Shown: positions 1-22,862 of the stretch, one piece after another | Position numbering within the stretch: position 1 is the stretch's first letter | Layout of the letters: each line of letters starts with the position of its first letter | Assembly: GCA_937921735.1 (NCBI GenBank) | Contig: CAKZTQ010000009.1 | Location: 1-22,862 of the forward strand | Length of the DNA stretch: 22,862 bases | Source of the DNA: an uncultured archaeon | Lineage (GTDB): Archaea; Hadarchaeota; Hadarchaeia; Hadarchaeales; Hadarchaeaceae | Direction: 5' to 3' | Translations under genes and position numbers: made by a program | The notes under the pieces: model-generated | Told to the model about the DNA's origin: nothing | Seen by the model: the letters and a program-made list of their open reading frames with translations, nothing else | Databases searched by the model: none

Positions 1-140
1 TTAGGATGTGGGGAGGTACGGGTTCCCCCCGAAAGGAGCTAAGCTTGATGAAGCCTCCGATGAACCCAGAGGAGGCAAAGGGCGATGAAGCCCAAGAGCT
101 AAGCATGGGCTCCATACATATCCATACTTAGTTCAGAACC
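1..140 (+). mobile_element. tnpB: 3' end of a tnpB-carrying IS (probably IS607-like, otherwise IS605-like); TnpB C-terminal tail and element end, continuing beyond the window's left edge
   Basis: Frame 3..131 reads RMWGGTGSPRKELSLMKPPMNPEEAKGDEAQELSMGSIHIHT*, which resembles archaeal TnpB tails (DNA motif GATGTGGGG...TTCCCCCCGAAAG...GATGAA). The junction at ~140 falls where the opposite-strand RHH gene loses its motif. Confidence 0.6.
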
Positions 141-269
141 CTCGCTTCTGCTGAAGAAGATGCCTCGCCCGATCAGATTGTCGAGCGCCCATATTTGCCT
201 CTTCGGCAACCGCGCCGTGACCAGTTGACGCTTTTCCGGTTCCGCATGATTTGGTTCCGGGCAATTCAT
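141..269 (-). pseudogene. Ribbon-helix-helix (CopG/Arc/MetJ-like) regulator truncated by IS insertion
   Basis: Manual translation MNCPEPNHAEPEKRQLVTARLPKRQIWALDNLIGRGIFFSRSE matches the RHH pattern (beta strand VTARLP, helix LDNLI, G-x-F-x-S-R-S-E) but lacks the expected AIRxA helix. ATGA overlap with the stop of 266..625. Confidence 0.7.
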
Positions 270-625
270 GAAGTTGCCTCCTTCTGACGCGGGGGCAGAA
301 CCCTGAACCTGACGCTTTTCCGCTTTCCCTCCAAAAGCGCCTTCACGTCTTCGGCGAAGGCCAGCATGTTGATCGATATCAGCACAAAGCGCCCGTCCCT
401 GCTGAGCCGCATCCTGATGGCTCCCTCTAAGGGCTGAGCTTTGGGTTGGGCTTTCTCAGCCTCGATTTTCAACCCGCTTACGCCGAGCTCCTTGGCCTTC
501 GCCTCGACCTCGGCCCTTTTGTCGTCGAGAACTTCCCAAACCCTCGCCTCAGCGTTCCACTTGGCGCCTACGCTCTTCAGGAACTCGACGAACGAAGCGT
601 TGTACTTGGAGGAAACCTTAACCAT
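266..625 (-). CDS. Small protein with a DUF5710/HARP-like N-terminal motif (possible nucleic-acid binding)
   Basis: YNASFVEFLKSVGAKWNAEARVWEV fits the K-x-x-G-A-x-W-x5-W pattern. Perfect SD AGGAGGTGATC at 630-640. Confidence 0.6.
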   Translation of the reverse strand: MVKVSSKYNASFVEFLKSVGAKWNAEARVWEVLDDKRAEVEAKAKELGVSGLKIEAEKAQPKAQPLEGAIRMRLSRDGRFVLISINMLAFAEDVKALLEGKRKSVRFRVLPPRQKEATS

Positions 626-719
626 GGGAGATCACCTCCTTAACGCTTTTTTACGCTTTTTCCCTTCCATCCCCATCAACCTCGAGTTTTGCCTCAATCT
701 TCTTCACCACAATCACCCA

Positions 720-1544
720 CTAACGTGATCCCTCAATATTTTTAAAAAAGGCCCCCACATGTCGCTCCGCGGCCAAGATGTGCTTGCACGGAAGCCTGAC
801 CCTCAGCCTTGGGTTGCGGTTCGACCGCCCGTAGTCCGGGCACTCGCACACATATGCTTCCAAATCCACGATATAACCTCTCACCCTGAACCTTGGGCCT
901 TCCAGCAAGACTATTTCTCCCGGCTTCACCTCCGCGGCCTTTTCCGCCTTGTACAGGCGCCAGTAGTCCCTCAGGGCAAGCTGGCTGAGCATATCCGCCT
1001 CCCCGTTCTCCTCGCGAGGAATCCATTGAAACCATACTTTTCCGAAGTTCGAGGAGAGCCTCCTCGCCTCCAAGTAAAGCGGGACGATCCTTGGGGCTCT
1101 GACCTCGTAGGCTCCCTGCATCTGCCTTATGCTCAACTGGCTGTCGCCCTTAACGAGCACTTCCGCGCCTGCGTAGCCGTTTTCCATGAGCCACGCGAAG
1201 GCTTTGATCATGGCCGTGTACTCAGCCACGTTGTTGCTTGCGCCCTCGCTCCACGGCTCGGCCGCCAGCCCCCTTCCCTCACCTATTTTCGCCCCGTCCC
1301 TGTACACGACGAACCCATACGTTGCCACGCCCCCGGGGTTGCGAGGCTCGCACAGTCCGTCATAATACACTTCAACCTTCGTTGCGGCTTTCGCTGCGGC
1401 CTTCGGGACAACCGTTGACGGCGGAGCCTCGATGGGGCGCAGCTCGCCACTTAAAGCCCTGTCGAGCGCATCCCTCCCATGCGCTTTCAGGACGTGGTCA
1501 TAGAACGCATCGACGGCTTGTTTGCATATGGGACAGATCGGCAC
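720..1544 (-). CDS. rnhA: Ribonuclease HI (archaeal type) with N-terminal C2H2-like Zn finger and C-terminal SWIM Zn finger
   Basis: YYDGLCEPRNPGG, SNNVAEY, KGDSQL and WIPREENGEAD give the full RNase HI D/E/D/D set. CPIC-x8-HVLKAH at the N-terminus; CECPDY...PCKH is a SWIM motif. Start inferred at GTG 1544 because the upstream part of the 720..1688 ORF is an IS remnant. Confidence 0.9.
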   Translation of the reverse strand: MPICPICKQAVDAFYDHVLKAHGRDALDRALSGELRPIEAPPSTVVPKAAAKAATKVEVYYDGLCEPRNPGGVATYGFVVYRDGAKIGEGRGLAAEPWSEGASNNVAEYTAMIKAFAWLMENGYAGAEVLVKGDSQLSIRQMQGAYEVRAPRIVPLYLEARRLSSNFGKVWFQWIPREENGEADMLSQLALRDYWRLYKAEKAAEVKPGEIVLLEGPRFRVRGYIVDLEAYVCECPDYGRSNRNPRLRVRLPCKHILAAERHVGAFFKNIEGSR

Positions 1545-1586
1545 CTTTGCAACGCCCCATTTTCCACAATTAACTTCCGAAGCTGA

Positions 1587-1670
1587 TTGCCTGTTCCATT
1601 GTTGAATGGTCCGCGTAGTAAAGTCGAGAAGTTTCTTCGCCTCTTTGAGAGCGCAAAGATTCTCCACCAT
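1587..1670 (-). pseudogene. tnpA: IS607-family TnpA N-terminal MerR-like HTH remnant
   Basis: MVENLCALKEAKKLLDFTTRTIQQWNRQ resembles the IS607 TnpA start (MExxYTLKEAxKLLGVTTRTIQRWDxxG). No resolvase domain follows. Confidence 0.65.
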
Positions 1671-1722
1671 TCCTGCGCACATCGACATTCAAACCAATCC
1701 ATTTTGAAGCTGCTGCTGGCGC

Positions 1723-2217
1723 TTAAAAGCACTTTTCACGAGCCCGGTTCAGGACGTCTCTGAGGGGGGCGAACAGCGCTTTGGTGACCGGGTGGCTCCT
1801 AGGCTCATCGAGCATATAAAGCACCAGGGCGTCCCTCCACAACGTTCCGTATATTTTGAGGAGCTTGGCGGACACGGCTGCGGAGTAGCGGAGGATTGTT
1901 CTCCTGAGACCCTGCCTAGTGTAGAGGATGTGGAAGCCGCGGTTGTATTGCTCCGCCAAATCGCTGATCTCCCAATGCAATACGCGCTTCCTCAGATTCT
2001 CCTCAAGGTGCTTCTTAACGACCTCGACAATTTCGGAGGAGCGCTGCGAGAGGATCTCCTCGCAGCACTCGACCCCGAGCAACTTTACAAACTCGCGGCG
2101 GACGTTCACGAAAACGGCGGCGTCCGCCAATACGCGGTTGAGCCTGCGATCCTCAAAAACACTTACCTCGCCCTCGCATCCCAACATGCTCCAGGACATG
2201 CATTCACCAACCCTCAT
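1723..2217 (-). CDS. Hypothetical protein (helical)
   Basis: 164-aa ORF, ATGA-coupled to 2214..2792. Confidence 0.65.
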   Translation of the reverse strand: MRVGECMSWSMLGCEGEVSVFEDRRLNRVLADAAVFVNVRREFVKLLGVECCEEILSQRSSEIVEVVKKHLEENLRKRVLHWEISDLAEQYNRGFHILYTRQGLRRTILRYSAAVSAKLLKIYGTLWRDALVLYMLDEPRSHPVTKALFAPLRDVLNRAREKCF

Positions 2218-2792
2218 GAAATCCGGGGTGACTTAAACTTAACTCTCGACGAGGATGTGCTCAGCGATCGAAGGGGGACGACTTCGCCACGCGCGTGGCG
2301 GGCCTCGGCCATCGCTTCCCGCAAAGCCTCGTTGAGCCTGCGCAGGATTCTGCGCGCCTCATAGTCAAGGATCCCTTCCAAACACTCCTCCATTTCGCGG
2401 ACGTTTAAGTCGGCAAGCCCATACTTTCTCAGCAGCCCCTCAACTTCGAGCGAAACATTCAGCCTGACGAAGGGTCCGCGGTTTCTGTTCCATGAAATCT
2501 CCTCAACGTCCACATAATCGTGAACGTCAGGATTGCTGCCTGAAACGATCCTTTCAAGGGCAAGCGCTTTGAAAAATCTTTCCCAGCTTTCGCTCGCCAT
2601 TGAAAGCTCTTTCCGCAGTTCGCGATTCTCAAGATTCACGGCCACATCCCTGAAAACTATGGTGCAGTATTGGACTCCGTAGGTGTCAAGCTCTTCAACC
2701 TCGCCGAAGAATATCCCTATGCGCGCAAGCTCATCTCTGGCCTCGGCAACAATCTCGTCGATGACCTCGTCGATGATGTATGCGGGGAACAT
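2214..2792 (-). CDS. Hypothetical acidic protein, first gene after leader-repeat copy 1
   Basis: 192-aa ORF with SD GGAGGTGG at 2799-2806. Confidence 0.75.
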   Translation of the reverse strand: MFPAYIIDEVIDEIVAEARDELARIGIFFGEVEELDTYGVQYCTIVFRDVAVNLENRELRKELSMASESWERFFKALALERIVSGSNPDVHDYVDVEEISWNRNRGPFVRLNVSLEVEGLLRKYGLADLNVREMEECLEGILDYEARRILRRLNEALREAMAEARHARGEVVPLRSLSTSSSRVKFKSPRIS

Positions 2793-2799
2793 GGAAAAC

Positions 2800-2907
2800 C
2801 ACCTCCAGAAACGCGTATATGCCTCCTAGGGACTGGGCCATGCCGTTAAGCGCTTAACAGCCCAGCCGGGGCCAGGTCTTGGACGCCCCGTTCAAGCCCT
2901 AGGCTTG
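2800..2907 (-). repeat. Structured leader/promoter repeat, copy 1 (diverged)
   Basis: Core near-identical to copies 2 and 3. Differences are at 2816, at 2839, in the linker (ttcaag vs ctcag) and in the SD flank. Stems CCTAGGG 2825-2831 / CCCTAGG 2897-2903; palindrome 2845-2858. Confidence 0.95.
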
Positions 2908-2951
2908 TTAGAGAACCCGACTTTGGGTGGGGGCGGCTTGTCCCCGCCCTT

Positions 2952-3107
2952 TTAATTTAAGAGCCTGTCAAGACCATGTTTTTGCACGACGAGGGGAACC
3001 GTCCTATTCAAGCCGTCCAGCACCATCCGCATCCTCCCAGGGTTCGGCTCGGGGATCTTTACAACGCCGTAATTGTCCGCACCCACCTCGCATATCTTCA
3101 CCCGCAT
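2952..3107 (-). CDS. Small hypothetical protein (51 aa), not in ORF track
   Basis: Manual translation MRVKICEVGADNYGVVKIPEPNPGRMRMVLDGLNRTVPLVVQKHGLDRLLN*, preceded by GAGGAGGTTGAGG. Confidence 0.5.
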   Translation of the reverse strand: MRVKICEVGADNYGVVKIPEPNPGRMRMVLDGLNRTVPLVVQKHGLDRLLN

Positions 3108-3533
3108 ATCCTCAACCTCCTCTCAACGACCTTGTTGGTCAGCCTCATGGCCAGCGCGCTTTCCCTTTTGCTGAAGCCCAGCGCCTTCGCGTATTTTCAA
3201 CGAACATGTGCGGCCTCAAATTGAGGCTTAAGCTCGACCTCCATCATCATCCGCTTGTAAACCCTTGCAACATCCATCGTCAGAGCAGGTTTCTCAAACA
3301 TTTCCATAAACTCCCTCAAGGTCATCGGATAGCAATACGTTGCCTTCAGTGCGGCGTAGAGGGTGGCTAAAGCGCGCACCTCAACCGGATAGGCTGTTTT
3401 GCGCTTATATTGGTTGAAGAGCTTCCTTGCGAGTTGACAGGAGCCTTGCGAGTTGACAGGAGTTCTGCGCTGCGCCGATCTTTTCCCGAAACTTCTCGCA
3501 AACGGCGCTAAAAACCCGCTCCTCCTCCACCAT
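3098..3533 (-). pseudogene. Transcription factor B (TFB/TFIIB cyclin-fold)-like gene, disrupted
   Basis: ATG at 3533 with SD GGTGA. A 19-bp tandem duplication shifts the frame. ARKLF...ALATLYAALK...PMTLREF...VARVYKRMMMEVELKP and KYAKALGFS resemble TFB cyclin repeat 1 and the start of repeat 2. In-frame TGA at 3197-3199; no Zn ribbon. Confidence 0.65.
3425..3462. repeat. Perfect 19-bp tandem duplication CCTTGCGAGTTGACAGGAG x2
   Basis: 3425-3443 and 3444-3462 are identical. Confidence 0.95.
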
Positions 3534-3554
3534 TTTGATTCACCAATAGGTTTG

Positions 3555-3572
3555 CGCGCATTTAAAGGCGGA
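3555..3572 (-). promoter_or_regulatory. Putative archaeal TATA box (TTTAAAT) for the TFB-like gene
   Basis: TTTAAATGCGCGC lies about 28 nt upstream of ATG 3533. Confidence 0.45.
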
Positions 3573-3592
3573 AACAACAGCGTCCTTCACGT

Positions 3593-5113
3593 TCAAACGC
3601 CTCTCTTATGCGGCAGCGCTGAAACCACAGTTCTTCCCATAGCGTCCGGTTTAACGATGAAGAGTTGAACCCTGTCGCCTATGTTTTCAACAGCTTCAAC
3701 GCCTTTTTCCGCGTCAACAACCGCGGTCATGAGCCTGTTCGCCTCGGACTGCTCCGCGAAAAGCCTGAGGTGATCGGGATCGACCTGTCCGTCTGTAAGC
3801 AGCGCTATCAAAGCCTTCTCAGGCTTAAGGTTCATGGATGCGCGCACGGCATCCTCGAGGTTTGTGTTTCCGCCAGACCTCAAAAGGAAAACCCTCTTCG
3901 CATGTTCAACATAGTTCCTCGATTCGCGGGAAAGGATCCAGGCGTTCGTGCTGAAGGCGATCGTGGCGACCGGAAGATTGAAGCGTTTTGCGTAGGCGAT
4001 GAGGCCGTACGCAGCGTCCTTGATGTAGCTGAGCAAGGTTCTGTCCCGGTACATGTCCGCCGTGCTCCCCGAGCAGTCCAGTAGCAGTATTAGCTTGGAG
4101 AAGCCTCCGGCTTCATCACCTTCCTGCTCGACGACCGCAACGGTCTCCGTGACGGGCTCCCGCCATCTTCTCGGGTCGTCCGGGGCCCTCGCCATGCTTG
4201 ACGGGTCAACCCTCTTCGAGTAGGGCTTCCAGCGCGTGAAGGCTGGCTCCTTCAGCTCAAGCATTGATGAAGCTTTGAAAAGCTCCTTGAAGCCGAGTAT
4301 TTTACTCCAAAGGGCGGCCCTAGCCCTATCCTCGGCGGCTTCCTCCAATGCCTTGTCCAGCTCACCCTCACCCACCCCCATCAGCTCTGCAATCGCCGTC
4401 AGCTGCAGCCCCGTATCCAAGCCTATTTCAGCCGCATCCGCCCTCACGTCTGGGTCACTCCTATCAAAATCAACATCTCCGCCAAGAGGAGAACCCTCGA
4501 CCCTTGAGAGGGATGCCACTAACTCGGCGGCCCTCACAACTTGGTAAGCGCTTTCCCCGCGAAGTTCGCCCTCTGACGCTAGGCGTTTTAGGAGGAACTT
4601 CAACTTCTCAAAGTCGCGGTTGCCCCTCAGCTGCCCCTCATACCGCGTTGTTTCAAGCGGAGCATTGAACCAGTCCTTATATATTATCTGGAGCAGGTGG
4701 TAGCTGGTTCCCTCGGATTGAGGCGTTACCGGAAACCTTTGAAGCCATTCCTCACACATTCCCCTTACATCCAAGTTCTCCTTTGAAAGGCGGAAGTCCA
4801 CTACTGCGTCGTAGACAACGTTGAGGAGGTTCCTTGCAACGCTAAGGCGGACATCGAGCCGCTTCATGACTTCAGCCTCGTGGCGCAGTGCATCCCTGTA
4901 AGTGTAGGGCAGACCGTCCCTTGACGCGTGCTTGACCTCGTGTGCAAGCAGCTCCTTCAAGTGGGCCACATCCTTCCAGTAGGCTGGCGCCTCAACCAGC
5001 ATCTTTGAAAGGTTCACTGCGAAGGTTGATGTCTTCGCTTCCTCATTAACCCTCAAGGGAGGCGGCACAGGGATGAGCGAAGCCAGAACTTGGTTAAACG
5101 TTTCCTGCAGCAT
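3593..5113 (-). CDS. HExxH metallopeptidase-like + C-terminal vWA domain protein (MoxR partner)
   Basis: LLAHEVKHA, followed by NVVYD; MIDAS motif DCSGS...GGNT...LLTDG. Lies directly downstream of the AAA gene. The start could alternatively be 5131 or 5137. Confidence 0.85.
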   Translation of the reverse strand: MLQETFNQVLASLIPVPPPLRVNEEAKTSTFAVNLSKMLVEAPAYWKDVAHLKELLAHEVKHASRDGLPYTYRDALRHEAEVMKRLDVRLSVARNLLNVVYDAVVDFRLSKENLDVRGMCEEWLQRFPVTPQSEGTSYHLLQIIYKDWFNAPLETTRYEGQLRGNRDFEKLKFLLKRLASEGELRGESAYQVVRAAELVASLSRVEGSPLGGDVDFDRSDPDVRADAAEIGLDTGLQLTAIAELMGVGEGELDKALEEAAEDRARAALWSKILGFKELFKASSMLELKEPAFTRWKPYSKRVDPSSMARAPDDPRRWREPVTETVAVVEQEGDEAGGFSKLILLLDCSGSTADMYRDRTLLSYIKDAAYGLIAYAKRFNLPVATIAFSTNAWILSRESRNYVEHAKRVFLLRSGGNTNLEDAVRASMNLKPEKALIALLTDGQVDPDHLRLFAEQSEANRLMTAVVDAEKGVEAVENIGDRVQLFIVKPDAMGRTVVSALPHKRGV

Positions 5114-5187
5114 GACCCCGCCCCTCAGCATCTTCAAACCACGTGAGCCTCGGCAGCGGAAGGAAGGGTGAAAAAGGCGGGTTTTGT

Positions 5188-6711
5188 TTAGCTCGCGCCC
5201 ATTAGAGCTTGTATTGCGCTTTTTATTTTTAATGGCGGCTCAAGTGCCTGAAGGGTTTCGGCGTCTCCCTTCTTCCTAGCTGACTCCTTCATCATATCTA
5301 CAACCTCGTCTAGCATACCCCTCACTATGGGCGCGTCGGCATACTTTGCCTTGAGCTTCTGAGCCTTGGTTACGTCGGGTTTCTTGATGAGCTCCTCAAC
5401 CTCCTTTAGCCTCATGTGCTGGGCCTCGAAGAGCTCAGCATACCTCTCAACCAGCGCCTTCGCGGCTGTGAAGGCGCTTCCATGCTCGGCGAGGAACTCT
5501 TGGCTGTTCCAAGAAAGGCGGTGGGGAAGAACTGAGAGTAGGGCGAAGGAGAGGTCGTCTTCCACGGCTTCCCTGCGCATGTTGATGAGGGCGTGGGCCT
5601 TCATGGCCTGCTGGAGCCTTATGGTCGCCCTAACCTTACTGACGTTAGCGATGCCGCACGGGTAATCTTTGCCGTATATGCATAGAGAGCAGTCCTTTTC
5701 AGCCTCAAACGGGTCTTTGCTTTCCTCAGCCCTCCTCCCCCTAGCCGTTGAGAAGTAGCACCTTGAAAGGTGGCTTATGAGCCCTAGGCAGAACACCGTG
5801 AACTCCTCTGGAACGGCAACCTCGTCCATAAGCCTTCTCGCCTCGTAGACCAGCTCGACCGGGGCCCTCTTCTTCAGCCCCAGCCTCCTCCACCTCTCCG
5901 CCATCAGCAGTATTTCCTGGGCGCTCGGCGGGAGGCTTCTGGCGCTCAGGGCGTATCTGTCCGCGGTGGCCGCGTTGATGAGCCTCAGATTCGTCTGGTA
6001 GAACTCGTTAAGCGGGTTAGTCGCCAAAACCCAGGCCACAGGCCTGACCTCTATTGGTCCGACGGTTGTGTCCACTACCTTCTCGTTTAAAGCGTGATGC
6101 AGCTTGGACAGTAGGCGAGGCGCGTTGAATATTTCGTCGAGCACGACGTAGTCTGCGCCTGCAAGCCTACCGGACTTCACAGCGTGTGGCGGCTTCATCC
6201 CAAGCACCGCAGGATGGTCTACGCCGTAGCCAAGTATGTCCTCAGGATCCATCTGGTCGTTGACCTGCATGCTGAAGACGCGCAGAGGCACCCTTTCAGG
6301 CTCGCCGAGCTTCGCGGCCTCTCCGTGTTTAACCGCGTCGACCTCAACTTTGACGGAGAGGTTTCCTCCGGCCTGTTGATACTCGACGTTCACGCCGTCC
6401 AGCAGGTTCCTCATGAGCTGTTCAGGATCCGCCTTGAGCGCTGGGCCCAAGTCCTCGAAGAATTTTTCAGCGGAAGCCAAAGAGCGGAACGACCTCTTTA
6501 GGACGACCACAGGCTTGTCGAAGAGCTTGCCAACGAAGCTGGCCATGCTGGTTTTGAAAGTTCCATGGGAGCCGATCAGCAGGACGGGCTCCCCAATTAG
6601 GAGGCCGCTGAAGATAGCCTCTATCATGGCGTACTGGTGGTAGCCGCGGTACACTTCAGCCACCGACATAACGAGCCTGTTTAACGCTTGGGAAACGTCT
6701 TCAAAGCTCAT
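5188..6711 (-). CDS. MoxR/RavA-like AAA+ ATPase with insertions
   Basis: Walker A GSHGTFKT, Walker B YVVLDEIFN, LNE, sensor-1 LATN, Arg finger ADRY. Cys cluster CYF...CSLC...YPC in the lid region. Confidence 0.9.
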   Translation of the reverse strand: MSFEDVSQALNRLVMSVAEVYRGYHQYAMIEAIFSGLLIGEPVLLIGSHGTFKTSMASFVGKLFDKPVVVLKRSFRSLASAEKFFEDLGPALKADPEQLMRNLLDGVNVEYQQAGGNLSVKVEVDAVKHGEAAKLGEPERVPLRVFSMQVNDQMDPEDILGYGVDHPAVLGMKPPHAVKSGRLAGADYVVLDEIFNAPRLLSKLHHALNEKVVDTTVGPIEVRPVAWVLATNPLNEFYQTNLRLINAATADRYALSARSLPPSAQEILLMAERWRRLGLKKRAPVELVYEARRLMDEVAVPEEFTVFCLGLISHLSRCYFSTARGRRAEESKDPFEAEKDCSLCIYGKDYPCGIANVSKVRATIRLQQAMKAHALINMRREAVEDDLSFALLSVLPHRLSWNSQEFLAEHGSAFTAAKALVERYAELFEAQHMRLKEVEELIKKPDVTKAQKLKAKYADAPIVRGMLDEVVDMMKESARKKGDAETLQALEPPLKIKSAIQALMGAS

Positions 6712-6951
6712 GCGTTTGCCCCCCACTTATCTCTTTCAACTCCTCCTCGGTCAGCTCTCGCTCCTCCTCTATCCGCATGTTCGCTCTTATGAAACGAGTT
6801 CCGGATGGAACTCTTTAAACAGCTCCGCCGCCACCTCCAGGGCTTCTGACGGGGAGTCTGCGTCAACGCTTGTTTCGTCCAGAAACTGCTCCCCTACCTC
6901 CGCGTTCGGAAAGCGAGTCCACAACGAAATCGCATACTCCTTCATACCCAT
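6701..6951 (-). pseudogene. Small acidic protein with a probable 1-nt deletion near 6790
   Basis: SD GGAGGTGA + ATG 6951: MGMKEYAISLW...FHPELVS* (stop 6787-6789). The adjacent frame continues FIRANMRIEEERELTEEELKEISGGQTHEL*. Span 251 nt = 3n-1. Confidence 0.55.
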
Positions 6952-6954
6952 CTT

Positions 6955-7149
6955 TCACCTCCGCCGTTTTTCCTCAACGCTTCTCGCGCCGGATTCGCCG
7001 TATTCGCCCAAATATTTTCGGAGACATGCCGCCAAATCCATGAGCCTGAAGTAGCCGTCGCTTCCAGCGACGGCTCTTTTGGCCGTTTCACGAGCCAATT
7101 TCTCCAATTTTTCAGCTTTCGTGGCGACCAGCTTTTCCCCCTCAACCAT
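6955..7149 (-). CDS. Small hypothetical protein
   Basis: MVEGEKLVATK... with SD AGGAGGTGATC at 7152-7162. Confidence 0.6.
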   Translation of the reverse strand: MVEGEKLVATKAEKLEKLARETAKRAVAGSDGYFRLMDLAACLRKYLGEYGESGARSVEEKRRR

Positions 7150-7215
7150 ACGATCACCTCCTGCTTTTACGTTGAGGCTCCAGAGTTCGCCCTGAAACAT
7201 CAGGTTTCACATATG

Positions 7216-8334
7216 TTAGTCGATCGTGAACAGCAGCACTGACCTGCCCCTCACAGCCCTCGAGACGACCTCCATGTCTCTGGAGGGGTCTCCGGTGGGC
7301 TGGATTCCAAGGCTCTCCGCGAGATCGTTGACCGCTGCCTCCAGCGCCTCAACATTCCTCGATGCGGCGGCGGACAAGACATCGCCCAAGACATCGAAGG
7401 GCCTCTCGTCAAACTCAACGCCCGTGCTCTCGATCAGACGTGAAAGCTGCTTCAGCCTTTTGGCCGCAGCCTGACAGTTCGCCCTCCCGCCCCTCACGGC
7501 GGCTTTCACGGCCTCTTCAGCCATCGCCATTACTGCGGAGAACCTCTCCTCCAGGTCGCGCTTAAGCCCCTCAAGCATCTCTCTACGTCTGCGCTCGATC
7601 TCCCTCTCCAGCGAGGCAAGGCCGACCCTCCTCGCCTCGTCGACCTCGAGCAGCGCCTTCCGCCTTTCCTCCTCAAGGTACTGTATGAAGAACTCCCTTG
7701 AAAGGCTGAGCGGAACCGGAGAGACCCTTATTGAAGCGAGGTCCGCCCTGAAGTCCGGCTCAACGCCCGTTTTAGCCACGTGCTCCATTATGTCGGAGAA
7801 GTGGTCGCCTTCCTCAAACTCAGCGATGTCGCGCTTCAGCGCCCGCAGCTGACCGTTCAAACCATCAATTTCCACCATGAGCCCCGGCGCCAAACTCGAC
7901 GGAAGAAAATACAGCTTACGCTTCAACCTCCCAATGCGTTCCTCTTGAAGTATGAGGCAGTTTTCGTTGAGGGCGTCGTAGACCTTATGCCTTATGCCTT
8001 TGAGGCGGTTCACGAGCATGCTCGGATACGGATGGAATGTCGCAACCTTAACCTGGCGGCCGGCCTCGTCCTTCACGTAGCGAACCCTGACGCTGCGCCC
8101 CCTCAAAATTCCCCCACTTTTCCCCGTTACGGCAACCCTGTAGTTCGCGTCTATTGACCTGAGAAGGTCCTGAAGTCCCCTCACCCACTCCATATGCTCG
8201 ACGTCGCCCATCCCTGAAACGTCAACTTGCATTGCAAGCCTTTCCTCTGAGGGTACGTCCACATCAATGAGGAAACCCTGCGTAAGCACCCTGCCCGCTT
8301 TGACCCGAACCTTTCCGGAGACTGTTAAACCCAT
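7216..8334 (-). CDS. Coiled-coil hypothetical protein heading the MoxR-vWA block (possibly DUF3150-like)
   Basis: 372-aa ORF with SD GAGGTGG, a KLYFLP motif and a long coiled coil. The DUF3150 resemblance is inferred from context and that motif only. Confidence 0.7.
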   Translation of the reverse strand: MGLTVSGKVRVKAGRVLTQGFLIDVDVPSEERLAMQVDVSGMGDVEHMEWVRGLQDLLRSIDANYRVAVTGKSGGILRGRSVRVRYVKDEAGRQVKVATFHPYPSMLVNRLKGIRHKVYDALNENCLILQEERIGRLKRKLYFLPSSLAPGLMVEIDGLNGQLRALKRDIAEFEEGDHFSDIMEHVAKTGVEPDFRADLASIRVSPVPLSLSREFFIQYLEEERRKALLEVDEARRVGLASLEREIERRRREMLEGLKRDLEERFSAVMAMAEEAVKAAVRGGRANCQAAAKRLKQLSRLIESTGVEFDERPFDVLGDVLSAAASRNVEALEAAVNDLAESLGIQPTGDPSRDMEVVSRAVRGRSVLLFTID

Positions 8335-8356
8335 CTACACCACCTCTAACGCTTTC

Positions 8357-8474
8357 TAGGCGGGTTCTCCCGGATCGCGAGGCTCCCCCGCCTTCGCCCC
8401 TTGGAACCCGGGTTTGCAGGATGCGCCTACTCGCATATGCGACTCCAAAAGCAAAGGCTGCGAGCGCTTAAAAA
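8357..8474 (-). promoter_or_regulatory. Putative promoter (TTTTTAAGCGCT) + palindrome TCGCATATGCGA + structured 5' leader
   Basis: Shares AGCGCTTAA (8463-8471) and CGCATATGC (8432-8440) with the 3-copy repeat. TAGGCG 8357-8362 / CGCCTA 8424-8429 form an inverted pair. Confidence 0.55.
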
Positions 8475-8488
8475 GAGGACCGCCGCGG

Positions 8489-9292
8489 TTAGGCATCACG
8501 GTTGTTTTTCGCCTCCTCAACAGCCCTGACCAAACTTCTCCACCATCGGCATTGGTGGGACTGTGAATCGTTCAGAACGACCTCGATATTCGCGTATCTC
8601 AGAAAGCTCTCAATGCCGGGGCAGTCCTTCAGCACGCGGGCCACATATTCATGTGGGTCGACATCCCGCTTGTGATCCAAGGAAACCTCGACCTCTTTGT
8701 CAACGATCCAGCCGTCGCGCATCTGCGCAAGGAAAAGCAGGTCGCCGAAGAACCTAACATTTTCAACGGTTGGTTCCCTGAAGAAATTTTCGCTTGTCAA
8801 AAAGCCGACCTTTGCACCGTCAACTGTGGCGACGACGCACCCCACTCCGCCCCTTCTGCTTGCGTACTTACTTCTCGCGCACGGGACAAGCTGGTCCGCA
8901 ATGTAGGCGAACCTGGCTGGGTAGGGCGTTAGGTCGCTGCAAACCGCCAGATGCCAGATGCTTCCCTGGAAGAAGCTGAGCGACCAGAGCCCAGTTGCAA
9001 GTGCCGCTAGCACCACGTTGCCGCTTTCCGCCCTTTCAACAGCTTCGCCGAAGATGGCCTCAACCGTTTCCATCGCAACGCTGTACTTGTCGTGCATGCC
9101 CCTTGTATCGTCCACGTAAACTCCATCAATGCCGACCCAAGTCTGCGCGACTGCGATTATGTGGAGCGGTTCCAAGCGTTCGAGGATCCTTGCCAAGTGC
9201 GGCGGATAGTGCCGCCAGCCCTCCCCCTGCGGAATGTAGGGGTGAATCCTGCACTTAACGCGGCTAATGATGAAACGAGCTAAATCGTCCAT
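8489..9292 (-). CDS. Hypothetical protein
   Basis: Long ORF. Start set at ATG 9292 (MDDLARF), which has a GGAGG SD. Confidence 0.7.
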   Translation of the reverse strand: MDDLARFIISRVKCRIHPYIPQGEGWRHYPPHLARILERLEPLHIIAVAQTWVGIDGVYVDDTRGMHDKYSVAMETVEAIFGEAVERAESGNVVLAALATGLWSLSFFQGSIWHLAVCSDLTPYPARFAYIADQLVPCARSKYASRRGGVGCVVATVDGAKVGFLTSENFFREPTVENVRFFGDLLFLAQMRDGWIVDKEVEVSLDHKRDVDPHEYVARVLKDCPGIESFLRYANIEVVLNDSQSHQCRWWRSLVRAVEEAKNNRDA

Positions 9293-9378
9293 GGAAACCG
9301 CCCTCCGAAACCTTTGCCACGGATTCTGCGGGGGCCTCCCGCTCCAAGAGCATTGGTGCCCATCTGAGGAGGGGAAAC

Positions 9379-9615
9379 CTATTTTGCCCAACTCCTCCCT
9401 CGCTTTGAGCTCGGCTTCAGAGCATTGCGGCCACTTCGGGCTTCACGTTTTCCCCTATCGCCCCAAGGATCTTTTTCGCCGCGGGGTGCTGTGGGGGGCG
9501 TTTTACGCCGCGATATTGCTCCGCAAAAATCGCACCTATCGAGCGGAGGGTCGTACTTGCACCACTCCATGACCTCGCCGCATTTGAGGCAAACCACATT
9601 ATAGATCCTGGCCAT
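9379..9615 (-). CDS. Zn-ribbon protein, possibly frameshifted
   Basis: CLKC...CDFC. After ~9515 the alternative frame (KRPPQHPAAKKILGAIGENVKPEVAAML*, stop 9417) looks more protein-like. Confidence 0.5.
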   Translation of the reverse strand: MARIYNVVCLKCGEVMEWCKYDPPLDRCDFCGAISRRKTPPTAPRGEKDPWGDRGKREARSGRNALKPSSKRGRSWAK

Positions 9616-9641
9616 TCCCGCCACCCCGGAATCCTGCCCCG

Positions 9642-9965
9642 TTACTTTTTCAAAATCGCGTCTAGGGCCAGCGCCCTAAGGACGCGTTGAGGGGCGGGAT
9701 TCTGCAGAAAGCCCCGTTCAGCAGCCTCCCTCCACGTCAGCGGGTTCCTGCTCAAGGCCTCAATCGCCTCGCAGACTTCCTCCGCAGTTTCAAACTTCAA
9801 TCCCTTGCCGCGAACCCAGGACTTCACGGTCGAGTTGTTGAAGATTAGGAGGAAGGCAACGGCCTTAGCCGGATCCCCGTAGAGCTTAGCTGTTCTCCCA
9901 TCCCCGAGCTCCACGATTAAGATTCTGGTGTGGCGGTTGGCCTCGGTTCTGAGAAACGCCTCCAT
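9642..9965 (-). CDS. Hypothetical protein, distant member of the tandem paralog array
   Basis: MEAFLRTEAN...FLQNPAPQRVLRALALDAILKK; GGAGG upstream of ATG 9965. Confidence 0.65.
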   Translation of the reverse strand: MEAFLRTEANRHTRILIVELGDGRTAKLYGDPAKAVAFLLIFNNSTVKSWVRGKGLKFETAEEVCEAIEALSRNPLTWREAAERGFLQNPAPQRVLRALALDAILKK

Positions 9966-9972
9966 CAGAGCA

Positions 9973-10239
9973 TCACGCCTCCAGGACTGCCAACGCCGCA
10001 AGCTCTTTGCAAGCGTCCACCAGATCCTCAGCTGCGCCGTCCGCCTCAAGCTCCATCTGGCTCACAAACAGACAATCGCCGTCCTTGAACTTCGCCTTCC
10101 ATTTCAAATCCTTAATGAGGTGGAGGATCATCTTCTCCTCATTGTTAAGTTTGCCGGAGAGCCACCCGCCATAGGAGCCGACGTCTAGGGAGAAGTGGAG
10201 CCTGTTGCCACTATACACCGTCAACCTTACCTCAGCCAT
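9973..10239 (-). CDS. Hypothetical protein (88 aa)
   Basis: SD GAGGTGG; tightly packed in the operon. Confidence 0.7.
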   Translation of the reverse strand: MAEVRLTVYSGNRLHFSLDVGSYGGWLSGKLNNEEKMILHLIKDLKWKAKFKDGDCLFVSQMELEADGAAEDLVDACKELAALAVLEA

Positions 10240-10249
10240 TCAACCCACC

Positions 10250-10615
10250 TCATCCTTTCAGGAGCTTCCTCAATGAGAGGAAGCTCTCCAGACCCTCAAG
10301 CGTCGGGTTCTCGACCAAGCTATCGGGGATCTCGCGCGAGTCGCGGACATCGTCTAGGCGCTTGAGAGCGGACAGGAGCCCCTCGCCGAGCTCGTCCGGA
10401 ACCTCCACAACGACCATCATGCGAGTCCGGATGAAGCGGGGGACGGTGAGCTTGAGGGATGTTGCGTATTTTTGAAGCAATTCGAGCGCTATCTTCTGCC
10501 CCTTCCACGTGGAGATTTCCGCGTCGCAGCCCTCGCCCGCACGCTCCACAGGGCGGCTGTAAATGCGGAGGCAAATGCTCCACGATCTGCACCACGGGAT
10601 GAGCATGAACTCCAT
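10250..10615 (-). CDS. Hypothetical protein, paralog of 10615..10986
   Basis: Shares IALELLQKY / IAMAVLNNY and LVENPTLEGLESFLSLRKLLKG / LLENPTLERLKAFLPIKKLLEGR. Confidence 0.75.
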   Translation of the reverse strand: MEFMLIPWCRSWSICLRIYSRPVERAGEGCDAEISTWKGQKIALELLQKYATSLKLTVPRFIRTRMMVVVEVPDELGEGLLSALKRLDDVRDSREIPDSLVENPTLEGLESFLSLRKLLKG

Positions 10616-10986
10616 TAGCGCCCCTCCAGAAGCTTTTTGATTGGGAGGAAGGCCTTGAGTCGCTCAAGAGTCGGGTTCTCTAAAAGGGCGCAGTACTCCC
10701 CGTCCCGCCTCATCGGCCTCGCAAGAGCCTGCAGGCGTTCGAGCAGCTTCATCAGCTCCTCCTCATCTTTCCCGGCGTCCACGATCACCGACGGGACGCC
10801 GTGGAAGTGGCTTAGCTTCATCGGGTAGTTGTTGAGGACCGCCATGGCGATCTCCTGCCTGTTGCGGCCGTGGATTTCAACATTGCCGACGCACCGCGAC
10901 CGTTCATACCTGTTGATTATTAACGAAGTGTGGTTTTTATAGTCTAAAGTCATGATGACGAGCATGAATGCCACCTCCTGGCGCAA
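10615..10986 (-). CDS. Hypothetical protein, paralog of 10250..10615
   Basis: Same shared motifs as 10250..10615; TAATG coupling. The true start is probably ATG 10965, after AGGAGGTGG. Confidence 0.75.
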   Translation of the reverse strand: MRQEVAFMLVIMTLDYKNHTSLIINRYERSRCVGNVEIHGRNRQEIAMAVLNNYPMKLSHFHGVPSVIVDAGKDEEELMKLLERLQALARPMRRDGEYCALLENPTLERLKAFLPIKKLLEGR

Positions 10987-11724
10987 TCACAAGAGCGCCT
11001 TCCTCGCAATTGCCTCGCTCGCCTCGCGGTCGTAGCCGTTTTCCCTCAGCCATTCGACCATCGGCTCCCACCCGTGCTCGGTCGAGCTGACCGCTCTGTG
11101 GATTGCCTTTGCCAGGTCGCCGGGCTTCAGCATGCCGTGGGAGAGCAGGCCCATGTACTTGTTTTGGGAACCCCTCCGCAGAAGAGAGATTCCCTTCAGC
11201 ATTTTCACTTCGAAGTCGGAGAGCTCCCCATCCAAGGCCCGCTTGAGGAAGTCGCGTCTGACGCCTCCGGCGCTGAACTCGACGCATATGTCGTCGCCGT
11301 TGTGAAGAACCAGTTTGGGGAATCTGGTGAAGCAGATCTTCAGGTTTTTCCCTACCGCATCCTCCTGGAACAGGTCCTCCACGGACATCGTCTCGCTGTA
11401 AGATCCAAGCTCCTGCCTGATGATGTGGAGGTCCGTAGTTCCGCTGGCCACGATCGCGTCAAGCTCCTCCGCGGATGGGGGAGGAGGGGTCTGGCGATGT
11501 ATCGCGTACTGCAGCGCCAGAACCGCGTTATTGGGCATGTCTGCGATGTAGCCGAAGCCGTCCTCGACGATTGAAATGCTCCTCGAATACTTGTTCACAA
11601 GGTGGGCTGCGAGATCGGGCCGATTTACCTCCGTCAGGGTCAGCTTGTCCCCAATGCGCACCTTCAAGCGGTAGCGGGCCTCCGACATGAAAGCGGTCGC
11701 GAGGAAATAGAAGTGCACTTTCAT
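10987..11724 (-). CDS. Hypothetical protein; N-terminal domain resembles the paralog array
   Basis: 245 aa, SD GGAGG. LAAHLVNKYSRSISI resembles IALELLQKYATSLKL. Confidence 0.75.
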   Translation of the reverse strand: MKVHFYFLATAFMSEARYRLKVRIGDKLTLTEVNRPDLAAHLVNKYSRSISIVEDGFGYIADMPNNAVLALQYAIHRQTPPPPSAEELDAIVASGTTDLHIIRQELGSYSETMSVEDLFQEDAVGKNLKICFTRFPKLVLHNGDDICVEFSAGGVRRDFLKRALDGELSDFEVKMLKGISLLRRGSQNKYMGLLSHGMLKPGDLAKAIHRAVSSTEHGWEPMVEWLRENGYDREASEAIARKALL

Positions 11725-11735
11725 TCCACCGCCTC

Positions 11736-12164
11736 CTACGAGCCTGAGGCGAGCCTGACGGCGAGCAAACCCTTCGCCTCCTCGAGCTGCTCAATGAGGT
11801 CCCTCAGGTCCTCCTCAAGCAGCTCCGGGTTGAAGCGCCAAGTCTTCTCTTCAAGGCATGCGAGGACCGTTTTGGTCCTCATTTCAAGAACGTAGATGCC
11901 GGAGCAGTCCTCGTAGCTTCCGTAAGGAACTATTAGCATCAGGAATCTTCGGTCGCTGTCCATGCCCTTCCCGAAGACTTTCTGAACGGCGAAGTACGCC
12001 ATGTCGTGAAGGAAGCTCTCTATGTCCATTATGACGTCTTCGCCGAGCAACGCCCCGGGGTAGGCGCCGTCCCACTCTCTGTGCAGAAGCTCTTTGACCG
12101 TTCCCTTGCCCCAGTTGCGCTCTTTCATGAGCCATTTCTCAAACTCGCGCAATAACTTCGCCAT
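11736..12164 (-). CDS. Hypothetical protein
   Basis: 142 aa, SD GAGGCGG. Confidence 0.75.
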   Translation of the reverse strand: MAKLLREFEKWLMKERNWGKGTVKELLHREWDGAYPGALLGEDVIMDIESFLHDMAYFAVQKVFGKGMDSDRRFLMLIVPYGSYEDCSGIYVLEMRTKTVLACLEEKTWRFNPELLEEDLRDLIEQLEEAKGLLAVRLASGS

Positions 12165-12179
12165 GGAACCGCCTCGGAC

Positions 12180-12758
12180 CTAAAGGTTCACCGCGGCTAA
12201 GACTTCGGGCTTCTCATTCTCCACCATTGCCTCGATGATCGTTTTGCCAACGTCCGTAAACGGTTCATAGAATTTGCCCTTATAAAATACTGATATGATG
12301 TCGTAAACGGACGTAGAGCCGTTTTTCCATGCGTCTATGGCGTAATATAAGCCGCGGCGACCGTACAGCACGCCCGCTTCCCCTCCTGCGAATTTGAACC
12401 AGTAAACATCCCCATCTTTAACAACCGTGCATTCAACGCCGTTCGGCATCGTGAACTTGTAGCCGCCCTTCTTCGCGTCTGCAATAGCCTTACTTATCAA
12501 GCTGCGCTTACTTCTGTGGCTTTCATCGTCCTCGAGGGCCGATTTTATCGCACAATCCGGGCTTGTCCCGCACAAGAGGCTAACTGCGAACTCGTGCCTT
12601 CCGCTCCTCCCGAGCCCCCTATAGGTCTCGACGAGGCACCTCGCCTCCTCCGGATTGTCGGAGGCCCACTCAAGCCACTCAATGACGTGCCTAGGCGGGA
12701 CCTCCCCCTCGATCTCCTCCAAAAGATTAATGAACCCGTCCGGGACATCCAACTTCAT
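12180..12758 (-). CDS. Hypothetical protein
   Basis: ATG 12758 with SD GGAGGTGA. Confidence 0.75.
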   Translation of the reverse strand: MKLDVPDGFINLLEEIEGEVPPRHVIEWLEWASDNPEEARCLVETYRGLGRSGRHEFAVSLLCGTSPDCAIKSALEDDESHRSKRSLISKAIADAKKGGYKFTMPNGVECTVVKDGDVYWFKFAGGEAGVLYGRRGLYYAIDAWKNGSTSVYDIISVFYKGKFYEPFTDVGKTIIEAMVENEKPEVLAAVNL

Positions 12759-12787
12759 GCACCTCACCTCCCGGAAACGATTAGCCT

Positions 12788-13130
12788 TTGACGCTCTCCA
12801 CGGCTAAAGCCGGGAGATTCCTGCTTCTAGGGTTTTCATGGGTTGGTCGTTCACCGCCCTTTTAGGCTCCCACTTCATCCCGTTCCACCTTAGAAGCAGG
12901 GGGTGTGCCACCGCCCCGTTAACCTCGCCTCCGTGGAGGCGAGCTATATTCAGGACTCCGACAGAGTCTCTGTGTGCTTCTAGCCCGCAGCTTAGGCATT
13001 TAAAGAGCCTTCCCTTGGCGGCTGTGTTCTTTGAGCGGCATCTTGGACATACGCTTGACGTTCGGTATTCGCCCTCTTCTTTAACCTCTATTCCGTATTC
13101 CTCCGCTTTCTTGTCAAGTATTTGTAAATT
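12788..13130 (-). mobile_element. tnpB: 5'-truncated IS200/IS605-family element: tnpB 3' fragment (12804-13130) + right end
   Basis: An unlisted frame reads ...DKKAEEYGIEVKEEGEYRTSSVCPRCRSKNTAAKGRLFKCLSCGLEAHRDSVGVLNIARLHGG...GISRL* (TnpB Zn finger + RuvC-III). Subterminal hairpin at 12796-12816, then GAGAGCGTCAA ending at 12788. Confidence 0.92.
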
Positions 13131-13993
13131 TCAGGTATCTCGCTTGGATCCTCGAACGCGTAAGCCTCGTCCGAGAGGCTGGTGGGCTTGACCTTCCTGT
13201 CGACCGTCACGGCAATCGTCCTCCCAACGGATTCTCCGCTGAACGGGACAGGTTGAAACCTTCCTCCGAGCTTCGCAGCCAGCCTTGAGCTCGCCTTGAA
13301 CGCGGCTCTGCCGCGGAAGCCCTCTATGAGCTCCGCCAGCCCGTCGAGGTCCTCCCGCGTCGGCTCGCAGCCACCATGCAGCGCTCCCCTGCCCACGGCC
13401 CTGAAGTCGTTTATCAGGAAGTCGCTAACGCCCATGTTCAGGCACTCCGCAATTATCCTCCTCATCAGCGGAACGCCGTTGCGGAACAGTAGCAGGTTGA
13501 CGCCCAGATCGAACTTCCTGCCCACGAACTTCCTCAAAAGGGAGCAGTCCTCGAACGCTCTAACGCTGACCCTGACCTCGCCGGCGAAGCCCTCAATTGC
13601 CTCGATTTGACCCTCAGAGGCGACCGTGCCGTTCGTCGTTATCGAAACGTCCAGGCCCGTGTTCAGCCACGTCCACCTGACAAGTTCCGTCAGATGCGGG
13701 TGGAGGAAGGGCTCGCCGCCGCCGAAGGCGACGCCGAGAATGCCCCATCTGTCGAAGAAGGCGATCAAGCCCTTCAGATCTTCGATGGGTAATTCCTCCC
13801 CCTCCGCGGAGGATGAGGCGTAGCACCACCAGCAACGCAGGTTGCACCTGCTGGTCACGGCGACCTGAGCGTAAAGGGGCTTCAGCCAAACTTTCGACCT
13901 TACATCGGGAGCGTGAAGGCACAGCCCGCTTTCCCTATCGTATATGAACAGCCCTTCAGGCGTTTGTATGCTCCTCAAAAAACCACTTCCCAT
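13088..13993 (-). CDS. Radical SAM protein
   Basis: CNLRCWWC (CxxxCxxC), FGGGEP, ITTNG. The last ~13 codons overlap tnpB-derived sequence, so the C-terminus may be truncated. Confidence 0.9.
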   Translation of the reverse strand: MGSGFLRSIQTPEGLFIYDRESGLCLHAPDVRSKVWLKPLYAQVAVTSRCNLRCWWCYASSSAEGEELPIEDLKGLIAFFDRWGILGVAFGGGEPFLHPHLTELVRWTWLNTGLDVSITTNGTVASEGQIEAIEGFAGEVRVSVRAFEDCSLLRKFVGRKFDLGVNLLLFRNGVPLMRRIIAECLNMGVSDFLINDFRAVGRGALHGGCEPTREDLDGLAELIEGFRGRAAFKASSRLAAKLGGRFQPVPFSGESVGRTIAVTVDRKVKPTSLSDEAYAFEDPSEIPEIYKYLTRKRRNTE

Positions 13994-14060
13994 GACCTCG
14001 TTATTTCGGCGAGCTACTAAACTCGCTTCCAGTTGGGTTGATACTGGCGCGCTTGTGAGA

Positions 14061-14696
14061 TTAAAAATTGATGTTTAGGGGGGGAGCATAAACCTTGATC
14101 TCTTCGTAATTGATGTTCAACCTTTCGAAGATGCGTCTTACAGCCTCCGCAAGTTCATTCGGCACGATTATCACGTTTCTTCCAAGCCTCGCCTTCTCGT
14201 CTTTAATGACGCCCTCATACTTGTAAGTCCTCGTTCCTCCCGCGATTTGCTTTCTCTCAACATAGGTGTACAAGGCCCTTCTCAGCCGCATCATTGTGCT
14301 TGAGCTGAGGTTGCTTGTCGAGTAGGTGAAGATGGAGTACGGCTTCAGATTTAGGACCTTCTCCACGGGTATCTTTAAGGGCGGCTTCACCATCAAGATA
14401 AGCCCCTCCCTCAGGACGTTGTCAACGAAGGTCCAATCCTCTTGACTCATATCTTCCAGGTTTGAGGCGTGAACGTCCACCTTAACGTCAAGCCCGCCCC
14501 TTATAACCATTAGCGCATCTAAGCTCTTTTCATGATTTTCCCTTGAGTCGAAAAGGGCGAGAATGTCTATGTCCGATCTGCGATCCTGCTCCCCCCTCGC
14601 CACGCTCCCGTACAGGGCGATTAGAACCAAACCCGGCAGGCGGTATAGCCTTTCAACAGCGCGGGTTACTTGCTCACTCAAGATTGAAGTTGACAT
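14061..14696 (-). CDS. Minimal nucleotidyltransferase (MNT) antitoxin with an extra C-terminal domain
   Basis: LYGSVARGEQDRRSDIDIL is the GSx10DxD motif; overlaps the upstream HEPN gene. Confidence 0.9.
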   Translation of the reverse strand: MSTSILSEQVTRAVERLYRLPGLVLIALYGSVARGEQDRRSDIDILALFDSRENHEKSLDALMVIRGGLDVKVDVHASNLEDMSQEDWTFVDNVLREGLILMVKPPLKIPVEKVLNLKPYSIFTYSTSNLSSSTMMRLRRALYTYVERKQIAGGTRTYKYEGVIKDEKARLGRNVIIVPNELAEAVRRIFERLNINYEEIKVYAPPLNINF

Positions 14697-15048
14697 TTAA
14701 CCTCCTCCCTAAGAACGAGAGTATTGCATTCAGGTGGTTCATAGCTCTCTCAGGCGTGCCTATAGGCATCCTGCCAGAATAACCCATGTCGACGTATATC
14801 CTGTAGAGATCCTCGAACCTGTCAGCTATCTCCCTAGGGTAGTGGGTTCTCACCCAAGCTCTAACCTCACTATGCTCCCTGTAGTGGATGCCTGATGTGC
14901 CTATCCTGGCCAGTTCAGCTTGCACGGCTTGCTCACAGGCCTTATACGCGAGGTCGGCCATTGCCGAGAAGCGGCGCTTCAGATACTCATCCTTCGCAGC
15001 CTTAGCCTTCTCAACGGCAAGCGCGATGTGCGAGTTGAAGTCTCCCAT
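14674..15048 (-). CDS. HEPN domain protein (toxin partner of MNT)
   Basis: All-helical, 124 aa, LAYKACEQAVQA and HYREH; adjacent to MNT. Confidence 0.8.
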   Translation of the reverse strand: MGDFNSHIALAVEKAKAAKDEYLKRRFSAMADLAYKACEQAVQAELARIGTSGIHYREHSEVRAWVRTHYPREIADRFEDLYRIYVDMGYSGRMPIGTPERAMNHLNAILSFLGRRLNVNFNLE

Positions 15049-15061
15049 TTCCGTTCACCTA

Positions 15062-15094
15062 TAACGAAAACCAAAGTATTTATCTCTTTCGTTA
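15062..15094 (-). promoter_or_regulatory. HEPN-MNT promoter: BRE/TATA (GAAAGAGATAAATA) flanked by the inverted repeat TAACGAAA/TTTCGTTA
   Basis: Arms at 15062-15069 and 15087-15094 bracket the TATA-like box about 30 nt upstream of ATG 15048. Confidence 0.6.
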
Positions 15095-15180
15095 AACTCT
15101 AACGAAGCCGCGGCGTACTGTGGTGTTCCGGTTCGGCCCAAGTCATCTAGCGCGTCTGATCAGCCTGTCCGGGGCAGCCC

Positions 15181-15792
15181 CTAGCCATCCAGCGCGAAGT
15201 CCAGCCCGTATCCGAGGACATTGTGGCAGATCTTGACCGCGTCCATCCAATGCGCTATTGTGCCGTCGCTTTTCACGAGAATGCGCCCGCCCAAGTGACG
15301 TTTCGCTACGACAAGGAAGGCAGTCACGGCTAAGTCGTATGGCCTGAAAGCTGTCTTGCAGCACTGGAAGTATTTGCCGACGCAGCGCGGATCGCGGCTG
15401 GACTGGACGGGCTCATACATTTTCGGGAGAACCCTCGGGAAATAGAAGGTTTCATACGAGCAGTCGCCGCCGCAGGTGCGCTGGTTCAGGACCACGCCCG
15501 CGAACCAGGAGCCGACAACGGCCTTATCGGGGCTCGCCGCAACTCCGGGCTTGACGGCTGGGGCAGGCCATGGGATCACTATGTGCCGGTTCTTCGGATG
15601 GCCGCAGTTGCGTAGGCCGTTGAAGATTACCTCGCGATTGTTCATCACGGGCTCGCCCTCACCGAGCCCGTCCCCGAGCTTGATGTCCAACACCTTCAGG
15701 ACTGGAAGGAGCCTCCTGAAGTCCGAAATAATCCTGACGAATATGGGGCGGCTGATTTCCCGCTCCCTGCACCAGTAATGAGTGTAGCCCAC
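15181..15792 (-). CDS. Conserved MGYTHYW-type virus/MGE hypothetical protein
   Basis: MGYTHYW start, plus FNG, YETF, CKTAFRPYD and SDG...W motifs; SD AGGAGGTGG. Confidence 0.8.
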   Translation of the reverse strand: MGYTHYWCREREISRPIFVRIISDFRRLLPVLKVLDIKLGDGLGEGEPVMNNREVIFNGLRNCGHPKNRHIVIPWPAPAVKPGVAASPDKAVVGSWFAGVVLNQRTCGGDCSYETFYFPRVLPKMYEPVQSSRDPRCVGKYFQCCKTAFRPYDLAVTAFLVVAKRHLGGRILVKSDGTIAHWMDAVKICHNVLGYGLDFALDG

Positions 15793-15847
15793 AAAACCAC
15801 CTCCTAAAAACTCAGCTTCAAATCAGGTGGCGGAGCAGCTGACTGAA

Positions 15848-15970
15848 CTAGCCTTCCAAGAGCTGGGCAATCGCAAGCGACGATGCCAGGTCTCCGGGCA
15901 GGTCGCGGAGCCCGATTCCCATGCTATTCAGCGTTCTTTCCAAGAGCTGGGCAACCTTAAGAGCGCGCAT
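15848..15970 (-). CDS. 40-aa ORF with an internal AQLLE repeat (17-bp direct repeat)
   Basis: MRALKVAQLLERTLNSMGIGLRDLPGDLASSLAIAQLLEG*. TTCCAAGAGCTGGGCAA occurs at 15854-15870 and 15938-15954, 84 nt apart and in frame. Confidence 0.45.
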   Translation of the reverse strand: MRALKVAQLLERTLNSMGIGLRDLPGDLASSLAIAQLLEG

Positions 15971-15982
15971 GAAACGTCCCGC

Positions 15983-16627
15983 CTAGGGGGAAATGAGCGG
16001 CGCGACCTTCAGGATCTGCTCGACCTGCTCCTTGACGAAGTCGTCGCCCTTCACTTTCCTCACGAGGCAGTAGGCGCACACCGGAGGATCCTCGGTGAGT
16101 AACAGCGGGCCGGGGTAGCGGCAAAACTTGCAGCCGTCCCCCTCATTCTTCGGGACAAGCGTGAAGTTGGAGGTCTTCCGCAAGTAGCAATCCAGCATTG
16201 CGTCCTCCATCCGCCTTATCGCATCCCTCATCTCCTCAACGTTAGCCCCATACCTGTAGTCGAAGCCCCTCACCCTCCAGACGAGCCTTCTCTCGTCATT
16301 GATGTCCGGTATGTCCAAGATCCAGACCTTCTCAAAGTCGTCTATGTTGCCTCTGGGCCTCAGATCGGGCTTAACCTCGAAGAGTCTGCGTGAGAAGTGG
16401 AGCTGCTGCGAAAGCTTGACCTCGTAGTCGAAGGTTATGAGCATGGTCGCAACGTCTTCAGGGTAGGTGAGCAAGTGGCGCTGACCGTCCACGCACCATG
16501 CGGCGTAACGCGCGAAAAGTTTGAAGTACGGCTTCATGTATCTTTCATAAGCGTCGTAGTGGCGCCAAAGTTCAATAACCGCGCTTGAGTTTCTGACGTA
16601 GATCTCTCCACGCGTTCCCACGATCAC
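15983..16627 (-). CDS. MGTRG / RHxDxY-type MGE protein with a C-terminal Zn finger
   Basis: GTRGEIYV...LWRHYDAY resembles the phage M(S/G)TR...YxHxDGYP family; CKFC...CAYC. True start is probably GTG 16621. Confidence 0.75.
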   Translation of the reverse strand: MIVGTRGEIYVRNSSAVIELWRHYDAYERYMKPYFKLFARYAAWCVDGQRHLLTYPEDVATMLITFDYEVKLSQQLHFSRRLFEVKPDLRPRGNIDDFEKVWILDIPDINDERRLVWRVRGFDYRYGANVEEMRDAIRRMEDAMLDCYLRKTSNFTLVPKNEGDGCKFCRYPGPLLLTEDPPVCAYCLVRKVKGDDFVKEQVEQILKVAPLISP

Positions 16628-16670
16628 ACCTCCAGAAGGGGTTGAAGTCAGTTCAGGAGGCGCCAGCTTG

Positions 16671-17003
16671 CTACTTCCTCTCCAGCTGTCTCCGTGACAG
16701 CTCGGAGACTATGAGCCTTTTTATCCGCCTTTTGAAGCGGGTGGCCACGTACCTCGAGGCCCTCCTCGCCAGCGGATCCTCGCTTATCATCTTGCGAATC
16801 TCCTCAAACTCGCCTTTCCGAGCCCTCTCGTTAATCTCCCTCACCATCCTCCTTACTGTATGCTCAACCCTGAAGCAGACGAGCTCGGCCAACGACTCAG
16901 CCGCGGCCTCGCTCAGGTTCGCCTCCTCGTTCAAAACTTGGGAGATTATTTCTTGAATGTATGGCCAGAGTGCCCTGTAGAGAAGCTCGGCCTTCTCCTC
17001 CAA
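16671..17003 (-). CDS. Hypothetical helical protein
   Basis: TTG start with a GGAGGT SD. Confidence 0.65.
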   Translation of the reverse strand: MEEKAELLYRALWPYIQEIISQVLNEEANLSEAAAESLAELVCFRVEHTVRRMVREINERARKGEFEEIRKMISEDPLARRASRYVATRFKRRIKRLIVSELSRRQLERK

Positions 17004-17018
17004 ACGGGGAACCTCCAG

Positions 17019-17450
17019 TTACCTCTCCGAGGCTTTTTCGAAGGCCCAGGCCATGGCCCTTTTAAGTTTGTCGACCTCCCTCTGCTCCAGCGAGCCTTTG
17101 ACGCGTATGAGCGCCAGTTTCCCGTTGCTCGGCTCCACCGCGTAGTCCACGCCGTACTTCCTCTTCAAAGCGTCGAGAACCCTCGGCACCAGGAACCTCT
17201 GTATGGCGGGATCTGAAGCCGCTATGTTTAAGCCGTTTGCTGGGAGGGCGACGATCTCTCCGGGCTTCTGGATCAGGCTTCCGTAGACCCCGCTGCCCCT
17301 CGTTATGTCCGACTTGGGGTGGGCTTCAACCCTCCTGACGGCCCTCATATAGGCATCTATTGCCTCAGCTGCGGAGGCGAAGGATTCCCTGAGCGAAGCT
17401 AGGAGCTTCAGGAGCTCCTCCCTTTCCTCACCCATGATTTCACGCACCAA
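17019..17450 (-). CDS. Hypothetical protein
   Basis: 143-aa ORF; TTTAAAAG TATA-like sequence at 17466-17473 upstream. Confidence 0.7.
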   Translation of the reverse strand: MVREIMGEEREELLKLLASLRESFASAAEAIDAYMRAVRRVEAHPKSDITRGSGVYGSLIQKPGEIVALPANGLNIAASDPAIQRFLVPRVLDALKRKYGVDYAVEPSNGKLALIRVKGSLEQREVDKLKRAMAWAFEKASER

Positions 17451-17478
17451 TATTGAGGCGCGAATCTTTTAAAGGGGC

Positions 17479-17721
17479 TCATTGTCGCCTTCCTTTTCCG
17501 GCGACCCTGCGGCTCAACGCCCTCAGCTGCCTCCGCTTCACGTATTCCGCAGCTTCGATGAGGGCTTCAGCGTTGACCTCCAGGACCCTTCCGGCCTCGA
17601 TGAGGTTGGCGACCTCCCTCAGGATTGCAGGATAAAGCTTAGTCGGCCTTGTGGGGAGCGCCCCGTTCACCGGCAGGTCAACCTCAGGGCTTGTGAGGCG
17701 CTTCAGGTTCGGCATCCGCAC
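17479..17721 (-). CDS. Small basic hypothetical protein
   Basis: 80 aa, packed in the operon. Confidence 0.6.
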   Translation of the reverse strand: MRMPNLKRLTSPEVDLPVNGALPTRPTKLYPAILREVANLIEAGRVLEVNAEALIEAAEYVKRRQLRALSRRVAGKGRRQ

Positions 17722-17731
17722 ATGCCTCGCC

Positions 17732-17980
17732 TCAGTAGCTGTTTATCTCCTCGTCTATTTTCCGCTCAATCCATTCTGTAAGCTCTTTCGCGTCCACGCA
17801 TATCTCAGCCCACTCGTCGAACTTGCAGCCCTTCGGAGCGCCCGGATCCCTCATCTTACGCCTGATTCGAACCCTGTATGGGATGCCGAGCCGACTAAGC
17901 ACTTCCTCAGCTATGTCCGTTGCGATGTCATGGGCCCAGAACTCGAAGATGAGGATATCGCGTTTCAAATTCCTCGACAT
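17732..17980 (-). CDS. Hypothetical protein, first gene after leader-repeat copy 2
   Basis: SD GGAGGTGA and ATG are supplied by the repeat. Confidence 0.75.
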   Translation of the reverse strand: MSRNLKRDILIFEFWAHDIATDIAEEVLSRLGIPYRVRIRRKMRDPGAPKGCKFDEWAEICVDAKELTEWIERKIDEEINSY

Positions 17981-18101
17981 GGATCTTCACCTCCAAAAAA
18001 CGCGCATATGCCTCCTAGGGACTGGGCTATGCCGTTAAGCGCTTAACAGCCCAGCCGGGGCCAGGTCTTGGACGCCCCGCTCAGCCCTAGGCTTGGAAAA
18101 A
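17978..18101 (-). repeat. Structured leader/promoter repeat, copy 2
   Basis: 124 bp identical to 22712-22835, running through the SD and ATG. Confidence 0.97.
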
Positions 18102-18112
18102 GGAGTTGTGAT

Positions 18113-18566
18113 TCAGATGCGCCGGATGAGGGATGGCGATATGATTCTGATAGTTTTGCCCGAGACGTTTTCGTGTCTTTCGTATAATGCGACTGGTTTT
18201 CTCCTGAAGGCAGCTAGGCTAATGCTGGTCGCTTTCTTCCCCCAGCTTACGTCGCCGTAAAGTATCAGTGGGCATGTGGTCTTCGATTTTTTGATGAAGT
18301 ATTTGACAACTTCTCGGTGTTCCTCGCGCGGAATGAGCTCAAACGCATCTTTCCTCAGCCTCTTTGAGAACCAATCTATAATGATGCGGGGCCTCGCTCG
18401 GGTTTGAGCGTCAGGTCCATATGGATTTTAGGGTTTTCCAGCGAGTTGTGTGATAGAGAAAATCGTCTTCGAGAAATGATGTGATATAGTAATCCCTGTT
18501 AAGTTCATAGCGAAGTTTGTTGCCCTCTGTGAGCATATCCTCAATCAACTGATTAGCAACGGACAT
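18113..18566 (-). pseudogene. ~150-aa hypothetical gene with a +1 frameshift; lower GC than its neighbours
   Basis: SD GGGGTGA + ATG 18566 gives MSVANQLIEDML...RWKTL. After the run at 18426-18429 the next frame is open to TGA 18113 (NPYGPDAQ...SLIRRI*). Span 454 = 3n+1. Confidence 0.65.
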
Positions 18567-18577
18567 TTCCTCACCCC

Positions 18578-18892
18578 CTACACATCACGAGCGAATAAGG
18601 AAGTGAGCAATTCTATCGCGGTCTTGGCCTTCGCATCTTCAACCACCAATCTCCTCATGCGGTCGCATCCCGGGGCCTTCACGGCAGCAAAGGGGTTCTC
18701 CGCGAGGACGTCAACAAGTCTGACGGTTTCATAATGCGCCCCCCTCGCCATGTAGCCGCCTGCCACATGCGCTCCCGCCTCCGAGAAGTCGCAGAGGATC
18801 ACGTTCCCATCCACGTTTATGGCGGAGCCCGGGGTGTTTAACGTTAGGTCGCCGTCGCCGAAGAGCAGGATCGCCTTTGCTTCAGGCTTCAT
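18578..18892 (-). CDS. Hypothetical protein
   Basis: 104-aa ORF. Confidence 0.6.
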   Translation of the reverse strand: MKPEAKAILLFGDGDLTLNTPGSAINVDGNVILCDFSEAGAHVAGGYMARGAHYETVRLVDVLAENPFAAVKAPGCDRMRRLVVEDAKAKTAIELLTSLFARDV

Positions 18893-18952
18893 TAAAGGCT
18901 CACTCTCTGATGGGTCTTTTAGCTTGTTTGGCAGCGAGCAAAGCTCGGTTTT

Positions 18953-19097
18953 TCAGCCCTCTAACAGCATTTTAACAGCCTCTGCAGTCGCTTGAAGATG
19001 GCGGTCCAGGTCGCCGTATGATCTTTCCACCTTCAATTTCAACGGCTGACGGCCCGACCTTTCTCAGACCGTAAACGATCCTTTCGATGCCCCTCAC
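18953..19097 (-). pseudogene. Small frameshifted ORF ending LLEG*
   Basis: GTGA-coupled start: MRGIERIVYGLRKVGPSAVEIEGGKII, then +1 frame GDLDRHLQATAEAVKMLLEG*. Span 145 = 3n+1. Confidence 0.4.
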
Positions 19098-19666
19098 TCA
19101 TACTGATCCACTTCCCAGTTTTCCCTCCCGTCCACTTGGAACTCGAAGCCTATGTTGAGCGTCCCATCGTAGTAAATTCCCTCACCTTCATAGCGCCAAG
19201 TGAAGGTGACGTGTTCCCCATCGCCGGCTTCGGCGATGTTCGGCGGACCGCAGTTGTCTATGAGCCATTTGATGGCCTCGGCCTCGTCCCTGTCCATGAT
19301 GAGCAACGCTGTTTCAGGGGTCAAACCTTTCACAACAGTAACGCTGATGAGGAGTCCCTGGAAGTTCTGATAGCATTCCAAGCTTACTGGCTCTGCGACC
19401 TTTCTCAGTAAGGCCTCGACGCAGTTCAGGTACCCGGCGGTGTAGACCTCAAAGCGGACATTCACCCCATCCAATGAAACATAGGCCTCGTCCGGATCCC
19501 AGTCCACGTTGTAATCGTCCCCATTCGTCCTCATGTCCTCAAGCATAAATTGCAGCATTTGTTTAGCCTTCTCCGCCTTCTTTTCATCCTCATACGTGGC
19601 TATTATTGTGTAGTCATCCGAGTGACTACTCGCCCTGAACTTGAAGGCGAGTCCGCACAATTTCAT
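19094..19666 (-). CDS. Acidic hypothetical protein
   Basis: ATG 19666 (MKLCG) with SD AGGAGGTGG. Confidence 0.75.
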   Translation of the reverse strand: MKLCGLAFKFRASSHSDDYTIIATYEDEKKAEKAKQMLQFMLEDMRTNGDDYNVDWDPDEAYVSLDGVNVRFEVYTAGYLNCVEALLRKVAEPVSLECYQNFQGLLISVTVVKGLTPETALLIMDRDEAEAIKWLIDNCGPPNIAEAGDGEHVTFTWRYEGEGIYYDGTLNIGFEFQVDGRENWEVDQYE

Positions 19667-19970
19667 AAAACCACCTCCTGGCAGAATCCTGGCAGAAAAG
19701 CCTCTCATCCCTCCTGAGGAACTTGCCTAAAAGCTTCAGCGCCTTCTCCCTAATTTCATCAGGCGTATAGAGGGAGTGGGGCGGGAACGCGAACATGGCG
19801 TCGACCGCGACCTCATCTATTACCTCTTTGACCAATAGGTGTCTGTACTCCTCCACGTCAACCCCTAGGCCTGCAACTACCCGCTCTATGCGCTCCCTGC
19901 ACCCTTCAAGCTTCTGCACGAGCATGTCTGCCAGTTCAGACAGGAACTGCTCGACATTCTCCAACATCAA
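19626..19970 (-). CDS. Hypothetical helical protein
   Basis: SD GGAGGTGA upstream. Confidence 0.7.
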   Translation of the reverse strand: MMLENVEQFLSELADMLVQKLEGCRERIERVVAGLGVDVEEYRHLLVKEVIDEVAVDAMFAFPPHSLYTPDEIREKALKLLGKFLRRDERLFCQDSARRWFYEIVRTRLQVQGE

Positions 19971-19981
19971 GCCTCACCTCC

Positions 19982-20212
19982 TCAGTCGAGAAGTTTCCAC
20001 CTTCCGACTATGCCTTTCGCCTTGGAGACGATAACGCCTAATAGGGCTGATGTCGAGCCGCACTTGTTGCACGCATACTCGATCTTTTCGAAGGTTTCTT
20101 TGAAGGCTATGTAGCCGTCCCTCCTCACGCGGAAGCTTCCAATGTAGTCCTCTGACAACAGCGACCAGTCCATGGCCCCGCATTGGAGGCAGAGCTGAGC
20201 CTCGCTTTTCAC
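19982..20212 (-). CDS. Small Zn-finger protein
   Basis: CLQC...CNKC; GTGA-coupled to the vWA gene. Confidence 0.65.
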   Translation of the reverse strand: MKSEAQLCLQCGAMDWSLLSEDYIGSFRVRRDGYIAFKETFEKIEYACNKCGSTSALLGVIVSKAKGIVGRWKLLD

Positions 20213-21453
20213 CCATTTGCCTCCTTGATGCGCGCCTTGGTGAAGCCTGGGGCTTCAACGGGTTTATGTGTGTAGCCTAACATGGCGAAGCCGGCTTTGG
20301 CGGAAATTTTCCTGAAAAGGCTCTGCGTTTCCCCTTCCTCCGCGTCGAAGATTTCCCCGTCAGTCAGCACTATCACCGCGTCGCCGGCCCTCATGAGGCT
20401 GAGCACCTTGCTCAAGGCCGGCTTGATCACGGTCCCGCCCCCGCCCCTCATCTTCGGCGCTATTTTACGCGCAACCTCATCCGGCCTAGTTGCCTTGAGG
20501 ACTTCATATGCCTCGCCGTCCCACGGTATGGCGTATACATCTGCCCTCTTCGCTTCATACTTGACGATGCCTAGGAAATGCCTGAGATCTTCCTCGGAGA
20601 TGCTGCCGCTCGTGTCGATTAGGCACCATGTTGAATAACGGTAGCCGTAGTAGCCTGGATAGTCGTCTCCGCGGCGGCTTGGATACGCGAAGGAGCTGTC
20701 CTGTTTAGAGTGGTTTCTCACGCCGAAACGGAGGGTTAAATGCCATGGAGGCTTAACCTCGAGGACTTCGCCGACGAGCCTTTCAAGTCCGGCAGGCATG
20801 CTTCCAGCCTGCTTGGCGAAGTCCCTTGCCCGCTCGAGGATGCGCTTCCATTCCCTTTCAAGCTCCCCCCGGCTTTTATCCTTCCCAACGGCTTTATCCC
20901 CTTCCTGAACGGTTTCACCCTCAGCTTCTCCGTCGAGAAGGTCGCCTTCAAGCCTATTGCCCTCGGCAAGCGTTCCAGCAGTTTTTTCAGCTAAGCGTTC
21001 AAGCTCCCTCGCAATTTCTTCGGTGCTCATCTTATGCAATGCTTCAACGCTTATGCCCGTTTCCCGCGATATCTTTTCAAGAGTGACCTCGTCTGCTCGA
21101 CCATATTCAATGCCCGAGACGCCTGCCCCGCGTATGGCGTCGTTCACCTTTCCATCCGCTGCTATGTTGTAGGCCGTGTTGTCGAAGCCTTTACGCCTGA
21201 AGGGGTGGCATAAAACTACGTGGAGCGACTCATGGATTGCGACGAAGCGCTTGGCCTCGACGCTGAGGCCTGCCCACCACTCGGGGTTTATGGCGAGCGT
21301 TCCCCTCTCATCCACGCCTGCCGTCGGAACGGTTTTGGTCGAAACTATTCGAAGGTAGCTTAGCGGTATGACAACGAAGGGGAAGTATCGACCGCAGAAT
21401 ATCCTTACGTCGCGGATGTCTTGCCTGAGCTGCTCAACACCCATAAAGTTCAC
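20209..21453 (-). CDS. DUF2201-type putative metallopeptidase + vWA-like domain protein
   Basis: TAGVD, HESLHVVLCH, YNIAAD...N, DTSGSI, GGGGT, VLTDG. True start is probably ATG 21444. Confidence 0.9.
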   Translation of the reverse strand: MNFMGVEQLRQDIRDVRIFCGRYFPFVVIPLSYLRIVSTKTVPTAGVDERGTLAINPEWWAGLSVEAKRFVAIHESLHVVLCHPFRRKGFDNTAYNIAADGKVNDAIRGAGVSGIEYGRADEVTLEKISRETGISVEALHKMSTEEIARELERLAEKTAGTLAEGNRLEGDLLDGEAEGETVQEGDKAVGKDKSRGELEREWKRILERARDFAKQAGSMPAGLERLVGEVLEVKPPWHLTLRFGVRNHSKQDSSFAYPSRRGDDYPGYYGYRYSTWCLIDTSGSISEEDLRHFLGIVKYEAKRADVYAIPWDGEAYEVLKATRPDEVARKIAPKMRGGGGTVIKPALSKVLSLMRAGDAVIVLTDGEIFDAEEGETQSLFRKISAKAGFAMLGYTHKPVEAPGFTKARIKEANG

Positions 21454-21553
21454 CTCCTAGGCGTGCTTGCTTCCCCTGATAGCCCAAGCCGTAAGAACGC
21501 AGAGGCGGTCGAAGGCAAACATGAGCGCGTCGCCCTGATTTTACAATAGGATT

Positions 21554-22714
21554 TTACAGCAGAGCCCTTCCCGTGAGCTCAAGACACTTGAGGACGGTTT
21601 GGTTCGCCTTCACAGCGTTGAAGACTTCCCGCCTTTTTGGCTTTTCGAGAAAGGCGAAGAGAGCCGACATGAACTCCCTATCGTCCGCCTCTGCAACGTA
21701 CTGCATGAACCCTTTAGCCTTCGAAATGTTCCCTGAGTCCTTGTTTATGGCTTCGGCAACGGTTATCGCTGCAAGGTACTTCTGCTCAACCTTGAAGTTG
21801 CTGACGAGTTGAGGCACCTTCACCAACTCGTCGAAGCTCGGAACCTTGTTGCTCAAGAACGCCATCAGGGTTTCACCGACCCTTCCAAGCTTGCCCTTGG
21901 CTATGCTGAAGAGGAGCTCCTCGCTGTTCCGCCGCTTCCGCGCTTTCACCTCGGCGAACGCCAAGGCAACATACGACCAGCCTCTGGGGGTTGCGGGAGG
22001 CTCGTAGCCGCTGTCCTCGACGGTGTCCAAGATGTTTGCGAGGAAGTCGCTCGGCTTCCAGTAAAGGTATGCGAGTACTTCTCGATCCCAGTTCTCGCGG
22101 CCGTACGTCTCATCCATCCACTCCGCCCAATCCTCAATCGGCGGAGCCTCGACCTCAACGAAGTCGAAGCGGTCTCTGAGCGGCTTCGGAATGCTGTTGG
22201 CTATGCTGCTGTACTGGGCGCTGTTTGAGGCTGCGATGACCATGGCTCTGGGGTTGAGGGCGATGTCGCCTATCTTGTAGTCGCGGACTATCTTGTAGGC
22301 GTTGGCGATCATGTTAGGTCGGCTCTCGTTGAGGAACTCATCTAGGAAGAGCAGTCCGGCGCAGGCGTTGAGAAGCCTCGCAACGCCCAAGGGGAGGAAC
22401 ATGACGTACTTCGAGTTGACCGGGCGGGGTTGTCCTGAAACGTCAACGGGATCCATGCTCGTAAGCCTGCAGTCCTTGAAGATGAAGTAGCGGTCTTCAT
22501 CTTCAAGGTACTTTTCAACTTCCTCAGGCGGTATCGCATCTGCGTCTACGAACTCGAGCTTAAGCTGCTTCGCCTTCCTCACCGCCCACGCCCTTGTGAA
22601 GGCCGATTTGCCTATTCCAGCGGGCCCTATGAGGTGCAGCGTTATTGGCTCGCGGCCTTTGATACGCATGTCGTAGGCGAGTTCAAACCTCTCAGCAAGG
22701 GATCCTAAACGCAT
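21554..22714 (-). CDS. MoxR-like / AAA_5 ATPase (virus-type, DUF2201-associated), first gene after repeat copy 3
   Basis: GPAGIGKS, DPVDVSGQP, LLFLDEF, IAASN, LRDRF, ATPRGW. Confidence 0.92.
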   Translation of the reverse strand: MRLGSLAERFELAYDMRIKGREPITLHLIGPAGIGKSAFTRAWAVRKAKQLKLEFVDADAIPPEEVEKYLEDEDRYFIFKDCRLTSMDPVDVSGQPRPVNSKYVMFLPLGVARLLNACAGLLFLDEFLNESRPNMIANAYKIVRDYKIGDIALNPRAMVIAASNSAQYSSIANSIPKPLRDRFDFVEVEAPPIEDWAEWMDETYGRENWDREVLAYLYWKPSDFLANILDTVEDSGYEPPATPRGWSYVALAFAEVKARKRRNSEELLFSIAKGKLGRVGETLMAFLSNKVPSFDELVKVPQLVSNFKVEQKYLAAITVAEAINKDSGNISKAKGFMQYVAEADDREFMSALFAFLEKPKRREVFNAVKANQTVLKCLELTGRALL

Positions 22715-22835
22715 GGATCTTCACCTCCAAAAAACGCGCATATGCCTCCTAGGGACTGGGCTATGCCGTTAAGCGCTTAACAGCCCAGCCGGGGCCAGGT
22801 CTTGGACGCCCCGCTCAGCCCTAGGCTTGGAAAAA
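22712..22835 (-). repeat. Structured leader/promoter repeat, copy 3
   Basis: Identical to 17978-18101. Stems 22748-22754 / 22819-22825; palindrome 22768-22781. Confidence 0.97.
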
Positions 22836-22862
22836 TGGGGGAGCTCAGCCACCTTGCCGGTT

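Follow-up and report, generated by a model that had tools for sequence, protein, structure and literature searches.

The repeat that precedes three genes of the analysed DNA is a previously uncatalogued folded RNA leader, predicted from comparison with its relatives to form a three-way junction with a probable pseudoknot, and it occurs in several archaeal lineages. The comparative analysis showed that it belongs to a conserved family of predicted structured sense-strand RNAs, whose three-way junction has a core of about 75-140 nt. Structured mRNA elements that act in cis are, to our knowledge, scarce in archaea, and hardly any have been described from uncultured lineages such as Bathyarchaeia.

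Copies of the element in the window

A repeat search and alignments of the window (i.e. the whole 22,862-nt stretch of DNA that was analysed) revealed three copies of the element, at 2790-2913 (copy 1), 17978-18101 (copy 2) and 22712-22835 (copy 3). All are placed on the minus (coding) strand, end with an SD sequence and an ATG, and are located immediately 5' of an ORF (Table 1), which agrees with the preliminary description of three coding-strand copies before gene starts. Copies 2 and 3 share 100% identity over 124 nt. Copy 1 departs from them by 9 substitutions and 2 one-base indels, which makes 11 differing columns; apart from three, these fall within the 5' flank or the pre-ATG spacer. 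Beyond the 124 nt the flanks of the three copies are unrelated, and the identity ceases at the ATG. The stems named earlier (P1 CCTAGGG/CCCTAGG, P2 CGGGGC/GCCCCG and P3 CTGGGCT/AGCCCAG) were found to be present, as was the sole in-stem change reported for copy 1, a coding-strand A to G substitution at 2839, which converts a U-A pair into U-G.

Copies 2 and 3 match perfectly between the T-run and the ATG, which might be the result of a recent gene conversion event or of recombination among the leaders of the cluster; such exchange is more readily taken as a by-product of their sequence identity. The end of contig C12 (same assembly) gave a fourth match, which represents the copy 3 locus, since the contig ends overlap by 141 nt. 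A solo 5' end of the element (AAGCCTAGGGCTaAGC) was identified at C12:128-143. In Logan contigs of the probable source-sample run, the depth was about 14-15 over the stretch, and the loose ends corresponded to the known copies plus one further context.

Table 1. Location of the element copies, their parts and the ORFs behind them (positions in the window)
Feature	Position	Strand	Remarks
Copy 1, whole unit	2790..2919	-	Diverged copy; CM R1 54.6 bits; precedes the 192-aa ORF (2214-2792)
Copy 1, parts	P1 2897-2903/2825-2831, P2 2867-2890, P3 2833-2865, tail 2821-2824, SD 2799-2806, ATG 2790-2792	-	
ORF behind copy 1, 192 aa	2214..2792	-	No assigned family; relatives in L010, L044, L013 and four other loci
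Copy 2, whole unit	17978..18107	-	5' pyrimidine tract, three-way junction (predicted), AGGC tail, T6 spacer, SD GGAGGTGA, ATG of the 82-aa ORF
Copy 2, 5' flank AACTCCTTTTTCCAAG	18092..18107	-	Pyrimidine tract and YAAG, conserved across family rows
Copy 2, P1 5' strand CCTAGGG	18085..18091	-	Partner 18014-18020
Copy 2, P2 hairpin CGGGGC-GTCCAAGACCTG-GCCCCG	18056..18079	-	12-nt loop with conserved GUCYAA and CCUG
Copy 2, P3 hairpin CTGGGCT...AGCCCAG	18022..18054	-	Tip 18029-18047 with 14-nt palindrome, not conserved in relatives
Copy 2, P1 3' strand CCCTAGG	18014..18020	-	
Copy 2, AGGC tail	18010..18013	-	AGG is the proposed pseudoknot partner of P2-loop CCU (18063-18065)
Copy 2, spacer ATATGCGCGTTTTTT, SD GGAGGTGA (17987-17994) and ATG (17978-17980)	17978..18009	-	
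ORF behind copy 2, 82 aa	17732..17980	-	L014 ortholog preceded by the same element subtype
Copy 3, whole unit	22712..22841	-	Equals copy 2 from T-run to ATG; CM R1 61.5 bits; precedes the 386-aa ATPase ORF
ORF behind copy 3, 386 aa, AAA+ (MoxR-like) ATPase	21554..22714	-	Anchor for fetching related loci

Homologs and covariation

Related loci were fetched via relatives of the ATPase encoded behind copy 3, and an nhmmer search with the three window copies identified relatives of the element within them. A covariance model (CM R1), built from six non-window sequences only, yielded 47 matches (44 distinct) in 89 sources, all 47 of them on the gene strand. The window copies, which had not been used in building the model, scored 54.6-61.5 bits (59.8 bits for copy 2, with the match at 18010-18107).

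In the family alignment (A7) of the CM R1 matches, which was fitted to the covariance model and so leans towards the structure, and in which many rows are orthologs and not independent, standard pairs occupied 97.7% of the 789 pair cells, as opposed to 78.2% in shuffles, and compensatory (both-side) changes were observed in 17 of the 20 pairs. In helix 1 (P1), seven of the eight pairs are compensated in the family. Doubly changed cells numbered 171, compared with 47.7 +/- 7.2 in shuffles (171 was reached in 0 of 500), and pairing fell to 35-54% when the partners were slid. An ungapped alignment of the six sequences made with MAFFT only was 96.7% paired and contained 7 compensated pairs. The coding strand showed 35 G-U/U-G cells versus 11 A-C/C-A cells, which points to a sense-strand RNA. 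The 44 distinct homologs and the pairs changed on both sides strongly support the original suggestion that the fold is under selection, while the strand bias of the wobble pairs and the location of every match on the gene strand favour that of a structured 5' RNA leader.

The folding energy of the single sequence was unexceptional (z = -1.0 for the coding strand and -0.5 for the other strand) and was discounted as an argument for or against the fold. As the thermodynamics of one sequence on its own fails to distinguish the fold, the case for it rests on the homologs and not on energy. As a compact motif of about 80 nt with strong covariation, the element is short enough for direct in vitro study.

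RNA-model scans, in which 27-150 first-look candidates were scored per genome, detected only the three copies in the 1.06-Mb genome; of the five genomes with the ATPase locus, four contained a single copy each. The element was found upstream of the ATPase in 21 of the 47 loci having at least 1300 nt of upstream sequence. No match was obtained in exact-pattern scans of viral contig and genome contig collections, in a search of viral contigs with a degenerate P2-loop pattern, or by blastn of the element against phages and plasmids, and the same was true of IMG/VR. The ATPase protein alone had no relative in viral contigs, and a BLAST-type search of 60 relatives gave one short partial match only. 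In the same genome, contig C27 offered a candidate chromosomal homolog, which was dismissed (11.4 bits at best with filters off). The motif description was not found in the literature (full text, and one preprint searched by terms), an earlier listing in atlases like that of the preprint being possible. The element is rare and tied to a dark-matter gene cluster, for which the covariance model provides a search handle in metagenomes.

Architecture of the family

The order of parts in the family is as follows: pyrimidine tract, YAAG, P1, P2 (with the loop GUCYAA..CCUG), a variable P3, P1', AGGY, spacer, SD and start codon. P1 comprises 7-8 bp and P2 6 bp with a conserved 12-nt loop, and P3 is variable in length. 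The conserved unpaired junction nucleotides are (i) YAAG before P1, (ii) ..YRAN before P2, (iii) one purine and one U that form the two remaining junction strands, and (iv) AGGY after P1; the junction strands are about 5, 1 and 1 nt long. About 25 unpaired positions are conserved across the family rows. The tip of P3, which in the window copies holds GTTAAGCGCTTAAC, is not among the conserved parts. The 14-nt palindrome located there is private to the window copies, so the "perfect 14-bp palindrome" of the preliminary description has to be withdrawn as a conserved feature of the element and regarded only as the tip of a variable arm.

It is probable that CCU in the P2 loop forms base pairs with the AGG that directly follows P1, which would give rise to a pseudoknot. 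One of the proposed pairs is variable (U-A in 36 sequences, C-G in 2 from two different lineages, and other combinations in the 2 weakest matches), and the remaining two are almost invariant. In L104, a weaker member of the family, loop CCC is placed against tail AGG, which creates a mismatch in the proposed pseudoknot.

One relative (G002) carries two stand-alone copies, in which P1 lies about 40 nt downstream of a TATA box (A/T boxes TTTATAAA and TTTTTAAA) and a T-run follows the element; both lack the pyrimidine tract. The TATA box and T-run would imply that these copies are transcribed. Their existence suggests that the junction is an autonomous RNA domain and that the pyrimidine tract is tied to the copies acting as mRNA leaders.

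Genomic context

An SD-led ORF begins 13-42 nt after AGGY in 41 of the 44 matches listed, and in 16 of the 44 the stop codon of an ORF with 60 codons or more lies at most 32 nt before P1 (for copies following a stop codon the gap is 13-32 nt). Copy 3 is located about 20 nt after the stop codon of an RHH gene lying on contig C12. Archaeal promoters (BRE/TATA) have an A/T-rich box about 26 nt ahead of the transcript start. Reading of the upstream sequences revealed no TATA-like box at the usual distance to start an RNA before P1 in most copies. A/T-rich words 13-27 nt upstream were considered as TATA boxes and rejected, as they proved to be stop codons of the upstream genes.

The host cluster is a 25-kb same-strand gene array, which contains MoxR-like ATPase/VWA pairs, its own TBP homolog and NikA-like RHH proteins; a small protein with a PPEEYVIQG motif is also among the cluster proteins. 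The cluster is accessory and widespread, occurs sporadically in Bathyarchaeia and other archaea, and is probably mobile. Most of its proteins matched no named family in Pfam, PHROGs, PADLOC, NCBIfam, PDB sequences or the ESM Atlas, and no candidate binding protein was identified. Up to four elements, each before a different gene, are present in the stretch fetched from one gene cluster. Downstream genes represent at least six unrelated families without assigned function within one cluster. The order of the gene blocks bounded by elements differs among loci. The earlier view that the element simply precedes unrelated first genes needs correction: two of the three element-gene pairs of the window recur as pairs in other loci, and the L010 relative of the 192-aa ORF is also preceded by the element. 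The repeated occurrence of the element before different genes of one cluster points to post-transcriptional control of each gene block.

Comparison with catalogued RNAs and DNA elements

Rfam 15 gave no match in the window at the gathering score, and around copy 2 only nos_TCE was recorded (16.4 bits, E 1.3). Five loci holding 11 elements gave no match at E <= 0.1, and in six further loci a tRNA and a weak mascRNA-like match were detected beside the element and none on it. These results are in line with the initial impression that this is not a known riboswitch or ribozyme.

Several specific candidates were rejected. None of the known self-cleaving ribozymes (hammerhead, twister, twister-sister, pistol, hatchet, HDV-like) had an Rfam match, and an HDV-like mapping, tried by reading, was dropped since the order of the strands is not that of HDV-like folds. 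There is no tRNA in the window (ARAGORN and the Rfam tRNA model), nor on the elements of the six other loci, and a K-turn mapping, tried by reading, was dropped. The match to an IS end or MITE that was named at the outset as a refuting result was not found, nor was one to a plasmid or phage; a MITE or IS end is further opposed by the presence of only three copies in the genome, with unique flanks and a boundary at the ATG. The attC sites of integrons are single imperfect hairpins with R''/R' core sites (GTTRRRY/RYYYAAC) at the base, and belong to cassette arrays beside an integron integrase. The element is predicted to fold as a three-way junction, words resembling these motifs are confined to the tip of P3 in the window copies and are not shared by relatives, and no integrase was seen among the ORFs scanned.

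Proposed role of the leader and alternative explanations

We tentatively favour, as the best explanation, a conserved sense-strand RNA leader that acts in cis on the next cistron via a trans factor; the mechanism itself, i.e. a factor-binding leader governing translation or stability of the downstream cistron, is our best guess. The factor-binding idea is based on the conserved unpaired positions and on the autonomous copies of G002. The element would serve as a cis binding platform for the trans factor, most likely a cluster- or host-encoded protein, and less likely a small ligand. The folded junction would keep the 5' pyrimidine tract beside the purine-rich spacer and the SD, where a long-range helix (P0) could occlude or expose the ribosome-binding site. 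Switching of P0 would set translation, and thereby stability, separately for each gene block. The MFE structure pairs the SD with the 5' tract (P0) in roughly half of 36 leaders, a pairing not separable from composition (SD pairing of 0.56 with the real 5' flank, 0.52 with shuffled and 0.37 with far flanks). The flank/SD duplex energy was -10.60 kcal/mol for cognate versus -10.47 kcal/mol for non-cognate combinations (permutation p = 0.37). The junction-to-SD distance varies, sometimes with an extra hairpin, and no uniform expression platform is visible.

It is somewhat unlikely that archaeal mobile elements carry here a new class of functional RNA in which the fold itself does the work, either as a prokaryotic counterpart of viral exoribonuclease-resistant RNAs (xrRNAs), capping the cistron blocks of an uncapped polycistronic mRNA against 5'-3' decay, or as a new self-cleaving ribozyme that cuts at the 5' edge. 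An xrRNA-like or processing/stability module, which we regard as unlikely, would have the long co-directional transcript cut in the unstructured U-rich tract and 5'-3' decay, of which RNase J/aCPSF2-type enzymes are agents, halted at the compact junction-plus-pseudoknot; each downstream block may then persist as an mRNA that is stable, begins with a structured 5' end and has its SD free. This explanation is consistent with the intercistronic location of the element, right after stop codons and ahead of the SD, with the several copies per long same-strand gene array, and with the U- or C-rich single-stranded tract at the 5' edge. Moreover, the predicted secondary-structure class of the element, with its probable pseudoknot, corresponds to that of flavivirus xrRNAs, in which, according to PMC3968743, three helices meet at a junction whose unpaired nucleotides are conserved and a hairpin loop forms a pseudoknot with nucleotides just downstream of P1. 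However, there is no sequence likeness to any Rfam family, and the promoter-driven stand-alone copies of G002 would need no protection from upstream decay. In flaviviral xrRNAs a pairing of the 5' end with the junction threads the ring, and no counterpart of it was found when the YAAG flank was inspected by eye for complementarity.

Control at the level of transcription, by an attenuator or a put/EAR-type processive antiterminator acting on the oligo-T signals of the archaeal polymerase, seems quite unlikely. Sense-strand T5+ runs are depleted in coding sequence (7 versus 17 antisense), whereas intergenic DNA, about 19% of the window, holds 8 of the 15 and is thus enriched in them, as expected if T-runs terminate transcription; the junction of copies 2 and 3 is flanked by a T5 and a T6 run, a T4-T6 stretch separates AGGY from the SD in about 9 of 37 leaders, and the 25-kb array encodes its own TBP homolog. 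However, most family members have an A-rich spacer and no T-run past the junction, and in some copies, such as window copy 1 and L010 at 3398, the run in front consists of C or is a T-run that is broken. In addition, we know of no RNA-based antitermination in archaea.

A new class of self-cleaving ribozyme, cutting polycistronic transcripts at the edge of the motif, is very unlikely. The small size of the motif, its many conserved unpaired nucleotides, the probable pseudoknot, and the recurrence between same-strand genes of a probably mobile cluster would all suit such an activity, and hammerhead, twister, pistol and hatchet motifs are known from intergenic settings in mobile clusters. Against this, no Rfam ribozyme match was obtained at E <= 10 around copy 2, nor on 11 further loci at E <= 0.1, the short junction strands (about 5, 1 and 1 nt) do not contain the core words of the hammerhead, and most newly found conserved motifs turn out to be something other than ribozymes.

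That the element works at the DNA level, be it as a cassette boundary or site of recombination, as the end of an IS or a MITE, or as a promoter/operator whose palindrome binds a protein, is extremely improbable, and the DNA hairpin reading is now unlikely: identical copies 2 and 3 with unrelated flanks, reordered element-bounded gene blocks, the solo 5' end (AAGCCTAGGGCTaAGC) on C12 and the perfect palindrome of the P3 tip in the window are countered by stems that covary freely (a protein site would conserve sequence), G-U pairs tolerated on one strand only, the lack of conservation of the palindrome, the absence of terminal inverted repeats, target duplications and plasmid, phage or IMG/VR matches, a repeat boundary exactly at the ATG, and the lack of a TATA box at the proper distance in most copies, the stand-alone ones having a separate TATA box and T-run.

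Relation to known systems

The favoured factor-binding leader shares with riboswitches a conserved aptamer-type core with covariation; it differs from them in that the downstream genes form no coherent set serving the metabolism or transport of one ligand, no uniform (mutually exclusive) expression platform is seen, and the P0 test was negative. Leaders that occlude the SD include ribosomal-protein and phage operators, riboswitch platforms and RNA thermometers of the fourU and ROSE types. The element resembles them in that its structure lies just 5' of an SD that is strong, its U/C-rich strand could pair with the GGAGG region, and its conserved loops would suit the binding of a factor. In contrast to such leaders, its tract-SD pairing is not separable from composition, it has no known ligand or protein, and several copies precede diverse genes of one accessory cluster and not a metabolite-defined regulon.

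The put RNA of HK022 and the EAR element of Bacillus, the latter intercistronic, are structured processive antitermination RNAs with a pseudoknot. Like them, the element is a (probably) pseudoknotted structured RNA situated inside long operons that consist of horizontally acquired genes, or at their beginning. It shows no sequence likeness to these bacterial RNAs, and the archaeal polymerase and oligo-T termination are different.

With flavivirus xrRNAs, as presented in PMC3968743, the element has in common a P1-P2-P3 junction of roughly 60-90 nt, conserved unpaired nucleotides, a pseudoknot (only probable in the element) between a loop and the nucleotides after P1, a position on the 5' side of the RNA to be protected, and the occurrence of more than one copy per RNA. 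The resemblance is one of architecture only, without likeness in sequence or covariance model, and the viral elements reside in the 3' UTR of an RNA virus, whereas the archaeal one is a DNA-encoded mRNA leader followed by an SD and an ORF.

Finally, "mobile promoters" and intergenic repeat families are near-identical non-coding sequences found before unrelated genes of one genome. The copies analysed here are likewise near-identical and precede different genes in one genome. However, the element is probably not a promoter, and what it has kept across distant genomes, while its sequence diverged, is a covarying RNA fold.

Copies of the element in the archaeal assembly

The analysis revealed a new, conserved, sense-strand structured RNA family, whose members lie in leaders or between cistrons of a single accessory gene cluster. 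The assembly (1.06 Mb, 60 contigs, 83% complete), in which the window constitutes the whole of contig C9, is archaeal, as indicated by an archaeal SSU rRNA on contig C55 (1520 bits) and an archaeal RNase P RNA. All likely genes picked in the window lie on the minus strand, and repeat search and alignments identified a 124-nt unit present three times on this strand. The three copies before gene starts reported in the preliminary description are therefore real. Copies 2 and 3 show no difference, and copy 1 differs in 11 columns, most of them within the 5' flank or the spacer that leads to the ATG. Just one difference lies in a stem (A to G at 2839), where, as had been stated, U-A becomes a U-G wobble on the coding strand. 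The likeness starts at the T-run and stops precisely at the ATG; the flanks outside are unrelated. The folding energy of a single copy is unremarkable (z = -1.0).

Contigs C12 (2609 nt) and C9 overlap by 141 nt at their ends, and thus an apparent fourth copy at the end of C12 is the copy 3 locus, and C12 shows what lies upstream of copy 3: an RHH-domain gene there has its stop codon about 20 nt before the element. In Logan contigs of X1, the only run containing this DNA, window depth is even (about 14-15) and repeats are deeper. A loose end in X1 at window position 22722 carries an extra element context, with an SD and then a different ORF start (MPNWRFLM..), which is present in the source metagenome and not in the binned, assembled genome. 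The assembly fork at the start of C9 points either to strain variants, some carrying the cluster and others lacking it, or to a repeat; both adjoining contigs carry ORFs that resemble pilins or surface proteins.

Coordinates of the element copies and associated features
Feature	Sequence	Position	Gene concerned	Remarks
Element copy 1	C9, minus strand	2790-2913	192-aa protein (2214-2792)	
Element copy 2	C9, minus strand	17978-18101	82-85-aa protein (82 aa, 17732-17980)	
Element copy 3	C9, minus strand	22712-22835	386-aa MoxR-like ATPase (21554-22714)	
Possible decayed gene (about 300 nt)	C9	18102-18410		upstream of copy 2; short frames, including Walker-A-like stretch ..LYGDVSWGKKATS.., ending about 20 nt before copy 2
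RBS region	C9	590-660	ORF 266-625	GGAGGTGATCTCCCATG, resembles RBS of element copies; junction absent
Start of C9	C9	1-141		also at ends of C36 (125 nt) and C34 (140 nt, branching)
C12/C9 overlap	C9	22722-22862		
TBP homolog	C12, opposite strand	140-670		identified by reading
Solo 5' end of element	C12	128-143		AAGCCTAGGGCTaAGC, 15/16 identical; right after TBP stop; orientation of copy 3
Inverted-repeat region	C12	1470-1600 (475-605 of fetched locus L003)	first RHH gene, just downstream	A/T-rich; CTGTATCACAAAAA / TTTTTGTGATACAG and a third, ATATCACAAAAA, around TATA-like boxes
Stand-alone copy	L106 (genome G002)	1501-1578		
Stand-alone copy	L107 (genome G002)	145-222		
Second structured leader	L108, and corresponding part of L109	380-480		about 250 nt after the element

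Relatives of the element

The element sequence gave no match in 60 related genomes or in phage and plasmid records, nor did its exact pattern in IMG/VR and GTDB species genomes. No family of Rfam 15 matched, in line with the initial failure to recognise a known riboswitch or ribozyme. Because its own sequence found nothing, relatives were sought via the gene behind copy 3, an AAA+ ATPase (PHROG 'ATPase') with 82 relatives, the named ones from Bathyarchaeia, Thermofilaceae, Methanomethylicaceae, Marsarchaeota and a Thermococci MAG; 87 loci were fetched around genes of this type. Searched with an nhmmer profile built from the window's three copies, these ATPase loci gave matches, each time on the gene strand (E from 2e-20 to marginal), and on reading the matches had the same architecture with different stem sequences. 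A covariance model seeded with six relatives (ungapped, aligned with MAFFT, window sequences left out, structure supplied by us) yielded 47 matches in 467,618 bases, all of them full length and on the ATPase strand, and scored the window copies at 61.5, 59.8 and 54.6 bits. It also matched members distant from any ATPase gene, whose stem sequences were again new.

Covariation and strand

In the model alignment of 44 distinct rows, whose figures overstate independence because the rows were fitted to the model and are in many cases orthologous, standard pairs fill 97.7% of 789 cells (78.2% in shuffles), 17 of the 20 pairs are changed on both sides, doubly changed cells number 171 (47.7 ± 7.2 in shuffles, none of 500 as high), and sliding the 3' partners by 1-3 columns leaves 35-54% paired. 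The six-sequence MAFFT alignment, fitted to nothing, is 96.7% paired, with seven compensated pairs (30-52% when slid). A model-free parse revealed P1 strands that match yet differ widely (CCTAGGG, CTGAAGG, CCAGCCG, CTGGGGG, CCGACTGG and others). These compensatory changes support the earlier proposal of a fold under selection. The wobble asymmetry first noticed at 2839 is also seen across the aligned family, where 35 G-U/U-G cells stand against 11 A-C/C-A; the coding strand is therefore the one on which the structure is read.

Anatomy of the family

From 5' to 3', the element consists of a pyrimidine tract (usually T4-T7, at times C-rich), YAAG, stem P1 (7-8 bp), a strand of 5-7 nt ending YRAN, stem P2 (6 bp), a single purine, the variable stem P3 (from 3 bp up to over 60 nt), one or two U, and the 3' strand of P1 followed by AGGY; a spacer of 13-42 nt, often A-rich, leads to a strong SD and the start codon. 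The P2 loop begins GUCYAA and ends CCUG, and tolerates insertions between these halves, including a nested hairpin. The stems of the three-way junction originally proposed are thus kept in the family, but its palindrome is not: these 14 nt form the tip of P3, and the nearest relative (L014), which precedes an orthologous gene, has another tip.

The CCU of the P2 loop is complementary to the AGG after P1. The loop reads CCC in two lineages and the tail GGG in exactly those two; the variable pair is U-A in 36 cases, C-G in 2 and other in 2, both being the weakest matches. One weaker member (L104) breaks the rule. Judged from these sequences, a CCU:AGG pseudoknot is probable.

The two stand-alone, promoter-driven copies in G002, a relative of the window's class, are preceded by a box (TTTATAAA or TTTTTAAA) at about 40 nt from P1 and followed by a T-run; no ORF is evident, and the pyrimidine tract is absent. 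These copies show that the junction is an RNA domain in its own right and that the tract is associated with the mRNA-leader copies. In L107 the element is followed by a tRNA-like fold (weak mascRNA-like Rfam match) and a 24-nt direct repeat; in L106 a divergent tRNA-Pro gene lies about 100 nt away.

Two further structures were observed near the element. The second, different leader in L108 and L109 has a T-run before it, an SD after it, a CTGGGT...ACCCAG closing stem and inner hairpins; the order T-run, structure, SD may recur generally in clusters of this kind. In three single-copy loci (L090, L091, L092) a conserved palindrome, CGCA-N2-3-TGCG, in a 14-16-nt hairpin precedes the element by about 25-45 nt; it is flanked by a TATA-like word and the pyrimidine tract, and may be an operator of the leader-driving promoter.

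Genomic context, rarity and recombination

Among the 44 matches listed, 41 are followed by an SD-led ORF, and in 16 the end of an ORF of 60 codons or more lies within the 32 nt before P1; many copies are therefore intercistronic, without space for a promoter. A/T-rich words upstream were rejected as promoter boxes, being stop codons of the upstream genes. The genes served belong to several families: a small PPEEYVIQG-motif protein, the 82-85-aa protein of copy 2, the 192-aa protein of copy 1, 44-48-aa peptides, a protein that on reading looks MucR-like, and others. In this respect the first genes are unrelated, as originally described, but for two of the three element-gene pairs in the window the same pairing is seen in other loci.

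The cluster comprises C12 and C9 (25.3 kb). Besides the TBP homolog, C12 carries a 201-aa ORF and two NikA-like RHH proteins; the cluster also encodes two MoxR-like ATPase/VWA pairs (one with DUF2201), a radical-SAM protein, a nucleotidyltransferase and an RNase H-like/SWIM protein, and many of its ORFs belong to no family. The GGAGGTGA SD is a habit of the entire cluster. The inverted-repeat region on C12 looks like a promoter/operator or an origin. Gene order differs between loci carrying the same cluster genes. No integrase or capsid gene was found, so that mobility of the cluster is an inference.

The element is rare. Among the candidates scored in the genome scans, on which these counts rest, it was detected three times in the window's genome, once each in four of five genomes holding the ATPase locus, and in 3 of 65 genomes of the window's class, itself included. 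For G061, the Bathyarchaeia MAG holding L090, the scans found it in 4 of 151 sampled genomes of the class (centre genome included) and in none of 150 others sampled from the phylum. Where ATPase loci extend at least 1300 nt upstream, 21 of 47 have it there. This rarity, together with the cluster context, is consistent with an accessory cluster that is probably mobile.

The best explanation for copies 2 and 3 being identical is that leaders have recently undergone gene conversion or recombined with each other. We suggest that such recombination also reshuffles gene blocks, because of the solo 5' end on C12 (which may be a recombination relic), the decayed ORF remnant upstream of copy 2, and the small PPEEYVIQG-motif gene, which precedes the ATPase in most loci and is missing from the window's genome.

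Possible function

The element would act in cis on the downstream cistron. Our preferred, still tentative, mechanism is a factor-binding junction that would control how accessible the ribosome-binding site is and thereby also the stability of the mRNA. Base pairing between the tract and the purine-rich spacer plus SD is possible, and about half of 36 leaders show it in the MFE structure. Real and shuffled tracts did not separate (0.56 vs 0.52), and cognate pairing was no better than non-cognate (p = 0.37); tract:SD pairing is plausible, and inseparable from composition.

An xrRNA-like or processing module is less likely, and Rfam searches gave no sequence likeness to xrRNAs; its architecture is considered below. 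Transcription attenuation or antitermination is more doubtful. Sense-strand T5+ runs, which may terminate transcription here, are rarer in coding sequence and enriched between genes, and T5 and T6 flank copies 2 and 3, but most relatives have an A-rich spacer instead of a T-run. A new ribozyme appears slightly less probable again, and a role at the DNA level, set beside a structure read on the coding strand, is highly improbable.

No description of the motif was found in the literature, cluster tables and supplements of recent intergenic atlases lying outside that scope, and we regard the element as a new family among structured cis-acting leaders. A more unusual identity for the element, namely an archaeal xrRNA-like block or ribozyme, is a minority possibility. 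According to PMC3968743, flavivirus xrRNAs combine a three-helix junction and conserved junction bases with a pseudoknot between a loop and the bases directly after P1; the architecture of the element, with its probable pseudoknot, matches this description.

Follow-up and report, generated by a model that had tools for sequence, protein, structure and literature searches.

PeSLs of T4-type phages carry a consensus host (sigma-70) promoter and occur in numerous copies, and the cited portions of the two reports on them describe experimental proof of recombination products and of terminator/promoter activity (PMC2839356, PMC4122927). In the haloarchaeal myovirus HGTV-1, left-arm ORFs are preceded by a motif that combines a TATA-like region with an inverted repeat, which the passage describing it compares to PeSLs (PMC3950731). 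Frpo elements of conjugative plasmids are defined, in the relevant part of their description, by −35/−10 boxes rebuilt in a long hairpin (PMC11541004).

The locus compared with these systems belongs to an uncultivated marine archaeon whose genome is ~1 Mb in size and was analyzed as a 1.06-Mb MAG that is 83% complete. In the window, that is, the whole stretch of 22,862 nucleotides under analysis, the original prediction had seen a repeated element heading blocks of co-oriented, mostly unfamiliar genes, and both observations proved correct. A 124-nt direct repeat was found in three assembled copies on one contig, all on the minus (gene) strand and each ahead of an ORF. The same strand carried 36 of the 37 picked ORFs, and only 5 of the 37 passed the curated Pfam cut-off (RNase H-like with SWIM, MoxR-type AAA, radical SAM, NTP_transf_2 nucleotidyltransferase, and DUF2201), leaving 32 without such a match. 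The predicted cargo was recovered in part: RNase H-like and MoxR-type AAA proteins were present, a vWA-type protein was represented by a VWA_2 match slightly below the cut-off, and only half of the predicted TA pair was seen, as an MNT-type nucleotidyltransferase domain whose neighbor ORF (14674–15048) had no family match. With PADLOC, the radical-SAM core gave a partial viperin-like match, and the only others were of MNT type. A search of the ESM Atlas with a 372-aa ORF showed likeness to viral DUF3150-type clusters (score 0.93, low recognition), which we regard as a lead only, and the same search with a 300-aa ORF gave no match.

The ORF behind the rightmost copy of the repeat (21554–22714, minus strand) encodes a 386-aa P-loop ATPase (phrog_1297) and is followed by a DUF2201/VWA-like protein (20209–21453; phrog_1314). 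Because this ATPase occurred in none of the 45 genomes of the same family and in 3 of the 64 genomes of the order (34–36% identity), the region holding the repeats is regarded as an accessory island, probably a mobile one. None of the related genomes carries the island, against which recombination between copies could have been traced, and no related locus was confirmed when viral_contigs was searched with the ATPase, DUF2201, and MoxR proteins. Three CRISPR spacers were recovered from contig-end arrays, none of which matched the island.

The two rightmost copies, copy C (22712–22835, minus strand) and copy B (17978–18101, minus strand), were 100% identical over 124 nt, with the identity extending from a T5 tract exactly to the ATG between unrelated flanks. 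Copy A (2789–2912, minus strand) was 77% alike in an ungapped comparison and 94% over 108 nt once a single gap was allowed. In all three cases the repeat filled the intergenic gap between two co-oriented ORFs, and its 3′ end consisted of GGAGGTG, a spacer of 5–7 nt, and the ATG of the next ORF. Besides the ATPase behind copy C, these ORFs encode proteins of 82 aa (17732–17980, minus strand; copy B) and 192 aa (2214–2792, minus strand; copy A), both without family. The blocks between copies were multi-gene and spanned 4.7–15 kb. Copies B and C begin 11–15 nt past the stop of the upstream frame with an oligo-T tract. The frame upstream of copy B (18116–18427, minus strand), whose stop codon lies 11 nt from the repeat, is open over 104 codons without an ATG, GTG, or TTG start, contains a Walker-A-like GDVSWGKK, and may be a gene remnant. 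Its interpretation as a truncated ATPase gained no support: no Pfam match was found for the frame, and weak matches in two genomes of the order were judged spurious because they lay inside a 473-aa ORF that, by eye, resembles an unrelated enzyme.

In gene-strand order, copy C comprises a T5 tract (22831–22835), the arm CCTAGGG (22819–22825), a G4/C4 hairpin, the palindrome TTAAGCGCTTAA (22769–22780), the arm CCCTAGG (22748–22754), GCATATGCG (22737–22745), a T6 tract (22729–22734), GGAGGTG (22722–22728), and the ATG (22712–22714). The 7-bp inverted arms enclose ~70 nt. TTAAGCGCTTAA is a perfect 12-nt palindrome located 35 nt from GCATATGCG, in agreement with the ~35-nt spacing given in the original prediction; viewed as palindromes, TTAAGCGCTTAA and the short GCATATGC are likewise ~35 nt apart. 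Copy A differs by one extra T, a G>A exchange at an unpaired junction, and an A>G exchange that changes a U–A pair to U–G; in its 3′ part, GCATATACG replaces GCATATGCG, TTTCT replaces T6, and the GCATATGC palindrome is lost. Only two distinct sequence versions of the repeat are therefore available, and conservation cannot tell a DNA-level from an RNA-level function. A leader mini-ORF in copies B and C (ATG CGC GTT TTT TGG AGG TGA) was dismissed as a coincidence, as copy A has ATA at this position.

As the original prediction implied, the copies are tied to gene starts and not scattered over the chromosome: all precede an ATG, and no more were detected in the 1.06-Mb MAG by blastn (word size 7) or by an nhmmer profile of the three copies. 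A weak match of 24–58 nt was noted on another contig, C27 (E 0.003–0.05). Sixty related genomes contained no copy, only a 27-nt match in one of them (G002, E 0.0014), and no element-like sequence occurred in the A/T-rich region upstream of the closest ATPase homolog (G044, 34% identity). A 28-mer, a gapped pattern, and a three-box pattern of the repeat had no matches in viral_contigs, nor did a 20-mer in genome_contigs. The single match of the 20-mer in metagenome_contigs shared nothing past these letters and was attributed to chance, and two Gluconobacter matches of the three-box pattern in genome_contigs were discarded as about the chance expectation. In the probable source run, one contig matched the element as far as GGAGGTG and diverged thereafter, again with a 5-nt spacer and an ATG (read by eye from 30 letters), and a second contig showed a different 5′ flank of the element. 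There is, accordingly, at least one further context in the source run beyond the assembled copies. No joints between repeat copies were seen in the source-run contigs, which drop rare variants and are thus uninformative on rare recombinants; the sole joint listed (10805>19275, side 23) was unrelated to the repeat.

The right end of the window is overlapped by contig C12 over 141 nt, 27 of them unique, and the copy at the C12 end is the same copy as copy C. C12 encodes a second, divergent TBP (C12, 140–871) that shares 38% identity with that of the host, and two RHH ORFs (NikA-like, PF21983; C12, 1578–1979 and 2034–2486), the second of which ends 9 nt ahead of copy C.

To describe promoter signals, we used a BRE/TATA matrix trained on the sequences preceding 26 tRNA genes of the host (consensus AAACTTAAAT), on which most of these sites scored ~8–13 bits; derived from tRNA promoters only, it could miss a non-canonical promoter. 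The palindrome TTAAGCGCTTAA, in which a TATA-like TTAAG had been seen, reached at most 0.2 bits, so that this part of the original prediction was not upheld. Over the whole element, copy C scored at most 4.6 bits, at its 5′ T tract, and copy B at most 1.2 bits, and no host-type BRE/TATA was recognized inside the element with this matrix. A sigma-70 scan gave no sites, and nothing informative came from profiling A/T content by position ahead of crude gene calls. Among sequences close to the copies, the A/T-rich stretch CTCTTAAATTAAAAG (2948–2964, minus strand), ~40 nt upstream of copy A and overlapping the stop codon of ORF 2952–3107, had the highest host-type TATA score (8.3 bits, within the top 0.1% of background).

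The two boxes of the repeat recurred at one other site. Within the MAG, TTAAGCGC followed by GCATATGCG at a distance of 20–45 nt was confined to the repeat copies and to site E (8432–8471, minus strand), which lies in a 154-nt gap (8335–8488) upstream of ORF 7216–8334; the chance expectation was ~0.007 extra pairs, given 24 non-repeat TTAAGCGC and 22 GCATATGCG sites over both strands (2.1 Mb). Site E, the sole example, was missed by the nhmmer profile and is intergenic on the same strand and contig as the repeats. Its boxes, TTTTTAAGCGC and TCGCATATGCGA, are 31 nt apart, with the stem arms absent and no fold. The presence of boxes without stems speaks for a role of the boxes and not of the hairpins, and favors a cassette of PeSL-like logic in which a double-stranded promoter/operator is combined with a leader.

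Action as a portable start-of-expression module is, in our view, the most likely candidate function of the repeat. Our preferred reading is proposed tentatively, at a little under even probability: the repeat serves an accessory, probably mobile, island as a portable expression cassette placed between genes. The anatomy, position, and orientation of the repeat, its restriction to the island, and the reappearance of its two boxes without stems were observed directly, and the reading is supported by the single orientation, gap filling, and SD-plus-ATG end of all three copies and by the further source-run context with an ATG. From these features we infer that the repeat acts as promoter and operator, that its T tract terminates transcription, and how it spread. 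Oligo-T is a termination signal in archaea, and the tract at the start of the cassette would be a putative terminator of upstream transcription. TTAAGCGCTTAA and GCATATGC may be read as a promoter/operator core, in which the first box would seat TBP/TFB or a regulator and the second would lie at or near the transcription start, the usual site of action of archaeal repressors. The cassette would supply the whole translation start (GGAGGTG, spacer, and ATG) to any gene placed behind it. The ~25-kb co-oriented array would thereby be divided into separately started, probably co-regulated units, and likely regulators of them are encoded immediately upstream, namely the RHH proteins and the additional TBP. 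Copies may have spread by recombination or duplication, two of them being still identical. The T6 tract of copies B and C, which follows the presumed start site and precedes the SD, could terminate archaeal RNAP and counts against the promoter reading, as do the low BRE/TATA scores inside the element and the loss of GCATATGC from copy A.

The 92-nt core of the repeat folded as RNA with a z-score of −1.7 in sense orientation (12 of 200 shuffles as good) and −0.6 in antisense. As DNA, the 124-nt element gave −1.45 on the plus (template) strand (18 of 200 shuffles as good) and −1.62 on the other, copy A gave −0.9 (template strand) and −1.2, and a 163-nt context gave +0.43. With 6–21% of shuffles folding as well, as RNA or DNA and on either strand, the fold does not clearly stand out from chance, and the description of a hairpin element was not confirmed in this sense. 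A scan for bacterial-type terminator-like sites found none, although the G4/C4 hairpin and T5/T6 tracts are present.

A live rival to the promoter cassette, which we consider possible but not likely, is that the repeat is a structured leader or intercistronic RNA carried on long polycistronic RNAs from upstream promoters. Here, a three-way junction 5′ of the SD, composed of a closing helix and two hairpins, would affect, in cis, the stability or processing of the RNA, read-through of the flanking T tracts, or translation of the next gene. Consistent with this, the sense RNA folded somewhat better than the antisense, and the three in-fold differences of copy A (a bulge, a base in an unpaired junction, and U–A to U–G) all left the structure intact. 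The U–G can pair on the sense RNA only, and the rough chance of such structure-neutral differences was ~0.07. Copy A, moreover, lacks GCATATGC and has the better TATA-like stretch upstream, so that the entire element may there be merely transcribed 5′ leader. The head of the co-oriented array also has a canonical promoter region (C12, 1453–1577), which is A/T-rich and contains a 13-bp inverted repeat. Set against these points are the shuffle frequencies given above and site E, which has the boxes without the stems. In addition, a search of the window against Rfam 15 gave no match at the gathering score and nothing at E ≤ 10 beyond noise (best weak match 16 bits against a gathering threshold of 60), and two sequence versions permit no real covariation test.

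An origin as a mobile or recombination element, either MITE-like or an att/attC-like recombinase site, would make the position before genes secondary and appears improbable to us. It would account for the 7-bp inverted arms around ~70 nt, the complete identity of two copies, the break of the assembly at the repeat, and the extra source-run contexts. Tyrosine recombinase genes are present in the MAG on C14, C42, and C49, and TnpB fragments occur on C34 and, as a remnant, at 12807–13130. Integron core sites follow the pattern GTTRRRY/RYYYAAC; the central palindrome GTTAAGC/GCTTAAC fits it, which would speak for a recombination site. The homology, however, passes the inverted arms, extending 5′ into the T tract and 3′ to the ATG, so that the arms do not bound the unit as in a MITE. 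No target-site duplication was visible, and all copies lie on one contig, oriented alike and placed alike with respect to gene starts, with none elsewhere in the MAG. The contigs bearing integrase matches are unlinked, as no end overlaps join C14, C42, or C49 to the repeat-bearing contig, and no integron integrase was found nearby. Integron attC sites include the ~124-bp Vibrio repeats and have their core sites at the stem base, whereas the attC-type cores of the repeat are adjacent at the hairpin tip, and the blocks of 4.7–15 kb hold many genes and are not single-gene cassettes.

The original prediction had proposed, as one of its two analogies, an archaeal counterpart of Frpo/ssi elements, in which a hairpin would rebuild the promoter on incoming conjugative single-stranded DNA for early expression of cargo. 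The co-oriented genes and hairpin-capable repeats are compatible with this, as are the two NikA-like RHH (PF21983) ORFs immediately upstream of copy C and the PilB/PilC-like genes, prepilin peptidase, and ParB on contigs linked in the assembly graph. The window itself, as had been stated for relaxase and capsid genes, contained no recognizable relaxase, VirB4, coupling protein, or capsid family. The proposed search of the flanks also came back empty: linked contigs C12, C36, C34, and C31 held no relaxase, VirB4, or coupling protein, only NikA-like RHH domains, and the 83%-complete MAG had no match to PF03432 (relaxase), PF03135 (VirB4), or PF12696 (TraG). The template-strand fold did not clearly stand out from shuffles, the stem would restore only a 4-bp TTAA/TTAA duplex and not a TATA box (0.2 bits), and site E lacks the stems. 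The −35/−10 boxes rebuilt in a long hairpin, as presented in the relevant part of PMC11541004, have no counterpart in the repeat, and the literature matches on archaeal single-stranded DNA promoters all dealt, by title and abstract, with bacterial conjugation or plasmids. Activity of the repeat on single-stranded DNA is without positive evidence, the Frpo analogy gains no support, and we judge this explanation extremely unlikely.

Returning to the portable expression cassette, a bolder form of it would be an element-specific, non-canonical promoter/operator, unread by the host TBP and activated by the TBP paralog of the island together with the RHH proteins, which we rate as distinctly improbable. 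If true, it would describe a mobile element with a private general transcription factor and promoter-leader cassettes pasted before newly acquired genes. Should the repeat be a working module in the plainer sense, it would represent a compact, self-contained expression signal composed of a terminator-like tract, control boxes, SD, and ATG, and would show how mobile islands of small-genome uncultivated archaea organize and shuffle long arrays of orphan genes.

Compared with known systems, the repeat recalls integron attC sites in its similar length, its imperfect palindrome, and its co-oriented array rich in orphan genes, but it lies 5′ of genes with an SD and ATG, its cores are wrongly placed in the fold, and its blocks are multi-gene. 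With Frpo/ssi elements of conjugative plasmids, as portrayed in the cited part of PMC11541004, it shares a hairpin-capable repeat upstream of co-oriented cargo. It differs in that no conjugation machinery, oriT, or leading region next to oriT/relaxase was found, no promoter boxes are rebuilt as a duplex in the stem, the stability of the fold does not clearly stand out, and transcription relies on an archaeal system instead of sigma-70. The HGTV-1 motif, which can be compared by description only, is likewise an archaeal repeated motif with an inverted repeat ahead of ORFs (PMC3950731, in the passage concerned). There, however, the motif belongs to a tailed virus in culture whose host is a halophile, and it is said to have a TATA-like box and to precede most ORFs of a region, whereas here an uncultivated marine archaeon carries few copies with no scoring TATA-like box.

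The PeSL analogy drawn in the original prediction fell short in that no host-type archaeal promoter was recognized in the repeat, in contrast to the consensus sigma-70 promoter inside PeSLs. No recombination product between copies was seen in the source-run contigs. Judged from the same portions of the PeSL reports, PeSLs are numerous and their activity was established by experiment, whereas three to four copies of the repeat are known here, from sequence only; the repeat also carries an SD and ATG, and the likeness is not one of common descent. In position and logic the analogy holds. Like PeSLs in the parts of PMC2839356 and PMC4122927 that describe them, the repeat is an intergenic motif combining a G-run/C-run (G4/C4) stem-loop with expression signals and T tracts, it stands in front of orphan genes within a co-oriented, plastic stretch of orphan-rich accessory blocks (5′ of ORFs in 3/3 copies), and its near-identical copies could act as homology patches for shuffling. 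The idea of a mobile regulatory cassette comes from T4-type phages and has been put forward for a single haloarchaeal virus; a working module of this kind would carry it into a further lineage of archaea.

A repeat search of the window identified a 124-nt repeat in three copies, all on the minus strand: copy C (22712–22835), copy B (17978–18101), and copy A (2789–2912). Copies C and B were 100% identical, and copy A was 94% alike over 108 nt with one gap allowed. Read on the gene strand, the unit consisted of a T5 tract, CCAAG, the arm CCTAGGG, a G4/C4 hairpin, a hairpin with the 12-nt perfect palindrome TTAAGCGCTTAA at its tip, the arm CCCTAGG, GCATATGCG, a T6 tract, and GGAGGTG followed by a 7-nt spacer and ATG. 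The identity of copies B and C ran from the T5 tract exactly to the ATG between unrelated flanks, the element spanned the full gap up to the frame upstream, and copy A lacked the second palindrome. The ATG of the repeat opened an ORF in all three copies, namely a 386-aa ATPase behind copy C (21554–22714), an 82-aa ORF behind copy B (17732–17980), and a 192-aa ORF behind copy A (2214–2792), confirming the repeat and its place before genes as described in the original prediction.

Neither blastn (word size 7) nor an nhmmer search using a profile built on the copies detected a fourth copy in the metagenome bin (MAG). A match on another contig of the bin, C12, was copy C itself: the last 141 nt of C12 were the reverse complement of the last 141 nt of the window, and because this overlap included 27 unique nucleotides outside the repeat, C12 was assigned as the continuation of the window upstream of copy C. 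Nothing similar was found among 60 related genomes or in exact-pattern scans of viral, genome, and metagenome collections, where the few matches covered the typed motif only, at chance level. Given these results from the MAG, the relatives, and the collections, the element appears to be private to the island, as far as the searches reach. The sole public run containing the DNA of the window, a marine metagenome and its probable source, held at least one additional repeat context; in one contig the 5′ flank of the element was different, and another matched through GGAGGTG and diverged thereafter, again with a short spacer and ATG (read from 30 letters).

Promoter content was scored with a 10-nt BRE/TATA matrix trained on the 60-nt upstream regions of 26 MAG tRNA genes (consensus AAACTTAAAT, mostly at −35 to −28). 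Most tRNA promoter sites scored about 8–13 bits, whereas the palindrome, previously thought to contain a TATA-like TTAAG, reached at most 0.2 bits. The best scores within copies C and B were 4.6 bits (at the T5 edge) and 1.2 bits, respectively, and because of these low values within the element the TATA-like assignment was unsupported. A good site accompanied copy A only; scoring 8.3 bits (top 0.1% of background), it was located some 40 nt upstream of the element, where it overlaps the stop codon that ends the preceding ORF. The repeat, if a promoter, is non-canonical.

The palindromes of the repeat are real, but its fold did not exceed chance, and the hairpin part of the original description was not confirmed. 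As sense RNA, the 92-nt core adopted a three-way junction of −43.1 kcal/mol, and 12 of 200 shuffles were equally good (z −1.7); the antisense strand gave z −0.6. With DNA parameters, the 124 nt gave z −1.45 (template strand) and −1.62 (sense strand), copy A gave −0.9 and −1.2, respectively, and the fold in a 163-nt context had z +0.43. The slightly better fold of the sense strand is consistent with a structured leader or intercistronic RNA, as are the three in-fold changes of copy A, all structure-neutral, one of which turns U-A into U-G and pairs on sense RNA only; the external TATA-like site of copy A would likewise turn the element into a leader. We consider this explanation possible but unlikely, in view of the weak fold statistics and of a further site, site E (8432–8471), which has no stems.

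Across the whole MAG, TTAAGCGC followed after 20–45 nt by GCATATGCG occurred only in the repeat copies and at site E, with about 0.007 extra pairs expected by chance from the box counts of the MAG. Site E lies on the minus strand, as do the repeat copies, in a 154-nt gap upstream of ORF 7216–8334. Its first box is set within TTTTTAAGCGC, its second box is the 12-nt palindrome TCGCATATGCGA, and the two are spaced by 31 nt, versus 35 nt in the repeat. Neither the stem arms nor the second half of the central palindrome is present there, and the site does not fold. From this single site, the recurring functional core may be formed by the two boxes with their spacing rather than by the hairpins. 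The 372-aa coiled-coil-like product of ORF 7216–8334 (minus strand) resembled viral (Uroviricota) hypothetical-protein clusters (ESM Atlas score 0.93), with DUF3150 in about 15% of cluster members, a low-recognition match that serves as a lead only.

The window is an entire contig (C9, 22,862 nt) of a 60-contig MAG (1.06 Mb, 83% complete), which is archaeal, since it encodes a TBP. As originally described, it carries a co-oriented array of mostly unknown genes: 36 of the 37 picked ORFs were on the minus strand, and five passed the Pfam cut-off (RNase H-like with SWIM, MoxR-type AAA, radical SAM, MNT-type nucleotidyltransferase, and DUF2201), with a VWA match slightly below it. PHROGs matches were obtained for the ATPase/DUF2201 pair behind copy C and for RNase H. 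The ATPase was absent from all 45 genomes of the same family and, among 64 genomes of the order, was found in 3 (34–36% identity), a distribution that indicates an accessory region. One contig of the bin (C24) may be foreign, because tRNA-Ile and tRNA-Ala come after its 16S end, a spacer of bacterial type. CRISPR repeats at contig ends (C57 and C21) and on C45 yielded three readable spacers, none matching the island.

Within the array, a 108-codon frame without a start (12807–13130, minus strand) encodes a TnpB C-terminal fragment with a Cas12f1-like TNB domain (57.5 bits) and is an IS200/605-type remnant immediately behind the radical-SAM gene. Here, source-run contigs piled up at higher depth and with variants, as expected of a multi-copy IS end, and a 41-nt stretch of this region also occurred on C31, a linked contig. 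The radical-SAM protein (13088–13993, minus strand) partially matched PADLOC viperin models, in the SAM core only; the adjoining MNT-type nucleotidyltransferase (14061–14696, minus strand) matched PDC-S09 models, and its 124-aa neighbor had no family match. An open frame of 104 codons (18116–18427, minus strand) with a Walker-A-like motif and no canonical start overlaps the end of ORF 18411–18566 and stops 11 nt before copy B; it gave no family and no convincing homologue, and may be a gene that has been frameshifted or truncated. At the other end, positions 1–141 of the window and the right end of C34 had about 140 nt in common, both continuing into the left end of C36. The junction lies within two different ORFs that have the same last 13 codons (GSELSMDMYGAHA) and may mark an island boundary, a polymorphism between strains, or a segment that was duplicated. 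PilB/PilC-like genes lie on C34 and C31, along with a prepilin peptidase and ParB.

Upstream of copy C, C12 encodes a second, divergent TBP (140–871, minus strand) with two TBP repeats. Its identity is 38% to the TBP of the host, on C39, and does not exceed about 40% to any TBP in 64 genomes of the order. Judged by eye in an alignment, its Asn/Val and Phe positions for DNA contact appear conserved, and many genomes of the order have 2–6 TBP matches each. That the repeat is a private promoter served by this TBP of the island seems improbable. An A/T-rich intergenic region of C12 (1453–1577) contains the 13-bp inverted repeat TGTATCACAAAAA / TTTTTGTGATACA, and is followed by paralogous ORFs (1578–1979 and 2034–2486) whose C-terminal parts match the NikA-like RHH family PF21983, the second stopping 9 nt before copy C. 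This region and the RHH ORFs probably constitute the regulatory head of the array.

The inverted arms, the identical copies, and the assembly breaks are features of a MITE-like or att/attC-like element. We regard this origin as rather doubtful, because homology continues past the arms as far as the ATG, target duplication is absent, the copies have a single orientation and position, and no recombinase is linked, the tyrosine recombinases of the MAG being confined to contigs unlinked to the window. Searches of the window, the linked contigs, and the remainder of the 83%-complete MAG yielded no relaxase, VirB4, or TraG-type coupling protein, for which the original prediction had pointed to the flanks, and the window and C12 yielded no capsid family. 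The absence of conjugation machinery makes a Frpo/ssi-type single-strand promoter very improbable, as do stems that rebuild no promoter boxes and the unexceptional ssDNA fold. The defining sigma-70 architecture, as given in extracts of PMC11541004, has no counterpart in the repeat, and the papers retrieved on an archaeal single-stranded DNA promoter all concerned, by title and abstract, bacterial conjugation or plasmids.

Our preferred, still tentative explanation is that the repeat is a portable intergenic expression cassette of four parts. An oligo-T tract would end upstream transcription; a control region would provide two palindromic boxes, of which one would serve initiation factors or a regulator and the other would sit at the start site or close to it; next would come a short leader and a complete translation start. 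Copies would be made through recombination inside the island. Points against this cassette are the lack of a recognizable TATA, the T6 tract that separates the presumed start from the SD, and the missing second palindrome of copy A.

Of the two analogies originally proposed, the likeness to PeSLs was retained in position and logic, and that to Frpo was not. PeSLs of T4-type phages are described, in excerpts of the reports, as repeated promoter and stem-loop cassettes before orphan genes that also act as recombination patches (PMC2839356, PMC4122927), a logic matched by the repeat cassette. [quoted passage not shown] By analogy, the repeat appears to belong with the repeated regulatory cassettes of mobile or accessory regions, for which HGTV-1 is an already published archaeal precedent.
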